This document shows positions 1 through 64,000 of a DNA stretch of 64,000 nt, piece after piece. The position numbers and the translations under genes are program-made. Every line of letters starts with the position of its first letter. The first letter of the stretch is position 1. The notes under the pieces are model-generated. The model ran no database searches. It was not told where the DNA came from and saw nothing but the letters and a program-made list of their open reading frames with translations. Origin of the DNA: a virus; IMG/VR virus record IMGVR_UViG_3300048837_000984, positions 96,001-160,000 of that record. One strand, given 5' to 3'.

Positions 1-14
1 TCCTGGAGAGTGGG

Positions 15-142
15 TCCGAGCCGTACCGAGCCTAGCCGCGCCTTGCCATGCCGAACCCTGCCATACTTAGCCAAGAAAGTGCCTACCTGACGGTTTCCCG
101 TAAGGTAGGCCCAGACCACACCAAGCCCCACCACACCTAACC
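15..142 (-). ncRNA. Pentamer (GGY-NN) repeat array, putative guide RNA for the adjacent RAMP-like protein; two runs split by a hairpin; probably continues past the left window edge
   Basis: Minus strand, 142->110: GGT TA GGT GT GGT GG GGC TT GGT GT GGT CT GGG. Hairpin 110->81. Linker ACTTTCTT. Then 72->15: GGC TA AGT AT GGC AG GGT TC GGC AT GGC AA GGC GC GGC TA GGC TC GGT AC GGC TC GGA. Starts 8 nt after the stop codon of 151..819. Confidence 0.8.
81..110 (-). other. Stem-loop with GAAA (GNRA) tetraloop inside the array
   Basis: Minus strand GCCTACCT-T-ACGG-GAAA-CCGT-C-AGGTAGGC: 8-bp plus 4-bp stem with one internal mismatch. Confidence 0.85.
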
Positions 143-150
143 TGGTGCAA

Positions 151-819
151 TCAGCTCAAGGTGACTTCAAACTGGCCCCACGGCCCTGGCGTCGGACAGC
201 CGGGGCGCCAGTCACCGAGACCCTTCTTACCGGCCTCAGCAAAGATCGCTTCGATTGCCGTTGGAGTCAGGACATCTTCGTTGATGATCTGCAGCTCTCC
301 AGTCACCGCCCATGCCGTAAACTGTGGCCGCACACGGACATGCTTCGATTTGTTCGAAATCTTTGCCCGCTTAACGAAGAGCTTGAAGCCCATCTTGGCA
401 ATAGCTGACTGGTGCTTTGGAAACACATCGTCGGGGCTGTCTCCCAGGTCTCGCAGCTTGAGGATCGGCTTGATCGGGATCTGCTTACCGCTGATGGTAA
501 ACTTCAGGTGCTCGTCCGGGATGAAGAGGCCCGACTGCGACGCTTCCTTGAGCGTCTTACCGCGAGTACCTGGGATCGGGATGGTTGCTCCCGCTTGGCG
601 CAAGCAGGAAGAGAGATTGTCAGCCGGCATGCTGATGTGCGTGCCGTCGTGGTAGAGACATCCAAGCCAGGACCACGGTGGCGAGCGGTCGTCGCCCTTC
701 TTGGTAATCTCTTTCGGTGCCGCCGCACGAAATCGCGACAGCTCGTCCGAAAAGTCGATGTTGTCCGCGTGCATCAGCATGTCGGTCCGCCCGCGGCAAA
801 CGAATCTCACCGTACGCAT
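151..819 (-). CDS. Cas7/RAMP-like (RRM-fold) RNA-binding protein, VIPR-like effector candidate
   Basis: N-terminal beta strand with GRTDMLMH, PADNLSSCLRQAG helix, VRVRPQF-x2-W strand, and C-terminal Gly-rich loop GLGDWRP...GPWGQFEV typical of RAMP proteins. SD AAGGA upstream. No other cas genes nearby. Confidence 0.7.
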   Translation of the reverse strand: MRTVRFVCRGRTDMLMHADNIDFSDELSRFRAAAPKEITKKGDDRSPPWSWLGCLYHDGTHISMPADNLSSCLRQAGATIPIPGTRGKTLKEASQSGLFIPDEHLKFTISGKQIPIKPILKLRDLGDSPDDVFPKHQSAIAKMGFKLFVKRAKISNKSKHVRVRPQFTAWAVTGELQIINEDVLTPTAIEAIFAEAGKKGLGDWRPGCPTPGPWGQFEVTLS

Positions 820-831
820 AGTTCGTTCCTT

Positions 832-1053
832 TCACTTGATAAACGCTTCCAGACTGACTTTGAGAGCGTTAGCTAGACATACCGCGGTAGCCAGCGAAGG
901 TCCCCAGAGACCGTCTTCTAGACCGCGGATCGTTTGAAGGGTGATTCCAGATAACTTGTGAAGTTTCTGCTGCGTTAAACCAGCGTCGATCCGAAACTTC
1001 GCCAGCCGTTCACTGAAGAGTGAGTCGATTTCCTTCTTACGCTCGTGCGTCAT
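832..1053 (-). CDS. XRE/Cro-CI family helix-turn-helix regulator
   Basis: LAKFRIDAGLTQQKLHKLSGITLQTIRGLEDG...PSLATAVCLANALKVSLE is a canonical HTH_3 pattern. Confidence 0.9.
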   Translation of the reverse strand: MTHERKKEIDSLFSERLAKFRIDAGLTQQKLHKLSGITLQTIRGLEDGLWGPSLATAVCLANALKVSLEAFIK

Positions 1054-1366
1054 AGAGCTCCGACAGTTTTCGTAAAACCAGTTCCGGCACCACGTAAGGG
1101 TCGCAGTCGATTGCCCAGGCCGTGCCCGTGCCCGTGCCCGAGATGCCGTACCACTCTGTGTCCTCGTAGGAATAGACTATCGCCTCGGCATAGTCGTCTC
1201 CTGCCTCCCAGGTCAGGTAGAACTCGTCGAGGCCGACCTCGTAATAGAAGGGGGAAAAACCAACTTCTCCGAACAACTCCTCAGACCACAGGAAAAGAAA
1301 GGAGACACGGTTGGCGAGCTCTTGCCCGAGGTGCTCTCGTAACTCCGGACTAATGAGTCGATGCAC
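1037..1366 (-). CDS. Hypothetical protein (start trimmed to a GTG just after the upstream stop)
   Basis: Acidic, aromatic-rich ORF filling the operon. The track's 1429 start overlaps the upstream gene. Confidence 0.55.
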   Translation of the reverse strand: MHRLISPELREHLGQELANRVSFLFLWSEELFGEVGFSPFYYEVGLDEFYLTWEAGDDYAEAIVYSYEDTEWYGISGTGTGTAWAIDCDPYVVPELVLRKLSELYDARA

Positions 1367-1371
1367 GTGTA

Positions 1372-1776
1372 TCAGGCTCCCGAGAGAATGGTCCAGGCCC
1401 CGAACGAGTCTGGATCCCACAGGCCGCACGGCTCCAAGACATCCCTGACCGTGCGGATGGCATCCAGAACTTCCGCCGCGGTGATCTTAGTCGCGTCTTC
1501 GTCACCGCCGTTTAGGTAAACACAGCGAACTCCGACGTAGTACGTGTCCGGAGTGTGGTCTAGACCGGAGGCAACATCCAGGCCACGAAACTTGTCGCCG
1601 TCCAGCCCTTCGACCGCCACCTTGTAAACAATCTTGTAGGGCTTACCACAGTTCGGACAGAACCTGGGAGGGACCCGGTGAAGCTCACAGCCACACTCGG
1701 TCTCGGCCACCGGAACGATCTTGTCTGCGGCAACCGCACAGCCAATTATCGAGATGGCGTAGTAACGGTAACCCAC
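1372..1776 (-). CDS. Hypothetical protein with zinc ribbon
   Basis: CGC...RFCPNCGKP motif; AGGAGG SD upstream. Confidence 0.7.
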   Translation of the reverse strand: MGYRYYAISIIGCAVAADKIVPVAETECGCELHRVPPRFCPNCGKPYKIVYKVAVEGLDGDKFRGLDVASGLDHTPDTYYVGVRCVYLNGGDEDATKITAAEVLDAIRTVRDVLEPCGLWDPDSFGAWTILSGA

Positions 1777-1794
1777 CCTTTTTGCCTCCTGTCT

Positions 1795-1809
1795 ACTTAA
1801 AAATTAAGT
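1795..1809. promoter_or_regulatory. Palindromic motif ACTTAA-N3-TTAAGT (operator or late-promoter-like)
   Basis: ACTTAAAAATTAAGT just upstream of the SD of 1372..1776; an equally perfect copy lies at 59968..59982. Confidence 0.55.
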
Positions 1810-1840
1810 CCCACCCCGAAAACGGCCAAACTACTGAACA

Positions 1841-1859
1841 CTGTCCACCAGGTGGACAG
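1841..1859. promoter_or_regulatory. Perfect inverted repeat, operator-like
   Basis: CTGTCCACC-A-GGTGGACAG in the intergenic region upstream of the HTH/RAMP operon. Confidence 0.5.
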
Positions 1860-1973
1860 CAGATCACTTTTTCGTTGTCACGTGTAAAACTGGTAAAGTT
1901 GCCGAGAGTTGAGTGGGACTTTTACAGAGAAATCTTACCCAGCGCGATAATCTTCCAGGAAGGTGACGCTGGT

Positions 1974-2516
1974 TCAACTTGCGTCGGAACTCTGGTCACC
2001 TTTTATGGCAGCCCGGCATCGAGCGCAGTAAACCTCTGGCTGAGGTTTTTCAGGTTTGCGCAGGAGACTCATCCAGCCCGGCTCTGACGCGTCAACTACG
2101 GACACCGGGACCGAGGGGGCAGCCTCCTTGTTGTGGAGACTCTTGTGTTGTCGCCGGATCAACCGGAACAACAGCTCGCGCTGTTGCAACCGCTCCTTGG
2201 CCCGCGGGTCACGCCAGTCCCGTGGGTACGGCGTCTGCGTGTATGGACCAGCGATGAAATGAAAGACCTTGGGCGGCGTTGTCGCACAGGGTTGCCAGAA
2301 AATCTTGTTCAGCCGTTGGATCTTGACCGTGACGAGCGGCGTGACTTCGAGACGATCGAACTTGTTATCGACCACGAACAGTTCCGGGTACGGTTGCGAC
2401 ATGACGTACGCCAGGACACGGTCGACCATGTCTCGGATGTCTGGCCAGGCTTCTTCAGCTTTCAGAATGGGAACCCGCATCCGGGTCAGTCTCAACATGT
2501 CTCGACTTGGAATCAT
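1974..2516 (-). CDS. Hypothetical protein
   Basis: 180-aa ORF with AGGAG SD, C-terminal CxxC. Confidence 0.7.
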   Translation of the reverse strand: MIPSRDMLRLTRMRVPILKAEEAWPDIRDMVDRVLAYVMSQPYPELFVVDNKFDRLEVTPLVTVKIQRLNKIFWQPCATTPPKVFHFIAGPYTQTPYPRDWRDPRAKERLQQRELLFRLIRRQHKSLHNKEAAPSVPVSVVDASEPGWMSLLRKPEKPQPEVYCARCRAAIKGDQSSDAS

Positions 2517-2540
2517 AGAAACACTCCTCGTAAAAGGTCT

Positions 2541-3293
2541 TCAGGTAAGAACCTCTACACCAGTCTCTGTCACCAGGACCGTGTGTTCGTATTGCGCCGA
2601 CAGGGATCCGTCCACTGTTCTCACCGTCCACTTGTCAACCTTGTCGACAACAACCTCAGCCAGGCCAACGTTGACGGACGGTTCGATCGTAAACGTCATC
2701 CCCGGCGCCATGGTCAGGATGCTCTCCCACACGACCGTGTGGTTGACCTGTGGCGGTTCATGGAAGGCAAGACCAACCCCATGCCCACAGAACTGGTGAA
2801 CCACCGAATACCCGTGGCGGTTGACGTGCGGCTCGATCGCCTTGCCGATGTTGCTGAAGTACGCGTACGGCTTGACTTGCCGAATCCCCATTTGTAAGGC
2901 CTGCTCGGCTACCGACAACAATCTGCGAGCCTCGTCTGAAATGTCTCCGACGGCGAACGTTGTGCTTGTGTCTCCGTAGTAACCGTTGAGCACGGTCGTC
3001 ACGTCGATGTTGACGATGTCTCCTTCCTTGAGAACGTACTCCGACGGGATGCCATGGCACACCACTTCGTTGACCGAGATGCAAGTCGCAGCTGGAAACC
3101 CCTGATAACCCTTGGGAGCCGGAATGGCTTTGTTATCCGTGATGTAGGCCTCTAGCAAGTCGTTAAGGTGTCTGGTCGTAACACCCGGCAAGACGTGCGG
3201 CTCGATAAACTCTAGGCAAGATCTGGCCAGGCGACAACTCTTGCGGATCCCATCGATCTGTTCCGGCGTCTTTATCAACATGGGTGTCTGCAT
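2541..3293 (-). CDS. map: Methionine aminopeptidase, type I
   Basis: CISVNEVVCHGIP, GDIVNIDVT, GYYGDTS, FCGHGVG, FHEPPQV, TFTIEP, SAQYEHTVLVT: all metal ligands present. Confidence 0.97.
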   Translation of the reverse strand: MQTPMLIKTPEQIDGIRKSCRLARSCLEFIEPHVLPGVTTRHLNDLLEAYITDNKAIPAPKGYQGFPAATCISVNEVVCHGIPSEYVLKEGDIVNIDVTTVLNGYYGDTSTTFAVGDISDEARRLLSVAEQALQMGIRQVKPYAYFSNIGKAIEPHVNRHGYSVVHQFCGHGVGLAFHEPPQVNHTVVWESILTMAPGMTFTIEPSVNVGLAEVVVDKVDKWTVRTVDGSLSAQYEHTVLVTETGVEVLT

Positions 3294-3311
3294 GGGTGAC
3301 CTCTAGAAGTG

Positions 3312-3342
3312 GAAACACCGCAGTTAGTGACTGCGGTGTTTC
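3312..3342. other. 12-bp perfect hairpin upstream of map (terminator or RNA processing site)
   Basis: GAAACACCGCAG-TTAGTGA-CTGCGGTGTTTC; weak U tail on either strand. Confidence 0.5.
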
Positions 3343-3355
3343 TGACCATCGCCGG

Positions 3356-4108
3356 TCAGCGTTCGACAAGGAATGTTAAGATTTTGGTCGCCTTCAAGTC
3401 AAACCGCGTGAGGTAGGCTTGTACCGCTTCTTTGGTGACGATATCTCCGACGAGCAGGTTTGCCCGGTCAGCCGCTTTCTTGTACAGACCTGCATTCGCA
3501 GCATTGTAGTTTTCGTAAACACCGAGAACCGCGTCAGTGTTGTCCGATCTAATGCCGACCAGAAGGCAGACATGTGTGAGTTCGTTCGTTGTTGAGCCCT
3601 CGCCGACAGCCTCAGCGGTTGTCTCTGGCGCCGACGGTACTCCGGGTCTCGAGTCATCTGCCGAAGAAAGGAGCTCGATGATCGGGACGTTGAGCGCTTC
3701 GGCTAGGGCACAGATGTCGTAAAACTCTGGGTACTGCTCGTCCTCCTCAACTCGGCTCAGGTCGTAGGAGATGATACCGGGTATCTCCCCGAGTTCTTCC
3801 ACAGTTCGACCGTCTTGCTCCCGGAGCTGCTTGAGTCGGCGTGCCAGGTGCGTCTTGGGTTTTTTTGCCTCTGGCTCTTCTTCGGGTTCGTTGTCCACCG
3901 GCACGACGAAGACCCCATAGTCTTTGAAGCCTTCCGACTCGAGGTATGCCCTTACGGGATCTCTCCGCATGTCGAATTCACCTTGCCGGTCCCGCCAAGC
4001 CGACACCAGCTTCTGCATGTACTCACGGGCCTTGGCATCAGACGAGAAGTAGCCCTTGGTCACTGCGCCACCGTCCAACAAGAAGTCCAGCTTGTAAACC
4101 GTTTCCAT
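3356..4108 (-). CDS. Protein with central XRE-type HTH domain
   Basis: LARRLKQLREQDGRTVEELG...LSRVEEDEQYP...LAEALNVPIIELL. Start placed at METVYK (AAGGAG SD). Confidence 0.75.
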   Translation of the reverse strand: METVYKLDFLLDGGAVTKGYFSSDAKAREYMQKLVSAWRDRQGEFDMRRDPVRAYLESEGFKDYGVFVVPVDNEPEEEPEAKKPKTHLARRLKQLREQDGRTVEELGEIPGIISYDLSRVEEDEQYPEFYDICALAEALNVPIIELLSSADDSRPGVPSAPETTAEAVGEGSTTNELTHVCLLVGIRSDNTDAVLGVYENYNAANAGLYKKAADRANLLVGDIVTKEAVQAYLTRFDLKATKILTFLVER

Positions 4109-4110
4109 CT

Positions 4111-4386
4111 TTACTCCTTTTCGTTGATCATCGCCAGATTGTTGGGCGTTAGATAGTCGCCCGCGATCCATTCAGGCTTGAACGTCTTGTTGAGGTACAA
4201 GATCGCCAGGTTTCGGTCATCGAACGTCTTTATCGTTCCGTCGTCCTCTCTCAGGAACTTGTCGTCATCGTATCCGTACGTGTGTTCCGTGACTCGGACT
4301 ACGCGTAACTTGCCATCATCCAGATAGATCCTGAAATGCTCTTCCACTGTAACCTCCAAAAGATAGAGCCGTGACTTAGCTGTCAC
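4111..4386 (-). CDS. Hypothetical protein
   Basis: 91-aa ORF abutting its neighbours on the coding strand. Confidence 0.65.
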   Translation of the reverse strand: MTAKSRLYLLEVTVEEHFRIYLDDGKLRVVRVTEHTYGYDDDKFLREDDGTIKTFDDRNLAILYLNKTFKPEWIAGDYLTPNNLAMINEKE

Positions 4387-4412
4387 GGCTCTATCAATTG
4401 ACTAAAGAACTG

Positions 4413-4682
4413 TCACCAGTTCTTAAACTTGTTTTCCACACGGCCCTGCAAGTGAATCGCATACTTTGCAAGCCAACCGTTGGAGAAGTTGTAAGACTTG
4501 TGCTTCTCCGTTTCCCGCACCATCTCTTCCATTTCACCAGGCGTGACATAGTCCCTCATCAGCAGGTACAGCAGGCACACCAGTCGATTTTCCGACCCCA
4601 TGGCTCCGGATGCTTCCCGGAGATCCTCAGTTTTTTCCTCATCAAACGTCATCAACACGACTCCATAGACTCCTTGTTGCAA
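4413..4682 (-). CDS. Hypothetical protein
   Basis: ORF with phage-like composition (LVCLLYLLMRDYVTPGEMEEMV); start uncertain. Confidence 0.6.
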   Translation of the reverse strand: MQQGVYGVVLMTFDEEKTEDLREASGAMGSENRLVCLLYLLMRDYVTPGEMEEMVRETEKHKSYNFSNGWLAKYAIHLQGRVENKFKNW

Positions 4683-4744
4683 GTGTTAACGCTTGTGTAC
4701 CTTACCGCAACCGTTGCGATCAACACAAGGCTCGCTCTCGCCAA

Positions 4745-4981
4745 TCACGTAGGGAAGGGCAGCTGAAGCTGTCTCGACAGCTGAACGATTTGGGCTAGCT
4801 TATCTTCGATAGGAAGGTCCGAGTTGGAGACCTCCTCAATCTTCGTCGCAGTTCTCTGCACCGTCTCCAGCAGGAGAGCAACCTTCTGCGGAAGCGTCGG
4901 GTAGCGACCCTTGACGTCCGCAACGTGTCCCAGGATGTTTGCCGCATGCTGAGTCGCAGCGGCCACAAGCAGTTCCTTCAT
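4745..4981 (-). CDS. Hypothetical helical protein
   Basis: GGAGG-like SD before ATG; overlaps the low-information tail of the upstream ORF. Confidence 0.6.
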   Translation of the reverse strand: MKELLVAAATQHAANILGHVADVKGRYPTLPQKVALLLETVQRTATKIEEVSNSDLPIEDKLAQIVQLSRQLQLPFPT

Positions 4982-5480
4982 CTTCGCCCTCCAGAACTAC
5001 CCAGGCTCCAACCAGGGTCTTACCGTTACGCCGAAGAATCGGCGCGTCCTCTTGAACTACAACGTTCTCCGGCAAAGATTCTCGAGCCTGCGCGATCGCC
5101 AGGCCGACTTTATCTTTAAGTGCCACCTCAGCTCGCTTGACCAGCTCCGCTAGAGTGTCGGCAGTCTGCCCAGGCGGCAGAAGAGACTGCAAGTAGCAAA
5201 GCACTCGCAGGTCAGCAGCTGTCAGCGACACCCAGGACCTCTCTCGATCTACCGTCAGGCCGACCAGACTGATTGCGAACACTGCCTCGACGATCTTCTT
5301 GAAGACGGTGCGCTTGCGTTCCTCACCGAACGCGGTACCAGCAAGCGCGTTGACGACGGCCTCTCGGACTGAGATCAATCCCTGGGCCTCTTCCGGCATG
5401 TAGGCGCAAATGCGCTCTACGGCCTGACGAATCTCACTGACAATGAGACTCGCCCTAGCCTTCAATCGGCTTTCGTCCAT
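4836..5480 (-). CDS. Hypothetical protein (start at MDESRL)
   Basis: GAGGT SD before ATG 5480. The 3' end overlaps the next gene by about 146 nt. Confidence 0.6.
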   Translation of the reverse strand: MDESRLKARASLIVSEIRQAVERICAYMPEEAQGLISVREAVVNALAGTAFGEERKRTVFKKIVEAVFAISLVGLTVDRERSWVSLTAADLRVLCYLQSLLPPGQTADTLAELVKRAEVALKDKVGLAIAQARESLPENVVVQEDAPILRRNGKTLVGAWVVLEGEDEGTACGRCDSACGKHPGTRCGRQGSLPDASAEGCSPAGDGAENCDED

Positions 5481-5630
5481 GGTCACTACCTCAGAGTTGC
5501 GAAGGGGAAATGTGTAGCTGCCGGAGTTGAACCGACTTCTCCAGGGGTTTATGAGCCCCTCATGGTACCGACCACCCAACTACACACGGACAGCAGGTCA
5601 CCCCCATAGCAGCGCCTGCTGTCGCCTAGC

Positions 5631-6137
5631 TCAGATTTTGTTCTCGACAACCGTCGCCGGTAGCGACGACATCATTGCTACCAGTCTGCGAACAAGATCG
5701 GCCGGCGTCAAGCCATGATTTGACTGCATCGGCCGACGAACCAGATACATCTTACTCTCGAAGCCCGGTGGCGGGCTGTACGAGTATGTCTCGCTCTCGT
5801 CTCGAATCAACTCCAGAACACCTCGCTCTGGGTCAGCCCTGAAGACCAGACCAGCTACCCGTACGGAGATTCGTTCGTTGCTGTAGCAACCGAGCGCGAC
5901 GTCGCCGGGTTGAAACCCGCCCAGAGTGAACTCTGGGAACGACCACGCATCATCCGTGACCGGAAGGAGGATAACCTCATCCGCGTCAGACGTACTGACG
6001 GTGAACGGCTCGTCACCGTTCTCGAAGGCGACCGAGTCGTCGGACACGCTGGCCAGAACGCCGATCGTTTCAGACGTTACATGGCCAAAGCGGACACCCA
6101 AAGAAATCTTCTGGCCGATCATGTTTTCCAGTTTCAA
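5631..6137 (-). CDS. Hypothetical protein
   Basis: 168 aa; start/stop overlap with the upstream ORF; GGAGG SD. Confidence 0.7.
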   Translation of the reverse strand: MKLENMIGQKISLGVRFGHVTSETIGVLASVSDDSVAFENGDEPFTVSTSDADEVILLPVTDDAWSFPEFTLGGFQPGDVALGCYSNERISVRVAGLVFRADPERGVLELIRDESETYSYSPPPGFESKMYLVRRPMQSNHGLTPADLVRRLVAMMSSLPATVVENKI

Positions 6138-6586
6138 GACAGCCCTCCTGGGTTGGTCAGGTTGAGTCGGTCAGCGATTATAGACGCCCGAGCCTGCGCC
6201 CGGAACGACGTGTCAGCAGTGGAGAAGATCAGCTTGACCTGTTCTGGCTCCACGATGTCGTACTCGAATCGCATGTCGCCTCCCAGACTCGAATCTGTCT
6301 GTTCGACGAAGGCGATGATTCTGGACCTGGAGTCCTCGTCCAAAGTTTTGTCCCCGTTCAACTTGACACAGATCGACAGGTACAACCTGCCACTGCCCAC
6401 GTCTTTGGCCAGAAAGAACCACAGCAGCCCGACCGCTGATGCAGCCACAGTCTCCGTCACAGACATCGGCGTGTGAAAATCGATCGGCGCGCCGAGTAGA
6501 AAACTGCGCGTCAGTCGGCTAATAAACAAAACAGCGCCGAACGCCAGGAACGCCGCCACAGCCGGTTTCAGATACGTGAAGTTCAT
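6134..6586 (-). CDS. Hypothetical membrane protein (two N-terminal hydrophobic segments)
   Basis: AVAAFLAFGAVLFI and VAASAVGLLWFFLA; GAGGTG SD. Confidence 0.7.
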   Translation of the reverse strand: MNFTYLKPAVAAFLAFGAVLFISRLTRSFLLGAPIDFHTPMSVTETVAASAVGLLWFFLAKDVGSGRLYLSICVKLNGDKTLDEDSRSRIIAFVEQTDSSLGGDMRFEYDIVEPEQVKLIFSTADTSFRAQARASIIADRLNLTNPGGLS

Positions 6587-6589
6587 GTC

Positions 6590-8078
6590 TCACCTCAAAC
6601 AAATCAGAGCACCACAGGAACGACTCAAAACCGCCACAGCAGAAAGATAGGGGTCCGGCATTAGCACAGACCCAGCCATAGAGAAACGACCTCGACCGCT
6701 ACTAGCCCACGCCAGCCAGAACCAGTTTGGACTACCGGCCCCGTGCCACAGGCGTGTGCCAGATAGCCCTGCTTTCAGAACCATTCTTCACCACGCAAGT
6801 AAGCTCCACTGAGCTTGCGTAGTCTCGCCGTCGCGGAAAATGCCAGCAACGGAAAGTATGCAAACGGTGAATGAACTAGAAAGGCCCTGTCTTCTTGAGC
6901 AGGACCTAGCCAATCCCAAACTCGGTCCGACCACTTGTTTGGTCTAGACAGGCTAGCTATATAACGCCGGTTCGCGGTCGCCCGGAAATTGTCGCGAAGG
7001 AAAGCACTCAATAATGGTTCCTCCTTTGCAGTAAGTTAGCTGTGTATTTATGGCGAAGTGTTGCAGCCGGTTCGTCCCAGCCTTCACCGCATAGAAACTG
7101 ACCGGCAAGTGGTAACTCGAGTCCGCCAAAAAGCCAGGCACGCCAAAAGTAGAGAAAGACGCCGGCACGCGGCAGCTCGGCGCCACTATTTCCTGCACAC
7201 ATAATCATCGTACGTATCCCAGCCTTGCACGGTGTTTTCCCCGTAAATTGGCAGTACAACCCCAGGGTGTAGCGGGTAATCGATAGGGATGATCGCGGTT
7301 GGGGTAACAGCCTAACAAGGCCCTGCAGCCCGACGGAAAACCGGTGGCATGGTAAACCGGCCAAAAGATGCGACCGATCACTGCAAACGGAAACTGACCC
7401 GCCATGTAGGCGCGCCCGTCGTAGTTGAGCAGGGCACTCATACGGGCCACCTCCAGACTTTTTGATACAAACGTGCGGTGAACCTGCCGCGCAGCATAGC
7501 ACTAGGTTCTCTGTCCTCGCCGTACCACAGAAAAGGGCCAGCAATGGGTATAAGACCGTCATGCACAAGCCATGTCCGCCATGGACAGAAAGATGCCAGC
7601 CGGTGCTTCATAGAGGCGCCGGTTGTGTTTCCCGAGGATAAACGCATAGTTCCCTCTAGATGCTGGCTACGCACCAACCGTCGAGTTTTGCCGCGTGTCC
7701 AACTGTCGGGATCCGGCGAGTTTCAAAATAAACCAGACAGGCGTGACTACCAGACGTGATGTCAGAAAAAAAGAATATCCGCAACGAAATCCGACCCAGG
7801 GTGGCTCGAGGGAACGAACCACTCAGGGTCGCCGCTTCGGACAACCCAAGGTAAGCTTTCACGGGGCCTCCTCACACGAGCTGCTCTAGCCGCGCTCGGC
7901 AATGCAAATACATGAAGCCGAGCCTACGCGGTCCCGCAAACGCTCTACCGTAGGACTTGTCCCAAACCAGAGACGCGGATTGTGTGTAGTAACGCGGGTA
8001 CATGACCGCAAAGGTGAGGTCATGTAGGTTGGCACCGCAAAAGGCATGAAACTCCCCTTGCCATAGCCAGGTGCTCAA
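6590..8078 (-). CDS. Chain of seven coupled small ORFs (64-78 aa): 7872..8078, 7656..7862, 7438..7647, 7205..7441, 7008..7208, 6775..7011, 6590..6784
   Basis: Junctions are TTGA or ATGA start/stop overlaps, a 10-nt overlap, or short gaps with GGAGG/AGGGA SD. Products are W/Y/F/R/G-rich with no recognisable family. Confidence 0.5.
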
Positions 8079-8857
8079 CTTTCAACTCCGTCCGGTTGGT
8101 TGACGCCGACCCCTGGATCGTAGGAAAACACCGACGTCCGGATGCTCCCGATGATCTGATACTTCTGGTCTGACGACATGTCTGGCCACTCGTCCGAGAA
8201 GAAGTCGAACAAGAGGTCTGTGTATTCTTCCTGCCAGCTCGAGACAAAAGCTTGGGCAGCTTCCTTGTTGGCCTTCTCGGCCTTATCGCAGCAGTGCGAG
8301 CTGCGCCCGATGTAGCCGTGGTAGACACGAACCGTACCGTTCGATACCAGCTCGACCACCATGCCGCCCAGAATCCATGAAACCCAGTCGTCACTGCGGT
8401 TTGGATTGTTGTTCCAGGCCTCATCCGCATTGACGCCATGAAATTTGCCGCCTTCGAGGACGATGGGCTTGCCGCAGAAGTCGCAGAGAAGAGGGCCACC
8501 GTGACAACCCATGGTTGCTAGAGGCTTGACAGGGGTCTGGCCCCTTCGGGATGTAGCAGAGACCACATCGTTGGCATACTTGCGGTAAGGGGCCATCATC
8601 TTTTCGTAGCACAAGTAGGCCGCGTAGATGTTACGGGCCAGTGAATGATCCTTCTTAAGTGGCTCGAACGTGACCTCGACCGTTGGTGGTGTCTCTGGCT
8701 TCGGATCGACTTCGCGAAGACGGGCATCGACCGGCTGTAGCCCGAGCTGTGCGCGGAGCTGGTTAATGATGGCAAGGTCTTCCTTTTGTGCATTCAGTGG
8801 CTGCGTCGGGTACTCCGACACCAGGAAGTCGAGCCGGTCTTGGATCTCTTTGGACAT
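8075..8857 (-). CDS. Hypothetical protein with Cys/His clusters
   Basis: CDFCGKP, HCCD motifs; 260 aa. Confidence 0.75.
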   Translation of the reverse strand: MSKEIQDRLDFLVSEYPTQPLNAQKEDLAIINQLRAQLGLQPVDARLREVDPKPETPPTVEVTFEPLKKDHSLARNIYAAYLCYEKMMAPYRKYANDVVSATSRRGQTPVKPLATMGCHGGPLLCDFCGKPIVLEGGKFHGVNADEAWNNNPNRSDDWVSWILGGMVVELVSNGTVRVYHGYIGRSSHCCDKAEKANKEAAQAFVSSWQEEYTDLLFDFFSDEWPDMSSDQKYQIIGSIRTSVFSYDPGVGVNQPDGVES

Positions 8858-8881
8858 GTCTCTTTCTCCAGAAAGGAAAAG

Positions 8882-9070
8882 TTAGTTACCGAGTCGTGCG
8901 TCCGACCTGGCTCGCGATTTCGCGACACAGAAGAGCTTGATAACGGGATCGACGGCGATCTTGGCACCCGACCCGTTGCGCTGTTGCTTGAGCGCTTTTT
9001 TAAGTGCTGTCTCACCCAGTCGAGCCAGGCTGTTGGCATTCGAGCCGTGAACGGGAACGATCGTCACCAT
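8882..9070 (-). CDS. Small basic hypothetical protein
   Basis: AAGGAG SD; 62 aa. Confidence 0.6.
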   Translation of the reverse strand: MVTIVPVHGSNANSLARLGETALKKALKQQRNGSGAKIAVDPVIKLFCVAKSRARSDARLGN

Positions 9071-9095
9071 CTTCTTCTCCTTTGCATGGTACTTC

Positions 9096-9326
9096 TCAGT
9101 CCTCGTATTGACAGAGTTTAGCTGCTGAGAAGTAGTTCAGAATCGTAAGAAAGTTGTCTTCGTAATCAGCGCCAGGGAACAGAATCGGATTGTTCCACAT
9201 GTGTCCCCACACTCTAGCGCCAGAGTGACGACGCAGACTGGCACTCCGGCCGATTCGGCGACCAATGTTGAGTATCGTACCCAGGTACTGGATTCCGTCT
9301 CCCTGACAGAGCTTAGCTTTGTACAC
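9096..9326 (-). CDS. Small hypothetical protein
   Basis: AGGAG SD before GTG; 76 aa. Confidence 0.55.
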   Translation of the reverse strand: MYKAKLCQGDGIQYLGTILNIGRRIGRSASLRRHSGARVWGHMWNNPILFPGADYEDNFLTILNYFSAAKLCQYED

Positions 9327-9482
9327 GTGACTCCTATCCGGGCCAAAGAGTCGCTCGGTAGCGTCCGCCGAGTTCGGCCGCGTTATTCAGGTGATAGGCA
9401 CCGAACCGCCACCAAGGTGTGAACATAGCTGGCCGGTTTAGGAAAGACGGAGCGCAGTAAGCAAAATCGTAATAGGGAATTA

Positions 9483-9704
9483 TCAACAGAACTCGTCCTC
9501 CTTGTATGCTTCTCTGTCAACGGTCAAGAGCGCCTCTTCAAGGACGCTCGTCGGATAAGATTCAATTGGGGGAAGCCAGCGATTGCCTACCTTGAGCAGG
9601 TAGACGTTGCCGAAACCGTGGACGTGAACGATGACTCTGGTCGCCCTCCAGTTCGACTCCCTGGAGGCGCCACTGAAAAGGACGACATAATTTTTAAGTG
9701 CCAC
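9483..9704 (-). CDS. Small hypothetical protein
   Basis: 73 aa; start uncertain and overlapped by the ACTTAAAAATT motif. Confidence 0.5.
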   Translation of the reverse strand: MALKNYVVLFSGASRESNWRATRVIVHVHGFGNVYLLKVGNRWLPPIESYPTSVLEEALLTVDREAYKEDEFC

Positions 9705-9777
9705 GCCTGATACCTAAGAGGAACAGTAAAGCCTAAGCTCCTGCATAGGATATTGACGCATTCCGGGCACTTTTTCA

Positions 9778-10563
9778 TTACACGACTTCGGACCCCAGTA
9801 CACGCAGGTTACGTACACTGAACTCGCCAGAGCTATGCAGGTCGACCATGGCGAACCCGCGGAACCAGTTATTGATGGGCAGCCAGAATGGATTCAGACC
9901 GCAAGCGCAGCCGATGCTCCAGGCCGATTGAAGCTTTCCGGAGACAGTCGGCGCATTGTACTCGTCGGGTCTGTGAAAGTGGCTGGTGATGATTGACTGG
10001 CGAGCGCGCATGAACACGGTTCTAGCTGGACTGACCGGATCGCTGGCGCCAGAACGAAACTCGTGTCCGTGAACGACAGCTAACTTGCCCAGGTGAATGA
10101 CTCTGCGATCCCCCACGTAGTCGATATCGTTCTTCTCGAACTCGAACAGCTGGGGAAGTGAAATAGCATCCAGACCGAAAAGGGCTGGCGCTCGTCTGAT
10201 GATGTAACGATCGAGGCGTTCTTCGTGGTTGCCTTTGCGATAGATGATTCTGGATTTGGGGAACTGCTGGCGGAGATAGGTCAGGAATTCGATGGCTGAT
10301 TTGCGTTCTTCTCTATAGCGTGGAGCGCCGGGGTCCTGGTCGAAGTCTGACATTTCATGTGCATCGACTATATCTCCGTTCAGTATGATTCCAGTAGCCC
10401 TGTCTTTCTTGGCCCTCTTCACGGCCAGCTCGATTGTCTTGACATCGTGGTACCGGATGTGCGTGTCGCCCAGGATCAGATAGTGTCCGGGCTCTTCGAT
10501 GTGGACCTGTTCGTGGCTGGTGTAGACAGAGGAAGGAATCTCGGCTTTGGTCTTGCGTGACAC
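9778..10563 (-). CDS. Calcineurin-like metallophosphoesterase
   Basis: LGDTHIRY, LNGDIVD, KGNHEER, VHGH, SHFHR motifs. Confidence 0.92.
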   Translation of the reverse strand: MSRKTKAEIPSSVYTSHEQVHIEEPGHYLILGDTHIRYHDVKTIELAVKRAKKDRATGIILNGDIVDAHEMSDFDQDPGAPRYREERKSAIEFLTYLRQQFPKSRIIYRKGNHEERLDRYIIRRAPALFGLDAISLPQLFEFEKNDIDYVGDRRVIHLGKLAVVHGHEFRSGASDPVSPARTVFMRARQSIITSHFHRPDEYNAPTVSGKLQSAWSIGCACGLNPFWLPINNWFRGFAMVDLHSSGEFSVRNLRVLGSEVV

Positions 10564-10674
10564 GTCGGGCCTCCATGCGTTCTGTCTGTGGTTGCACTCT
10601 CCGTTCCCTGAGATAGAGCCATTCTAAACAATGGCCTGTCAAGGTTGTAGCAGTTCGGGTTCTGATAGATAAAA

Positions 10675-10706
10675 ACAAGAAAGAGAAGACCACCCCGAAG
10701 GGCGGT
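10675..10706 (-). terminator. Intrinsic terminator
   Basis: ACCGCCC-TTCG-GGGTGGT followed by CTTTCTCTTTCTTGTTTTT on the minus strand. Confidence 0.65.
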
Positions 10707-10712
10707 CAAATT

Positions 10713-10991
10713 TCAGTCTCTACCAGCGATAGCAACTAGGGACTGAAATTCTTTGTGGCTGATCGGAAAGATCGCCACAAAGGCCGCTATCTGCAGCTCC
10801 AGCCGCTCTGGAATCGAGCGGGCTGGGCTGGACGTTTTCCCGTCCAGGAGGTCGCGCACGCTGCGCTCCCCGCTGACCTGCAACGAACCCTCCGGCAATA
10901 CGCAGGAGTGAGGAGTCGTCTGTATAACGACTCCAACGTAGCACCGGTCGTCTCGGCCCACGAAGATGTAAGCCTGCCCTGTCGCGGTCAT
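10713..10991 (-). CDS. Hypothetical protein
   Basis: Strong AGGAGGAGG SD before ATG 10991. Confidence 0.6.
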   Translation of the reverse strand: MTATGQAYIFVGRDDRCYVGVVIQTTPHSCVLPEGSLQVSGERSVRDLLDGKTSSPARSIPERLELQIAAFVAIFPISHKEFQSLVAIAGRD

Positions 10992-11104
10992 TCTGTCCTC
11001 CTCCTTCACTACGCACCCGCCACGGTGGCGGGTGCTAGACTGTGGTCTGGAAATTCCCCGCATGCCCTACGACGGGCTACGCCTGAAGCGTGCGGGGATT
11101 AACA

Positions 11105-11389
11105 TCAATAATCCCGGTTCCCGCGACGGGGGATACCGGGGGCGTCCTCGTCCTCGACCTCGTCCCAGTCCTCTTCTGGGTCCGGGATCGCATGTTGATT
11201 GCACAGGAACGTGCGACCGTCTGCGGTCGCAACCGTGCGACCGTTATACTCGCCGAGGCGAGTACTATTTTCACAGCCGCACAGGGCTGTGAGAATAACG
11301 CGACCGTTTTCCTCACGCCGGACGCAGCCGTCGAACTGGTTGCGGTCGCGGGCAGCCAGAGCATTCTCGCAAATCAGGGTTCGGGGCAT
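11105..11389 (-). CDS. Hypothetical protein with acidic tail
   Basis: AAGGAGG SD before MPRTL. Confidence 0.6.
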   Translation of the reverse strand: MPRTLICENALAARDRNQFDGCVRREENGRVILTALCGCENSTRLGEYNGRTVATADGRTFLCNQHAIPDPEEDWDEVEDEDAPGIPRRGNRDY

Positions 11390-11456
11390 GTTGCCCCTCC
11401 TTTCATTAGAGAAACCCAGACGAGCGCAACGCACGCAAGTCCGGGTTCCTGGTTAT

Positions 11457-11528
11457 TGGGAACGGCGGGAGTTGAACCCACTTCCAAGGGTTTATGAGAC
11501 CCCTGCTCTACCGTTGAGCTTCGTTCCC
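11457..11528 (-). tRNA. tRNA with CAT anticodon (elongator Met or lysidine-Ile2); CCA not encoded
   Basis: Acceptor GGGAACG/CGTTCCC-A; D arm GCTC-AACGGTA-GAGC; anticodon arm GGGGT-CTCATAA-ACCCT; T arm GTGGG-TTCAACT-CCCGC. Confidence 0.9.
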
Positions 11529-11536
11529 GGGTACTT

Positions 11537-11975
11537 CTACGCGTTGGGGGCAGCCAGCGCGTGTCCACGCCAGAACGCGATCGAGGCGTCGCGTTCTTCC
11601 TGACGCAACGTCGGGTCGTCAATCTCGCGGGGGCTGACCGGACCCCCGAAGACCGTGTAAAGGACACAGGGCTGGCCCTGGTGAGGGCCAGCAATGACAG
11701 TAACCGTCCGAGTCGGACGGCTCGGCCGGTTGGTCAGCCGACTTGGGTAAGCTCGACCTGGCCGAGCCCGCCACTCCACCTCGTCTTCAGTCAGAGGTGG
11801 GTCGCCCATCGTCGGGCCGTACAACCCGCACTCAACCTCCGGCAGATCCGCCGGGAGGTCGAAGGTTTCGATAAAGAACTCTGTGCGGTGGGCGAAACGC
11901 GACAAAACGAACTGGACGACCTGTGGCGAAACGTGATCGGTGTGGCTATCTGTGGTGACAATCATCACCACTCCT
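11537..11975 (-). CDS. Hypothetical protein
   Basis: GGAGAGGAG SD; YGPxxGD and LYTVFGGP motifs; approximate start. Confidence 0.7.
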
Positions 11976-11993
11976 CTCCCCCCTTCAAGGGGT

Positions 11994-12038
11994 AAAAAAG
12001 AAGTCATCACAAGCCGGTTTTCGGCCGGCTTGTGATGA
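11994..12038 (-). terminator. Intrinsic terminator after the putative virion-protein cluster
   Basis: 14-bp stem TCATCACAAGCCGG/CCGGCTTGTGATGA followed by CTTCTTTTTT. Confidence 0.75.
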
Positions 12039-12053
12039 TTACAGGGTTACCAC

Positions 12054-12086
12054 ATTATCTTGACGCAGAAAAGGCTGTTTTTTAGC
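12054..12086 (-). promoter_or_regulatory. Conserved intergenic motif CTAAAA..TTTTC(T)GYGTCAA followed by a -10-like hexamer
   Basis: Copies: 12054-12086 (GTCAA-GATAAT), 22782-22812 (GTCAA-TATAGT), 29492-29523 (GTCAA-TTTAAT); partial at 9747-9760 (GCGTCAA-TATCCT). Confidence 0.55.
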
Positions 12087-12862
12087 TATCGGGCTATGGG
12101 TCTTTCCATACGAATCTTGTGTGCCAGTTCCTGGACCTTAGCAAGCTCCGGATAATACAACTTAGCCTGAACCATGTTAAGTGGACCGCCCCAAGCATTC
12201 TCTATCCCGTTGTAGATCTCCTGTAGGGCGGAGGCGTCAAGCTTCGGAAATAGCTGTTGCGCCATCGACAGCGCTTTACCTTGCTGGCCCAACAGTGCTT
12301 GCATGGCCTCTGTGTTTGGCTTGCCGTTTGGCATGACAAACTGCTTGCCCTCAGGTGTCGCTGCAAACTGCGCAATTGACAACAAGTTACCCGGCGCAGC
12401 TGGGTTGGCTGGCGGTTTCCGGTCCCAGTGTCCCAGGCTGGTCCGGGTCGGAACGTGCTGTGCTCCGGGTATGTTGAGAATAGATTCATCCAGTTCACCC
12501 ATCGCCGGTGGGGGCGGCGTCTGTGGCGCTTGTGGTTGCTTATTGACACCCATCCCAACAATCTTGCCCAGGTTGGGTAAGAGGTTGGAGAAGTTACCGC
12601 CAGAGAGTCCGTAACCGGCCGCACCTAGACCGGCCAGGCCGATGGCTGGGCTAAGCCAGTCAGGACCGGCATCGTCATCGCCGCCACCCATGAGTGAGTT
12701 GTACAGGCCGTAACCGGCAGCACCCAGTCCACCTACAGTAGCAATGCGCTGGGGCGTATCCATCTTGTTCCAGACCTCGCTTATCCCAGCTGGGATGTCC
12801 GCCAGGTCGGCCTGCTTGGTGATGTAGCCCAGGAGTTTCGCAAACTGGCTTTGCTGGTTCAC
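12086..12862 (-). CDS. Putative internal virion/ejection protein with glycine-zipper hydrophobic segments
   Basis: IATVGGLGAAGYGLY and IGLAGLGAAGYGL repeats; N-terminal TKQA; Q/P-rich. Confidence 0.55.
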   Translation of the reverse strand: MNQQSQFAKLLGYITKQADLADIPAGISEVWNKMDTPQRIATVGGLGAAGYGLYNSLMGGGDDDAGPDWLSPAIGLAGLGAAGYGLSGGNFSNLLPNLGKIVGMGVNKQPQAPQTPPPPAMGELDESILNIPGAQHVPTRTSLGHWDRKPPANPAAPGNLLSIAQFAATPEGKQFVMPNGKPNTEAMQALLGQQGKALSMAQQLFPKLDASALQEIYNGIENAWGGPLNMVQAKLYYPELAKVQELAHKIRMERPIAR

Positions 12863-12871
12863 GGGATCTCC

Positions 12872-13780
12872 TTATCCGCCAAAGTCGTCGTCTGCCATGG
12901 CTCGTATAGCCAATCGAGCCAGTAAGCGCATCGGAACCATGGACTTCGCGCCAACGCCGATCCCGGTGTGCGCGTACGTTGGTAGTGCATTCATGACGTC
13001 AAAGCGTCTCGGTCTCTCTTCACCTGCGCGGGTAGCCGTGACCTTGACGTCCTCGTTGCTGATGTGCCGAAGGAGTGCAGTAAGGCCTGCACCCAACCCC
13101 GCTCCACCCGCTGTAATCCCCGCAGCCGCGGCCGGATGCATATCTGTCGCAAAACTGAGCGATCCGAGACCACCACCAGCCAAGGCACCCAAGATGGCCT
13201 GACGACCCGGATCAGCCATCATGCCCTCAACCGGAGTGTTCATGTGCTGGATGATGTCCGGGATCCAGCGCTTCTCGCCCTTGCTGATCTGCTTCTTGAG
13301 GTCCTCGCTAGGTTCTTCGTGGACTTCATTTTTAAGTCCAAGTAGCTTCGCCACGCCGTCGCCGCTGTGGCTGGACGCAAACTTCACGGAGTCAGCGTAC
13401 ATTGCCAAGTTGTTGAGGATGTCGTACTTCTTCGGGTTCTTGGCCCCCGACCGAATAGCCGCCGCGGTGTTGTCCTGGTTCTTGATATACCGAAGTAGCG
13501 CAGCCATGCCTGCACCAAGGCCAGCCCCACCCAGTCCACCAACAGCAGCGCCAATGCCTGTGGCGTTGTTCTTGGAGCCGATCATACCACCTACACCAGC
13601 ACCAGCACCGCCGCCGACCAGGGCACCAAGCAAGGCCTGGCGAAGGGGACTCGCTAGCGTATTCTCGGCTGGTGTGTTCAAGCTCTGAATGATATCTGGG
13701 ATCCAGCGCTCCTGACCCTTTTCCAGGCGATCGAGGAGTTCTGGATCGACATCAGCGTAATCAGGGTCTGTTCGGTCCAC
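12872..13780 (-). CDS. Putative virion protein with two tandem glycine-zipper domains
   Basis: KGQERWIPDIIQSLNTP..RQALLGALVGGGAG and KGEKRWIPDIIQHMNTP..RQAILGALAGGGLG. Start placed at GTG after an AGGAG SD. Confidence 0.6.
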   Translation of the reverse strand: MDRTDPDYADVDPELLDRLEKGQERWIPDIIQSLNTPAENTLASPLRQALLGALVGGGAGAGVGGMIGSKNNATGIGAAVGGLGGAGLGAGMAALLRYIKNQDNTAAAIRSGAKNPKKYDILNNLAMYADSVKFASSHSGDGVAKLLGLKNEVHEEPSEDLKKQISKGEKRWIPDIIQHMNTPVEGMMADPGRQAILGALAGGGLGSLSFATDMHPAAAAGITAGGAGLGAGLTALLRHISNEDVKVTATRAGEERPRRFDVMNALPTYAHTGIGVGAKSMVPMRLLARLAIRAMADDDFGG

Positions 13781-15416
13781 GGCTGTCTCCTGCGGTTGGG
13801 AACTCCAGTACGTGACCAGCCCCGGGTGAGAGCTGGTTGGCAAGGTTTCTGGTTAACTTCATGCCGTCCATGCCCGGAAGGCTGCCGAACTGTTTGAGAC
13901 CGCTCAAAACAGCACCAGCCTGCCCCTGGCCGGTCAGAGCATTCTGAATGAACGGGTTTCCGTACAGGTTGCTAAGGGCCTGCTGTTGAACGTCGCCAAG
14001 ACCGTACTTTCGGGCAAACGCTTCCACAGCCTTGGGATTGTTTTGGCTCGCTACATCAGCTAGCTCAGCCGACTGGATGATGTTCTGGTTCTCTGCTTCC
14101 TGTGCAGCCTGCATTCGAGCTTGCTGGGCTCTGTCTGATACGATACCAAGACCGATAAAGCCCGCTGCCGGTATCACCGAAGGCGCCATCACATCTGCCA
14201 TGTACTTGCCCCAGGTTCTATCCGGAGGCGCTTTTGGCGTTGCTGACCTAAAACCGGCCCACGGGTCTGTAGGCCCTGGTTTCGGCCCAGCCTTGCCCCA
14301 ACGGAAAAGATTGGCCAGCCAGCCGCCCGCTCTGGCCAACCACGGCCACATAGCGTTCTTCTCCAGATTCGGAAGGAGGTTGGTCTTAGCCGGCACCGGT
14401 GGCGGGTTTGTAGGTAGCATCGACGATCGCATTCTCTGGACCGGCCCCTTGGCCCTCAGCCCAGGAAGGATCCCAGCTCTACCAAACTCCATGGCTCCAG
14501 GAGAACCCTTGGCCAGGGTTGATGGCGTTGATCGAAACATCTTGGCGAGCAAGCCAGCCAGGCCAGGGATCCGGAACAAGGAAGCTAGGCCAGCCATGCT
14601 TTTCTTATCATAGGCCAGCTTAGGCTGCTCCAATGGCTCGGCCATCGGCTGGATGGGCGGCTGGTTCGGAGAAACGCTCTGGGCAACCGTAGCGCCTGGT
14701 TGTTCTGTAACACCGATTCCGTTGGGAGACTTCGGTGCGGGTGGTTTGGGTTGTGTACCTGGCTTCGTACCCGGTTGTGTCTGACCTTCTGGTTGCTGTT
14801 GCTTGTTGCCTGCCCACCACTGCCACAGCCACGGCAGAAGGGAAGCTACAGTCAGGGCACCGTTTATCCAGAAAGCAACCTTCTCGAACTCCTCCCGAGC
14901 CTCAGGGAGCAACGAAGCCTTTTTCACCAGAGGCGCAACCTGTTGCGGGCTCAACCCACAATCGAAGCAGCACTTCAGGAAACCAGCAACAAAGGGGTTC
15001 TGCTCCACAAAAGCCGCCAACTTGGCCTGGCTGGGTGGAGTCATCACTGGCTGGGGCTGTTGCATCTGTGGTGGCTGTTGCAACAGCTGCCCGCCGGGCT
15101 TCGGTGGATTGGGACCAGCCGGAGCCTTTAGCTGTGGTTGCTGTTGGGGCTGTTGTTGAGGCTGTTGCTGTTGTGGTTGTGGCGGTGCCTGAGCCTGCGG
15201 CATGTTCTCTGGCCGCGGCGGAGTGATCGGACCTTGCGGCGAACCGGCTATAGGGAAGGGAGATCCTGGGCCATCCGGCAAGAGGTCCTCAGGTCCACCC
15301 ACTTCAGCTGGCTGGTCTGTCGGTCGAGCCAACGGTGAAACAGCCCGGCCGGGGACAACAGGTCCCCGGCGTCCGGACTGATAGATGGCTTTCTTCAGTA
15401 GCGCTCGGTCAAGCAT
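13761..15416 (-). CDS. Putative internal head protein, P/Q-rich, multi-module
   Basis: Modules bounded by AKLA, VKKA, EKVA, PKLA and EKNA; contains FVAGFLKCCFDCGLS segment; TAATG coupling. Confidence 0.55.
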   Translation of the reverse strand: MLDRALLKKAIYQSGRRGPVVPGRAVSPLARPTDQPAEVGGPEDLLPDGPGSPFPIAGSPQGPITPPRPENMPQAQAPPQPQQQQPQQQPQQQPQLKAPAGPNPPKPGGQLLQQPPQMQQPQPVMTPPSQAKLAAFVEQNPFVAGFLKCCFDCGLSPQQVAPLVKKASLLPEAREEFEKVAFWINGALTVASLLPWLWQWWAGNKQQQPEGQTQPGTKPGTQPKPPAPKSPNGIGVTEQPGATVAQSVSPNQPPIQPMAEPLEQPKLAYDKKSMAGLASLFRIPGLAGLLAKMFRSTPSTLAKGSPGAMEFGRAGILPGLRAKGPVQRMRSSMLPTNPPPVPAKTNLLPNLEKNAMWPWLARAGGWLANLFRWGKAGPKPGPTDPWAGFRSATPKAPPDRTWGKYMADVMAPSVIPAAGFIGLGIVSDRAQQARMQAAQEAENQNIIQSAELADVASQNNPKAVEAFARKYGLGDVQQQALSNLYGNPFIQNALTGQGQAGAVLSGLKQFGSLPGMDGMKLTRNLANQLSPGAGHVLEFPTAGDSRGPNRP

Positions 15417-18400
15417 TACCGCACCTTCCTTGGCTTGCGGAGGTCCTTGAGCAGGTCAACAACCTTCTCGACAGGCAGCTCTTCCTCAACAGGTGGCTTC
15501 TTCTTTTTCTTCTTCGGCCCAGGAAGAACAATCGTCTGGTTGCCGGACATCGCAGCCATGGCTGCCAGGGCTGGTACAGACACAGCTGCCTGCTTAGTAA
15601 CCGCCGTCATCATGCGAGAGAGGACGTCGGAGGCAATGTCGCGAGAAGACGAACCTCGGCGCACCCCTGGCTGCGGCGCGGGTGGCGTAGGGGGTGGCGT
15701 AGTTGACTGAACCGGTGGGGTCGGACCAACCGGTGCAACTGGCGGCGTAGTTGACTGAACCGGCGGGGTCGGACCTCCAGCTGCAGGCGGAGTTGGCGTA
15801 CCGCTAACTGGCGCCGGTTTGTTCTCGTAAGGAGAAGCACCAAACCGCTGCCGCTTCAACGGGTCGTTGAAGATCGACTTGTACTTTGCTTCGATCCGCG
15901 CCTTGTCTGCCAGCATCTTGCTTTGTCGAGCCTGCCACTCGGCGCGAAGCTTCTGTTCTTGAGCTTTGCGGTACGACTCGTTCCTTTTCGCAATGAGTTC
16001 ACGCATTGGATCCAGGGACAAGCTCTTTTCAAGATAGTCCGGCAGCTTGGAAGCATTACGTACTTTGTCGGTAAATCCGGCCGACATGGCGCTGTACGGT
16101 GAGTACGTCTGGCGAAGCCGATCTACAATAACTGGATCCAACCTATGCGCGTTCTGGTCAATCCACTTTTTCATCTTCTGGTGCTCAGCTGAAAGACCGC
16201 TGTAGCCGGTGTAATCGACAGCAGAGCCGAGCGTATTGTAACCCAGTGCGCCCAAACCCTGGAGAGCTGAGTAAGCCAGACTCGTACCACCGGACGGATC
16301 AAAATTCTCTGCGGCGTTCGCCAGAGCTTGCTGCCGTTCCTTAAACGTAGAAAGTATGTCTTCGTTATCGGCCGACAATTGTCTCATCTTGTCGAGAAGA
16401 TCTTTGTAATCTAGCGAGTCATCTTCTTTATTTTTAAGCGCCTCCAGCTGCTTGTTGAGCTCGGCCTCACCCGAGGTCAGACCCGACGCAGCCAGCTGGT
16501 ACCGTTCGATGTCGTCGGGGCTGATCTCGTCGACCTTGTCGGTCGCGACAGAGGACGAATTAGAGCTGCCGGGGTAGCCCCAGACAGGCTTATAGGCGTC
16601 ACCACTGGTTGTCGCCTGCCCGAGATTGAGCCGCTGGTTAATAGCATCAAGCTGGGCCTTAGCCTGCGGGTCACCGTCCATGGCCCAACGCAGCTGCAGG
16701 TCGCGTAGACGCTGCTCGATCTGCTGAGCCTGGCTTTGCGCGGGGCTTCGGTTGCTATAGCCCATAGGATAACCCGAGGGCGCAGCTGAATGACCGAAGC
16801 CTGGATAGTCAGCCAATCCAGAAGACTGCTGACCAAAGCCAGGGTAACCAGCCGAAAAGGCCAGCTTGGCGATTCTAGAGACAGGGTCAAACCCGTTACG
16901 CTTCTGCATGATTGGCTTGTCAACCGCAGAATCTGGCGGCGTTTTCGGAAGCGGCTTTGCATTAACGACTGTGGGAGGCGCCTGCGGCTTCGAAGCTGCC
17001 GGAAACGGAGCAAAGTCCTCAACTTCTTGAGGCGTCATTTGGTGCTCTCGCTGCAAATTCTCGCGCATAGCCGGCAAACGACTTGGGAGGTAACGCGGTT
17101 CCGACTGCGTTCCGGCGGCACCTATCGCAGCGACGCCAGAATTTTCTCGTCCGAAAGGAGCCACACCGGGGACCCCTTGTAAGGCAGCCGGCTGTCTTGT
17201 ATCTGCCTGCCCTGTGAGTGGTTGCTGGAACCAGCTCTGAAACGGTCGAGCGACATTATTCGCAAAAGTAGATACTCGACCCGCAACCGCTCCACCGATG
17301 TTGCGTGCAGCTTGATCTCGAATCCCGACCGCCTGGTTAGCCAGCCCTGTGATTGCGTCTCGGCCGGCGTCGATCATAGTTGGTTGCTCGGTCGCAGCGC
17401 CAGAACCAGAAAAAGCCAAGCTCGACCCAACAACCGGGAAGGTAGATCCCGGCATCCCAAAGCCCTGTTCGACCATATGTCTGTTGCGGGCAATTTGCCA
17501 ATCTTTCCGCGATTTCAGCGGAGCAACGGGTGGACTGGGGACCAGAGCCTGACCGGTTGCGTTCCCGAAAAACTCCGGCGATTTTTGCGTCGGTGTAGTC
17601 GGATCGGTCGTCCGGGGTGTCTGTGCGGCCTGACCTGGCTGCGGTGCAGGTTGCTGTGGTTTGTCTGAGCTACTCGGGCCTGGAGCAGGCGTAGCCAACA
17701 CGGCTGATGCGCCACCGCTCCACGGAGCGGACGCGTCGAAGGCCGATCCAGTCCCAGTCATGCCCTGACTTTGTAGAAACTGCTGTGGGTTCGTCGTCAT
17801 CAGTTGGTGCGACTTACTCAACTCAGCCAGTCTCTGTCGGATCTGTTGACTTTTGGCGAACCGGTCGCCAAAGTCAGCAGAAGTGTCGTTCTGCAGCTTC
17901 TTCAACTGTTCGACCAGCTGAGCCTCCTCAAGTCCGTTGTTGAACACAGCCGCATAGGCTGGACCCTGGCTCTGGAAGTACTTCTTAGCTCCCTCTTCGA
18001 ACTGCTTCTTCTGTGCTCTAACTTGCTCAATTTGGTTCTCTCGCGGAAGGAGCCAGGATTCATCTGCCTGGCCTTCACTGATGGCCTTCTCTCGCTCCGA
18101 AAACTTCCTGAGTGCGGTTAGGTAGTCGCCATAAGCCTTCTGTGCTCCGGCTACGGATTCGCTTGCACCAGGTTGGTTGGTATTAGCGGCACCCGCCGTT
18201 TGGCCAGCGGCCGCACGCCGCTTCTCGAGAATGTCGTTAAAGGCCTGCAGTCGAGTTCTCTGGGTCTCGTAACGCTTCTGCAGGGCGTCTAGCTGCCTAT
18301 TGACCTGGTCTTTGGTGTACCCGCGCTGAAGGCCGTGCTGGATCAACTGATGCTGGTGATACGTGTGCTGAGCATCCAGGGTTTCCGGATCCATAGCACC

Positions 18401-18640
18401 ATGACCGAGGACCGGCACGCCGTACTCGGTACGCGGCACCTGCGGTTGCTGCGGCTGCTGCTGGCCGTAAAAGTTTCCCTGAGGCTGGCCGAAACCCTGA
18501 ATACGGCGGAGGCCAAAAGGGACACGGGTGTACACAGGGTAGATCGCCTGCTTGGTCAGAACCGCGCTAGCGATCTTCTCGGCAGCCGTTGGGAGACGTT
18601 CGACAGTCTCAGACAGCAGTTGTTCGACCGTCCTGGTCAT
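15416..18640 (-). CDS. Large Q/P/A-rich putative internal head protein
   Basis: About 1074 aa; coiled-coil stretches; EKIA, TKQA, AKLA, TKQA motifs; basic C-terminal tail; TAATG coupling at both ends. Confidence 0.55.
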   Translation of the reverse strand: MTRTVEQLLSETVERLPTAAEKIASAVLTKQAIYPVYTRVPFGLRRIQGFGQPQGNFYGQQQPQQPQVPRTEYGVPVLGHGAMDPETLDAQHTYHQHQLIQHGLQRGYTKDQVNRQLDALQKRYETQRTRLQAFNDILEKRRAAAGQTAGAANTNQPGASESVAGAQKAYGDYLTALRKFSEREKAISEGQADESWLLPRENQIEQVRAQKKQFEEGAKKYFQSQGPAYAAVFNNGLEEAQLVEQLKKLQNDTSADFGDRFAKSQQIRQRLAELSKSHQLMTTNPQQFLQSQGMTGTGSAFDASAPWSGGASAVLATPAPGPSSSDKPQQPAPQPGQAAQTPRTTDPTTPTQKSPEFFGNATGQALVPSPPVAPLKSRKDWQIARNRHMVEQGFGMPGSTFPVVGSSLAFSGSGAATEQPTMIDAGRDAITGLANQAVGIRDQAARNIGGAVAGRVSTFANNVARPFQSWFQQPLTGQADTRQPAALQGVPGVAPFGRENSGVAAIGAAGTQSEPRYLPSRLPAMRENLQREHQMTPQEVEDFAPFPAASKPQAPPTVVNAKPLPKTPPDSAVDKPIMQKRNGFDPVSRIAKLAFSAGYPGFGQQSSGLADYPGFGHSAAPSGYPMGYSNRSPAQSQAQQIEQRLRDLQLRWAMDGDPQAKAQLDAINQRLNLGQATTSGDAYKPVWGYPGSSNSSSVATDKVDEISPDDIERYQLAASGLTSGEAELNKQLEALKNKEDDSLDYKDLLDKMRQLSADNEDILSTFKERQQALANAAENFDPSGGTSLAYSALQGLGALGYNTLGSAVDYTGYSGLSAEHQKMKKWIDQNAHRLDPVIVDRLRQTYSPYSAMSAGFTDKVRNASKLPDYLEKSLSLDPMRELIAKRNESYRKAQEQKLRAEWQARQSKMLADKARIEAKYKSIFNDPLKRQRFGASPYENKPAPVSGTPTPPAAGGPTPPVQSTTPPVAPVGPTPPVQSTTPPPTPPAPQPGVRRGSSSRDIASDVLSRMMTAVTKQAAVSVPALAAMAAMSGNQTIVLPGPKKKKKKPPVEEELPVEKVVDLLKDLRKPRKVR
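15696..15775. repeat. Two imperfect 48-nt-period coding repeats (GPTPPVQSTTPP)
   Basis: GGCGTAGTTGACTGAACCGGYGGGGTCGGACC at 15696 and 15744. Confidence 0.85.
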
Positions 18641-20169
18641 TAGACAACCTCCGTGACTCTGCAGGCACAAGCCGCTTTCTTGAGAACTCCCATAATACCA
18701 CCGAAATTATCCGTTAGCGAGTGGCTGGACTGCTTCTGGGCCATATCTACTGAAGGCAACGGCACCTGAAGTCGTTTGATGCGGTCGACCAAACCACCCG
18801 GCAAAACTGGAATACCCGGCGCTGAGGTAAACTCAGACTTGAACAGCTCTGTCGGGGACATGCGCTGAGTTTTGGAGATAGCCGCAGCAGTCGATTCTGG
18901 TGCCAACCTGGCTATGCGTTCTACGTTTGAAGCGTCGTCTAGCGTTTTTACAGTACCCACCGGCGGACCAAACAGACTTGTTCGGAGGTTCCTCCAGGTC
19001 ATACCTTTGAGATATGGGACTTCACGGGGATTCGGCAACAACTTTTTGAACGGTCCGGCCTCTTCTCGGACCGTTTCGTAGATGTTAGCGGCCCGTACTT
19101 CGTCCGGCAAAGAATCGTACAAAGTCTTCGCCAGATTTGATTTGCCTTCGATTCCTTCTGCGACATCTCGCCCGTAAGCCAGGGGGTTTCTCCCGAATGT
19201 GTTAACCAGGTCGCTACGAAGCTCGTTCTCGTCCACGGGTTTAGCCGCCCCGTGCATTGCTGCCGTCAGCAATGCTCCGGGAATAGTCATAGACCGACTA
19301 GCATCCAATACCTTACCGAGATAGGGTGCGTACTCGTGGGGAACGCCCGGGATAGCCGGGCCGTATGTCGTTACGTTATGCAACTGCTGCCGGGCAAAGG
19401 GTACAGCGTTGTTGATAGCAAACTCTCGAGTTCTCGCCGCCAATGGGCTGTCTTCGGTTGCGACCTGACTAACGATTTTCGGAAAGTTTTTTCGCAGCTT
19501 CTCTTCCATGTCTACCGCGGCTGTATGATCGCCTACGTTCCGCAAGTGCTCATAGGCAATCGTATCCGACAGCTGATCGCGAAGGATCTTTGGTGCAGTC
19601 AATGCGCCCGCTAACAGTGACGCGCCAGCTAGGCCGGTACCGACTCGACCCAGAACCTTTGTCGTCACTGGCGCCGATTGGCGTGTAAATGGTGAGAACC
19701 AAGGGGTTGTGGTTCGGTTCCACATTCGGCGCAGGAAGCCAGGGGTTTGTCCGCTGTGCGTACCACCGAGATCCTTCCACCACCACTTCAGACCTGGGTA
19801 GATACGACTGAACGGCCGAACCAGGTTACTCAAGAAAGCTGGAGATGCAATCTTCTCCTGACCTCCCGACGAAGCTGCTCCAGTTGTTAGTCCGGGAGGT
19901 TTGCCTGTTCCCTCAACAGATCCAGGTACGCTAGCTCGGGCAGCCCGATTGATTTTGGCTGACGGCAACGGTTTCGGCTGCAAAGCCTTTGGTGGGCCGG
20001 GCGCCGTAGATGGAAGCATGGCTTGCTTCGGTAGTTGCGGGAAAATGTTCAGGCGACCGGACGGAACCAGCGTCCGAATGAGGGGCGCGCGGCGTACAGT
20101 CAAACCAGGCGCTTTGGCCTGGTTAACTGGTGAACCAACCCCATTCGTCTCGACAGCGTCTTTGCGCAT
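18640..20169 (-). CDS. Putative internal virion protein
   Basis: First gene of the cluster; PKQA, EKIA, KKAA motifs; one hydrophobic segment. Confidence 0.5.
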   Translation of the reverse strand: MRKDAVETNGVGSPVNQAKAPGLTVRRAPLIRTLVPSGRLNIFPQLPKQAMLPSTAPGPPKALQPKPLPSAKINRAARASVPGSVEGTGKPPGLTTGAASSGGQEKIASPAFLSNLVRPFSRIYPGLKWWWKDLGGTHSGQTPGFLRRMWNRTTTPWFSPFTRQSAPVTTKVLGRVGTGLAGASLLAGALTAPKILRDQLSDTIAYEHLRNVGDHTAAVDMEEKLRKNFPKIVSQVATEDSPLAARTREFAINNAVPFARQQLHNVTTYGPAIPGVPHEYAPYLGKVLDASRSMTIPGALLTAAMHGAAKPVDENELRSDLVNTFGRNPLAYGRDVAEGIEGKSNLAKTLYDSLPDEVRAANIYETVREEAGPFKKLLPNPREVPYLKGMTWRNLRTSLFGPPVGTVKTLDDASNVERIARLAPESTAAAISKTQRMSPTELFKSEFTSAPGIPVLPGGLVDRIKRLQVPLPSVDMAQKQSSHSLTDNFGGIMGVLKKAACACRVTEVV

Positions 20170-20195
20170 GACGGCATCCTTGCCTCAAGAGGTTA

Positions 20196-20223
20196 ACTGT
20201 ATGATCCACAAAACGAGTTGCAA
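20196..20223 (-). promoter_or_regulatory. Sigma70-like promoter for the virion-protein cluster
   Basis: TTGCAA-N16-TACAGT downstream of a terminator; coordinates approximate. Confidence 0.4.
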
Positions 20224-20234
20224 CCGCAACTGAT

Positions 20235-20263
20235 AGCTAAAAGAAACCGGGCTAGCCGGTTTC
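20235..20263 (-). terminator. Intrinsic terminator with TTTTAGCTA tail
   Basis: GAAACCGG-CTAGC-CCGGTTTC followed by TTTTAGCTA. Confidence 0.65.
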
Positions 20264-20272
20264 CGTGTGTCT

Positions 20273-21247
20273 TTAGTTGTCTTGCTTCCAGTCCGTATAC
20301 TGCGCCTCTGCTACCGTATCTCCGGCAGCAATAGCTTTCTTGAAAGCCACAGCCATCGGTCGCTGGTCTAGATCGACCAACAAGCCAGAATCTTTTACCG
20401 TCGCGACGAAAGCCGCAGTTCCGGCTGGGTTAATTCGACCGAAGCCGACATTGCCATACAGATCGGCTAGCAACACAGACATCTGTACGTCGCCGAAGAG
20501 TGAGATGCGTGTGCAGCAGCCATCCAGGCTGAAGCTCCAGACGCTGGCGCCTACCTGTGTCAAGGAAACGCAACGAGTGTCCCGTTTTAGCAGCTGCCTA
20601 ACCTGAGGCGCGTCGTCTCCTATATCGACTCGATATACCTCGCCCGAAGAAGTACCGACGAAGAGTGTGGAGCTGTCAACGAAGACAGCCGTTCGCGGAG
20701 CCGATACAGATTGGATCAAGTTTCGGTTTCCACTTTTCAGGTCAATCAACTCAAGACGATCGGATAGCCAGCAAATCGCCGCCCACCTGGCGTCTGGTGC
20801 CACCTCAACATGGACAGGTCCCATTCCGTAAGAAGGGGAGATACGATGCACTAACTTCGATCCACCCTGCGGTTCGAGAACAAGGACGCTCCCGTTCTGT
20901 AGGCAGGCCAGAAACCGGTTGTCGGGAATTCGCGCAACCGCACACACAGGTGACGTCTTGTCCCAAAATATGCGCTGGCTGTTAGCTTGCCGAGAAATTT
21001 CCACACGAACAAATTGGCGGTCCCAGTTTACGAAACTAACTTCACTGTTGTCGGATGAGAACAGTATCGGGGAACACCAGAGTGGATCTAACCCTAGCGA
21101 CGATTCACCTACCTTCACCAGACTCCTGGCATCAAAGACCGCCACTCCGAGTCTGGTAGCGACGGCCAGAAAGTTGCCGTCGGGGCTGAAGGAGGCGTTA
21201 AAACAGTTGAACGGCAGCTCAGTCACGCGTACGGTTTCATCTGGCAT
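20273..21247 (-). CDS. WD40-like beta-propeller protein
   Basis: ASFSPDGNFLAVAT, LFSSDNSEVSFV, VEVAPDARWAAI, RINPAGTAAFVAT blades. Confidence 0.85.
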   Translation of the reverse strand: MPDETVRVTELPFNCFNASFSPDGNFLAVATRLGVAVFDARSLVKVGESSLGLDPLWCSPILFSSDNSEVSFVNWDRQFVRVEISRQANSQRIFWDKTSPVCAVARIPDNRFLACLQNGSVLVLEPQGGSKLVHRISPSYGMGPVHVEVAPDARWAAICWLSDRLELIDLKSGNRNLIQSVSAPRTAVFVDSSTLFVGTSSGEVYRVDIGDDAPQVRQLLKRDTRCVSLTQVGASVWSFSLDGCCTRISLFGDVQMSVLLADLYGNVGFGRINPAGTAAFVATVKDSGLLVDLDQRPMAVAFKKAIAAGDTVAEAQYTDWKQDN

Positions 21248-21671
21248 AGTAGTCCTCCGGCAACTGTTCTTTCGGTCGGTAGTCCGGCTCGATCGGTGGA
21301 TTGCTCATCTCGACCACGAAAGCCAGTACTTTGGCTGGATCGTGCTCATCGAAGATCTTGTGAGCCAGCTTGGTTATCTGTTTCACGTTGAGTTGGCGCC
21401 AGATCCTTGCTGAGTCTTCTGGCGCTACGCCGGCCTTGAAACAGGTCACGTCAAAGGCATACGCCACGACGTGACAGAACTTTTCTCGCTCGCCATAAGC
21501 GATGTGTGCGTCTTCTAGCAGATCTTCGCGCCGGTCGTACAGACTGTAGACGTGCCCAGTCTCCGTCACGGCTGGGTAGATACAGTGTACGTACCACAGA
21601 TCCAGGCTTTCTCGGGTGACCTTGACATAAAATTTATGTGCCAAGATCTTGGCCAGGGATCGCTTTCTCAT
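21237..21671 (-). CDS. Hypothetical protein
   Basis: 144 aa; ATGA coupling. Confidence 0.7.
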   Translation of the reverse strand: MRKRSLAKILAHKFYVKVTRESLDLWYVHCIYPAVTETGHVYSLYDRREDLLEDAHIAYGEREKFCHVVAYAFDVTCFKAGVAPEDSARIWRQLNVKQITKLAHKIFDEHDPAKVLAFVVEMSNPPIEPDYRPKEQLPEDYYAR

Positions 21672-21955
21672 AGCATGGCTCCGTTCTTATCAGCCGCTAT
21701 CGAGACCAGGAGCATCTGGCTCCCCTCCTCTTCCAACCACGCCAACTCCGAAAGCTCGACTTCCAGAGTCTCTCCGGGCGAACCACTCAACGTACGCAGA
21801 GCTAGCCCAAAACGCCGGTCGTCTGCAGTAAAGACTGCGCTGTCTGAAATGAACCACGCCCCGATACCTTCCGGTACGGCTGGCGTCCAGTTCTCCGCGA
21901 GGACCCAGTAGTAGCCAGTCCTCCGATTAACACCGACAACCGTTACAGTTGGCAA
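21668..21955 (-). CDS. Hypothetical protein
   Basis: 95 aa; GGAGG SD before TTG. Confidence 0.65.
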   Translation of the reverse strand: MPTVTVVGVNRRTGYYWVLAENWTPAVPEGIGAWFISDSAVFTADDRRFGLALRTLSGSPGETLEVELSELAWLEEEGSQMLLVSIAADKNGAML

Positions 21956-21969
21956 GTTGGGCCTCCGGT

Positions 21970-22013
21970 TAGCTAAAAAAGAAAGAGGAGCAAGCCCGAA
22001 GGCCTGCTCCTCT
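21970..22013 (-). terminator. Intrinsic terminator (UUCG loop) with TTTTTTAGCTA tail
   Basis: AGAGGAGCA-GGCC-TTCG-GGCT-TGCTCCTCT followed by TTCTTTTTTAGCTA. Confidence 0.7.
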
Positions 22014-22037
22014 GGTTACTTCACGAAACCGACGGTC

Positions 22038-22439
22038 TTACGAGACCGGCGGCAGGTCCGTGCGAGCTTCGCGCTCTGCGTGCGTCCGGCGCCGCAGACG
22101 CACCAGCGCCCCCGGGTGGAGGTGCTGGGTCGTCTGGATGTTCAAAAATGGAATCTCGAGAGTGTCGGTATCAATCGGCGTGATGTCGGTATCCGACGTG
22201 ATCACGCCGTGGAGGAACTGGATCAGATCGCCGATCTGACCCACAGCGGCAGCCGACTCAAGGATGCAGCTCATGGGGAGACGCTCCTTGACCCGACCGA
22301 TGTACCAGCGCTGAGCGCACTCGAAGAGGAGTTCGTTACCAGCCTCGATATTCTTGTAACTCATCCCGCATTCCTCCGCAAACTGATCGAACATCATCTG
22401 CACGTCGATGAAGTCGAAACACGGAATCATTTCTGCCAT
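22038..22439 (-). CDS. Hypothetical protein
   Basis: 133 aa; 1-nt gap to the upstream gene. Confidence 0.7.
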   Translation of the reverse strand: MAEMIPCFDFIDVQMMFDQFAEECGMSYKNIEAGNELLFECAQRWYIGRVKERLPMSCILESAAAVGQIGDLIQFLHGVITSDTDITPIDTDTLEIPFLNIQTTQHLHPGALVRLRRRTHAEREARTDLPPVS

Positions 22440-22440
22440 C

Positions 22441-22731
22441 TCACCGCTCCTCTAGCCACAAGCCAGCGAGCTGTTCTTCTGTGGGCCAACCGGCTGTCTT
22501 CGACAGCGCTCGAATCGTTGGCCCCAAGCCGCTTAACAACTCGGTACTTTCTCTCGCAAACAGCCTTCTGAGAATCGCATACAGCTCCAGCTTCGCTGCG
22601 GCGACCTCAGCGCCCAGATAGTCTGCATTTTTTATCCGGCCACGGTAACCCTCCAACAATTCCTCGACCGACAAATCCACGATGATCTTCTGGATGACCT
22701 TGTTGCGGTCACCCCAATCCGGGTCGATCAT
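22441..22731 (-). CDS. Hypothetical protein
   Basis: 96-aa helical ORF. Confidence 0.65.
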   Translation of the reverse strand: MIDPDWGDRNKVIQKIIVDLSVEELLEGYRGRIKNADYLGAEVAAAKLELYAILRRLFARESTELLSGLGPTIRALSKTAGWPTEEQLAGLWLEER

Positions 22732-22808
22732 GTCGAATCCCCAATGGGTAAGTCGACGGCAGACTGGTAAGGTCTACCAAACTATATTGACGCAGAAAAC
22801 AGGCTATT

Positions 22809-23102
22809 TTAGGACAGGGATCGGGCCAGCTCTTCTTCCGCAATGATCTCGGATAGACGAACCAGCTGGACCGTAGCGAAGGGAAGCAAGGACAGGTCAG
22901 GTCTTGATGCAGCCAGAATCATGGCAGCTGTGGTAGGGTCCGCTGCAACAAAGAAATCTTGCACGGGAACACCGCTAAGGCTGGCCTCGTAGTTCTCTCC
23001 GACGAACTCTACTTTCGACGGTGTAGAGCTCTGCGAATTGATCAAGCCCCTAGACGACAATGGCTCGACAGCAATCGGTTCAACCACAATCTCGTAAGCC
23101 AT
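22809..23102 (-). CDS. Hypothetical protein
   Basis: 97 aa; GAGGT SD. Confidence 0.65.
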   Translation of the reverse strand: MAYEIVVEPIAVEPLSSRGLINSQSSTPSKVEFVGENYEASLSGVPVQDFFVAADPTTAAMILAASRPDLSLLPFATVQLVRLSEIIAEEELARSLS

Positions 23103-23104
23103 GG

Positions 23105-23725
23105 CTACCTCGACTTGGTTGCCTTGAGAACAGCTTCAACCCTTTTCCTGAGGGCATCAACTCTGGCTGCAACAGCTGGCGAGCGCCTCAACTCAGCCAT
23201 GGAGAGAAGGATCTCCTTCATCTCACTCAACAGCGACCGTACCTCGAATCGGTTGCTCGCCTTTATCTCCATGCCCTCAACCATTTCCAGGTCACTGCCA
23301 ATGTCAGCCAGCTTCACCGCCTTGGCAATAAGAGTAGCGTTTCCAACCCGGTTGGCCAGCAGAAATGACCGCTTAGAGTACGGTTCGCGGATGTCCGGTG
23401 TCAGCGCAGCCACCGTATTCGCCACCGCATCGTCCGCTGCGGCTACCACATCTTCGTATCTGCGACCTGACACGATGCTCTCATGTAGAAGGCCCGCGGC
23501 TTCGCAGACCTTGGTCCAGTAACGCTTAGCTGATAAGGACATCTCGTCCGCAGCTCGGTCAAACAGTGCGCAGGCATCCTTGCTAACGACCTGCAGGTGA
23601 CCAAATACAGAAGTCTGGTCCAGCCGGCGGTGAACAGAGAACCACTTAGCTGCCGTGTCTTCGACAGCCGGCAAAAGAAGGTCCGAACTCAGCCGGTCGA
23701 ATTCCAGGTCCTGATCCAGTTCCAC
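23105..23725 (-). CDS. Degenerate RelA/SpoT/Mesh1-type HD-domain protein
   Basis: VHRRLD..FGHLQVVS, AAGLLHES (HD becomes HE), LIAKAVKLADIGSDL (compare KLADRLHNL). Confidence 0.7.
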   Translation of the reverse strand: MELDQDLEFDRLSSDLLLPAVEDTAAKWFSVHRRLDQTSVFGHLQVVSKDACALFDRAADEMSLSAKRYWTKVCEAAGLLHESIVSGRRYEDVVAAADDAVANTVAALTPDIREPYSKRSFLLANRVGNATLIAKAVKLADIGSDLEMVEGMEIKASNRFEVRSLLSEMKEILLSMAELRRSPAVAARVDALRKRVEAVLKATKSR

Positions 23726-24751
23726 TTAGGCCTCCTGGAAAAATGTTGACCAGGTGCTGTTGAACACGGATCTCCGTTCAACAAGCTTCCGGTGTGTATC
23801 AAGGCGCATTCTAGCCAAATCGCCGGGACTGTTCAGTAGCAACCGGACCGATTTGTCGAAAGCTTTCCAGTCTGGAACTACTGCTGGCACACCACACCGG
23901 TTATTAACCAGATCGCAAGGCACCAGTAAACCATTACGGCCGTGTGTGACGATCTCTCTCGTTACTGGATGGTCAAATGTCACACAAGGCGTGCTCATTG
24001 AGAGAGCGCAGTGTCCGACGAGGCCAACGCTTTCTGCTGTGGTAGGCCAAACAACAAAGTCATGGCGACCGTAAGTCATTCTGTTCTTGGACATTACGTT
24101 CGAGTAGAGGATAGCTATCCGGTGCTCGTACTTACCCATGATGCGATTCAAACGACGAAGAAAGGTAGCAGTTAGACCGCCCGTATGAAGGACGGTGAGG
24201 TAAAGGTCCTTGAAGTCCTTGAGTAGAGGAGACAACAAAGAAATAAAGTCCATGTCCTGATTCGCAGCCTGGCTACCCTCTATGGGCCACAAGATCGCCT
24301 TATTCTTGGATGGTGCGTAGTCAGGTCTGGTCAGGTGAACTGCCGCGTCGAACGGCACATAAACAACTTTACCTGGATGCTTCTTGTGCAGAAGGTCTGC
24401 GGAGCACTTGGTAGGACAGACGATAACGTCGAACCACTTGAGTCGGCCTTCCGTCTCCTCGGTCAACGTGTCCCACAGAAAGAACAGGACCGTCTTGACG
24501 TTGGCCTGTTTGGCTTCTCGCATAACCTCTTCAGTGGTCGGTTCTGAAAAGACAACGGTGTCCATCTGGCGAAGCCACTTGAAAATGTTCGACACCTGAC
24601 TCAGGCTCGCATCAAAGTCAGTCGACTCGCTGACCGGACCCTCGACAAATATGGAAGTGTCGAGACCGCAGTCCTGCGCCACCTTTACCACAGGCAGTAA
24701 CGCATAGGTTGCGTCGCACTTGCGATAAGGCATCACAAACCCTGCGGCCAT
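23726..24751 (-). CDS. GT-B fold glycosyltransferase (GT4-like)
   Basis: FDVIVCPTK, DFVVWPTTAESVGLVGHCALSMSTPCVTFD..REIVTHGRNGLLV. Confidence 0.8.
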   Translation of the reverse strand: MAAGFVMPYRKCDATYALLPVVKVAQDCGLDTSIFVEGPVSESTDFDASLSQVSNIFKWLRQMDTVVFSEPTTEEVMREAKQANVKTVLFFLWDTLTEETEGRLKWFDVIVCPTKCSADLLHKKHPGKVVYVPFDAAVHLTRPDYAPSKNKAILWPIEGSQAANQDMDFISLLSPLLKDFKDLYLTVLHTGGLTATFLRRLNRIMGKYEHRIAILYSNVMSKNRMTYGRHDFVVWPTTAESVGLVGHCALSMSTPCVTFDHPVTREIVTHGRNGLLVPCDLVNNRCGVPAVVPDWKAFDKSVRLLLNSPGDLARMRLDTHRKLVERRSVFNSTWSTFFQEA

Positions 24752-24762
24752 CGAAACCTCCG

Positions 24763-26670
24763 TTATTCGTCAAGAAGTACTGATCTCTTTTTCTTTCGAC
24801 TGCCTCCAGTCTTGCCGAACATCTGCGCCTGGAGCATTTCTCCTCCTTGGCGCTGGAGCTGTCGGCGCTTGTCGTCCATGATCGACTTGACGATCGGGTG
24901 GAGACTCGGGTCCTTCTTTTTGAGCTGGATGAGCGTCGAGTCTTTCTGACTCTCCGACATACCCATGATCTGGTTAGCCAGATACTCGGCTCGAGACCAC
25001 TGCTCTTCCGGCGTAGTGGACTGGTGCGGTCCAGTCGGCAAGTTGGCCAGAACATCCTGGTAAGCAGCGCCCGCAGGGCCAGCTGGCTGTCCGCCGGGTC
25101 CTGGCGGAGCCCCGCCACCCTGCTGGGCCGGAGCCCCCTGTTGCTGCGGTGGTGCGGGCGGCTGCATCATCTGTTCCTGGACGCTGGCCTGTTCCATACG
25201 CTCCTGCAGCTCGGCCTCGGACTTCGCCTGGAACTGCTGGTCGTCCATCATGCGGCGAACTTCCTCGCGGTAGTCCAGACCCACCGACTTCATACCGGTC
25301 GAGGGGCTGATCTGTCCGCCAGTCCAGAGCTGCAGCTTGGTCTGCTGCCGTTGCAGGTCGTCAGCGTGCGTGACGCGCGCCATTCTGGCTTTCACCGTCT
25401 CCCACGACAAAAGCTGCGAAATCTGTTTGACGAGGAAACGCAGGAATCCGTTGAAGTTGTGCGGCAGTGTGCTCCAAGAAGCCTCAAAAAGACGAAGGGC
25501 AGCTGGTGCCGCCTGGATCTGGAGACTGCCCTTGTAAAGCTCCACAGGCACGCCAATTGAGTTGAGCAGTGTTTCCATGCCCTGGTCCATAAGCTCTCGA
25601 GGGGCCAACTGCTTGGCGTCACCACCGATGGCCTGGTACTGAACCGGAAACGGTAGCGTGTTCCACTTGGCTGGGTCTTTTCTTCTGTCTCGCAACATGC
25701 GGTGAACATGGGACATGAAGCCGCCCAGGTTCTGGTTAAGCAGCGTATCGCCACCGCGTTCCTTGTCACCCGGGACGGGCGTTATCAGCCGGAACGGGAT
25801 AACGTAGTCCAGGGCGATGGCTTCGTTATAGCGGTGCAGAACCTGGACGTACCAGGCCTGGCGGAAGTTGGACAGGACGCGACTGATACCCCAGCCCCGG
25901 TTGTGGAGGCCAGCCAGAGCGTCCTCACGCATGTGATAGATAACGCCGCGCTCAAAGAGAAGGTGGCGGTTCTCCTTAACAGCCTGGATAACTTCCCAGT
26001 TAGCTCGTTCGAGGTGGTAGAGTCTGCCTTCTTTAATGAGGCGTCGGTAGGTATCCGGGATCTTCCAGATGTAGTCGCAGTCTTCTGTGAGTGGGTCCCA
26101 GAGAAGCTCGATCTCGTGGGGGTTCCACCTCTTAATTTTAAAGTCCGCCTCAGAGCCAGATCGCCGGTCAATGTGATTCCACTTGCCGGAGGTCTTGCAC
26201 TTGGGGCAGGTCGCGCGGAACTCGAAGTTGGACCAGCTGAAAGCGAAGGCCTGGTTAGAGTACACCTCAGCCAAGGGAGCTTCCATGCAGCCCTTGGGGC
26301 AGGCCAAATAGCGACGAAAACCGGGGAGGATACTAGTGAAACTGTTCCCGTAGCATGCGGAGTCTAACCCTATGATGTGTAAGGCGTTACGTATATCGAT
26401 GGTCTCGTCCAGGAAGGTCAGCCACTTATCTCGCTCGTCATCCGAGCAATCCGAAATGTCGATGTCGGTGATGAAGTAGCTAAGGACCCGGTCGATAGCC
26501 TGGCGATACGTACCGTTCGTGCAGAAGAGAAATTCACACCATCGCAAGACGTGCTGGTTTGCCTGCGGCATCGCCAGAGATGCGTAGTCCAGAAAAGGGT
26601 CTGGAAAGTTCTCCGACAAGGAGGACATCCAGCTGCTTCCTGGAGATAGCGAAGTTGACGAGCCGAACAT
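24763..26670 (-). CDS. Portal protein with zinc-ribbon insertion
   Basis: N-terminal FPDPFLDYASLAMP..LRWCEFLF..AIDRVLSYFIT and IKRWNPHEIEL, YHMRE..LAG...GWG, EAIALDYVIPFRLI motifs as in large-myovirus portals; CPKGC...CPKC insert; P/Q-rich tail. Family recalled, not searched. Confidence 0.75.
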   Translation of the reverse strand: MFGSSTSLSPGSSWMSSLSENFPDPFLDYASLAMPQANQHVLRWCEFLFCTNGTYRQAIDRVLSYFITDIDISDCSDDERDKWLTFLDETIDIRNALHIIGLDSACYGNSFTSILPGFRRYLACPKGCMEAPLAEVYSNQAFAFSWSNFEFRATCPKCKTSGKWNHIDRRSGSEADFKIKRWNPHEIELLWDPLTEDCDYIWKIPDTYRRLIKEGRLYHLERANWEVIQAVKENRHLLFERGVIYHMREDALAGLHNRGWGISRVLSNFRQAWYVQVLHRYNEAIALDYVIPFRLITPVPGDKERGGDTLLNQNLGGFMSHVHRMLRDRRKDPAKWNTLPFPVQYQAIGGDAKQLAPRELMDQGMETLLNSIGVPVELYKGSLQIQAAPAALRLFEASWSTLPHNFNGFLRFLVKQISQLLSWETVKARMARVTHADDLQRQQTKLQLWTGGQISPSTGMKSVGLDYREEVRRMMDDQQFQAKSEAELQERMEQASVQEQMMQPPAPPQQQGAPAQQGGGAPPGPGGQPAGPAGAAYQDVLANLPTGPHQSTTPEEQWSRAEYLANQIMGMSESQKDSTLIQLKKKDPSLHPIVKSIMDDKRRQLQRQGGEMLQAQMFGKTGGSRKKKRSVLLDE

Positions 26671-26684
26671 CTGCAGCCTCCGTG

Positions 26685-26843
26685 CTACTGATCTTCCCGG
26701 TTAGACTTCGGAGGTTTCTCCGGTTTTGCGGCCTTTGCCATCTTCTGGTAAACGACGGACTCTTCCAGGTCCTTGGCTTCCTTCTCTGCAGAAGCTTGTT
26801 TGTCGAGCTTAAGGTCCGCATCCTCGACGCCGCGCTTTTCCAT
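26685..26843 (-). CDS. Small 52-aa protein upstream of portal (missed by the ORF track)
   Basis: MEKRGVEDADLKLDKQASAEKEAKDLEESVVYQKMAKAAKPEKPPKSNREDQ; GGAGGAG SD; TAG at 26685. Confidence 0.7.
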   Translation of the reverse strand: MEKRGVEDADLKLDKQASAEKEAKDLEESVVYQKMAKAAKPEKPPKSNREDQ

Positions 26844-26849
26844 TGTAAG

Positions 26850-27617
26850 CTACTCCTCCATGAAACGCTCACGGTCCACAATCAGGATCGAAAACTCATA
26901 GTGCTGGAACTTGAACGTCGTTCCCGAGTAGTAAACCAGATACAGGACATCTGGCTGGCCGTTCTCTCCTTCCACTAGAGCAGCGAACGACTTGGGGTTC
27001 CCATCTTCGTCTTCCAGGACCGGCGGAGTATACCGCGGCGAGTCCTTGCGAGACGTATCCAGGACCAGCACGAGGGCAGACTCGGCCCGGATGACTTGGT
27101 GGTAGTAGGTCGCGATCTGACCAGCGCCAGGCAACTCGAAAGTAACCTTGCGCGGCTGAACCGCCGGTACAGTTGGAGCCACAGCCTTGGTCGCTTCAGC
27201 CATCAGGTGCCTCACTTCTGAAGACGCTTCCTTCTTCACCTTTGCCGGTTCCTCTGTCTGAACCTGGGTTGGTTGGGCGCTGGGGCTGTTCCGCAGCTTC
27301 TGCATCTCAGCGTCGAATTCCTTGTAGGTCTCGATCGCCGCCATCTTGGTGTCTGAGTAGATCTTGTGGTTTTTGGCGATCAACCGCTGCATGATGTGGT
27401 TGTACTTCTCAACTTCCTCAGCTCGGATCAGGATGCAGGGTCCACCGGCCTTGTCAGTCAAGTAAACCACAAAATCTCGCGGCTTCCGGACGTCATACGC
27501 GCTACTGCTGCCGTCCCGAGTGGCATCAGCGATGACAATTCCGTCCAGGCCGGCATAGTCCTGAGCGGTCCGGTAGTTGTTGTAAGCTACCTTTTCCTTA
27601 CGCACGTCGTAACTCAT
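26850..27617 (-). CDS. Hypothetical protein
   Basis: 255 aa; AGGAG SD. Confidence 0.8.
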   Translation of the reverse strand: MSYDVRKEKVAYNNYRTAQDYAGLDGIVIADATRDGSSSAYDVRKPRDFVVYLTDKAGGPCILIRAEEVEKYNHIMQRLIAKNHKIYSDTKMAAIETYKEFDAEMQKLRNSPSAQPTQVQTEEPAKVKKEASSEVRHLMAEATKAVAPTVPAVQPRKVTFELPGAGQIATYYHQVIRAESALVLVLDTSRKDSPRYTPPVLEDEDGNPKSFAALVEGENGQPDVLYLVYYSGTTFKFQHYEFSILIVDRERFMEE

Positions 27618-27669
27618 GTCGTCTCCTGGTTGGTTCTAAGATTATTACACAAACGGACTTGGACAGCCA

Positions 27670-27707
27670 ATAGCTAAAAAAATGACCAGGGCAAGGTGCC
27701 CTGGTCA
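27670..27707 (-). terminator. Intrinsic terminator with TTTTTTAGCTA tail, followed by a sigma70-like promoter
   Basis: TGACCAGGG-CACCTTG-CCCTGGTCA then a T run and AGCTA; then TTGGCT-N17-TAATAA. Confidence 0.7.
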
Positions 27708-27712
27708 AACGG

Positions 27713-28951
27713 TTAGCTGTTGTACATCCACTCAAGCCCCGAAGGGCATCCAGTGAAGTCCCAGAGGGTCTGCCCAGCCAGACCACGCAAGGACTTATCT
27801 CGAACAGCGACCGCTGGTATCCAGACCAGCTCGTCCGAGATTATCGACCGCCGGAAGGCCGACGTCGGCAGCTCGACCACCGCACGGATGGCTTTGGTTG
27901 CCGGCCGCTGTGGGGACGACAAGCTGAAGAATCCCGTTGGGACGGCGTAAACGCCCCCGACCTTCTTCATGCTTGCTGCCCAGAAGTCGGCCACGGCAAA
28001 TTCATATGCCGCGTCGCCAATCTGTGACCGCAGCGCCTCGACGTCGCGGCAGGGCCGAACATTACCAGGGACGGCCTTCCCGATGGTGGCCCAGGCCGGG
28101 AAGTTCGCTGGCCTGCCTTGGCTCAGCCAGGCGTTCACACGACTGACCAGAGCCCGGCGGAATTCCGGGCTCTCTTCCGGCTGCACCGTATCCTCTTCTG
28201 GAAAGAGGAAATAGGTCGCCGGGAAGGGCACGACCTCCGACCAGTTGCTCTGTGTAAGCAACGTTTCGATCTCCATGTGGAGAAGGATGGCTGCCTCCAC
28301 GGACTCTGGGTGGGCCAGGTTCAGCGCCGCCTGGTCTTTGTTCCATCGCCCTTTAGGGGCGAAGTTGGCCATCCTGGCTGCAATCGTGCGGTTTTGCCCG
28401 CCGACGAGAATTTCGCCGGTGGTCTTGTCCGAACCCAGCAGGTGGACCTTAAAGTCCAGTGCGTGGAACGGTCGGCCGGTGTGGCCAACATGACGCCGCG
28501 ACACCAGCGTCACGCACCGGACGTCCTCCAGACCATAAAACCCTCCGATGGGCCAGTTGACACGGGCATGCGCCTTGATCCAGGACATGCTCAGCATGCC
28601 ATAGGACCGACGCTTGATGTCAGCTGGCACAGCGATCACTTGGAACGCGTGCCAGAGGACCAGACGGTCCTCAAGAGACAGCCCGGCCACAAGGGCACGG
28701 AACTGCTCCCGCACCGCCCGGAGCAGCAGCACGGCATCGTCGCCGCGCACCTGGTCCAGGCTGTAACCGCACATGGGGCTTTCGGCCCCGACAACGGTCG
28801 TACGAAGCCCGGTCTCTTCGAAGACCTTGCCTCGGTCGAACTGGCCCAACTTCAGCAGCTTGGACACCTGAACTTCGTCCAACGGCCGGCCGCGCTCAGC
28901 CGCCAGACGGATCGAAGTTGCGAGACCATCGTCCAACATGACTGGATTCAT
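27713..28951 (-). CDS. Hypothetical protein
   Basis: 412 aa; AGGAGG SD; visibly GC-rich codons. Confidence 0.8.
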   Translation of the reverse strand: MNPVMLDDGLATSIRLAAERGRPLDEVQVSKLLKLGQFDRGKVFEETGLRTTVVGAESPMCGYSLDQVRGDDAVLLLRAVREQFRALVAGLSLEDRLVLWHAFQVIAVPADIKRRSYGMLSMSWIKAHARVNWPIGGFYGLEDVRCVTLVSRRHVGHTGRPFHALDFKVHLLGSDKTTGEILVGGQNRTIAARMANFAPKGRWNKDQAALNLAHPESVEAAILLHMEIETLLTQSNWSEVVPFPATYFLFPEEDTVQPEESPEFRRALVSRVNAWLSQGRPANFPAWATIGKAVPGNVRPCRDVEALRSQIGDAAYEFAVADFWAASMKKVGGVYAVPTGFFSLSSPQRPATKAIRAVVELPTSAFRRSIISDELVWIPAVAVRDKSLRGLAGQTLWDFTGCPSGLEWMYNS

Positions 28952-29020
28952 GTTGGTTCCTCCTGGTATATCGGCAGACGTCAGCCGACTGGCTGACTCT
29001 TAATCTGCCGACACGAGACC

Positions 29021-29245
29021 TTAGCGGAACGAGCGCCTTACGGCCTGCTCGTAGACGCTTTGGTCAATAAACAAAATGACCCCCTGGCTTCCCCGGGGGC
29101 CGTTGTCATCGATGATGACCTTGATTTTGCCATCAAGTTTGACAGCTCGCTTAACCTTCCTGCCTTTGTAGACGGAAAGGTCGACCGTATTACCTGTTTC
29201 GGTTACTCCCTGCCCAAGGCCCGAGAGAATACGCAATTGAGGCAT
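29021..29245 (-). CDS. Small hypothetical protein
   Basis: 74 aa. Confidence 0.6.
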   Translation of the reverse strand: MPQLRILSGLGQGVTETGNTVDLSVYKGRKVKRAVKLDGKIKVIIDDNGPRGSQGVILFIDQSVYEQAVRRSFR

Positions 29246-29433
29246 ACGATCGCTCCAGTAACGGCCCAGGCCACAGCGTGGTAGCCCCAGCTACCACTGA
29301 GAACTCCCCACCCGAAGGTAAGGAGAAGCGCCCCCGACACCGGAATGTCCAGGAGCGCGAACTCGACAGAGGGACCAGCAGGGGCTGGCTCCTCATACTT
29401 TCTCGGTTTCCCTTTGAAGTTGTTTTTCCTCAT
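29203..29433 (-). CDS. Small membrane protein
   Basis: Basic N-terminus and two hydrophobic segments; AGGAGG SD. Confidence 0.5.
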   Translation of the reverse strand: MRKNNFKGKPRKYEEPAPAGPSVEFALLDIPVSGALLLTFGWGVLSGSWGYHAVAWAVTGAIVCLNCVFSRALGRE

Positions 29434-29437
29434 GGGA

Positions 29438-29488
29438 AAAAAATCCTCCTAAAGCCCTTTAACGCGCGACGTGTGCGTTAAAGGGCTT
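29438..29488 (-). terminator. Hairpin with downstream U-run
   Basis: AAGCCCTTTAACGC/GCGTTAAAGGGCTT 14-bp stem, followed by TAGGAGGATTTTTTT. Confidence 0.5.
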
Positions 29489-29519
29489 CAGATTAAATTG
29501 ACACGAAAACAGGTTGTTT

Positions 29520-29894
29520 TTAGACCGTGTCTTCGCCTTCTGGCGCAGGAGGTGGTGACGGCGGCGCTTCTTCTTCCAGAAGCTTGGCGTTCAGTTTCTG
29601 GTAGTTCGAATCGATAGAAGAGCCAGATATGCTACCGCTCTCGTCGATCTCACCCGGAACATCTGGTTCGAACAGCGGAATCGGATCCTGCCCGGGAATG
29701 ACCATGAACTTTCGAGCACCACGCGTTAACCGGATAGGTTGCCCGTAGAAAAGGAAAACCTGCACATCATTGTCCGATGTCTCGGCCAAGAGACCCTTGA
29801 CATACGAAGTTAGGTAAAGAAGCGAAGTGAACGACTTCACCGACGCGTAGCCGTTCAGGACAGTGACAGCGGAGTAGCTTTCAGTTTCCGACAT
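29520..29894 (-). CDS. Hypothetical protein (start at MSETES)
   Basis: AGGAG SD; acidic/Pro-rich tail. Confidence 0.65.
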   Translation of the reverse strand: MSETESYSAVTVLNGYASVKSFTSLLYLTSYVKGLLAETSDNDVQVFLFYGQPIRLTRGARKFMVIPGQDPIPLFEPDVPGEIDESGSISGSSIDSNYQKLNAKLLEEEAPPSPPPAPEGEDTV

Positions 29895-30195
29895 CTGTAG
29901 CGTTCTCCTGCGATTCTGGTGGCTCTGGCTCGTCTTCGGCACCTGGTGGGGCCGAGTCAAAACCAGGGTCGACCGGCTTTAACGGTTGAAGGAGAAGTCG
30001 ACCGTCGCTGGCGTTAACTGACAGGATGAAGCTTCGGACGTTGCCGGCCTTACCCTCCACATCCAAGTACGCCACAGTCTTGACCTTCATGCCCTTGACA
30101 AATGATGGGCTAATCAAGACCTCTTCGACCGGCGGCTTGCTGTTGACCTGGACCTCAGTTCCAGGGTCAACCGGTAACGATAGACGAATCTTCAC
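29881..30195 (-). CDS. Hypothetical protein
   Basis: 104 aa; GGAG SD. Confidence 0.65.
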   Translation of the reverse strand: MKIRLSLPVDPGTEVQVNSKPPVEEVLISPSFVKGMKVKTVAYLDVEGKAGNVRSFILSVNASDGRLLLQPLKPVDPGFDSAPPGAEDEPEPPESQENATDVGN

Positions 30196-30814
30196 GGCCT
30201 TCTCCGCGTGTAAGTAGTGATCTTGTGAACTCCAGTGTCCGATTGTCTGGCGCCACCTTCATCAGAACGGGAAAAGCGGGCCACGGCTTTTCGTCCCTGG
30301 AGACAAGAAAGATGCCGTCGTTGGCAGCAACAGTAAATACCTGGATGGCAGCTTCTGGTTTATCATCACCACGAACCAGGTTCTTTTCAATGGCGAGAAC
30401 GTCTGGAATGAAAGCATTCTGCAAAATTGTCGACCAGGCCCTATTTCTCGCTGGATCGACAGCCGAGGTAGCTTGCAGGTGCTTCTTGACCTGGTCCCAC
30501 GAGGCGCGTTCGACTGCCCACAGTCCACTAAGCAAGTCAATAGACGCCGGGGGCAGCGTCGTCCTGGTGCGAAGAAACTGAATGCCGAGATTCACCCACC
30601 CGACCTCGATATCCGGGTTGATCTCCAGAAACTCGTCGAGCGGACTGCGATCCAGACCACCGCAGACGTGGAGGAGAGCGGTCGAGAAGATGACGAAGTC
30701 GTGAGACAGTTCTCTGAGCGTCGCCTTGGGGGACATAATTTTTTTGTTGATGGCATTCAGTGAAATCTTCGGCACGTCTGCCGTTGAGATTCCTTCTTTC
30801 TTGGGTAGTCCCAT
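30167..30814 (-). CDS. Hypothetical protein
   Basis: 215 aa; GAGG SD. Confidence 0.75.
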   Translation of the reverse strand: MGLPKKEGISTADVPKISLNAINKKIMSPKATLRELSHDFVIFSTALLHVCGGLDRSPLDEFLEINPDIEVGWVNLGIQFLRTRTTLPPASIDLLSGLWAVERASWDQVKKHLQATSAVDPARNRAWSTILQNAFIPDVLAIEKNLVRGDDKPEAAIQVFTVAANDGIFLVSRDEKPWPAFPVLMKVAPDNRTLEFTRSLLTRGEGREDSSIVTG

Positions 30815-30880
30815 GTCGCCCTCGCAAAAAAGAAATTCCCGGCCAGAAGGCCGGGAAAGGTGAGGAGAAAACTCAGTTTC

Positions 30881-31393
30881 TTAGCAAGCCGGACTGAAAG
30901 TTCTTCTCCCGTACTCGGCCAAACATACTGCGTCTGCTGCACCGTCGTGGTCTTCGTCATCTAGCCGAATGTCGAAACCTGGATACAGGTTGCGAACAAA
31001 GGCTATCGTCGCTTTCTTATCCTTCGCCGTGCCTTTCAGGACGTTAGCTTTCCAGACTGTCGGCAAGACGGCAAGAATTGGTATGGTCTTCCTGGCTGCG
31101 ACGTAACCGCGTATCTCGCCGAAGTTTCTGAAAAGAGCCGCAGTTGCAAAGACACCGTTTCCTGGAATGAACGGCGGGTGCTCTACAACTACCAGGTCTA
31201 CACCCTCACAGTACTCGTCCAGAACCTTGACCATGTCCGGCAAGTGGACTTCCTTCTTGGCCCTGGCCTTGCCACTTGCCCGTTTGCCAGAAGAGACGTC
31301 GACAGCCGGCATCGGTGTCCACTTTTCTGGCTTGTTGTCACGAAAGAGAACAATAGCTCCCTTGTTACCCGGGTCGATCGCGCAGATCAGCAT
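30881..31393 (-). CDS. ruvC: RuvC-like Holliday junction resolvase
   Basis: AIDPGNKGA, VVVEHP, PTVWK, DKKAT, HDGAADAVCLA. Confidence 0.88.
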   Translation of the reverse strand: MLICAIDPGNKGAIVLFRDNKPEKWTPMPAVDVSSGKRASGKARAKKEVHLPDMVKVLDEYCEGVDLVVVEHPPFIPGNGVFATAALFRNFGEIRGYVAARKTIPILAVLPTVWKANVLKGTAKDKKATIAFVRNLYPGFDIRLDDEDHDGAADAVCLAEYGRRTFSPAC

Positions 31394-32168
31394 CAGTCAG
31401 TTCTCGCATCTTGTTGAACAGAAGATGGGTCACATAAGCGTCAAACCCGGCGTCGTGAGCCTCATTGACATCAAGATCGTGATCAGTAGCCAGATCATAC
31501 TTGGGGATGCAGTGTCGGTCGAGAGACCAGTGTACGCCCTTCAACCGACTGGCGGCGATCCTTTGCGCAAAGCTACGAGGCGTATCACCTTCGCGAACGC
31601 CCATCAAAGCCTGGGAGGCCTTCTCTACCATCCCCGTATCGAAGACCTCGTAATCGTTGAACCTGAAGATACCGCCGAGGGTTCGCTCAAAAGCTTCCTC
31701 AATGAACTTGCAATCGAACTGGTACCCGTTGTGGGTCAAAAAGAACAACCGGTCCTGGCGAGATTTCGTGAGAAGCTTCCAGTACCGGTCTAAGACTACT
31801 TTGGCCGGCTCTCCCGCCGCAACCTTTTCTACAGTGAGCTGGCTCTTGCGTCCTGAAGCCTCCATAGCGCTCGCCAGCTTGCTGATTCTGTTCACCAACC
31901 AGAGTCGATCGGTGGCTGGGTCGTCAAGCCAGTTGATAACGAACGATCCTTTGTCTTGCACTTCCCCGTCGTTAACAAGACAGTGACCGATCTGCCAAAT
32001 CAGATCCGACCTGCGGTCTAGGCCGGTCGTCTCTAGATCGAACACCAGGTAGGAGTTAGGAAAACAGGTAAAGTTCCTGGCGCTCATAAGACTCAGTAGA
32101 TCGGTCACCGTTTTAGCTAACAAGTCAGTCTCCCTGATTACCGGGTTCGGACTGTCCTCTAGCCGCAC
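31365..32168 (-). CDS. DEDDh 3'-5' exonuclease (DnaQ-like)
   Basis: VFDLETTG, THNGYQFD, AHDAGFDA. Confidence 0.92.
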   Translation of the reverse strand: MRLEDSPNPVIRETDLLAKTVTDLLSLMSARNFTCFPNSYLVFDLETTGLDRRSDLIWQIGHCLVNDGEVQDKGSFVINWLDDPATDRLWLVNRISKLASAMEASGRKSQLTVEKVAAGEPAKVVLDRYWKLLTKSRQDRLFFLTHNGYQFDCKFIEEAFERTLGGIFRFNDYEVFDTGMVEKASQALMGVREGDTPRSFAQRIAASRLKGVHWSLDRHCIPKYDLATDHDLDVNEAHDAGFDAYVTHLLFNKMRELTDADLRDRPG

Positions 32169-32616
32169 GGTCTTCTTCCTCGAGAGCCTTCATCAGAGCT
32201 TTACCGGCCGCAGCCAGTTGCTCGACGTCGTAGTTAGTTTCCCCGAGCATGTAGGCGGACCGGACGCCATGATGGAACATTCCGGTTGACACCATGCCCA
32301 GCTTGTAGAAAAACGCCATGACAGCGGCAGGGTGCAAAGTGAACCAGCCGATGTCATGAAGGAGTTTCTGGGGGTCTTTCTGCGCCGGATCCATACACCG
32401 CTCGAGAAAGCGGATGTAGGTCGTCGCGGTAAGGAACAGATCGTACTGAGAGATGCCCTTGTCGCAGAGGAAGGCCTCCATGACAGAGTCCCAGTTTGCC
32501 CTCTCGAAACCACTCATGCAACTCGTCACCATGTGTGACCAGTTGTGAGCGATATCTCGCGCTGGCGACACACGAACTTCGCGCCCGTGGGCGTCTCGCA
32601 TCACAATCTGCGCCAT
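32125..32616 (-). CDS. Hypothetical protein
   Basis: 163 aa; TAATG coupling. Confidence 0.7.
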   Translation of the reverse strand: MAQIVMRDAHGREVRVSPARDIAHNWSHMVTSCMSGFERANWDSVMEAFLCDKGISQYDLFLTATTYIRFLERCMDPAQKDPQKLLHDIGWFTLHPAAVMAFFYKLGMVSTGMFHHGVRSAYMLGETNYDVEQLAAAGKALMKALEEEDRAARGQSEPGNQGD

Positions 32617-32849
32617 TAGCTTCTCCAGAACTCCTCGCTTCGAGCTGCTTCAGGGATACCGAACTCGGCAGCCGTTGGCAGTCGAACGATCTTACGGATA
32701 CGCATTTCCGAACCCAGCTCGGAAATGAGATGGCGACGAGCTTCCGTTTCGCTCGTCGCCACGACGTCAGCTACACCGATGTTGTTCTCTTCGGAATCAA
32801 TCCGGAACACCAATCGGAATAACTTTTCCACACCGTCTCCTTCTCGCAT
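32616..32849 (-). CDS. Small hypothetical protein
   Basis: 77 aa. Confidence 0.6.
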   Translation of the reverse strand: MREGDGVEKLFRLVFRIDSEENNIGVADVVATSETEARRHLISELGSEMRIRKIVRLPTAAEFGIPEAARSEEFWRS

Positions 32850-32940
32850 GATCGCACCTTCATACCAATAATCTGCGACAGAGCGTCGACATTGTCAACA
32901 CCAGATAGCAGATTATAGCGCGCCAAGGTGCAGGGCGCGC

Positions 32941-33498
32941 TTAAACACTCAGAGCCTTGGCCAGAAACAGTCGCAAAGAACCTTGGCGCGCCTCGCCACG
33001 GCCCATCTGGATGAACGTGTAAGGGACTGAAACGCCTTCGCCCGAGCAGTACTCCTGGCGGGTGACCCCCCAATTCGATCCCTCGGGAAGAAACCCAGGA
33101 AAGAAAGTGTCGCCCGCATAATGCGGCTCGACCACAGAAAGGTACAGTCTCTCAGCCAGAGGCATGAAAGCGGTGTACACCTCAGCCCCACCCGCGATCA
33201 TCACCTCGTTGTCGACGCCGCGAAGTTGTTCGGCTAGGTCCAGCGCAGCGTTAACGCTGTGTGTCGGCCAGAGCCTTTCTACATCCGACGGGACAGAAAA
33301 GCCGTTCGTAAGAACGATGGTGTCGCGACCCTCCAACGGCCTGCCGATCGACTCATAAGTTCTTCGACCCATGATCACGGGCTTCCCCAGGGTCAGTTCT
33401 CGGAACCGCTTCAGGTCGTGTGGGATATGCCAAGGGATGCGACCCTGGTTAGCGATCACCAGGTCGCGGGTTAGGGCCGCAATCATCGAAATCTTCAC
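32941..33498 (-). CDS. folA: Dihydrofolate reductase
   Basis: IPWHIPHDLKRFRELTLGKPVIMGRRTYESIGRPLEGR, IAGGAEVY, GDTFFP. Confidence 0.97.
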   Translation of the reverse strand: MKISMIAALTRDLVIANQGRIPWHIPHDLKRFRELTLGKPVIMGRRTYESIGRPLEGRDTIVLTNGFSVPSDVERLWPTHSVNAALDLAEQLRGVDNEVMIAGGAEVYTAFMPLAERLYLSVVEPHYAGDTFFPGFLPEGSNWGVTRQEYCSGEGVSVPYTFIQMGRGEARQGSLRLFLAKALSV

Positions 33499-33509
33499 GG
33501 TTGGGCTCC

Positions 33510-34340
33510 TTAGATAGCCACCGCCCCGACGATGGCCGGGTGCGGGTTGTAACCTTCGAGGCGAAACAGGTTGGAGGTCAGCCCCTCCAGGCTGGTGATG
33601 CGCGGGTCAAGGATCAACCGCGGCAACGGACGTGGCTCCCGGCTCAACTGCTCGCGCACCTGATCGAAGTGGTTCTCGTAGATGTGGGCATCGCCAAAGG
33701 TGTGGATGAACTCGCCCACCTCCAGGCCGGTCACCTGGGCCAGCAGGTGCGTCAACGTGGCATAGCAAGCGATGTTGTACGGCACCCCCAGAAACAGATC
33801 GGCCGAGCGCTGGTACAGCTGGCACGAAAGCCGGCCCTCGGTCACGTCGTACTGCGACATCGTGTGGCAAGCCGGCGGCGCGACCTCCGGCATGTCCGCT
33901 GGGTTCCATGCTGTCAGAATCAGGCGACGACCCGCTCCCGAACGCGGGTCGGCCTTGACGGCATGAATGCCCTCGATAAGTTTCGCGATCTGATCGACCT
34001 GCCCCTGCGGGCCTTCCCAGCGACGCCACTGCTTGCCGTAAACCGGACCAAGTTCGCCCGTCTCCGGATGAGCCCACTCATCCCAGATGGTCACCCCCCG
34101 GGCGCGCAGATCGTTGTTATTTGTGGAGCCCTCGAGGAACCAGAGCAGTTCCTCGACGATGTAACGAAAGTGGATCTTCTTGGTAGTGACGAGCGGGAAG
34201 CCGTCCTGAAGGTCGAATCGCATCTGCCGACCGAAAACGGCCCGCGTGCGCAAATCCTGCCCGTCGGCCGTGCGACCGCGCTGAAACTTCAGCGTGCCGT
34301 TGGTCATCACATCGGCCAGCAGGTCGAGATACTGTTTCAA
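33510..34340 (-). CDS. thyA: Thymidylate synthase
   Basis: FPLVTTKK, LGPVYGKQWR, AWNP, PPACH, YQRSADLFLGVPYNIA, GDAHIYENH. Confidence 0.98.
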   Translation of the reverse strand: MKQYLDLLADVMTNGTLKFQRGRTADGQDLRTRAVFGRQMRFDLQDGFPLVTTKKIHFRYIVEELLWFLEGSTNNNDLRARGVTIWDEWAHPETGELGPVYGKQWRRWEGPQGQVDQIAKLIEGIHAVKADPRSGAGRRLILTAWNPADMPEVAPPACHTMSQYDVTEGRLSCQLYQRSADLFLGVPYNIACYATLTHLLAQVTGLEVGEFIHTFGDAHIYENHFDQVREQLSREPRPLPRLILDPRITSLEGLTSNLFRLEGYNPHPAIVGAVAI

Positions 34341-34352
34341 CGAACTCTCCGT

Positions 34353-35255
34353 TCAAATAAGCTCTTTTCGACAATCGACACAAACCCCTTCCATCGTCTC
34401 TGGATCGGACCAGCTCTGCTTCTTGCATCGACTACAGATAACCTGAACGAAGTTCCGAGCGTGACAAGCGGCACTGCACTGCTCCCAACCCACCGGACAG
34501 TGGTGGCACATGATCTGCAGGTTGTAGGGGCAAGTAAACCCTACACGCTGTCTACGCTTCTGGATCGTCTGGTTCCACTTCACGAAAGCTGGCGGACAGC
34601 GAATGTCCCTGGCATCGAACGTCGGTTGGTCTCGAAACGTTTCCTTCAGGACTTTCGCTACAAACCTGAACCGGCCGATTTCCCGTATATCGTGAAGCGG
34701 CAGGTTCAGTTTGCCGTTAGCGCCTCCGTAGCTGTACCGGTTAGCGTCAAACGCGCTAAACCCGAGAGTCCGCCGATAGTGTCTGACCATGACGTCTGAC
34801 CAGAACCGTTCAACGAGCTTGCCGGCTGGAAAACCGGCCAAGAAGCGGAACACGATAATGGCACCGCTTCTTGTCTTGATGCCCGGTTTCTTTGACTTGA
34901 GTGTCTTTGGCCAGACAGACTCAACTCGGATAGGCGCCCACTCCTCTTCCAGCTGTCTGGTCCAGACCGGAACAGGGATACCTTTCTTCAGTCTGGGGAG
35001 GTTGCCGGCAAGACGCCAGGCAAGGTCCTCAGCCAGCTTTTCCGATAGCTCGACACCGAGGATGTTCTTGATTGAGTCCGAGATAGCGGACTCTGGGACT
35101 TCCTTAGGAAGGACTTCCTTGATTCTGGAAACCAGTTCAAGGAAGTCCTGCCCGGAAAACTTGTTGCCTATGTCTCCAAGCATCACCTCGTCTGTGAGCT
35201 TCTGCCGGAGTGTGATGATCTTGGCTAGATTGAATGTGGGTAGCTTTTTAGCCAT
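34353..35255 (-). CDS. Hypothetical protein with C-terminal Cys clusters
   Basis: CHHC, CSAACH, CSRC, CVDC. Confidence 0.75.
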   Translation of the reverse strand: MAKKLPTFNLAKIITLRQKLTDEVMLGDIGNKFSGQDFLELVSRIKEVLPKEVPESAISDSIKNILGVELSEKLAEDLAWRLAGNLPRLKKGIPVPVWTRQLEEEWAPIRVESVWPKTLKSKKPGIKTRSGAIIVFRFLAGFPAGKLVERFWSDVMVRHYRRTLGFSAFDANRYSYGGANGKLNLPLHDIREIGRFRFVAKVLKETFRDQPTFDARDIRCPPAFVKWNQTIQKRRQRVGFTCPYNLQIMCHHCPVGWEQCSAACHARNFVQVICSRCKKQSWSDPETMEGVCVDCRKELI

Positions 35256-35256
35256 C

Positions 35257-36023
35257 TCAGACCAGCTGAGCTTCAGCTTCCTTTTTCTTTGCCACGATCT
35301 TTTTGGCTTCGTGCAGGTCGTTGAGGAGAGCAGTCAGGCTCGCGATAGCTGCCTGAGCCCGCTCGATATCGTCCTCTAGCCGATGTTCGACTTGCTCGTC
35401 GACTTTATCTGCCGGCAGGTCATAAGCATCGGACAAGATCCCATGACCTTCAGCAGCCCAGATCGCGTCGTTGTTTCTTAGTAGAACTGTCAGGACTTTT
35501 GACAAGTTGTCGAGTTTCCCTGTCAGCGAGCAAGGAACTTTGACCGGTCGGCCAGTCTTGCCGCTCGCTCCCTTGGGATATCGTTCTCGGATCAGTTCGC
35601 CCAGGGCAGCTGGAGTTAAATCTTCATCGACAATTCGGTCGATCAGCATCTCTCGGTCGTCAGCCGGGACTTCTAGCAGGTAAAGGACGTGGTTCCAGAT
35701 AATCGGCTTCTTAGTCTTCGACAGCCGCGATTCCGTCAGAACTCCCAGCATCTCCTCACTGAACTCATTGTGAAAACGCAGGATCTTTCGAGCGTAGTCC
35801 TTCGTGTAACCGACCACGGCGTTGATCTTGCCGACCGGGTCATCGCCGTACTTGCCCGTAGTATCTGCGTAGACCTGGTTGATCTCCTTCCCGATAAGCC
35901 ACTTGCGTTTCAGCGTTGACGATGCGTCCATGGCCAGCTGCACACGGATCCTCTTGACAGCTTCCTGCAGCGCAGGCGGCATCTTGTCCACGACCTTCGC
36001 GATCTCTACTGGTGACGGTTCCA
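35257..36023 (-). CDS. Hypothetical helical, possibly DNA-binding protein (start at GTG after AGGAG)
   Basis: LKRKWLIGKEI..YG..YARKILRF pattern; C-terminal coiled coil. Confidence 0.65.
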
Positions 36024-36034
36024 CGGCAATTCTC

Positions 36035-37117
36035 CTAGTAACGTCCGGCCAGGATGCGGTATGCAGCCTGTTCGACGCGTTCCCGTTGCGGAATGGAAAG
36101 TTGTTTGGCTTGGTTACCGAGACTGTTATACAGGTCGACCAGAGACCGGTCTTCCCAAGCAGCTGGTGGCACTGCTTCAAGTCCAGCATAGACAGCCTTA
36201 TTGTCACTCCCGCACAGAACGCAGGAATGAACGGCCTTCTGGGCTACCGTATGACCGACGCCCAGCTTCTTTAAGCGCAGACTGACCTTTTCCATCTTCT
36301 CGGCCTGCCTTGAGAACGACTCGGCTGGAGCGAAGATACGACTGTCTTCCATGGCTTGGAAAAAGTCCTCATACGATCCAGAGTTTGTCGAGTCGTCAAT
36401 CTTTTGAAGGAGCCTCTGTAGCTTGGCTTCGAAGGAGTTACCCCGATGCGGGACTTTATTTTTAAGTCCCATCGGCTGGATTGCTGCCGTCCACGTTTTG
36501 TCGCGAAAAATGGCGCCGGCAGCACGTATGCTGCTAGCGCCAGCTTCGTTGTTTGAAAAGTGGTAACCGGCGTAGTAGAGGTCGTTACCGAAAGAAAAAC
36601 TGGGGTGTTGTCTCCTGTACCGAAGCATCAACCAGCGACCGACGATCACGGCACCCAAGAATATTACGCCATGGTGTTGTACGGCAAAAGATATCCTTTT
36701 GTGCAGCTCCTCGCTCGGCAGCCACCGATAACCAGAACCTACTATACCGTCAACTACCCCAGTCGATTCGTCAATAATTAGCTTCTTCCCGTAAAGCCTG
36801 TCGAACCTTGCCCTTAGGATATTTCTCAGCGAAGAAACAGCGATTGACAGACTTTGAGAAGATTCGTCAGTCAGCAAGTCGTTGACGACCCTGTGTAAAC
36901 CTGAACAGGTTCCCTGACAGAGCTGGTAGAGAGCCCAGTCAGAGAACCTGTACCCATCAGCCTCTGTTCTGCCTGTGTCGTCGATCAGAACTTCCCTTAC
37001 ATCCCCTATCGCAACCAGATTCGAGTTCTTGTGGATCCTCTCGAGTTCTTTCTGGAAGGCGTCGAGGCCGGAAGAGTTGAACTTGTGGACCTTAGGCGTA
37101 ACAGATAGCGATCTCAT
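36035..37117 (-). CDS. DUF932-like phage protein
   Basis: GIVGSGYRWLP..., AGYHFSNNEAGASSIRA; ATGA coupling. Confidence 0.5.
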   Translation of the reverse strand: MRSLSVTPKVHKFNSSGLDAFQKELERIHKNSNLVAIGDVREVLIDDTGRTEADGYRFSDWALYQLCQGTCSGLHRVVNDLLTDESSQSLSIAVSSLRNILRARFDRLYGKKLIIDESTGVVDGIVGSGYRWLPSEELHKRISFAVQHHGVIFLGAVIVGRWLMLRYRRQHPSFSFGNDLYYAGYHFSNNEAGASSIRAAGAIFRDKTWTAAIQPMGLKNKVPHRGNSFEAKLQRLLQKIDDSTNSGSYEDFFQAMEDSRIFAPAESFSRQAEKMEKVSLRLKKLGVGHTVAQKAVHSCVLCGSDNKAVYAGLEAVPPAAWEDRSLVDLYNSLGNQAKQLSIPQRERVEQAAYRILAGRY

Positions 37118-37671
37118 GGCGACCACCCCAGCCGGTCAAGGAAGTAACTGAACGGCTGGATACCGAGACGTCGCCCTTCTTCATTCGCGACAGAAATGGC
37201 GGCATCTCGAGCAGAGGCGTCGTCGTGGACGATCCACAACGAGCCCTTGGCTCCGGAGTTAAGCCACTCGAACACAACCCCAACAGGTTGGTCCTCTTCG
37301 GTCCAGCTACCGGGAACTAGATCTTGAAACCGATTGTACGCCCTGAACAAAGCCAGGGACGCGTGGCGTTTGGGGTTGGCTAGCTTGTCAATGGTCATAT
37401 CGTGCGCGAAAGGGACGGGCCTTATCACCAGCCAAACAGGGAAACTGTTGTACCGATCGTGAAAGGCATGAAATGTCAGCCTGTGTCGCCCGGTTGTTTC
37501 AGCGACGCCGCGAACAAGGCTGGTTTGAATGTCCTTCAAACCGTAATGCTTCAACAGGAAGGCAACTCCTCTCTTCTCGAAACGAGCAAACGCCGGTTCG
37601 CGCCTGTTAGCGAATCCTTCGCTCCGGGTATAGGCATCCACAGCATCGTCAAGAGGAAACTCACTGCTCAT
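37114..37671 (-). CDS. Hypothetical protein (start at MSSEF)
   Basis: Coupled to the recA-like gene stop. Confidence 0.65.
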   Translation of the reverse strand: MSSEFPLDDAVDAYTRSEGFANRREPAFARFEKRGVAFLLKHYGLKDIQTSLVRGVAETTGRHRLTFHAFHDRYNSFPVWLVIRPVPFAHDMTIDKLANPKRHASLALFRAYNRFQDLVPGSWTEEDQPVGVVFEWLNSGAKGSLWIVHDDASARDAAISVANEEGRRLGIQPFSYFLDRLGWSP

Positions 37672-39010
37672 CTGGGACTCCAGCAGTGCTCTTGTGACTG
37701 GCCTCGGCGATTCTCGCCAGCAAGGCACGGTAATCGAACCCAGGGCGATACATGAAACGTCTACGGATGCCCAGCACAGGATACAGGGCATCTCTCAGTG
37801 AAGGGTTCTTCTGAAGCTCTTGCTCCAGGAGGGCACCCATCTCCCTGGCCGAGATCTTTTCCTTTTCGGAAATGCCCAGGGTCTTACTCCAGCAATACCT
37901 CCGGTCAACTTTCTCGATGTGAAGGACGTCAGCCAGCAGACGGGACTGAGTTGTTTTCTCCTTCAGCAGTGAAACGACAATATCGACAGAAGCCGAGTCC
38001 CAGTCGAAGAACGTTCGCTGGGGGTAGATCATGACTGTCTTCTCTTCTCCACTCTCGTCGTCAAAGACGGTCTTTTCGACCTGCTCGGAGAAGTCCGTGT
38101 ACCAGAGCATCTCCACGTCTACAAAGGAGTGCGGTGCCGCTGAGTTCTTCATGATGCAGATACGCAACTCAATGCCGTCAACAACATTACCGTCTTCAAC
38201 CCGCTTCAGTTGCGAAGACTTGGTTGTCGGATTGACGGAAGAGACGCGGCGCATCTCTATCTCAGTCGTCTCGTGAAACTTGAGGCTGTACCCACCCGCA
38301 ATGTTTCGGACGTTGGTGCCCTGCTGGGTCTTGCCGATCTTTAAATGGTTGGTGCCGATGACTGAGAACGGGTACTCGTCGATCTCCTTGGTCAGAACTC
38401 GAACGTAATCGTTTAGCATGCCCGCGGTTACAGCGTAGTGCCGCTCAGGAATGCCTTCGGCAACCAGGCGGTCATATTCCTTCTCATCGATAGCTGCCAT
38501 GAGGCTGTCGATCGTAAAGCACACCGGTGCGATGCGACCGAACCCCTTCTCTTTTCCAGACCCATCCATCAACGTCTTGAACGTCTGGATCCAGTTGTTG
38601 AGCGCAGAGTTCCAACCATCCATGGTCTTGCACTTCTGGTAGTTGGCTGCCTTGTAATCGTAGTTCAGGATAGACCAGAACAGCTCTGGCGCTGGTTTGA
38701 ACTCAGTATCCAATAGGATGCCCTTGCCCTTACAAAGGCGGTGCCAGCGAAGGATCTCATAAGAGAAAGCTGACTTGCAGCTCTCTTGCTCCCCGACGAG
38801 CATGGTGAACCTACCCAAGGGCCACCCCTCCTGCTGGAGTAGGTACCGCACAGCCAGAGACGGAACTGGCAGGCAGATTAGTAGCTGTTCAGCTTCAGAC
38901 CCCGCAAAGATCTGGCCACTGTACCGTTTCTTGTTCTGCGACGTTGCTGAATCGAACATCTCGTCGATCGAGCTGGTGTCGAGCGTAGCTTGTTGCTTCT
39001 TTCTAGCCAT
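37661..39010 (-). CDS. recA: RecA/UvsX-like recombinase
   Basis: GWPLGRFTMLVGEQESCKS (Walker A variant), FTIDSLMA, IGTNH, AGGYSLKFH. Start at MARKK. Confidence 0.88.
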   Translation of the reverse strand: MARKKQQATLDTSSIDEMFDSATSQNKKRYSGQIFAGSEAEQLLICLPVPSLAVRYLLQQEGWPLGRFTMLVGEQESCKSAFSYEILRWHRLCKGKGILLDTEFKPAPELFWSILNYDYKAANYQKCKTMDGWNSALNNWIQTFKTLMDGSGKEKGFGRIAPVCFTIDSLMAAIDEKEYDRLVAEGIPERHYAVTAGMLNDYVRVLTKEIDEYPFSVIGTNHLKIGKTQQGTNVRNIAGGYSLKFHETTEIEMRRVSSVNPTTKSSQLKRVEDGNVVDGIELRICIMKNSAAPHSFVDVEMLWYTDFSEQVEKTVFDDESGEEKTVMIYPQRTFFDWDSASVDIVVSLLKEKTTQSRLLADVLHIEKVDRRYCWSKTLGISEKEKISAREMGALLEQELQKNPSLRDALYPVLGIRRRFMYRPGFDYRALLARIAEASHKSTAGVPDEQ

Positions 39011-39046
39011 AACAAAAACAAACCAGCCGGCCTTTCGACCGGCTGG
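39011..39046 (-). terminator. Terminator-like hairpin upstream of the recA-like gene
   Basis: CCAGCCGG-N8-CCGGCTGG followed by TTTGTTTTTGTT. Confidence 0.55.
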
Positions 39047-39058
39047 CCTCACCTATGG

Positions 39059-40489
39059 TTACTTCTTTTTCTTCAAGAGCGCCGCAACATCATAAGCGGG
39101 GACCGGTTCCTCGCTCGCCTTGTCGAACATCTTCTCGAGGTTCTCGTCAGAGACGATCTCGTCGTCGCCGATGTCGACGTCCGGTACGACACTGTCACTG
39201 GTGCTTGAAGACATCGCTTGCCACAGCTGCGACATGTCACCCGTCTGCGAAGGGACAACGGGCGTGTTCAGCGTCGGCGTGGACTGCACTGGCTTCTGTG
39301 CCGGCTTCTGCACTGAGGCAGCCGGAACACCACCGAACGGGTTCATGCCCGACGGGGGCTGGACCACCTGGCCAAAGGCCGTCTGGTTACCGCCTTGCTG
39401 CTGTCCTGGGACCGTCCCAGGTACCGGAGCAGAGACAGCTTCCACCGACTTCTTCCGCACGTCCTCCGAGATCCAGTTTGGATAGTCGTGAAAGGCGTAC
39501 ACGATCGCAGAGGCAGGGAAGGCCTGCCCCAGGATGTGCGCCTGTTCCTCGTAGGTTGGGAAGAACAGAACATCTTCCCAGTCCCGCCACTTGTCCGCAA
39601 CGGTGGCCATCATGTCGGCCGAGATCACCGGACTAGCCCCAGAAGCGTTATCCGAGATGTAGATCCCGAAACCGTTTTCCGAGCTGCCACGGGTCTGGTT
39701 GGCATTCGGTGCAGCGCCGAAAGAACCACCCACAGGTGCCGCTGCATACTTCTGCCGCGGGTCATAACCTTTCTGGAAGAAGTGGATGAACCTGCCTCCA
39801 GTCAGGGACACCGGATCTCCGTAGACGTAGCGCTTCTCGAAGTCCGGATCCTCACCGTCCCAGTCGGCCCGTTCCTCGTTAAGCATCGCCACCAGGTCTT
39901 GGCCGACGGCAGAGCTCAGCGCGAGAATACAGGGTTTGTTGTTACCCAGGCCGATCGGGTCGAAACCGTTACCAGCGGTCGGCTTGCTGTTATGCACACC
40001 CAGGCAACCCTGGATGAGGAAACACTCAGAGGGACGCTTGAGTGACTGCCCCTTGGCGGTGTTCTTGCTGGTGATCAGATACCACTCAGGTTTGGCCGTC
40101 ATCGCCTTGCACGCCGCATTGATTGCGTTGTACAGGATCCCGAGTGGAGTCGAATTTCGGTCGTAAGAGTAATCCGTCGCCTCAGCCGGAGCCAGCAGGA
40201 ACGTGACCGCGGGGTCACCGACCTGCCATGCGCAGTCGTAACGCCGAATCCAGTTGCCGAAGCAGTCGTCTTCAGCCCACCGGTAAGGATAGACCTGGCT
40301 GCGGTTCTCGTAGTCGAGAGACGGATACGGACGAAAGATAGTTTCCGTCCCGTTCCAGGACGGTTTCTTGACAATGACACCAGACCCGCTCTTCACGATG
40401 CGCAGCCGGGTGTCGTCGAAACGAGTGGACTGACCGTGCTTGTTGAAGTCGTAAGCCGGTCGATTCGTTGGTCGATTTCTAGAAGACAT
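39059..40489 (-). CDS. Putative single-stranded DNA-binding protein
   Basis: Lies between polymerase and recombinase; IFRPYP strand; long flexible tail with an acidic patch. Confidence 0.4.
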   Translation of the reverse strand: MSSRNRPTNRPAYDFNKHGQSTRFDDTRLRIVKSGSGVIVKKPSWNGTETIFRPYPSLDYENRSQVYPYRWAEDDCFGNWIRRYDCAWQVGDPAVTFLLAPAEATDYSYDRNSTPLGILYNAINAACKAMTAKPEWYLITSKNTAKGQSLKRPSECFLIQGCLGVHNSKPTAGNGFDPIGLGNNKPCILALSSAVGQDLVAMLNEERADWDGEDPDFEKRYVYGDPVSLTGGRFIHFFQKGYDPRQKYAAAPVGGSFGAAPNANQTRGSSENGFGIYISDNASGASPVISADMMATVADKWRDWEDVLFFPTYEEQAHILGQAFPASAIVYAFHDYPNWISEDVRKKSVEAVSAPVPGTVPGQQQGGNQTAFGQVVQPPSGMNPFGGVPAASVQKPAQKPVQSTPTLNTPVVPSQTGDMSQLWQAMSSSTSDSVVPDVDIGDDEIVSDENLEKMFDKASEEPVPAYDVAALLKKKK

Positions 40490-40575
40490 TGTTAAACCTT
40501 AGATCGAAGTTTCGTTAGAAAAAGCGCCTATAGATATTTAGCTAAAGACCGACTGTGTTTGTGCCAGCCACCTCC

Positions 40576-43500
40576 TTACTTCAGGTATTTCTCGGGGATA
40601 CCGAGTTTCAGTCCTTCCTGCTTGTCGATAGGAACACCCCAGTTCAAGTACAGGCCGTGTTCGACCGGCATATAGATTGGGTCTCGGCCTGGAGTTCGCC
40701 TCCCAGACAGGTCGCACTGGTACATAGGAATCCCAGACATGACGCGATGAAGGAAACCCGGATTGCCTGGGTCGCCTAGAAACCATTCCAGGCAGTCGGG
40801 TCGGACCTCGAACATGATGGCATCATGAATCTGAAGAATCAACCGATACTTCAGTCCACTAGCGTCACGGCGATCTGGTGCCCAGTAGAACTTATCCAGT
40901 GCCCGACTTACAAGGTCAGCAACGGCAGATTGGATGGGAAAGTTTCCGGCCTGCCGCTGCATTTCAGCCACAACCTTTTGGTCGGTAGACGGTTGGAAGC
41001 GTCGAGAGCGTCCGTAACAGTTGCGGAGCCAGCCCGGGTCGACGACCCGCTGCTGACAATTCCCGAAGAAGGTTTCCAGCTCAGGATACAGGTGAAAGAT
41101 CGTAGACCGGATGTTACCTACCTGCTCTGGCGTAGCTGTAATGCCCTCTTCCTCGATGGCACGCATGACAGCCTCGTCACCCCTGCCATAAGCAAGGCCG
41201 AACATTAACGTATTGTGGTTTGAAAGACCGTTGACCACCAGATGGTGGTTTCCACTTTCGACATCGTAGACTTCGTGATCGCCGACATCCTCTACAGAGG
41301 AAACACGAACGAAACGGCCACGCAGGGCAAGAAGGTTCCGTAAATGCTCTGCTGAGGCTACAACCGTCGTCGGTAAGTCAGCCGGCAGCGCAGCAACGAT
41401 CTCTGCCAGACGGCTCCGGTTGAGCCGGACACGGCTGTTAGTCCGTAAGCACTCGCGACACTTTTCCCGAGCCCGACCCTGGAGGTACGGAAACACGGTC
41501 TTTAAGTGATCGAGCTGGTTCGGATACACACTGACATCGGCGCTATACCCCGTGGCAGTCGCACACCTATCTCGCTTACTGGCCGTCACGAAGCCTACGT
41601 CGCTGAGGAATCGAGCTTGAGACCTCCTCGACACAGTAACAGTCCAGTAAACGCCGTCGCAGTCCTTTCTCCTTTCAGATCGAAGACGAGAAGCTATGCC
41701 GAGACCATCAAGAAGAATCTGCACGTCACGAGCCAGGGCAGAACTGCTGCTTGAATACTGGATGAGGAAACCGTTCCCATTGCGTTTGGCGGTGCCGTCA
41801 CCCTCGAACAACCACCGCAAAAAGGTTCGGACCAGCCTGTTTGGCCACTGAAACACGAAATCAGGAACGATTCGGTCCGCAGACAGTCCCGGACAGATTA
41901 TCCTCAGCCAGTCACACAGCTGGTTTGAAGCTACCAAGAAAGATCGTTGCCGCTGGCAACCCGGCAGAAACCTGGTTGCTACCTTCAGCCGGTGACCGAA
42001 TAGTCGGCGCAGCAGAGCCTCACTTGCCTCAGCAAACGACGGGTCTTTCTCTTCAGCGAGGCTGACAGAAAACGTACTGCTGGTTTTGCCTTTCAGTAAG
42101 CAACCCTCCGAAACATGAAGACCCAGAAAAGCCGCCCAGTCTTCCGTGAAGTGCTCCGGCACCTCGATCGGGCTCAAGTTCGATCGGTAACTGTCCGCCG
42201 CGGGCCAAAGCTTGAACGGCGGGTCCTCGTTGTCGCGACCAGAGTCAACGTCAACTGCGTAACCGTCGTAAACGATAGCCCAGTCGCCGACACGAATGTC
42301 TGCCGACCTAACCCAGACTAATCTACCCTTGTCGTCGACAGAACGGAACCGGTGCTCCACTGTACCAGTCACACTATGGCCGTCAGCCGTCGTCACGCGA
42401 ATACACGGCGAGGCTGGACCCCGGTACAAACCTTTCAACGGAGTCGGTCCCTCGTCGGTCACGAGGGTTAGATCGCCGTCGAACCGTTCTTGAGTGTCTG
42501 CGTCTAGGTGACCACACAGCTCCTCTACCCGAACCCAGCCACGTGACGTCAAAAGACGCGAACCAGCCACAACGCACTTGGCGACATCGCGGAGTTTAGC
42601 CTTTCCAGCCGCCTTCAGCCAGAACTTGAGTGGCGGCAGAGGATCGCCCACGGACAGGCCTAGATCTTTCGGATCCTTACCGAGGACCTTGGCGCCCTCA
42701 GCCAACACTTTCTCGTTCTCGATGGTCAGTCGGAAGGCCTGTACCGTTACCGTACTGTGAATGTCGTACTTGCGTGGATCTTTGTCGTCCAGCTCAGCAC
42801 GCATACAGTGGTCGACCATCGCGGCGGAACCAGACTGCAACGCCATGACCGCCAGCTCAGCGCCGATGTAGTCAGCTTCCACTCCGACCCACCCAGGTGA
42901 AGCACAGAGCATCGACCGAAGAGGGTACTGGTAGTCGTCACCGAGGATCTTCTTGTAGTCGGCTTCACGGCGTTTGCTGTTGCCGGTAACGGAAATCTTT
43001 CCGTTTCGACGAAAGATAACGAACTCTGACGGTACGGTTACACAGTAGACCAGATCGTCCCAGGGGACCTCCTTTTTGGTTAGACTTTTCGTTTGGGAGT
43101 AATCGCGGCGTCGGTGTAGCGAAGGAATATCAACGCAGTAGTGCGTACTGGATTTGGGGTTTCTATTCCAGTACTCGCGCATCCTTGCCCGCCAGCCGGA
43201 TAGACACCAGAGAATCTGGATCCAGTCAGCGTTTTCCTTGTCGCTGGAACTGTACTCAGTCTTCCTTGTCCACAGGCCGTCCCAGAAAAGAACTTCCTCT
43301 GCGATAAGATCCAGAGTAGCTCGATCGAAGTCCAATAGCCAAGGACCGAACTTCTTGTCCGGCATACGTTTCTTGGCCCAGACAGCCCACGGGTCGTTAG
43401 CTCCGACGTAAACGCTAGTGACGCCCGTCCCCCTCTCCGATGTGCGAAATTTCGCCCCAAGACGACCCAGGACGCCAGTCAGGGACTCGATTTTCCTCTC

Positions 43501-46221
43501 CTTGGAAAACGAAAACACGATCCCTCCGCCAGAGACATAAGAGCCGTCAGCCTGAACAGCGCACAGCCACTTAACTTCGTCCTCAGACAGGGAGACAACG
43601 CCACCGCCATAAATGCCAGCGTGAACCCACCTAAAGTCTCCTGATCTTGGGTTGATATCTTCTGCGTTGACGATAAGAGCCTTGTACGTCTTCCGTGAAC
43701 GGAGAAGGCATCTGTGATTGCTTGTAACGAACAGGTCTATCTGGTCGTTACCCAAGATGTGCTGCATGTTGCCGCGGTATCGCTGAACCTGGAGCTCTGG
43801 TTTGACAAAGTCTACAGTCCTGTTCGTTGTCCAGTACTGGGCGACCTCGTCCCTTTCGGTCAGGTCTTTGAGCTTTATAAACCCTCTCCTCGTAAGAATC
43901 TCGGTATCACCGTCAGCTGAAAGATTCTGAACCGGTGGCCTCGCCGACTTCGCTCGTCCAGTTTCTGCGGTCTGAAACAGGTGCGTGCGAATTCGGTTGT
44001 CGCTGTGGAGCCACGTCACCAGGCCCTTCTCGAACTCCTCCTCCCCATTGTCATCCGTTTCCGGCTCAAAATTGTCGTCGTTATGGTCGCGAACCTTCGG
44101 CGGACACACGACCTTCGACAGCACTGCTCGCACGAACCGAATGTTCCGAAGCAACTCTACGATACGCCGAGCCTTCTGCTGCTGCTCCGTCTCCGTAGGC
44201 ATGTTGGCCAGAAAGATGCCCAGAACTTCTTTCGAGGTAGAAGGACTGAACAGGTGCTCCTCACCTCTTCGACGAATCTGCTCCCAGTCCTTGCTTGGTT
44301 TTCCTGAACTAACGATGGGTTGAAGACAGAGGTTGACAGCGTCCGGTTTCGACAACTTGACATACGCGTTTGTCTCCTTGTCTCGCTTGCCGTTGTGCTT
44401 GTAACCGAAAAGAAGCTCACGGCACTGCGGGGTGCTGTTGGGATTGAAGTTTGGCCAGTTGATCTCCCGGCGAAGTTTTGTAAGTAGCTTGTCCTCGACC
44501 TTGGCGTAGGAAACGGCCAACTCAGACGACTTCTCTTTGTCAAAATAGACACCCGTCATTTCCATCTCTAGAAACGCTGGGCTAGCACGCATGGCAACCC
44601 AGAACGCCTTGCGGGCATCGTTGCCGTACATGTCGCTGTCCAGGAGACCTCCCGGCTTGTTCAGCAACTCGAACAGCTCTCGAGTACCCGCGGCGTCCCA
44701 TCCGGCGTAAGACTTGTGGTTGACCTCGCCGTCGTCGCCCATGAGGATATCGTCCGGACAGTCGCCGTAGCCCTCGAGGTCTTTCTCCTTTATTTTTCGT
44801 TCCGAGCAATAATCCTTTTTCCAGAGGATAAGGTCTCGATCCCATCTCGGGATCCCACAGTACTGGTTGCACAGGACTTCCAGCTTGTACCCAGAAGGCC
44901 CAGCCACTTCCTGGACAGAATGGACCGCCAGCATCGTATCGAAGCCGCCCGCGGTTCTGGTCTTCTGCCAGCCAAACAGGCGCTCACGGCCGTCCGGGTC
45001 TTCATCATGATCCGGAGCCGTGAACTGGTTCATGAGCGCTTCGCCAAGAACCGGGTCGAAGCTGTTGATCCACGGTAAGTCAGCACGAAGGTTGTGCCCG
45101 ATGATGCGGACTTTATTATTGTGTTCCGCCATCAACAGTCGCCGCAGTGGCTCCCTGGCCGCGTCGATGCCCGGACAGAAGGCCGTTTTTCCTCCTTGGT
45201 GCCGAAGGACGACGATGTAGGCGTGGCCTGGCTTATGGCTGAACTGGATCATCCGAAGCCAGGCTCCGGGCTCTGTTGGGTACTCTCCATGCCACTCAGA
45301 GTCGAGTGCGATGCAGTTACCCTCAGGGTCAGAAAGTATGTCGTCCACAACCCGGTCGAGATGGCGCCGGGTGTAGATCTTTTCCAGTTTCAGTTTGCGA
45401 TCTTCAACTTCCGAGCCGTTGATGGCATCGACGAACTGCTGCACGCCAGATAGCAGGGAAGGGTACTGATCGACACTTCTTGCCACGACCGCAGGATGAA
45501 TGCAAGTCATGACCTTGTAGCCAGACTCCTCCGTCGAGCCGTCCGGGTTGAAGTAGGTAACGGACTGTTCGAAAACACGGCCCTGGGTTGTCGTGACGCC
45601 ACCAACCGAGCCCAGAACAGCCTCGGAGGCCTCGTTGCCCAGGCACAGGATGAACTTGGGCCGGACAATGTTGATTTCCTGCCACAGAATAGGCAAGCAG
45701 TTGACGATCCACTTCTTGGGGAGTCGTATCGACGCGGGATCCACGTTCGCGTGCTTGACAACGTTCGTCACGTACCAGTAGTCCGTGTCGTCGACGCCGC
45801 ACTCCTCCAAGGCGCGCCGAAAGATATCGCCAGAAGGGCCGACGAAGTTTCGGCACTGCTGGAGTTCTTCTCGGCCGGGCCACTTACCGACAACCATGAT
45901 CTCGGCCGGACGCGGTCCGGGGTGACCGTTGGACCCCCAGATGTGCCCTGGCACGAAAGTAGCCTGGATGGGCTGACCCTTCAGCAGGACATTCAGGCGA
46001 AAGTCAGGTTGGTAGAGAGCCTCACGATAAAGCTTCTCAAGAACCGGCCCGCTCTTGAGAAGCTTCATGGGCTTGTCTTTCTTGTCAATCTTAGGCGCTT
46101 CGTCACCCAGGTTCATTGCCTCCGCAATGAAGTCTTCCCCAGGGATCGGCAAAAAGCTGGACGTAAGAGGCGAAAATGGAAGCAGATCCAGCTCTTCTTG
46201 CGAATAACGTAACCAACTCAT
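40576..46221 (-). CDS. polA: Family A DNA polymerase: N-terminal UDG-like domain, 3'-5' exonuclease, polymerase; two inteins
   Basis: UDG-like VGKWPGREE..NFVGPSG..CIHPA; exonuclease ALDSEW, GHNLRAD, YAGWDA; motif A EADYIGAEL; motif B AK|TLMFGLAYG; NFPIQS; LQIHDAI. Confidence 0.95.
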   Translation of the reverse strand: MSWLRYSQEELDLLPFSPLTSSFLPIPGEDFIAEAMNLGDEAPKIDKKDKPMKLLKSGPVLEKLYREALYQPDFRLNVLLKGQPIQATFVPGHIWGSNGHPGPRPAEIMVVGKWPGREELQQCRNFVGPSGDIFRRALEECGVDDTDYWYVTNVVKHANVDPASIRLPKKWIVNCLPILWQEINIVRPKFILCLGNEASEAVLGSVGGVTTTQGRVFEQSVTYFNPDGSTEESGYKVMTCIHPAVVARSVDQYPSLLSGVQQFVDAINGSEVEDRKLKLEKIYTRRHLDRVVDDILSDPEGNCIALDSEWHGEYPTEPGAWLRMIQFSHKPGHAYIVVLRHQGGKTAFCPGIDAAREPLRRLLMAEHNNKVRIIGHNLRADLPWINSFDPVLGEALMNQFTAPDHDEDPDGRERLFGWQKTRTAGGFDTMLAVHSVQEVAGPSGYKLEVLCNQYCGIPRWDRDLILWKKDYCSERKIKEKDLEGYGDCPDDILMGDDGEVNHKSYAGWDAAGTRELFELLNKPGGLLDSDMYGNDARKAFWVAMRASPAFLEMEMTGVYFDKEKSSELAVSYAKVEDKLLTKLRREINWPNFNPNSTPQCRELLFGYKHNGKRDKETNAYVKLSKPDAVNLCLQPIVSSGKPSKDWEQIRRRGEEHLFSPSTSKEVLGIFLANMPTETEQQQKARRIVELLRNIRFVRAVLSKVVCPPKVRDHNDDNFEPETDDNGEEEFEKGLVTWLHSDNRIRTHLFQTAETGRAKSARPPVQNLSADGDTEILTRRGFIKLKDLTERDEVAQYWTTNRTVDFVKPELQVQRYRGNMQHILGNDQIDLFVTSNHRCLLRSRKTYKALIVNAEDINPRSGDFRWVHAGIYGGGVVSLSEDEVKWLCAVQADGSYVSGGGIVFSFSKERKIESLTGVLGRLGAKFRTSERGTGVTSVYVGANDPWAVWAKKRMPDKKFGPWLLDFDRATLDLIAEEVLFWDGLWTRKTEYSSSDKENADWIQILWCLSGWRARMREYWNRNPKSSTHYCVDIPSLHRRRDYSQTKSLTKKEVPWDDLVYCVTVPSEFVIFRRNGKISVTGNSKRREADYKKILGDDYQYPLRSMLCASPGWVGVEADYIGAELAVMALQSGSAAMVDHCMRAELDDKDPRKYDIHSTVTVQAFRLTIENEKVLAEGAKVLGKDPKDLGLSVGDPLPPLKFWLKAAGKAKLRDVAKCVVAGSRLLTSRGWVRVEELCGHLDADTQERFDGDLTLVTDEGPTPLKGLYRGPASPCIRVTTADGHSVTGTVEHRFRSVDDKGRLVWVRSADIRVGDWAIVYDGYAVDVDSGRDNEDPPFKLWPAADSYRSNLSPIEVPEHFTEDWAAFLGLHVSEGCLLKGKTSSTFSVSLAEEKDPSFAEASEALLRRLFGHRLKVATRFLPGCQRQRSFLVASNQLCDWLRIICPGLSADRIVPDFVFQWPNRLVRTFLRWLFEGDGTAKRNGNGFLIQYSSSSSALARDVQILLDGLGIASRLRSERRKDCDGVYWTVTVSRRSQARFLSDVGFVTASKRDRCATATGYSADVSVYPNQLDHLKTVFPYLQGRAREKCRECLRTNSRVRLNRSRLAEIVAALPADLPTTVVASAEHLRNLLALRGRFVRVSSVEDVGDHEVYDVESGNHHLVVNGLSNHNTLMFGLAYGRGDEAVMRAIEEEGITATPEQVGNIRSTIFHLYPELETFFGNCQQRVVDPGWLRNCYGRSRRFQPSTDQKVVAEMQRQAGNFPIQSAVADLVSRALDKFYWAPDRRDASGLKYRLILQIHDAIMFEVRPDCLEWFLGDPGNPGFLHRVMSGIPMYQCDLSGRRTPGRDPIYMPVEHGLYLNWGVPIDKQEGLKLGIPEKYLK
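41212..42576 (-). mobile_element. Intein 2 (455 aa) with LAGLIDADG homing endonuclease, in polymerase motif B
   Basis: CVVAGSRLLT...FLGLHVSEG...FLRWLFEGDG...VYDVESG..NHN|T. Confidence 0.92.
42979..43920 (-). mobile_element. Intein 1 (314 aa), Ser-initiated, with LAGLIDADG-like block
   Basis: QNL|SADGDTEILT...WLCAVQADG...VYCVTVP..RRNGKISVTGN|SKRR. Confidence 0.88.
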
Positions 46222-47255
46222 GTCGTCTCCAGGATAACTCCCTGACGGTAGGCTTCAGAGAAAACAAAGTTTCGAAGGTCAGCGGTAGCCATATCACCAG
46301 GGTCAGACCCAGTTAGCTCCACCAAAGCCACTTGAAGCGACGCCTTGCCGCAATTTCGAAGGATGTCGTAAATCCCGACGCCATCATCAGAAGCGTCAGG
46401 ATCCAGAAGTACTACAACCCTATCCCAGTTAGCGGTTATCAGCTGCAACTGCGTTGACGAAGCTTTATGTCCGAGGATGGAAACAGCTTCTGGCCCGAAC
46501 CGCCACACGTCAGTTGGGCCTTCGGTTAGGACGACGAACTTTCGACTCCTGGCAACATCGAAGTTGTACAAGAGGGCCTTCTTCTTGACCTTCGGTGTCG
46601 TCCAGTACTTAACCACGCTCTTCAGTGGCGGTGTGCCGACATACCGTGCCTGCCACGCCTTCATCTTTCCGTGCATGAAGAGAGGTATGATAATCCGATC
46701 TCTCGCTATCCGGTAACGATTCTCAGCGCTAGTGCAGTACTTGACGCCCAGCGCGGACGACAGAACACTAACTGGGAAGTTTCTCGACTCCAGATACTGT
46801 ACAGCCGGATGGTCGGATGGTAACGAGTCTATCGGTACGACTTCACCAGGCCAATCTACTTGATCTGGCGTCTCAAGAATCTCTTCGTGGTTGCGGACCA
46901 GTTCGTCGTCAGTCGGAGGTAGCGTATCATCGTAGACCATGTCGAACAACTTTCGTTGTCGCTCGTAGGTCTGTAAACAGTTTTCGTTGTAGCAGATGCA
47001 GAGCCACAGGTTTCGTGTCCCAGTTTCAGGATGTTTGTAGCCCCACAAGTGGTTGATCCACAGTCGGTGCCTGGTGTCGGTACAGAACGGACAGTTGACC
47101 CGATAAGCCTCACCACGCTCCCTAACCTGAAGAGACTTCCGGTCTCCATCCTGCGAGACCCGCGCAACCATCTCTTCGTTTTCATTAGCAACCACGACGC
47201 CACCAAGCCTGCGGATCCGATTGAGTCGTCGATAAAGGTCTGGACGTAAGTGCAT
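46218..47255 (-). CDS. DNA primase (zinc-binding plus Toprim domains)
   Basis: CPFCTD..H..CYNENC; WQAR; LTEGPTDV; LLDPDASDDG; DPGD. Confidence 0.9.
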   Translation of the reverse strand: MHLRPDLYRRLNRIRRLGGVVVANENEEMVARVSQDGDRKSLQVRERGEAYRVNCPFCTDTRHRLWINHLWGYKHPETGTRNLWLCICYNENCLQTYERQRKLFDMVYDDTLPPTDDELVRNHEEILETPDQVDWPGEVVPIDSLPSDHPAVQYLESRNFPVSVLSSALGVKYCTSAENRYRIARDRIIIPLFMHGKMKAWQARYVGTPPLKSVVKYWTTPKVKKKALLYNFDVARSRKFVVLTEGPTDVWRFGPEAVSILGHKASSTQLQLITANWDRVVVLLDPDASDDGVGIYDILRNCGKASLQVALVELTGSDPGDMATADLRNFVFSEAYRQGVILETT

Positions 47256-47256
47256 G

Positions 47257-49002
47257 TCAGTTGTCCAGTTCGATGGATTTCTTCTTGGGTTTCTTGGGAA
47301 TAGACGGACCTAGAACGGGGTCGATATCCTCCTCGCTTTGAACGACTTTCTTTGTATTCTGGTCGACGGCGATGGTCGCCATGACCTTGCTTGTCTGTGC
47401 CATGAAGGAAGAGGCTTCCGTGACAGAGACGAACTTGCCCTGGAGTTCGTCGAAGAAGAAGTCCTTGCTGGCATCCACCATGGTCGAGAAGGCGCCGTCG
47501 ATCCTCAGGACGGCTGGAGTAGGAATACCCGCGCGACGAGCCTTTGTGCAGGTCATCGACAGGCAACGAGAAACGTCCTCTGGTACACCCATCTGGAAAC
47601 TGAACCAGAGGTTCTCTGCGAAGTTCTTCGCTTCGGCTGCATCCGAATGGTGCTGCTTCGACGACGGAGACCTTTTGTTCTGCGCAGCTGCCAGCTGATG
47701 CATGACCCACACAGGGCAAGAAAAGGGCGACGCGATCAGTCGACGACATTCGTCGCCAAAGTTTCCGACCAGGTGTCGTAACCGGTCATGAGGCAGGTTG
47801 TTGGCGTTCATGTAACGCCGAGAGCAGAGGCCGGCGTAGTCAATCACGACGACGCCAATCGACTGCCCTTTCGTCCAGGTTGCCAGGATCTGCGCGATCT
47901 CTTGAACATAGCCGGTCCCGCGCTTTGGACTGTCTGGCGGGCCGGACATATCCACGAGATGGATGTAGTTCTCGTAAAGTGAAAGGCCTTTCAACCGTTC
48001 CTGTTCACCGAGAAACGTCCCGGACTCGATCTTTTCTTTGAACCGGTCGCTCTCGTACGGTTTCGGTCCTTTCGCCGTCGAAGAAAGTTTGGACATGTCA
48101 AACTCCTGCAACTCCGTCCACGGGATGGAGCACAGGTGAGACCACGACCGGACCCGAATTTCTTCCTCCCCTGCTTCGTAATGGAAAAGATAACTGTGAC
48201 GAGGCTCGTACGTCTTCCCCTGCATGGCGAGAAGGTTCTTCTGCATCACCTGGGCCACAGCCGTTTGGGTTGCAATCTGTACACCCAGAACCGTCTTGCC
48301 CGAGCCATAAGCGCCCAGAATCCCGTACACCTCACCGTCGGCCTGACCACCACCGAGCATCTTGTCCAGAAATTCGACGCCCGTGGAGAACTTCTTCTGC
48401 GGTTTTGGTTGCCAGCCGCTGGGAGCTAACTCCCGCACCGGATTCACGTTAACCGAGTTGAATGACGATGATAGCTCGATGTGATGCTGAAGGATCGCTG
48501 GCAGGTTCTTGACGGATCGATTACCGCTGTCGGCAAGCGCCCGTCGCAAAGGTAGTTGGACGCCTCTCTCGTCCAAGAACTTCGACAGGTAGACTCTGGA
48601 ATACTTCGGATTGAGCTCCACCTCATCCGAAGTATATATCCAGGGAATTAAGCCCTGGGCCTTTGGCTCGTCGCTAAACAGCTGGTCAACGTACTCGTCG
48701 ATGATCTCGTCCGAGTTGTTCTCGACGTAGGTCCGTACCTCAGTTTCGACGAGAGTACGGACCTTCTTTGGGTCCTCGAAAAGGAAGGCACTGTTGTCCC
48801 CGTTGTCCTTGACGAGACGTTGGACAACCCTCCAGAGAACCCGATAATGGGGCTCTGAGGCGGCATGGAAGTGCTCTGGTTTCAGGTGGAAGTAGGCTGC
48901 AGCGAACAGCTCAGGAACCCGGAGCGTATCGCGCAAGATACAATCTATCTGTGCTTCAGAGACCGGATCATCGGTCTGTGGGTGCAGCATGTTGTTAGCC
49001 AC
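47257..49002 (-). CDS. DnaB-like replicative helicase
   Basis: GAYGSGKT, HYEAG, VVVIDYAG, VMHQL, KARR. Confidence 0.88.
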   Translation of the reverse strand: MANNMLHPQTDDPVSEAQIDCILRDTLRVPELFAAAYFHLKPEHFHAASEPHYRVLWRVVQRLVKDNGDNSAFLFEDPKKVRTLVETEVRTYVENNSDEIIDEYVDQLFSDEPKAQGLIPWIYTSDEVELNPKYSRVYLSKFLDERGVQLPLRRALADSGNRSVKNLPAILQHHIELSSSFNSVNVNPVRELAPSGWQPKPQKKFSTGVEFLDKMLGGGQADGEVYGILGAYGSGKTVLGVQIATQTAVAQVMQKNLLAMQGKTYEPRHSYLFHYEAGEEEIRVRSWSHLCSIPWTELQEFDMSKLSSTAKGPKPYESDRFKEKIESGTFLGEQERLKGLSLYENYIHLVDMSGPPDSPKRGTGYVQEIAQILATWTKGQSIGVVVIDYAGLCSRRYMNANNLPHDRLRHLVGNFGDECRRLIASPFSCPVWVMHQLAAAQNKRSPSSKQHHSDAAEAKNFAENLWFSFQMGVPEDVSRCLSMTCTKARRAGIPTPAVLRIDGAFSTMVDASKDFFFDELQGKFVSVTEASSFMAQTSKVMATIAVDQNTKKVVQSEEDIDPVLGPSIPKKPKKKSIELDN

Positions 49003-49027
49003 GTTAGTCTCCCAGTTGTTTCGACAG

Positions 49028-49627
49028 TTACGGCAAAGATATCCCTATCTCGTCGTAGAGATTCTTCTGTAGTGAATACTGGGCAGACCCAGCTGCTCGG
49101 TATTTTTCTGCCAGGTCCGGTTGATTGGTTTCGACGGCCAGGATGTATCGCATCAGCGGCGATATCTGTGACCCAGGGGACAGGATCACAGATTTCCAGA
49201 TCTTCTTGTCATCCCAGTCGGTCGTTACCTGCAGCTCGAAATACTGCGTCAAGGCATACCTTCTCTCGCAGTCCATGCTGATCTTGAGTTCTTGCTTCTT
49301 CCTTTCCGCGTAGTCGTAGGACAGCGATATCGCCCGTTCCGAGATGATCTGTTCAGGTCCCGGGGCATCTGCCGTATCGCAGAAGTCGAACAAAGAGTTT
49401 ATTACAGATTCCGGATCGAGGCCCTTGGCCTTGAATATTTTGGCAGCCTTCAGCCAGAAGTTGGCGTGACGGGCGCCACGACTGTCAGTACCGCCGTCCC
49501 ACCGAGCCATGGCTTTCTTACTGCTGCCCCAGTCAGAGGGAAATCCAGTACGTAGCGAATCGTGGGCTCGGCGGTACTTGATGTAGATAGCCCGTATGGC
49601 GTTAGCCAGGACGTTTGTATCGGACAT
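49028..49627 (-). CDS. Hypothetical protein in the replisome cluster
   Basis: 199 aa, between the two helicases; helicase-loader role is possible but unsupported. Confidence 0.7.
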   Translation of the reverse strand: MSDTNVLANAIRAIYIKYRRAHDSLRTGFPSDWGSSKKAMARWDGGTDSRGARHANFWLKAAKIFKAKGLDPESVINSLFDFCDTADAPGPEQIISERAISLSYDYAERKKQELKISMDCERRYALTQYFELQVTTDWDDKKIWKSVILSPGSQISPLMRYILAVETNQPDLAEKYRAAGSAQYSLQKNLYDEIGISLP

Positions 49628-49629
49628 GG

Positions 49630-51153
49630 CTACACCTTTCTGAACAACTTCGACTCTGGTGTAAACACCTCCCCAGCGGGGCCGGCATATTGCGACCAGC
49701 CCATGTCCCTATAATGCTTGACTCGCTTCTTGGCCCGCTGAGACGTCGCATGGTCGAACTGGTCGAAAAAGTCACAGACAATCCCGACGTTCTTGCCGCC
49801 ACTACTGTGGGTCCGGGAAACACGACCCGGAGCCTGAACGTCCATGATTTCGCTAGCTCCCGCATCGGCTCGAATCAGAGCCGTTAGCTGAGTCGGGTCA
49901 ATCCCCACAGCCCACACATTGGTGGTGATAACCTTCTTCAGCTCTCCAGCCTCGAAGGCCTTCCGATTCTCTTCCATCCGCTCGGACGTCATGAGCGGTT
50001 CGCCCGCCGGCAACAGTCCGTGCTTGATGTAGGCAATTCGATCCTCCGGCTTCATGTTGGCGTAGATCAGAGTGTACTCCGGAAGGTGCTGGCGCAGGAA
50101 CACAGCGTGCTCGATCGTCTCTACCAGAATCTGAACCTGTTCGTCTGGTCCGAACGTCCTCGCTTTCTGAGCAATGATCTTGTTTCTTTCGTCGTTCTGC
50201 CACAGCCCGTATCTCTTCTTTCTCGCCCCCTCCATGTTCTTGCACGGATTGGTCATCAGGCGAACGTCAGACCACTCAACCCGGATGGGAACAACCAGAC
50301 CCAGCTTCACAGCCTCGTCGTACGTTATGTGAAAGATCTTCGGTCCGAACACACTTTCCATACGTATGTCGGAACCGTCAGACCTTCCGGTCGGTGAGGC
50401 TGTAAAGGCAAAGTTTCGCGTATACAGGCTACTAACTAGGTACTTGCTGTACTTGTCGGAAAGGACCTCGTGCGCTTCGTCAACAAGCATGAAGTCCGCA
50501 TCGAATGGGCAGTGATGGAGGCTGGCCAACGTGTAGACAGTAATACGGCCGAAGTTACGACTACCGTCTCCAACCAGGCCGATGTTCGGCAGCCACTTGG
50601 ACAAGAAGGTCTGGATCTTGTGCGCCAAGGACCTTCGCTTGGTGACGATGATAAACTTCGCCTTGGGATATAGGAGGCAAGTCATCGCAATCATGACCAT
50701 CTTGCCAAAGCCAGTAACTGCGTGAACCAGGCCACACGAGTTCTGGGCTATGGCTAACAGGCACTCTTCCTGTTTCTCCCGAAACTTGAACCTGGACGTC
50801 ACCTCTTCAATATGCGGCTGAAAACAGCCCGGTCGCTCGCGCGGTGGATCCACGCTGCTGAACGTAAACGGCACCTGAAGGTCTGCCAAGATGCTCTTGA
50901 TGCGTGGTAAGAAGCCAAACCCGCAGACGAAACGTCGGAGCTTGTCGTACCGGTACAGGTGCTTTCGTGTTGTCAGGATACGCCGCGGCGTTCCGTCAAT
51001 GGACTCGGTATAGCGTCGCTGGCCGTACAGGTGTTCAATCTTGTCGTAGAAGAGAACCTCTTCCAGAGCGGTGCGTACCTTCCTTGGTAGCTCTCCGCCG
51101 TCGTGGCTGAGCTCAAGAATGTTCCCTGACTTGCGAATGAGAATGCTTGACAT
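49630..51153 (-). CDS. SF2 helicase (UvsW/Res-like)
   Basis: AVTGFGK, LVDEAHE, TASP, VWAVGID, QAPGRVSR. Start at MSSIL. Confidence 0.92.
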   Translation of the reverse strand: MSSILIRKSGNILELSHDGGELPRKVRTALEEVLFYDKIEHLYGQRRYTESIDGTPRRILTTRKHLYRYDKLRRFVCGFGFLPRIKSILADLQVPFTFSSVDPPRERPGCFQPHIEEVTSRFKFREKQEECLLAIAQNSCGLVHAVTGFGKMVMIAMTCLLYPKAKFIIVTKRRSLAHKIQTFLSKWLPNIGLVGDGSRNFGRITVYTLASLHHCPFDADFMLVDEAHEVLSDKYSKYLVSSLYTRNFAFTASPTGRSDGSDIRMESVFGPKIFHITYDEAVKLGLVVPIRVEWSDVRLMTNPCKNMEGARKKRYGLWQNDERNKIIAQKARTFGPDEQVQILVETIEHAVFLRQHLPEYTLIYANMKPEDRIAYIKHGLLPAGEPLMTSERMEENRKAFEAGELKKVITTNVWAVGIDPTQLTALIRADAGASEIMDVQAPGRVSRTHSSGGKNVGIVCDFFDQFDHATSQRAKKRVKHYRDMGWSQYAGPAGEVFTPESKLFRKV

Positions 51154-51169
51154 AATTTTTAAGTCCGAA

Positions 51170-51195
51170 GACCGGGCCACCGAAATGGCCCGGTC
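51170..51195. other. 10-bp hairpin immediately upstream of an ACTTAAAAATT motif
   Basis: GACCGGGCCA-CCGAAA-TGGCCCGGTC. Confidence 0.7.
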
Positions 51196-51205
51196 AAAGG
51201 GTGTG

Positions 51206-51424
51206 TTAGCTTTGTTTGTTCACATGTTCAGTAAACTCTTCGAGGTCTTTCAGAAACTTGGGCCACTTGTCCAGAATGGCCCGGATGGTCTGGATAGACG
51301 TCTCCCCATCACAGCATCTGAAGATGAAATGGACTTCACCTTCATCAGCCAGGTCGGAGATGTGGACAGTCATGCTAGCGTCTTCTTCGCCACACAAGGG
51401 GCACGGCATGTAAACGTTCTGCAT
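51206..51424 (-). CDS. Small Cys-containing protein
   Basis: CPLCG, RCCD. Confidence 0.65.
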   Translation of the reverse strand: MQNVYMPCPLCGEEDASMTVHISDLADEGEVHFIFRCCDGETSIQTIRAILDKWPKFLKDLEEFTEHVNKQS

Positions 51425-51425
51425 T

Positions 51426-51821
51426 TCAGACCTGCTCGTTCAGTAGAGTGATTTCTTTCGAGTTCAGCGGACTCAACAGAGCGTCCATCTTAAAGTGGAT
51501 TGACCGGTAGGCCTGCCCCGCTCGTAATGCAGCGAAGATGCGGCACTGGTCGAACACCTGGCGACGACGCTGTGCCGCCATGATGCCCAGAATGTTGATC
51601 CACCACAGCCTCTTGCGGCGCTCGTCGAGAATACGACAGGCCCTGTTCCAGAGGCGGCACTCCACATCGATCTGACCGGAAGCGTAGTTTACAGGCTCCA
51701 CAGCCGGCAAGCTAGCTGCAGCTTCGTGCAGTAAGTCTGTAAGCCAGTTCAGGTCAGGATGTGAAAAAAGTTTCGAGAAACTGGTCGCAAGCTTTTCCCA
51801 GGTAACTTCTTCGGTCGTCAA
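51426..51821 (-). CDS. Hypothetical protein
   Basis: 131 aa; start/stop overlap with the upstream gene. Confidence 0.65.
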   Translation of the reverse strand: MTTEEVTWEKLATSFSKLFSHPDLNWLTDLLHEAAASLPAVEPVNYASGQIDVECRLWNRACRILDERRKRLWWINILGIMAAQRRRQVFDQCRIFAALRAGQAYRSIHFKMDALLSPLNSKEITLLNEQV

Positions 51822-52720
51822 CGTCTGCCTCCAAGGTAGGAGTTGAAAGCCTCTAGAGTTTCTGGCTCGGAGAAAAAATACTCCGGAACAAATAGCCGGC
51901 CTCTATGTGGTGGCATCGCCACCTCGTTCAGCCAGCAGAAACGGGTGTAGGCTAGAAAGGTCTTAGACACAGAAAGGTCTGCCGAGAAGCTAGCACCTTT
52001 TCTATCCCACAGGCGCCAAAGAAACCGCCCAGCTGCCGAGTTGTCTGCTTCGGGGAGGTTCTTCCAGCAGTTCAGCACGTTCTCGTAGCGGCTGATCGAC
52101 GTGCTCTTTTCGTTACGCTCCCGCTTAGCCACAGTAACCGGACTGACGCCCAGGAACTGCTCCAGTCGAGACCCGCGGTTAGGGTGTCGTGGGTCTATGT
52201 ACCACCTGGGGTCAAGAACCGTACCCAGGAGTCGACAGGCCGCTAACTCATCGAGATCAGCGACAAAGGTCAGGTACTTCCAGACCGAATGGCTCTGAGC
52301 CACGAGCAGGAAGTCAGCCAGGTCGAGACTGTCAGCAATCGCGGACGCGATGACGTAGCAGATGCGGTCGTCGTCCGTAAAATCGTGCCAACCACCGAGG
52401 CTGGCAGGGACCGTCGCACCTCGTAGCTTGTAAAGGATCTGTTCCGGATCCTTCATCTCTTCTTTGGTGCAGAGAACGGGACTGCACACCTGGAGTCCCG
52501 CGATCTCGCCCTTCAGCCGCTTGTCAAAAAGGTCGACCAGGAGCCTAGCGTTCTCCCTGGACCCAATCACGCGACAGAGCTCCCCAGAAGAGAGCGACAG
52601 TAAGAAGCTTCGAACTTGTAGACCAGTCGAGTAAGGGAGACCGTTCCCTCTGAGACTCCAGACGACGCCAGAACTGTCGACGGTTATCTTTGTACTGATT
52701 AGATCTTCCGTGGACTGCAC
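51818..52720 (-). CDS. IS110/Nop(Tas)-like protein, apparently catalytically degenerate
   Basis: HSVWKYLTFVADLDELAACRLLGTVLDPRWY..SRLEQFLGVSP resembles the IS110 HhH/Nop segment; LSVSKTFLAYTRFCW resembles the terminal helix; LQVCSP..KDPEQIL resembles vvnP..KtD..DA. Confidence 0.5.
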   Translation of the reverse strand: MQSTEDLISTKITVDSSGVVWSLRGNGLPYSTGLQVRSFLLSLSSGELCRVIGSRENARLLVDLFDKRLKGEIAGLQVCSPVLCTKEEMKDPEQILYKLRGATVPASLGGWHDFTDDDRICYVIASAIADSLDLADFLLVAQSHSVWKYLTFVADLDELAACRLLGTVLDPRWYIDPRHPNRGSRLEQFLGVSPVTVAKRERNEKSTSISRYENVLNCWKNLPEADNSAAGRFLWRLWDRKGASFSADLSVSKTFLAYTRFCWLNEVAMPPHRGRLFVPEYFFSEPETLEAFNSYLGGRR

Positions 52721-52738
52721 GTCTGGCCTCCAGTCTTT

Positions 52739-54850
52739 TCATGAACCAGGCAGCTCGATAACGTGATCGAATAAACTCGAGATTGCCTTTTCGTGAGTAA
52801 CGATTACAACCTGCAGTCCGCTTGCGGCGGACAGTTCTCGAAGCTTCCGTACTGCCTTTTCGAGGCATAGAAGACTCCTCTCATCTAAGCCAGCTGTCGG
52901 CTCGTCAAGACACAGAAGTCCCAGGTCACCCGCAAACGCAGAGTTAACCGCGATGCGAAAGGCTAACGCAAAAACGGTCTTCTGGCCCCACGACAACCGA
53001 TTCACTGGCTGTACATTTCCGTTGTCGAATTTCACCTCAAACTGAAGGTTGGAAAGGATATCTGCACGCATGCCTGATTCGAAAAGGTCTAACGTCTCGT
53101 TCATGTCCTTCTTGAGCGTAGCCAGGTAGCTCTGGGTTACCAGCCTCGGAAGGTTGTCCCAGTGAAAGACCTTTCTGACTTCGGCGATGGTGTCATTCGC
53201 CTTCTTTGCGTGATCAGCCTGTTTACTTGTCGCTAGACAGGCTTCTAGTTGCTCCTTTCTTGTAAAGAGTTGTTGTTCGAGAAACTTCTTGCGGTCATGA
53301 AGGTTACACAGAACCAAGAAATCGTTCTGCTTTCGAGCCAGAGTGTTGCGCGCCGTGTCGACATCTTGCTCGACCCCCAACTTGTCAAGTCTCGCCTGCT
53401 CCTTGTTTGCCAGGTCTTCGAACGCATCTGGATTCAAACCGCTTGCGCGAGCCCTCAGGCTCTCTACCTGCGACCGGATCTTCAACGCTTCGTTTTCGCG
53501 TCTATGGTGTTCGACCAACCTGGCCCGAACCACTTCTTCCGGTTCTGCAGGTGCTGATACAGCCGCGAAAGCATCTAGATCTTTCTTGAGCCAGGCAAGT
53601 CGATCGGACTCTGTTCGAAGCCTGTTAGTCCGGATGCTTTCTTCTCTGTCGTAGCAAACACATTGCTTGTAGAGGTAATCCAGCGCGATGAGTTGTCCGC
53701 TGAGCTCAGCAATCTTTTCTCGAGCAGCAAACCTATCTTCCTCATCAACAACCAAAACTGACCCACAAGAACTACACTCGTAAGTCCCGGCAACAGCCTT
53801 CGCTTTGCGGTTCAGCGATTCGATTTCCTTGTTGGTCATCTCGATGCGAAACCGCACTGACGCCGGTTCATCAAAGTCAACCGGCCGATAAGTCGGCACA
53901 CAAAGGTCTGCGAGCGTTGACTCAGTTGTAGCAATGGCTGTCTTGAGACGTGCCAGGTTAGCTGCATTGGCGTTGTACTGCTTCCAAAGCTCGAGAGTCT
54001 CTTGGTCCTTCGGGAAGTTCCTCTTGTATGATTCTGAAGCTGCGTCTAGAAGCGCTAGCTCGCCGGCAAGAGTGTCGGCCTCTGCGGTCAGTTTGTCTTT
54101 CTTCTGTCTGTCCTGGATTGCGGCTGCTCGAAGGTTAGCCACTGAACTTTTCAGGGTTTCTCGCTCTCGGTAGCTCTCGATAACCAGAAACGCTGGATCA
54201 GATTGGTAGTTCCAATCCCGATCAACAGAAGTTATTGCTGCGGTGTCTCGCTCAATAGACTCTAGCTCGCCCTGAATGGACGCAATCTCTCTCGACAAAG
54301 ATTCAACATCGCCAGTAACAGCCGGAACGTCGATGCGGACGTCAGCCAACTTGTCATACACCTTCTTGAGTCGGTCGACACCGAACAGTTGATGGAAGGC
54401 GTCAGCTCTCTCTGCGTCCTTCATCTTGACGAAGTCGAATATCTCGCCCTGGGCCACAAAAACATACTTCATAAGTGTCTGATCTGATACACCCAGAAGG
54501 TCGAACAGTTCCTTACGAATCTCACTGTCTTTGAACACAGTCTTGCCGCCTACAACAAGCTTCTGCTTCGACGGGCGGAGCAGACGTTCGATAAGAACAG
54601 GCTCTCCGTTGTGCTCGAAAGCCAGAGACACGCCTGCAGTATCTCCGGGTTTAGCAGCGTAGTTTACGTTTGACTCCTTGACACCTGAGTTGCGAGAGAA
54701 GTCGTTAGTTAGCGCCGCGACAATGCCGTTGAGCGTGTTGGACTTCCCAGCACCGTTGGGTCCAACGATGCAGTTGAGTTCTGGGTGGAACTCGACGTCC
54801 ACATCCCTTAGCTGACAGAAGTTACGGTAGGAAGCTTTTAACAGCCGCAT
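52739..54850 (-). CDS. sbcC: SbcC/Rad50 (gp46-like) ATPase
   Basis: GPNGAGKS, Q-loop VAQGE, CSSC hook, LSWGQ signature, LDEPT, VTHE. Confidence 0.93.
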   Translation of the reverse strand: MRLLKASYRNFCQLRDVDVEFHPELNCIVGPNGAGKSNTLNGIVAALTNDFSRNSGVKESNVNYAAKPGDTAGVSLAFEHNGEPVLIERLLRPSKQKLVVGGKTVFKDSEIRKELFDLLGVSDQTLMKYVFVAQGEIFDFVKMKDAERADAFHQLFGVDRLKKVYDKLADVRIDVPAVTGDVESLSREIASIQGELESIERDTAAITSVDRDWNYQSDPAFLVIESYRERETLKSSVANLRAAAIQDRQKKDKLTAEADTLAGELALLDAASESYKRNFPKDQETLELWKQYNANAANLARLKTAIATTESTLADLCVPTYRPVDFDEPASVRFRIEMTNKEIESLNRKAKAVAGTYECSSCGSVLVVDEEDRFAAREKIAELSGQLIALDYLYKQCVCYDREESIRTNRLRTESDRLAWLKKDLDAFAAVSAPAEPEEVVRARLVEHHRRENEALKIRSQVESLRARASGLNPDAFEDLANKEQARLDKLGVEQDVDTARNTLARKQNDFLVLCNLHDRKKFLEQQLFTRKEQLEACLATSKQADHAKKANDTIAEVRKVFHWDNLPRLVTQSYLATLKKDMNETLDLFESGMRADILSNLQFEVKFDNGNVQPVNRLSWGQKTVFALAFRIAVNSAFAGDLGLLCLDEPTAGLDERSLLCLEKAVRKLRELSAASGLQVVIVTHEKAISSLFDHVIELPGS

Positions 54851-55943
54851 TCAGTGGACCTCCTTTTAGTCGGTCAACCACAGAAGAAACTGCATCGTCG
54901 AGTCGATTGGCGAAGACAGCTTGAACAAGATCTGAGCAGACATCTCGAACCGCGCCCACAGCGGTAGCCTGCGTCAAGGCCTCCAGAGTCGCTGCTTCCA
55001 CGGAATTGACCCCGACAAAGTACTCCTGTTCTTTCTCGACCTTCTCCTTGACCGGCTGAAGAACCAGAAAGGCTCGGTCCGAAACAACAGACTTAACCGC
55101 AGAGAAGACTTCGATTTCTGTCTTGTGGTTGATGCAGACAATGGGCTTGCGTATGGCTTCCGGTAGCTCCATTCTCGGCAACGATAAGAATGCGTCAAGT
55201 TCGCTGACGAGGAGAGAAATCTGGTCTGGATGCATCAGCTGTCGGTAGAAGAAGTGACGCGTAACGAGTGGGTGAGAAGAGACAGAAAGGTCTTCATACA
55301 TCACAAAGAAGTACTTGTTCGGATCTTCCGACATTGACCGCAGACTGATGGAACCAGGACTTACTATTCTGGCCTGACGACCAGGCAGGTCAACCACAGA
55401 TGAGAAATGCTTGTGATAGTCACCAGTGATGATTGCCTTAACGTGCGGCACATCAGCGAACGAAGCCTGCGGATTAGCGACACTACCCATGATGTCGGCC
55501 CAGACCTGATGCGCCACGAGTACATCAGTAGTTGGCGGTATGTGCCTGAACTCTTCCTCAATGTTTTCCTTCCGTGTGAAGCTTAGACCATAGAACGTTC
55601 GTCCGCCTATCTCGGCAGAACCGCGGTGTAGATTTACAGAGCCGCTGGCTATTCCCAGCCACGGCATGTGAGACATCTCGTGCTGACCTTCAATGAAGTA
55701 AGTCTTTTGGTTCGTCCGCCGGTACAGGCCGGAAATCAGGCTCACAGCCTTGTGAACCGACATTGAGTCGGGCAAGCTGGAGTCGAACACATCTCCCGCC
55801 AAGATGACCGGAAGGTTCCTTGCCTCGGCGCAACGAAAGATCTGTTCCATCGAGAAGTAACTGTCGCCCTTGATACTGGCTCGGCCAGCCCAGGCACTGT
55901 GCCGCAGGTGACAGTCAGAGGATACCACAGCGATAGGCTTCAT
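54822..55943 (-). CDS. sbcD: SbcD/Mre11 (gp47-like) nuclease
   Basis: SDCHL, AGDVFD, EGQHE, AHQ, GDYH, PGS. Confidence 0.92.
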   Translation of the reverse strand: MKPIAVVSSDCHLRHSAWAGRASIKGDSYFSMEQIFRCAEARNLPVILAGDVFDSSLPDSMSVHKAVSLISGLYRRTNQKTYFIEGQHEMSHMPWLGIASGSVNLHRGSAEIGGRTFYGLSFTRKENIEEEFRHIPPTTDVLVAHQVWADIMGSVANPQASFADVPHVKAIITGDYHKHFSSVVDLPGRQARIVSPGSISLRSMSEDPNKYFFVMYEDLSVSSHPLVTRHFFYRQLMHPDQISLLVSELDAFLSLPRMELPEAIRKPIVCINHKTEIEVFSAVKSVVSDRAFLVLQPVKEKVEKEQEYFVGVNSVEAATLEALTQATAVGAVRDVCSDLVQAVFANRLDDAVSSVVDRLKGGPLNAAVKSFLP

Positions 55944-55953
55944 TTGACCCTCC

Positions 55954-55981
55954 GCAAGCTGGCTACCGAAGTAGCCAGCTT
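55954..55981 (-). other. 12-bp hairpin with C(UUCG)G loop upstream of sbcD
   Basis: CAAGCTGGCTAC-TTCG-GTAGCCAGCTTG. Confidence 0.7.
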
Positions 55982-55988
55982 GATCGGT

Positions 55989-56222
55989 TTACTTGACTGA
56001 GACGGCATTCAGTTCGCCGTCCTCGAGCCAAACGATGTCGACAAACGAACCTTCGTTGTCAAAAATCTTGAGCCCGACGATTACGGGCTGGTCGGATACT
56101 CGATTGACCGTGACGGCGTACTTCTTGTAAACGAACGCTTCGGCCGTCCACCTGGATGACTTTCCCTTTACCAGGCGGCGAAACTTGTCGGCCAGGCCAA
56201 CCTTTTCCTTAGCAGAAATCAA
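55989..56222 (-). CDS. Small hypothetical protein
   Basis: 77 aa; GAGGGG SD. Confidence 0.6.
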   Translation of the reverse strand: MISAKEKVGLADKFRRLVKGKSSRWTAEAFVYKKYAVTVNRVSDQPVIVGLKIFDNEGSFVDIVWLEDGELNAVSVK

Positions 56223-56285
56223 GGGTAACCCCTCTACCTAAAGAAATAGACACCTTTCGGTGCCCACCGTAGCCACCCATTCTAG

Positions 56286-56301
56286 CCGGCCACGTGGCCG
56301 G
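56286..56301. promoter_or_regulatory. Perfect 16-bp palindrome abutting a TAGAAT -10 box
   Basis: CCGGCCACGTGGCCGG; the minus strand continues C-TAGAAT. Confidence 0.5.
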
Positions 56302-56318
56302 TAGATAGGACGGCAAAG

Positions 56319-56513
56319 TCAGTCAGATGTGTTACTTGACCGCCGTGAACGGCCTCCGAAGAAAGATGAGAACTGATATTCTTTCGCCATCGGGCGATCG
56401 TACGCCCAGCTGAACCGATTACAGACATCGCAAATCCGATTGCCAACACCCTTCGACTTAAACTTTTTGTCGCACCGCAAGCACTTTCGCTCGGTCGTGG
56501 TCTGTCTTCCCAT
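56319..56513 (-). CDS. Small zinc-finger protein
   Basis: RKCLRCDKKFKS..NRICDVC. Confidence 0.75.
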   Translation of the reverse strand: MGRQTTTERKCLRCDKKFKSKGVGNRICDVCNRFSWAYDRPMAKEYQFSSFFGGRSRRSSNTSD

Positions 56514-56515
56514 GC

Positions 56516-57106
56516 TTACTCCACCACGTTGACAGATACGGTAATGTCGCCCTCCGCCGACGACATTGAATAGGAGTTCCGGAGATCCTCGTGTGGAGGT
56601 ACTCCAGCAAATGCACGACGACCGGCCATGACATAGATGTCAAACTTCAAGCCATCATCCGTCAAGACCAAGTCCAGGTAGCAAATCAGGGTCGGCTTCT
56701 TGGCGTGCGTGACCTGCTTGCGAAGCGGGATAAAGCCTTCCGGCTTATCTGCCAGGTTCGCCAAACAGGTAGCCTCGTTGAGCTCCTCTCTAGACAGGGT
56801 AAAACAGAAATCGGCACCGGACTCGTTTGCGGGCTCGTCGGGCGTCAGGGACTTGATAACAGAAGCGACGTAGGTCGTGAAGGTGTCGCGCAGATTCTTC
56901 TCCTCGACAGCGAGGCAAAGTAACCGGACAACCGATTCCGTCGAAAGGCCAGTATCTGCGGAGAACTTTCGAACAACAGTCGCGAACTGGTCGGGCTTCT
57001 TAATTTTTAAGTGCGGTGACAGGAATCCGCAGCAGACCATCAGCTGCCCTTCGGTGTCTACATCGCACCGACTGGCCAGCAGTGTCAGATTCTCATTTGG
57101 GGTCAA
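56516..57106 (-). CDS. Hypothetical protein
   Basis: 196 aa; GGAGGT SD. Confidence 0.7.
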   Translation of the reverse strand: MTPNENLTLLASRCDVDTEGQLMVCCGFLSPHLKIKKPDQFATVVRKFSADTGLSTESVVRLLCLAVEEKNLRDTFTTYVASVIKSLTPDEPANESGADFCFTLSREELNEATCLANLADKPEGFIPLRKQVTHAKKPTLICYLDLVLTDDGLKFDIYVMAGRRAFAGVPPHEDLRNSYSMSSAEGDITVSVNVVE

Positions 57107-57281
57107 TGTTACCTCCCGGGTAAATTCGCAGCATGGGTAAAAGGGTCTCTTCGTGGTAACTGAGCCAGTAGACTTCGTCGTAAGTCGGGGCGCGCCCAGA
57201 GATAGATATCAGAATGATCTGTTTTCCGCGCCGGAACAGGCAGAAGTCATCCAGCGAAATCAGCAGTTCCAGTGTCTTCAA
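57093..57281 (-). CDS. Small hypothetical protein
   Basis: 62 aa. Confidence 0.55.
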   Translation of the reverse strand: MKTLELLISLDDFCLFRRGKQIILISISGRAPTYDEVYWLSYHEETLLPMLRIYPGGNIDPK

Positions 57282-58083
57282 TTTTCCTATCCCGTAAAAC
57301 GCCGTACCTGGCGGACATCCGAAAGTGAGGCGGACGGTCGTTCAGCATCTTAGCAAGACGGGCGATGTCGCAGTAGAACAGTTCCGCGGGGTACCGCATC
57401 AGCTTGACAACCGCGCCAGATAACTCTCTCCTGGTCGGCTTCTCGTACCTCTTGCTACGCCAGCCGTGTTCTCGGAGTTTCTGCGGTATCCGCTTGAGGT
57501 TGTCCAGAACAGCAACCCTGGAACGGACTTCCCAACCATAGTCAGTAGGGGCCACCGATATGGATCGGAAGCCACCAAAGAAGGGGCGTCGGCGCTTGGT
57601 GAATACTTTGGCAACGGATGCGACCTCGCGAGCGCAAAACGACCACGGGTCCTCGTCGAACGCTAGGCAGTACTTCTTCGCGAAGATGTTCAACGGAAAA
57701 ATCGCGCAGTCGTCGTCGTTAACCAGCTGACTCGTCAGTCGGCAGACGTCTCGCCCATAGCACCAGGGGCAAACTTGACTGAAGCCGCAGAAAAAGCGTT
57801 TGAACTTGCGACTACCTTTGGTGAAATAAATCGGCTCCGGCGAACAGTTCAGGCACCGACCGAACCGCGTGGAGTCTTGTATAGCTGCGAATCCAGCCGA
57901 GCGAAGAGCGGTGAAACGACCGCGCCACCGCGTCAAAATAGCCCGGCCGCATTCGATCGTATTGAGCTGACCCTGACCGACGGCATAGAGGATCGGTCGG
58001 ACAACAGCGAGCCTGGCTGTATGCGCCGACACAGAGGTTCGAAACGTAACAGCGTCTCGATAGGGCAATTTCTCGGTGGACAT
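57247..58083 (-). CDS. Degenerate rolling-circle Rep/IS91-like (HUH) protein; candidate origin-binding protein
   Basis: RCLNC...FFCGFSQVCPWC zinc motif; GGFRSISV..YGWEVRSRVAVL where HxH is expected; AVVKLMRYP resembling motif III. AGGAG SD. Confidence 0.45.
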   Translation of the reverse strand: MSTEKLPYRDAVTFRTSVSAHTARLAVVRPILYAVGQGQLNTIECGRAILTRWRGRFTALRSAGFAAIQDSTRFGRCLNCSPEPIYFTKGSRKFKRFFCGFSQVCPWCYGRDVCRLTSQLVNDDDCAIFPLNIFAKKYCLAFDEDPWSFCAREVASVAKVFTKRRRPFFGGFRSISVAPTDYGWEVRSRVAVLDNLKRIPQKLREHGWRSKRYEKPTRRELSGAVVKLMRYPAELFYCDIARLAKMLNDRPPHFRMSARYGVLRDRKIEDTGTADFAG

Positions 58084-58146
58084 AAGTCTCCTTGTGCAGA
58101 AAAAGCACAAGCCAAGGACGTAACAGCCACGACAGATGAGTTACAG

Positions 58147-58660
58147 ATGTGGGGCAGTTTATCCAAGCGATTTCGGGAACCCTATAGTAAACACCCCTAC
58201 AATTTACACCGTAATGTACGCCTTTACACATACACCACCTAGGATAAACACCCCCACGTTTTAGAAAGGCTGGTTTCAACAAAGATTACCGCAGTATACA
58301 GACATACACCGCGAAATGTAGGGGTGTTTATTCTAATGTGCTTGCAGGTTTTTTTGCCGTCTAAACTGTGGGGTTGTTTATCGTAGTAAAGATGCAGAAT
58401 TTTGAGTAGATAAGCGCTGCGTGCGTAGGTCAGATACAGTAGCATGCTTGCATGCTACTGTATCTGAAATCTTTGGTCAAGACTAATTCGGCTGTTCTTC
58501 GGTCCCTGCCGTGTTTGTAAAAAACGTGGGGTACTTTAACCTAGCAGGTCTGTAAATCCAATATGTAGGTGCGTTATCCTATCTTTCTCTTCAAGAAAGA
58601 AGAGGTTAGCAATAATGAGGTATCCATCCTCCCAGCTCTAGTGGCTGGGATGGATACCAA
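58147..58660. repeat. Putative replication origin: iteron-like repeats plus palindromes
   Basis: GATAAACACCCCYAC-like copies at 58147(-), 58186(+), 58242(+), 58316(-), 58366(-), 58524(-, partial), 58563(-); 18-bp-arm palindrome 58430-58467; bulged hairpin 58619-58658; AT-richer than flanks. Confidence 0.6.
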
Positions 58661-58722
58661 TTATTGGTGGCAAAGCCACAGTTAAGACAAAGATGAAGAC
58701 AACAATATGAAAAACAACTTTC

Positions 58723-58917
58723 TCAGACCTTGTCTTCTTTCAACTCAGCCAGCGAGCCACAGACAGCGGCAAGAAGTTCTTCAAGCTTTTCGATGATCTT
58801 GTCCTTGTCAGGTTCAAGAACATGTCTGACGGTAAGCATCAAGGTGTGCCACTTCTCTTGCAGCGGCAACAAAGCTTCCTTGACGGGTGCGTTCTGTTGT
58901 TTGCTGGTCATCTTCAT
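58723..58917 (-). CDS. Small helical protein
   Basis: 64 aa. Confidence 0.55.
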   Translation of the reverse strand: MKMTSKQQNAPVKEALLPLQEKWHTLMLTVRHVLEPDKDKIIEKLEELLAAVCGSLAELKEDKV

Positions 58918-59196
58918 TTCTAAGGCCCTAGATTCGACGTATAAGCTCGATCAGCACACTTAGGTATGGAATCAGTCTTTCTCTCTTTGAAACGCTCTAT
59001 AAGCGATCCTGGTGCGTTCTAGCGGCATGATACTTTGTTCAGATATGCTAGTCTGGTGTGGGTCAAAGCTTCAACACAACCGACGGCTAGATTCAGAGGT
59101 GTGCCTTTTCTGCGCCCAGGATGGCCCTAGAAACGCAAACAGACCCAGAAGGCGTATCTTTGCCTATCTGAGTCTGTCAGGAGCTTGCAGAGCGTT

Positions 59197-59424
59197 TTAG
59201 GCGGTCTTTGGCTGCTCGGTCTTGATCATCTTCTCGAGGCTCTTCTGGAGCTTGGAGAAGAAAGCGGATAGCTTCTTGTTGGTCTTGGTAGGCGTTTCAG
59301 ATGAGACGAGAACTTCAGCTGCGGTCTGGTCAACCATGTTCTTGGTCGCCTCAAGGTTCTGAAGGCGCTTGGCTCGTGCCTTCTCTTGGGTCTCCAGGAC
59401 CTTCTCAATCTTCTTGTCTGTCAC
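59197..59424 (-). CDS. Small Lys/Glu-rich coiled-coil protein
   Basis: 75 aa; GGAGG SD. Confidence 0.65.
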   Translation of the reverse strand: MTDKKIEKVLETQEKARAKRLQNLEATKNMVDQTAAEVLVSSETPTKTNKKLSAFFSKLQKSLEKMIKTEQPKTA

Positions 59425-59938
59425 TTCGATAGTCCTCCAGCAAGATCTTGCTCAGTTCACCTGTCGTGTTTCTTAACAGCATGTCCAGGATCACTGGGTA
59501 CGGTGTCCAGAAGAACTGCGCTGTCGATGGGTCTGTCGCGCCTGAAATCTGTCGCAGGCCTCTCAGGCTGATCCATTCCCAACCAGAACACTTATCGGGC
59601 TCCTGAGCCTTCGGTTCGCCAGAAACGAGTTGGCTAACCATCCAGAAGGTAACAAAGCTACATCGTTCGGATTCCAGCGGAATCAGGTTGTGGTCTGTCA
59701 CCCCGATCACTCCACGAGTGAACGTGTGTTCTAATTTAGTCGACATAACCTCAGCGTGTACAGAGGTTTCTTCCAAAACTTCCCGGATTGCGCAGCTTTG
59801 CAGCGTCTCGTTTTCTTCGACGATTCCTCCTGGGATTGCTCGAAGTCCTTTACCTCGACGACAGCTTGGACCCCGGGTACCGATGAGGAACTGGCCTTTG
59901 TTGTTGAAGATGAACACTCCGACTCCGGCTCGTTTCAA
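59405..59938 (-). CDS. Nudix hydrolase
   Basis: PGGIVEENETLQSCAIREVLEETSV Nudix box; EPDKCSGWEW. Confidence 0.92.
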   Translation of the reverse strand: MKRAGVGVFIFNNKGQFLIGTRGPSCRRGKGLRAIPGGIVEENETLQSCAIREVLEETSVHAEVMSTKLEHTFTRGVIGVTDHNLIPLESERCSFVTFWMVSQLVSGEPKAQEPDKCSGWEWISLRGLRQISGATDPSTAQFFWTPYPVILDMLLRNTTGELSKILLEDYRSDRQED

Positions 59939-59967
59939 GGTTGCGGACCTCCGTGTGACTGGTGTCG

Positions 59968-59982
59968 ACTTAATTTTTAAGT
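59968..59982. promoter_or_regulatory. ACTTAA-N3-TTAAGT palindrome
   Basis: Lies between a hairpin and the GGAGG SD of the Nudix gene. Confidence 0.55.
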
Positions 59983-59988
59983 GCCAAC

Positions 59989-60016
59989 GAAGAAGGCCCC
60001 GATCGGGGCCTTCTTC
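59989..60016. terminator. Perfect 12-bp hairpin after dcd
   Basis: GAAGAAGGCCCC-GATC-GGGGCCTTCTTC. Confidence 0.55.
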
Positions 60017-60028
60017 TGTTCTCGGTTG

Positions 60029-60610
60029 TTACTTGACCATCGGGAGCGTTATCCCGAATTGGTCCTGGTACTTGCCGGCCTTGTCGTTGTAAGTCCTTTT
60101 ACACTGCTTGCTTGCAGCAAAGAACAGGACCTGAGCGATACCCTCTCCTGGGTAGATGATTACCGGAAGCGGTGTCGTATTGCTGAGCTCGATGGTCACC
60201 GTTCCGCGCCAAGCTGGTTCCAGAGGCGTGATATTCACCACTAGCCCCGCTCGCGCGTACGTCGACTTGCCCAGACAGATTGCCAACACGTTGTTTGGAA
60301 TGACGAGAGACTCGACGCTTTCAGCCAGTGCAAACCCGTGTGGCGGTAGAACAAACTGCTTGCCGGGTTCCACCTCGATGTCGACGAAGGCCTTAGGGTC
60401 TACCCTCTTTGGGTCGATAGCAACGCTGTGGACCGGACTGAAGATCTTGAACTTTCTTCCGATCCGCAAATCGTAGCCGTAACTGCTGAGCCCGTACGAG
60501 ATTGTACCTGGCGGACACGTTTCGATGAACGGGTCGATGAAAACGTGTTCCTTAATCTCGTAGTCAGCCAGAATGCCCATCGGCTCACTTTCATCCAGTT
60601 CTTCGTTCAT
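60029..60610 (-). CDS. dcd: dCTP deaminase
   Basis: ISYGLSSYGYDLR, GKSTYARAG, TPLEPAWRGTVTIE, YPGEGIAQ, GKYQDQ. Confidence 0.96.
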   Translation of the reverse strand: MNEELDESEPMGILADYEIKEHVFIDPFIETCPPGTISYGLSSYGYDLRIGRKFKIFSPVHSVAIDPKRVDPKAFVDIEVEPGKQFVLPPHGFALAESVESLVIPNNVLAICLGKSTYARAGLVVNITPLEPAWRGTVTIELSNTTPLPVIIYPGEGIAQVLFFAASKQCKRTYNDKAGKYQDQFGITLPMVK

Positions 60611-61391
60611 ACCTTCCTCTGGTCCTCCTAGTCTTGTCGGCGACTGGGTCCGTAAAACAGATTCGACACCTGTCACAGGTCAGGCCTTCCGTTACACCGT
60701 TCTCAACGGGACACACCAGAGTCCCGTTGATCCGCTTGACGACGGTCCCTCTCACCTTACCGTCCCGGAAAAACAAGTCCACATCGTAGTCTGGGATATC
60801 GTCGTCGGCAACCTGCATGTAAGCCAGCCGAACTCGATTGGGAACTTCCGGTGGGTTTCCCGTATCTTTGTCGCAACTGAACCAGAGCTGGACGTGGTTC
60901 AGCTCGGCGATCTTCTTCAAGAGCGAAAACATCTCGAGGTCCTGCCAGGTCCTGGAGTAGAGCCAGACCCAAACATGCGGGATCTCTCTCAGGATCTGGA
61001 ACACCCTGTAGCCATAATCGGCGTTGTAGAAGTCACCAGAAACGTGCCAGCGGAGCAACGAGCCCGCGCTGTCGGCCAGAAGATTGACGATGACGTCCTT
61101 GAAGTCTCGCCGGCCAGTCAGAGCCAGGTTCTTCCACAAGCGTTCCTTGACCGAATTTGTGGTGAAGAACCCCTTGTCGGCGTAGCAGAGACTGCGGCAG
61201 GTTTCTGTGCTGCCCTTCCAGCAGGTGTGGACGGCTGGAAGGCTGAAAGTGAAGACTCTTTTCCCGAGTTTGGTGTTGCCTGTCCCGATAAAGTCCGTTA
61301 GCTCACACTCCTCCGGTGGAGTGTTCATCAGCACCGTCAGCGGCATCCTCATCTTCGGGTTCCTCGATTTCCAGCTCGTGGTCGTGCTCAC
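60591..61391 (-). CDS. Phage GP88-like Cys-cluster protein
   Basis: GNTKLG..FSLPAVHTC..TC..CYA, RWHVSGDF, YSR, terminal CPV..TCDRCRIC. Start uncertain. Confidence 0.75.
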   Translation of the reverse strand: MSTTTSWKSRNPKMRMPLTVLMNTPPEECELTDFIGTGNTKLGKRVFTFSLPAVHTCWKGSTETCRSLCYADKGFFTTNSVKERLWKNLALTGRRDFKDVIVNLLADSAGSLLRWHVSGDFYNADYGYRVFQILREIPHVWVWLYSRTWQDLEMFSLLKKIAELNHVQLWFSCDKDTGNPPEVPNRVRLAYMQVADDDIPDYDVDLFFRDGKVRGTVVKRINGTLVCPVENGVTEGLTCDRCRICFTDPVADKTRRTRGRYERRTG

Positions 61392-61734
61392 CTTGGTCTT
61401 CTCGAACCATGTACCACTCTTCGGTCGTCACCTTCCCGGTAGTGAGGTCGTAGATGATGTCGTCGCCATAATCGGTACCGTCGCCGGCGCCGCCGTAGGA
61501 GTAAGCACTCCAGGCCCAACTCTCGATCTCGTCCTCGAGCTTCTGGAGCGCATTGTTGTGAGAAACGTCTTGACTTCCGTTCAGGACGTAGCCAACGTCC
61601 GTAGTCGTGTCGATTTCTGTGCCGACGTTCAGCCAACCTTCGTCACTGACGCCTCTAAAGTTGAGAAAGATCTTCGAGACGCTCAGCCGTTTGGCTTCCT
61701 CGTAAATCTTCCTTGGCAACGGTTCAGGGTCCAT
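61303..61734 (-). CDS. Acidic conserved hypothetical protein (DUF6878-like)
   Basis: FRGVSDEG, AYSYGGAGDG; family recalled. Confidence 0.55.
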   Translation of the reverse strand: MDPEPLPRKIYEEAKRLSVSKIFLNFRGVSDEGWLNVGTEIDTTTDVGYVLNGSQDVSHNNALQKLEDEIESWAWSAYSYGGAGDGTDYGDDIIYDLTTGKVTTEEWYMVREDQGEHDHELEIEEPEDEDAADGADEHSTGGV

Positions 61735-62086
61735 TTCCTTCCTCCAGTTCTGAAGACTTCTTGGCTACTCGTAACATCCACAGCTCAGGACCCTTCTTGA
61801 GAAGGTTGAGCCACGCCGCGGGTGTAGGCACAAACCCGCAGTCTTCTTCAATATGCTGTTCCGCGATCATCTTTACCGGGATGCGCTTCCCGTCGCTGTT
61901 GGTGATTGTGTGGCCGAACCGTTCTACAGCCCATTGGACACCCGCGGAGTGGTGCCTTAGAGCTCTGTGCGTCCAGTCGCCTGTGTACTGCTTGGTCTCA
62001 TCGAACCAGTCATGTATCCGGACATAGTCGTCCGGATGCCCGCCGAACCTCTTTGCGCTCGACACCGCGTGGTACCATGGTGTCAC
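61724..62086 (-). CDS. His-rich conserved hypothetical protein (DUF6915-like)
   Basis: PWYHAVSSAKRFGG..IHDWFDETK..HRALRHH..EQHIEED; family recalled. Confidence 0.7.
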   Translation of the reverse strand: MTPWYHAVSSAKRFGGHPDDYVRIHDWFDETKQYTGDWTHRALRHHSAGVQWAVERFGHTITNSDGKRIPVKMIAEQHIEEDCGFVPTPAAWLNLLKKGPELWMLRVAKKSSELEEGNGP

Positions 62087-62174
62087 GGACTCGGTTCCTC
62101 CAAATGGTCGAACCCGCAACGGGACGGACGTGATTTGTCTGTTCCGTTGCGGGTTCTAGGGTTTGGCAAAGTAA

Positions 62175-62912
62175 CTAATTCTGCAGTGACGACCAGGCTT
62201 CTTCTAGAAGTCCTTCCGGGTAGGTGTTTACCAACCCGAACCTTGGGTCGCGGACCTGGTTAATACGGATGTCCCGTTGGCGACACATTCGACTAGCCCG
62301 GATTCCCAGTCGCTTGGCGTCGTTCAGTGATACCTCGTAACCGTTGACCTTCAGGAAGGCCAGGGCCGAGTAGTAGCCGAAGTTGCTTGTCTGGGTGTCC
62401 ATAGCAGCCTGAGCCAGGTGCTCGACATCGTCGATCTTCTCTTCCAGTGAAGCCTGCTTGTCGGCCAGCTCCAGGATTGCTACCTCCTGGTCGTAGATCC
62501 TCTGGACCAGTTGCATCAGCGCCATCGTCTTGCTCATGCGCGACTCACCGCTCGCTGGCGCTGGGTATCGCCCGTGGCGCATGATGCTTGGGATCACTTC
62601 CTTGGTGATCCACTTGCGGAACGGACGAGCCTGAGGCTTGTCGCTCCGGAGTAGAATTGTGTACAGTCCGGACTCGTTGATGAAGACTCTCGGCGGACCG
62701 CCAGCACCCTCATTCAGAGTGAGGGTGGTCTTTTCGTCGGCGTCCATCCGACTTGCGACCTGACTTGGATTGCCGATCTCCAGTACTGCACACACATCCG
62801 CCAGACAGAACAGCGGCTCGTCCATCGTGCCTGCCGTGCGGATCTTCACTCCGCTGGTATTTATCGTCTCAGGGACGACTAACTCGAAACCCAGAGTCAA
62901 ACTCGTACTCAC
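62175..62912 (-). CDS. BRO-N domain antirepressor-like protein
   Basis: EPLFCLADVCAVL, INESGLYTILLRSDKPQARPFRKWITKEVIPSI. Confidence 0.92.
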   Translation of the reverse strand: MSTSLTLGFELVVPETINTSGVKIRTAGTMDEPLFCLADVCAVLEIGNPSQVASRMDADEKTTLTLNEGAGGPPRVFINESGLYTILLRSDKPQARPFRKWITKEVIPSIMRHGRYPAPASGESRMSKTMALMQLVQRIYDQEVAILELADKQASLEEKIDDVEHLAQAAMDTQTSNFGYYSALAFLKVNGYEVSLNDAKRLGIRASRMCRQRDIRINQVRDPRFGLVNTYPEGLLEEAWSSLQN

Positions 62913-62966
62913 GATAACTTCTCCGTTAAGGATGTAAAAACCACAGTTGTTTGGCTGTCTCAGGTC

Positions 62967-63533
62967 TCAGACAAGATCTTCTACCTTTCTTGGTAAGACG
63001 TCTCGGAACAATTTGGCTGGCTGCGGGTCGAAATACGGAGTCGGCAGCAACTTGGCGAAGAAGTCTATGGACTCTGAAATGGTTTTGAACTTGCCTTCTA
63101 GGAACGGCTGGTGACCAGCCGTCTCGAAACTGGTATTGAACATCAGAGGAAGAATAGCCATTCGCCATGTATCTCTGAAGTTACCCGAGTCTTTACGCGA
63201 AAATCCGTCGCAGTAACGACAGTAGAGGCAATAATTTCTGTAATCAGGGTTTCTGCAATACCAGAAGAACTGACTGTTAATGAAACTGCGTTGCGGCCAG
63301 TGATTCCATCGATACAGCCACCGCAAAGTATTCGATGTCTTCAGGTCACCCTGGTCTTCCAGGTAGTCTGAAATCACCAGGATCAGTCTCCAGTCTGGTT
63401 CCTTTCCATCTCGCTGCTCACACCAGGTGAGCGCTGGTACGTCTTCGAGTGAAAGCACAGCACGAAGCTCCAAAAAGAAAGCCACCCCAATTGAGGTGGC
63501 TTTCACTGTTTCAGATTCTGTCAAATCTCGCAA
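62967..63533 (-). CDS. Hypothetical protein with TIGR02996-like motif
   Basis: EPDWRLILVISDYLEDQGD. Confidence 0.55.
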   Translation of the reverse strand: MRDLTESETVKATSIGVAFFLELRAVLSLEDVPALTWCEQRDGKEPDWRLILVISDYLEDQGDLKTSNTLRWLYRWNHWPQRSFINSQFFWYCRNPDYRNYCLYCRYCDGFSRKDSGNFRDTWRMAILPLMFNTSFETAGHQPFLEGKFKTISESIDFFAKLLPTPYFDPQPAKLFRDVLPRKVEDLV

Positions 63534-64000
63534 CCGTTAGCCGTACAGGCGTATGTCTGCGAGCTTACTGTCTGATCCTCCTTTTCGTAGTACCGGAGCT
63601 TGCTCCAGTCGATCTTCGGAAACGAAGCCTCGAGCCTGTTGTACTCCTCCTCAGTGATAGCCTCGTACGGCGGGAAGAACTCGCTGTACACACCATTATC
63701 CTTCGGCAGGAACGAAATACCGCTGATACTGTCGAAGTTCTCGTAAACCCAGTTCCCAGATTCCATCCACTCATGGTCGTCGATGTAGACCGTGCAGGAC
63801 ACCGAGTGTTCGGCCCAGAACTTCTTCCAGGACATCCAGTTATTGAGCATGTCCAGGGCGGAGAAGTCGTCGACTACCGGTGCGCCCTCTGGCGACTTGA
63901 TCGGGAAGTCGAAGACGTTGAGGCTGGAATCGAGCGGATCCAGCCGGTGCGGAACGCCCGCGTCTACCAGCAGCCTGCTTACTGGACTAGCGGCACTCTC
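63521..64000 (-). CDS. nrdJ: Class II (B12-dependent) ribonucleotide reductase, C-terminal part; extends past the window
   Basis: Open frame from the edge (ESAASPVSRLLVDAGVP..VFDFPIKSP); WAEHSVSCTV, ISFLP, PYEAITEEEY, terminal ACTANGCEI. Confidence 0.85.
   Translation of the reverse strand, partial: ESAASPVSRLLVDAGVPHRLDPLDSSLNVFDFPIKSPEGAPVVDDFSALDMLNNWMSWKKFWAEHSVSCTVYIDDHEWMESGNWVYENFDSISGISFLPKDNGVYSEFFPPYEAITEEEYNRLEASFPKIDWSKLRYYEKEDQTVSSQTYACTANGCEI

Follow-up and report, generated by a model that had tools for sequence, protein, structure and literature searches.

We are highly confident that the locus lying across the left edge of the DNA analysed here is a complete VIPR system (Viral Interference Programmable Repeat), built on the vipr-vap1 plan. 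VIPR, a CRISPR-like form of RNA-guided DNA silencing, was first described in 2026, in four preprints (among them 10.64898/2026.04.26.720920, 10.64898/2026.04.26.720927, 10.64898/2026.10.15.759431), and this very recent silencer with its gapped code has been proposed as a relative or ancestor of the CRISPR RAMPs. The window, by which we mean the whole 64,000-nucleotide stretch under analysis, comprises bases 96001-160000 of a 193,694-bp virus record that has direct terminal repeats, is rated 100% complete and comes from an uncultured phage of ~194 kb; a window coordinate is the genome coordinate minus 96000. The assignment rests on the protein's homology and fold, its conserved contact residues, the anatomy of the arrays, covariation in the tails and synteny. 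The protein, array, tail and accessory-gene properties of VIPR that can be looked for in sequence are all present, while of the properties of CRISPR-Cas only the shared fold is. An earlier note on the same DNA had named VIPR and had suspected that this was another member and not a separate class; the system it named is a real, published one of this architecture, and the suspicion was right. The locus is thus a genuine further VIPR example and no separate class, and as a well-resolved case from a large uncultured environmental phage it can serve as an annotated comparison point.

All parts of the locus lie on the minus strand. The operon begins with an HTH gene (window 1053..832), followed by vipr (window 819..151, 222 aa), vrRNA1 (window 142..73, a GGYNN tract plus tail) and vrRNA2 (window 72 to genome 95986), which crosses the left window edge. 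Outside the window follow vrRNA3 (genome 95945..95869), vrRNA4 (genome 95860..95783), a vap1-like gene behind the fourth tail (genome 95760..95308) and a triple-HTH regulator of 251 aa (genome 95308..94556). Type II VIPR, known from Escherichia phage SUSP1 and a Pseudomonas fulva prophage, consists of Vipr, vap1 and vrRNAs (10.64898/2026.04.26.720920), and it is this vipr-vap1 type that the local architecture most resembles.

The Vipr protein and neighbouring genes

The vipr gene opens with an ATG at 819, has AAGGA 8 nt upstream, and encodes a stand-alone Cas7-like RAMP. The public gene call (P0001, 209 aa) starts at Met14 and so omits the first beta-strand; we consider the 222-aa start to be the better call because that strand aligns with all homologues. 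Pfam gave no significant match for the protein, Cas families included, and a family search found 510 proteins at E<=1e-3, with all 120 of the 120 matches listed being unnamed or "hypothetical protein". A profile of 34 homologues, by contrast with the single sequence (E=0.0086 against PDB 36pp), matches PDB 36pp_D, "SUSP1 Vipr protein", with E=7.6e-16 in both its N- and C-terminal parts (hmmsearch), and 36pp is the one meaningful PDB sequence match of that profile. BLASTP against SUSP1 agp039 gives E=6e-9, and one family, phrog_4652, takes in SUSP1 agp039, LESphi2 P21_9, Trine gp41 and the local Vipr.

The earlier note had proposed a RAMP/Cas7 fold, and both Foldseek and structural comparison of an AlphaFold2 model (pLDDT 92.7, pTM 0.87) agree with it. 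The predicted structure matches Csm3 (Z 9.8 and 9.5), type VII Cas7 (9.7), Cmr-beta (9.3), type III-D (9.2), Cmr4 (9.1) and Cas7-11 (8.9); the best 22 structural matches are all CRISPR RAMPs (Z 6.7-9.8), and Foldseek is concordant with E values down to 8e-6. Against the Cas7 folds the similarity (Z 8-9.8) extends over 128-163 residues. With Cas7 subunits such as Csm3, Cmr4, type VII Cas7 and the Cas7-11 domains Vipr shares an RRM core, a glycine-rich loop and a thumb hairpin, as well as a predicted polymerisation along a guide with periodic flipping of bases. It differs from them in having no detectable sequence similarity to Cas families and in its period, which is 5 nt with three flipped guide bases for Vipr and 6 nt with one for Cas7. 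Unlike class 1 CRISPR-Cas, the local system lacks a CRISPR array, processing and large subunits, and adaptation genes; the absence of CRISPR repeats claimed earlier holds, as neither CRISPR repeats nor cas genes lie nearby and the 5-nt units are the sole repeats, and a scan of 13 neighbouring ORFs found no cas or nuclease gene.

In the SUSP1 protein, cryo-EM has shown that H17 and D177 read the first G of each unit (G1), R138 and W178 hold the second (G2), and R179 holds the pyrimidine Y3 (10.64898/2026.04.26.720927). These residues align with H17, D203, R164, W204 and R205 of the local protein, all five of which are invariant across the 34 homologues. R164 is borne by a thumb beta-hairpin (145-167), and GLGDWRP, at 200-206, which the earlier note had taken for the RAMP signature loop, corresponds to the G-loop with which SUSP1 Vipr, in its solved structure, reads GGY. 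Retention of all the GGY-reading residues at ~24% identity supports the generality of the published recognition mechanism. The two proteins also differ: the local one is longer (222 versus 195 aa) and has three insertions, namely a short one after helix 66-77, one of ~25 residues that forms helix 129-141 ahead of the thumb hairpin, and six residues (GCPTPG) directly behind the WRP of the G-loop. In addition, SUSP1 K33, which contacts the backbone beside the skip base, aligns with an Ala. Given the ~24% identity and the three insertions, skip length and DNA preference could differ in the 222-aa Vipr subfamily.

The system had been described in the earlier note as a minimal one-gene system. This does not hold, since an accessory gene stands behind the guide array: a 151-aa ORF (L085:11308-11760, minus strand) begins beyond the fourth tail, with a GGAGG-GTG start at genome 95760. 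Its product matches phrog_5926 (E=2.8e-5), a family that also takes SUSP1 agp038 (1e-75) and LESphi2 P21_8 (4e-31), both of which directly follow vipr in their own phages. When 18 members of the local family were aligned by hhalign to the SUSP1/LESphi2 vap1 pair, the match had a probability of 94.7% (E=6e-8) over 88 columns, a span that includes the GvGYR motif; pairwise BLASTP of the 151-aa ORF against SUSP1 vap1 gave no match, and Pfam gave no significant one. With the arrays masked, a search finds exactly one vap1-like ORF, on the same strand as vipr, at 75 of the 80 IMG/VR loci that encode Vipr homologues. (An unmasked iterative search was discarded; it was contaminated by translated repeat tracts and returned 239 matches, with several ORFs per locus.) On the strength of the phrog_5926 match, the hhalign match and synteny, we read the 151-aa ORF as vap1. 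Vap1 is a DNA-binding partner that enhances SUSP1 VIPR (10.64898/2026.04.26.720920).

The 73-aa HTH gene upstream of vipr is of Cro/CI type (Pfam HTH_3, 9.9e-8; PHROG transcriptional regulators) and, with its stop 12 nt upstream of the vipr start, is probably co-transcribed with vipr; we treat it as a neighbour and not a core part because it is not conserved beside vipr in relatives, and the closest homologues have other genes upstream of vipr. The 251-aa regulator downstream has three tandem Cro/CI-type HTH domains (HTH_31 at 1e-29, in three stretches), and it too is not a conserved neighbour in relatives. Its gene overlaps the vap1 stop by ATGA, and such a regulator beside a silencing system is unusual. 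An uncommon auxiliary gene, for a methionine aminopeptidase (Peptidase_M24, E=1.5e-49), lies 1.7 kb upstream of vipr (window 2541-3293, minus strand).

Guide tracts and tail hairpins

The vipr stop codon, TGA at 153..151, is followed on the minus strand by 8 nt (TTGCACCA) and then by pentamers, which is the spacing claimed for the array in the earlier note. The first run (minus strand, 142..108) reads GGTTA GGTGT GGTGG GGCTT GGTGT GGTCT GGGCC, and the second (minus strand, 72..13) reads GGCTA AGTAT GGCAG GGTTC GGCAT GGCAA GGCGC GGCTA GGCTC GGTAC GGCTC GGACC. The note's count of 19 units (16 GGY plus AGT, GGG and GGA, in runs of 7 and 12) is exact, as is the phase of both runs; however, the final GGGCC and GGACC are not units but a terminal GG followed by the start of a hairpin stem, and the true GGYNN counts are therefore 6 and 11. 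Likewise, the 35 nt between the runs, which had been taken as a gap, are the tail hairpin of vrRNA1 plus ACUUUCUU. On the minus strand vrRNA1 is thus made up of six GGYNN units (142..113), the terminal GG (112..111), the tail hairpin (110..81) and the U-rich ACUUUCUU (80..73), and vrRNA2 of eleven pentamers (72..18; ten GGY and one AGT), the terminal GG (17..16) and a tail hairpin that runs from 15 out of the window and closes at genome 95986, 15 nt beyond its left edge.

The two guide units seen in the window are only part of the set. Extending the sequence leftwards, as the note had proposed, reveals two further tracts, at genome 95901-95945 (9 units) and 95811-95860 (10 units), so that the whole genome holds four GGYNN tracts of 6, 11, 9 and 10 units, all on the minus strand. 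The spacers from each tail to the next tract are 8, 40 and 8 nt. GGY is common to all four tracts and every NN string is different: vr1 has TA GT GG TT GT CT, vr2 has TA AT AG TC AT AA GC TA TC AC TC, vr3 has AG AA AA GG TT GA GA AT CC, and vr4 has CG TG AA CA CC CC AC GC GA AA. Such tracts far exceed those in shuffled sequence. On the minus strand in-phase GGY runs extend to 10, and four of them reach at least 6, versus a maximum of 3 on the plus strand. When the 193,694-bp genome was shuffled 100 times with dinucleotides preserved, the longest run per shuffle was 3-5 and none got to 6. No further unit of array plus tail was found elsewhere in the 193,694-bp genome. One weak run, with GGY in 6 of 8 units (genome 61974-62013), was considered as a fifth guide and rejected; it is without a tail hairpin and lies inside an open frame. 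Tracts 1 and 2 start exactly 70 nt, or 14 pentamers, apart (window 142 and 72) and hence share their 5-nt phase, which is probably a coincidence, since the third tract, 127 nt further on, is out of phase.

All four tracts close with GG, after which come a two-tier hairpin and a U-rich stretch. The vrRNA1 tail, GCCUACCU-UA-CGG-GAAA-CCG-UC-AGGUAGGC followed by ACUUUCUU, folds into an 8-bp outer stem topped by CGG-GAAA-CCG, and tracts 3 and 4 end with GG-ACCCA...UGGGU plus a U-run. In an alignment of nine tails, 10 of 11 pairs have compensatory changes on both sides. When the genome was searched for tails of this form, with GG followed by an 8-bp stem and a U-run, the matches were the four guide tails and two ordinary hairpins elsewhere. 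The last vrRNA hairpin adjoins the U-run GUUUCUUUU, and together they look like a terminator. Rfam 15 has no family matching the vrRNAs, and consensus scans at and near the arrays found neither a sigma-70-like promoter nor a terminator match.

Arrays of this kind are a regular companion of the gene. In a comparison set of 80 IMG/VR loci encoding Vipr homologues at 38-47% identity, 79 have a GGY array beside the gene on the same strand, usually several, as the earlier note would have predicted; opposite-strand GGY runs occur in only 5 of the 80, each with just 5 GGY. Across these loci and the closest relatives (L090-L095), Vipr is 38-68% identical to the local protein and goes nameless or under "hypothetical proteins"; one of the relatives comes from a Vicinamibacterales MAG. 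The closest relatives themselves (57-65% identity) have the unit seen here, with 8-13 pentamers and GG followed by a two-tier hairpin and then AUUUUGAAG or UUUUUCUC. Two of these contigs, L090 and L091, are near-identical and have one guide that differs at NN positions only (CA AA versus CG GG), as one would expect of a programmable segment within a fixed scaffold. These relatives and the IMG/VR loci are like the local system in their hairpin-plus-U-run tails and adjacent vap1-like ORF, and unlike it in guide number, which ranges from 1 to more than 12 tracts, and in the placement of guides upstream and/or downstream of vipr. More distant members have arrays too: LESphi2, a Pseudomonas phage, has three tracts upstream of its Vipr homologue gene, Gordonia phage Trine has two tracts downstream, and in SUSP1 four published vrRNAs flank the vipr/vap1 genes.

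Set against SUSP1-type VIPR, then, the local system is alike in its homologous Vipr with identical GGY-reading residues, in its homologous vap1, in its tandem GGY/NN tracts, which lie on the strand of the gene and all carry a structured 3' tail, and in being phage-borne without cas genes or a nuclease. It is unlike it in several details. The local tail is a two-tier hairpin plus U-run and that of SUSP1 a pseudoknot; the local tracts have no conserved 5' leader; the order is vipr, four vrRNAs, vap1 here and vrRNA, vipr, vap1, three vrRNAs in SUSP1; vrRNA1, with only 6 units, falls below the reported vrRNA length of 9-16 units (10.64898/2026.04.26.720920); and the host is an uncultured environmental bacterium. 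The locus thereby documents variation within VIPR in the tail (hairpin versus pseudoknot), in guide length (6-11 units) and in gene order.

Predicted mode of action and candidate targets

By homology with SUSP1, the locus would be expected to act as follows. The tight spacing of gene and tracts suggests that the vrRNAs are expressed as one transcript, starting at or before vipr, which is later cut into units. Vipr protomers would polymerise along each vrRNA, one per pentamer, into an RNP in which H17 and D203 read G1, R164 of the thumb and W204 hold G2, and R205 of the neighbouring protomer pockets Y3. With GGY thus flipped out and sequestered, only the NN dinucleotides would pair with DNA, and if the subfamily keeps the published skip rule one target base would be skipped per unit, so that the target reads NNx. 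Such a complex should form an R-loop triplex on double-stranded DNA and block transcription, with Vap1, the putative DNA-binding partner, enhancing silencing. The hairpin tail would cap each guide at its 3' end, and the final tail and U-run probably serve as a transcription terminator too. As no nuclease gene is adjacent, the expected outcome is silencing and not cutting, and the likely purpose is repression of a competing mobile element, be it a satellite, a prophage or a rival phage, in the host.

We searched for sites that obey the NNx rule. For vr2, vr3 and vr4 the best self-matches in the phage genome have 73-75% NN match, which is below 80% and no better than controls with 0-nt or 2-nt skips, and vr1, with only 12 specified bases, matches 10 of 12 under every skip rule and so cannot discriminate. 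The only perfect self-matches with 3-nt skips are the guide genes themselves. Self-targeting is also absent from the published loci (10.64898/2026.04.26.720920). Exact NNx matches to vr2 numbered zero in IMG/VR, JGI metagenomes and GTDB genomes; its sub-windows gave 0 and 1 matches, and the site in L108 (18/22, skip base off the wobble position, 45% GC) was taken as chance. The one exact viral match of vr3, on a contig of 36% GC, is likewise at chance level. No confident natural target emerged from the phage's own genome or from the viral, metagenome and genome collections scanned.

The guide vr4 provides a lead. It has no exact viral match, but has one in a metagenome (L086) and two in Candidatus Acidoferrales MAGs (L087 and L088); the latter two represent one homologous locus, ~80% identical overall and ~97% around the site. 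The site is part of a small ORF (...EIYKRWKHPPTAEKPK...) in which all of the skipped bases fall on wobble positions, and it lies in a locally hyper-conserved block of this ORF of 128-166 codons. The surrounding element (L087:151-8000, L088) includes an integrase fragment, small ORFs, a primase-like gene (phrog_2597) and a phrog_29234 protein, and may be satellite-like. Published VIPR guides aim at satellites along codon periodicity (10.64898/2026.10.15.759431), a theme that the vr4 site fits. On the other hand, we estimate that a pattern of 20 specified bases searched on both strands of 596 Gb would match about once by chance, and the other guides do not converge on the element (vr2 and vr3 have no match in the two Acidoferrales MAGs); we therefore keep the match as a lead only. 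A survey of 401 genomes of the order with up to 2 mismatches gave 15 vr4 matches versus 5 for a reversed control, and this apparent enrichment was rejected as not real; only one of the 15 (G001) is exact, and the others are unrelated in sequence. A peptide shared with the L086 site, RW[KN]HPPTAEK, was also set aside, being forced by the pattern within a 21-codon frame and thus of no independent support.

It is improbable, in our judgement, that the 222-aa Vipr is both a distinct subtype and, through vr4, the silencer of the small ORF in this Acidoferrales integrase/primase element. The features to which the distinct-subtype reading would point are the helical/thumb and G-loop insertions, the two-tier tails that double as terminators, and vap1 behind the guides. 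Were vr4 indeed to target the element, it would name the phage's host lineage (Acidobacteriota) and extend VIPR warfare between phages and satellites beyond Enterobacteria and Pseudomonas. The four decoded guides can be searched against the source metagenome for the phage's competitor or host.

Alternative explanations and unusual arrays

Might the pentamer tracts simply be protein-coding, or translated low-complexity sequence rich in Gly, Ala and Arg? Open frames do cross the arrays, a 228-aa ORF (L085 11305..11991, minus strand) spans tracts 3 and 4, and the annotated gene 40 of Trine, a "hypothetical protein", overlaps arrays as well. The 5-nt period, however, is out of step with codons, GGY is conserved and NN variable irrespective of codon position, each tract closes with a hairpin backed by compensatory changes, and the GGAGG-GTG start at genome 95760 yields a conserved vap1-like protein without the array; we give this explanation almost no weight. 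Equally hard to credit is the idea that the gene product is a Cas7 subunit from a degraded or atypical CRISPR-Cas system with the tracts as a decayed CRISPR array. Its appeal lies in the top structural matches, all drawn from the Cas7 family of type III, VII, IV and I systems, but the locus has no repeat-spacer array, the 13 neighbouring ORFs include no Cas5, Cas6, Cas10, Cas8 or Cas3, the sequence homology is to Vipr and to no Cas Pfam family, and a 5-nt unit is foreign to CRISPR architecture.

Somewhat less remote, though still very unlikely, is that this is a real VIPR-family RNP that works otherwise than that of SUSP1, by another skip length, on an RNA target, or in regulation of the phage's own or host genes. 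The ~24% identity, the insertions in the helical/thumb region and after the G-loop, the loss of K33, the hairpin tail in place of a pseudoknot and the lack of an NNx target would all be compatible with such a change, and SUSP1 filaments also pair with single-stranded RNA in vitro (10.64898/2026.04.26.720927). Against it, all five GGY-reading residues are kept, the putative DNA-binding partner Vap1 is retained, and skip rules of 0 nt to 2 nt give no self-match above background in the phage genome.

Some relatives have arrays that depart from the usual form. Over-long tracts of 40 and 29 consecutive pentamers are found (range 20-40, versus the published 9-16), and other relatives have 10-12 short tracts that lie 7 nt apart without hairpin tails, possibly a "staggered" architecture; these unusual tracts are at L007:4662-4861, L050:3380-3524, L083:5125-5816 and L077:3850-4342. 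The local 228-aa ORF through vrRNA3 and vrRNA4 could be miscalled as a gene, and the deposited annotations of Trine and LESphi2 omit the vrRNAs. In Trine, "hypothetical protein" gene 40 (L003:3555-4358) overlaps two GGYNN tracts, and in LESphi2 three unannotated tracts (L002:2584-2888) lie between a "sigma factor" gene and P21_9.

What the first reader, a model, noticed from the sequence alone, without database searches (positions are those of the whole stretch)
15..139. Readout of the variable dinucleotides predicts specific gapped targets
Seen: run 1 NN = TA,GT,GG,TT,GT,CT; run 2 NN = TA,AT,AG,TC,AT,AA,GC,TA,TC,AC,TC. Inference: if one target base is skipped per unit, run 2 specifies TAnATnAGnTCnATnAAnGCnTAnTCnACnTC (reverse complement GAnGTnGAnTAnGCnTTnATnGAnCTnATnTA). 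A 3-nt target period could align the skipped base with codon wobble positions, making targeting robust to synonymous escape. The reverse complement reads as a plausible peptide, [ED]V[ED]YA[FL][IM][ED]L[IM]Y. I did not spot a self-target in this window but could not search exhaustively.
Basis: inference. Interest (0 to 1): 0.7.

Follow-up and report, generated by a model that had tools for sequence, protein, structure and literature searches.

The report
Phage VIPR guide-RNA array, targets unknown

Summary
On the minus strand, window 111-142 and 16-72 hold 6 and 11 in-phase GGY-NN pentamers with exactly the listed dinucleotides. They belong to a four-unit array that runs past the window start. 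Each unit is a pentamer tract plus a hairpin.

The 222-aa gene just upstream (151-819, -) is a Vipr protein. Its family profile hits the solved SUSP1 Vipr (E 9.5e-16), it keeps the GGY-binding residues, and it folds like Cas7. In 105 of 110 loci with a homologue, GGYNN runs lie on the same strand. In 100 of 110 a winged-helix accessory gene is also present.

This is therefore a new member of the VIPR systems published in 2026 (bioRxiv 10.64898/2026.04.26.720920, .720927, 2026.10.15.759431). Those papers show that the NN dinucleotides pair with DNA while skipping one target base, often the codon wobble base.

The specific targets remain unfound:
- There is no self-target.
- There is no full-length exact match in viral contigs.
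- Planctomycetota genomes show no excess over controls.
- The three exact hits (18-20 nt) look like chance.

The "plausible peptide" argument carries no weight. This scan has already met VIPR loci in at least 215 genomes.

The parts
151..819 (-). vipr gene (222 aa), a stand-alone Cas7-like RAMP protein
   Evidence: The family profile A1 hits PDB 36pp_D 'SUSP1 Vipr protein' at E 9.5e-16, aligning MH(17)AD and GLGD(203)W(204)R(205)P and R164 with SUSP1 H17, D177 W178 R179 and R138. The AF2 model has pLDDT 92.8. The best Foldseek matches are type VII Cas7 and Csm3. It matches phrog_4652 and no Pfam family.
111..142 (-). vrRNA1 repeat tract: 6 GGY-NN units (NN TA GT GG TT GT CT) starting 8 nt after the vipr stop codon
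73..110 (-). vrRNA1 3' tail: an 8-bp stem enclosing a 4-bp stem with a GAAA loop, then ACTTTCTT
   Evidence: Sequence. The fold of the 78-nt unit has z -3.1, and 0 of 200 shuffles fold as well.
16..72 (-). vrRNA2 repeat tract: 11 units (NN TA AT AG TC AT AA GC TA TC AC TC). Unit 2 is the degenerate AGT.
1..15 (-). First 15 nt (ACCCACTCTCCAGGA) of the vrRNA2 tail hairpin. The hairpin continues beyond the window start to about G000 95,971.
   Evidence: The stem ACCCACTC/GAGTGGGT has compensatory changes in the tails of vrRNA3 (ACCCACGT/ACGTGGGT) and vrRNA4 (ACCCATCC/GGATGGGT).
832..1053 (-). Neighbouring 73-aa XRE-type HTH gene directly upstream of vipr. It may be a regulator; membership in the system is not shown.
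   Evidence: Pfam HTH_3 at E 9.9e-8

Best explanation
The stretch is the first half of a four-unit vrRNA array of a VIPR (Viral Interference Programmable Repeat) system, carried by a complete 194-kb phage whose host is probably a planctomycete.

Gene order on the minus strand: XRE HTH gene, vipr, vrRNA1-4, a 151-aa winged-helix accessory gene (vap-like), then a gene with three HTH domains.

Proposed mechanism, by homology with SUSP1:
1. Each roughly 70-100-nt vrRNA is a tract of GGY-NN pentamers capped by a 3' hairpin.
2. One Vipr protomer binds each pentamer and forms a helical filament.
3. The protein sequesters G1, G2 and Y3 and presents N4 and N5.
4. The NN pairs bind double-stranded DNA antiparallel, skipping one target base per unit.
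5. Binding silences transcription of a rival mobile element.

Under that rule the non-target strand should read:
- vrRNA1: TAnGTnGGnTTnGTnCT
- vrRNA2: TAnATnAGnTCnATnAAnGCnTAnTCnACnTC (its first two units are uncertain)
- vrRNA3: (GCn)AGnAAnAAnGGnTTnGAnGAnATnCC
- vrRNA4: CGnTGnAAnCAnCCnCCnACnGCnGAnAA

Shown here: the anatomy, the protein homology with its key residues, the co-occurrence of gene and array across 110 loci, and the turnover of guides. Inferred: transcription and processing, filament formation, the 1-nt skip in this clade, silencing, and the nature of the targets.
For: - The array and its hairpins are read directly from the sequence.
- It is the only such locus in the genome.
- The Vipr profile hits the solved SUSP1 Vipr at E 9.5e-16, with H17, R164 and D203-W204-R205 invariant across 28 homologues. 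These match the residues that bind G1 and G2 in the cryo-EM paper.
- The fold is Cas7/Csm3-like.
- Across 110 loci that encode a homologue, there are 497 GGYNN runs of at least 5 units on the vipr strand against 27 on the other strand. 105 loci have at least one run, mostly abutting the gene.
- A homologue of the 151-aa neighbour occurs once, on the same strand, in 100 of 110 loci. It models as a winged helix plus two long helices, as the paper describes for DNA-binding vaps.
- In 12 loci whose vipr genes are 95-99.8% identical, the tails and one guide are identical. The other guides carry completely different NN strings and unit numbers, while GGY is kept.
- Unit lengths of about 85-100 nt for vrRNA2-4 match the roughly 100-nt vrRNAs of SUSP1.
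- There is no self-target: best own-genome scores are 10/12 (vrRNA1), 16/22 (vrRNA2) and 15/20 (vrRNA3, vrRNA4), the same as shuffled guides. The papers report the same absence.
Against: - No natural target was found.
- Full-length exact patterns gave 0 hits in viral contigs for vrRNA2, 3 and 4, and 0 in metagenome contigs for vrRNA2.
- In 401 Planctomycetota genomes vrRNA2 gave 4 hits at 3 mismatches against 6 for the reversed control.
- In 151 genomes vrRNA4 gave 3 hits against 2 for the control.
- The three exact hits lie in implausible contexts and are not wobble-phased in the likely gene.
- Sequence similarity to the tested SUSP1 Vipr is only detectable with a profile, so the skip length is extrapolated.
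- The tails are plain hairpins, not the SUSP1 pseudoknot.
- vrRNA1 has only 6 units, below the 9-16 reported for SUSP1.
- The consensus scan found no sigma-70-like promoter.
- Expression is untested.
Confidence: 0.85

Rival explanations
1. It is a genuine VIPR locus, but this distant Vipr clade reads targets with another geometry (0, 2 or 3 skipped bases), so the reader's patterns are wrong in spacing.
For: The skip rule was tested biochemically only for SUSP1 and shown structurally for SUSP1 and P. fulva, both type II. The N-terminal half, which holds the helical bundle that pockets the skipped base, aligns poorly with SUSP1 (11.6 bits). No 1-nt-skip target was found here.
Against: The authors applied the same rule to types III and V and report hits. 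The thumb and G-loop residues are conserved. In the own genome and in 835 kb of related loci no skip length did better than shuffled guides, so nothing favours another skip either.
Confidence: 0.07
2. The RNAs bind Vipr but have no current natural target. They could be decayed, orphaned or decoy guides, or their targets could be extinct or unsampled.
For: Three units are degenerate (AGT, AGC, TGC) and one guide has only 6 units. No target was found in any collection. Decoy vrRNAs exist in satellites (abstract of 2026.10.15.759431).
Against: 34 of 37 units keep GGY, and the tails keep pairing through compensatory changes. That argues for purifying selection. The collections cover rival planctomycete phages thinly, and two of them could be searched only for exact matches.
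Confidence: 0.06
3. It is not a guide system. The GGY tracts would be a sponge or wrapping site for an oligomeric RNA-binding protein (TRAP-like, 5-nt period), or they would form two-tier G-quadruplexes.
For: This was my first reading, before the homology search. It rested on the 5-nt period, on 11 units in run 2 as for TRAP, and on GG every 5 nt.
Against: The adjacent protein is a Vipr homologue with the GGY-binding residues. The NN strings turn over wholesale between near-identical loci while GGY is kept. A sponge or a quadruplex would not need that.
Confidence: 0.02

Closest known systems
Type II VIPR systems of Escherichia phage SUSP1 and a Pseudomonas fulva prophage (bioRxiv 10.64898/2026.04.26.720920; structures in 10.64898/2026.04.26.720927; PDB 36pp)
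   Same: A lone RAMP protein with the H17, thumb-Arg and G-loop D-W-R residues. vrRNAs of GGY-NN pentamers on the same strand, each capped by a structured 3' tail. A small DNA-binding-type accessory gene. A phage genome. No self-targets.
   Different: The Vipr is only distantly similar, detectable by profile but not by single-sequence tblastn against 50,697 phage records. The tails are simple hairpins followed by a U-rich stretch, not a pseudoknot. The array sits between vipr and the accessory gene. One guide has only 6 units. The host is probably a planctomycete and the phage is 194 kb. Targets are unknown. I could not assign one of the seven published types, because the supplementary tables are not held.
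Class 1 CRISPR backbone proteins: Cas7 of type VII and Csm3 of type III (e.g. PDB 8z4j, 9g9k, 6ifn)
   Same: The RRM/RAMP fold with a thumb hairpin and a glycine-rich loop (Foldseek E 8e-6 to 3e-4). Oligomerisation along a guide with periodic base flipping, according to the papers.
   Different: There is no repeat-spacer array here. The period is 5 nt on the guide and 3 nt on the target, instead of 6 and 6. Only 2 of every 5 guide bases pair. Sequence identity is about 10%.
TRAP bound to the trp leader (11 G/UAG triplets with 2-3-nt spacers; from my own knowledge)
   Same: A 5-nt period with a conserved triplet bound by one protomer each, and 11 units in run 2.
   Different: There is no homology. 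TRAP is a closed ring that sequesters RNA to control attenuation, and its spacer bases carry no information.

Membership tests
VIPR system | A Vipr protein: a stand-alone RAMP homologous to the characterised Vipr, with the GGY-binding residues | tested here: met
   Profile against PDB 36pp_D gives E 9.5e-16. H17, R164 and D203/W204/R205 align with SUSP1 H17, R138 and D177/W178/R179 and are invariant in 28 homologues. The fold is Cas7-like.
VIPR system | Tandem GGY-NN (YNNGG) pentamer tracts next to vipr on the same strand, with variable NN | tested here: met
   37 units in 4 tracts, 34 with canonical GGY. The locus is unique in the genome. The same association holds in 105 of 110 homologous loci, with 497 runs on the vipr strand against 27 on the other. 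NN strings turn over between near-identical loci.
VIPR system | A conserved structured 3' tail capping each repeat tract | tested here: met
   Each tract is followed by a hairpin. The tails of vrRNA2-4 share ACCCA...TGGGT, with three stem positions changed on both sides so that pairing is kept. The shape differs from the SUSP1 pseudoknot.
VIPR system | An associated vap accessory gene | tested here: met
   The 151-aa gene after the array (G000 95,305-95,760, minus strand) has one same-strand homologue in 100 of 110 loci. Its model is a winged helix plus two long helices, pLDDT 95.3. Only weak winged-helix regulator matches were found. Which of vap1-6 it is could not be determined.
VIPR system | A viral or proviral genome context | tested here: met
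   G000 is a 193,694-bp virus record with direct terminal repeats, estimated 100% complete.
VIPR system | vrRNAs are expressed and co-purify with Vipr | not testable with these tools
   This needs small-RNA sequencing and a pull-down.
VIPR system | Natural targets match the NN string under the 1-nt skip rule, and there is no self-target | tested here: inconclusive
   There is no self-target. No credible external target was found: 0 full-length exact hits in viral contigs, chance-level hits for shortened patterns, and no excess over controls in 401 and 151 Planctomycetota genomes.
CRISPR-Cas | An array of longer direct repeats separated by unique spacers | tested here: not met
   The array is made of 5-nt units and hairpin tails. 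The flanking genes are HTH proteins and the vap-like gene. PADLOC found no match for Vipr or the vap-like protein. I did not search the genome for cas1 or cas2.
TRAP-type RNA-binding attenuation | A TRAP/MtrB homologue and triplets in a leader that controls a terminator | tested here: not met
   The adjacent protein is a RAMP, not TRAP.

The most novel reading that the evidence does not exclude
This Vipr clade combines a winged-helix plus coiled-coil accessory protein with hairpin-terminated guides. It has more than 500 members in metagenomes, in phages and prophages of Planctomycetota, Nitrospira, Acidobacteriota, Burkholderiales and others. It may be a VIPR type whose targeting geometry or target class differs from the published type II systems. 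The failure to find 1-nt-skip targets would then reflect that difference rather than thin sampling.
Probability: 0.1. Interest if true: 0.55.

Novelty: new member of a known kind. Interest (0 to 1): 0.27.

Why it matters
It extends VIPR to a complete 194-kb phage with planctomycete hallmarks. It also shows, independently of the authors' data, three things:
- Vipr genes and GGY-NN arrays travel together across more than 100 viral and bacterial loci.
- A winged-helix partner gene is nearly always present.
- Guides are swapped like cassettes between near-identical loci.

There is no new biology beyond that, because the targets of these guides remain unknown.

Tried and rejected
- Rfam: no family matches window 1-3000, even at E 10.
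- TRAP-like sponge and G-quadruplex readings: dropped once the Vipr homology appeared.
- Pfam, NCBIfam and PADLOC: nothing for Vipr or the vap-like gene. PDB sequence search gave nothing for the vap-like gene.
- Self-target search at skips 0-3 with 200 shuffled guides each: only the array itself matches, at skip 3.
- Cross-search of 297 unique guides from 110 loci against 835 kb (those loci plus this genome) at skips 0-3: no skip length is enriched. The database is too small to be informative.
- vrRNA4, 20/20 exact hit in metagenome contig L116: the contig looks eukaryotic (WD40+M20, GH18+UBA), and the wobble-phased frames carry stops.
- vrRNA2 core, 18/18 hit in L117: a 45% GC contig, and the two 5' units match 0 of 4 bases.
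- vrRNA3 core, 18/18 hit in L118: a 36% GC contig, and the long ORF lies on the other strand out of phase.
- I judge all three hits to be chance.
- A scan for this tail type next to another tract in viral contigs: 0 hits.
- Decoding the guides to peptides (for example vrRNA4 antisense [FL]SAVGG[CW][FL][HQ]R): no tool here can search such short degenerate motifs in protein databases.

Full report
**Observation.** Read on the minus strand, the window begins inside an array. After the TGA of a 222-aa gene (window 151-819, minus) and 8 nt come the following elements:
- six pentamers GGTTA GGTGT GGTGG GGCTT GGTGT GGTCT (window 142-113), closed by GG (112-111);
- a 30-nt hairpin with a GAAA loop (110-81), then ACTTTCTT;
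- eleven pentamers GGCTA AGTAT GGCAG GGTTC GGCAT GGCAA GGCGC GGCTA GGCTC GGTAC GGCTC (72-18), closed by GG (17-16).

The window is G000:C1:96001-160000 of a complete 193,694-bp virus record with direct terminal repeats.

Reading beyond the window start shows the rest of the second unit's hairpin and two further units. Each has 10 pentamers plus a hairpin, at G000 95,950-95,899 and 95,860-95,809.

(GGYNN)5GG has 14 exact matches in the genome, and all of them lie in this array.

The tails of units 2-4 share ACCCA...TGGGT. Their three inner stem pairs differ but stay complementary (CTC/GAG, CGT/ACG, TCC/GGA), and each tail folds as a hairpin. Rfam has nothing here.

**What it is.** The 222-aa protein has no Pfam, NCBIfam or PADLOC match. 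It belongs to phrog_4652, a family of unknown function. It has more than 500 unannotated relatives in metagenomes.

The first three viral loci that encode a homologue (41-45% identity) all carry a GGCNN-type array immediately after the gene.

A profile of 28 homologues hits one solved structure, PDB 36pp 'SUSP1 Vipr protein', at E 9.5e-16. That led to three 2026 preprints on VIPR systems. They report the following:
- A Vipr RAMP protein polymerises on vrRNAs made of alternating GGY and NN.
- GGY is sequestered by H17, R138 and the G-loop residues D177-W178-R179.
- The NN bases pair antiparallel with DNA in which every third base is skipped.
- Binding silences transcription of rival phages, prophages and satellites.
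- The skipped base tends to fall on the wobble position.

In the protein studied here the equivalent residues are H17, R164 and D203-W204-R205. They are invariant across the 28 homologues. The AlphaFold model (pLDDT 92.8) is most similar to type VII Cas7 and to Csm3.

**Independent support from comparative data.**
- Among 110 loci with a homologue (80 viral contigs, 29 bacterial or archaeal genome contigs, plus L004), I counted 497 GGYNN runs of at least 5 units on the vipr strand and 27 on the opposite strand. 105 loci have at least one run, usually abutting the gene on one or both sides.
- The 151-aa gene that follows the array here (G000 95,305-95,760, minus strand) has exactly one same-strand homologue in 100 of the 110 loci, found by an iterated profile.
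- That gene models with pLDDT 95.3 as a winged-helix domain followed by two long helices. Its structural matches are only weak ones to winged-helix regulators. This fits the DNA-binding 'vap' genes of the paper.
- In twelve loci whose vipr genes are 95-99.8% identical, the tails and the vipr-proximal guide are identical. The two distal guides differ completely in NN content and in unit number, yet keep GGY. That is the pattern expected of exchangeable guides.
- The genome contigs come from Nitrospira, Steroidobacteraceae, Vicinamibacterales, Rubrivivax, Planctomycetaceae, Phycisphaerales, Geothrix and others.
- A TIGR02996 domain, a Gemmata-type hallmark, scores above its cut-off in this phage. 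This agrees with a planctomycete host.

The published rule pairs guide 5'-GGYNN-3' with target 3'-xNN-5'.

- *Own genome, skips 0-3, both strands, 200 shuffled guides each.* Best scores at skip 1 are 10/12, 16/22, 15/20 and 15/20, no different from shuffles. The only perfect matches are the array itself, at skip 3.
- *Exact full-length patterns.* vrRNA2 (22 informative nt) has 0 hits in viral contigs and 0 in metagenome contigs. vrRNA3 and vrRNA4 (20 nt) have 0 in viral contigs. vrRNA4 has one hit in metagenome contigs.
- *Shortened 18-nt cores of vrRNA2 and vrRNA3.* One viral hit each.
- *The three hits do not hold up.*
  - L116 (vrRNA4) carries eukaryote-type genes, and the wobble-phased frames at the site have stops.
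  - L117 (vrRNA2 core) has 45% GC, and its two extra 5' units match 0 of 4 bases.
  - L118 (vrRNA3 core) has 36% GC, and its long ORF is on the other strand and out of phase.
  - No second guide scores above shuffles on L116 or L117; L118 was not checked for this.
  - One hit per 18-20-nt pattern is about what chance should give in collections of this size.
- *Planctomycetota genomes.* In 401 genomes vrRNA2 at up to 3 mismatches gave 4 hits against 6 for the reversed control. In 151 genomes vrRNA4 at up to 2 mismatches gave 3 against 2.
- *Cross-search.* 297 unique guides from all loci against 835 kb showed no preferred skip length.

So there is no enrichment, and the natural targets are unknown. 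This does not refute the reading. The viral and metagenome collections could be searched only for exact matches, and rival elements of an uncultured planctomycete phage are probably not sampled.

The argument that the reverse complement 'reads as a plausible peptide' has no weight, because every NNx string is translatable.

**Differences from the characterised systems.**
- The Vipr is only distantly related to SUSP1 Vipr. Single-sequence tblastn against 50,697 phage records finds only three weak hits, in Gordonia phage Trine (two records) and Pseudomonas phage LESphi2.
- The tails are plain hairpins followed by a U-rich stretch, not a pseudoknot.
- The array sits between vipr and the accessory gene.
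- vrRNA1 has only 6 units, so it would match about once per bacterial genome by chance.
- Three units are degenerate (AGT, AGC, TGC).
- The published type (I-VII) could not be assigned, because the supplementary tables are not held.
- The 1-nt skip is extrapolated to this clade.

**Verdict.** This is a genuine VIPR locus, a new member of a kind described in 2026. The mechanistic inference matches the published code, but the specific targets are unverified.

Noticed in passing
L020-L032 (upstream 345 nt of each vipr gene): In twelve viral contigs with 95-99.8% identical vipr genes, the vrRNA tails and the gene-proximal guide are identical. The two distal guides are replaced wholesale, with different NN strings and 8-17 units. 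This looks like cassette exchange rather than point mutation.
   Followed up: partly
L002:3662-3861: An uninterrupted run of 40 GGCNN pentamers without internal hairpins directly after vipr, and a second array after the vap-like gene (4388-4539). It may be the 'staggered/overlapping vrRNA' architecture mentioned in the paper.
   Followed up: no
G000:C1:95305-95760 (minus; L001:805-1260): A 151-aa gene after the array, weakly matching phrog_5926. Its model is a winged helix plus two long helices. It is conserved next to vipr in 100 of 110 loci and is the likely vap of this clade, with no Pfam family.
   Followed up: partly
G000:C1:94553-95308 (minus; L001:53-808): A 251-aa protein with three tandem XRE-type HTH domains (RstR-like, NF041951 at E 3e-31). 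Its ATG overlaps the stop codon of the vap-like gene.
   Followed up: no
window 2541-3293 (-): The phage encodes a methionine aminopeptidase (Peptidase_M24, E 1.5e-49). The best match among five Planctomycetota genomes is 45% identity.
   Followed up: partly
G000:C1:83719-83838 (-): One TIGR02996 (Gemmata repeat-companion) domain scores above its cut-off in a 212-aa frame.
   Followed up: partly
G000:C1:95951-95990 (minus strand, between the vrRNA2 tail and the vrRNA3 tract): A 40-nt non-repeat spacer (ATTTCCGCAAGGCCTTTACTGACTGCGTTTAACGTAGCGC). It is the only long gap in the array and might hold an internal promoter. The sigma-70 consensus scan found none.
   Followed up: no
window 1120-1140: A perfect (CCGTGC)x3.5 tandem repeat inside the minus-strand ORF 1037-1429, encoding a GTGTGT stretch.
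   Followed up: no
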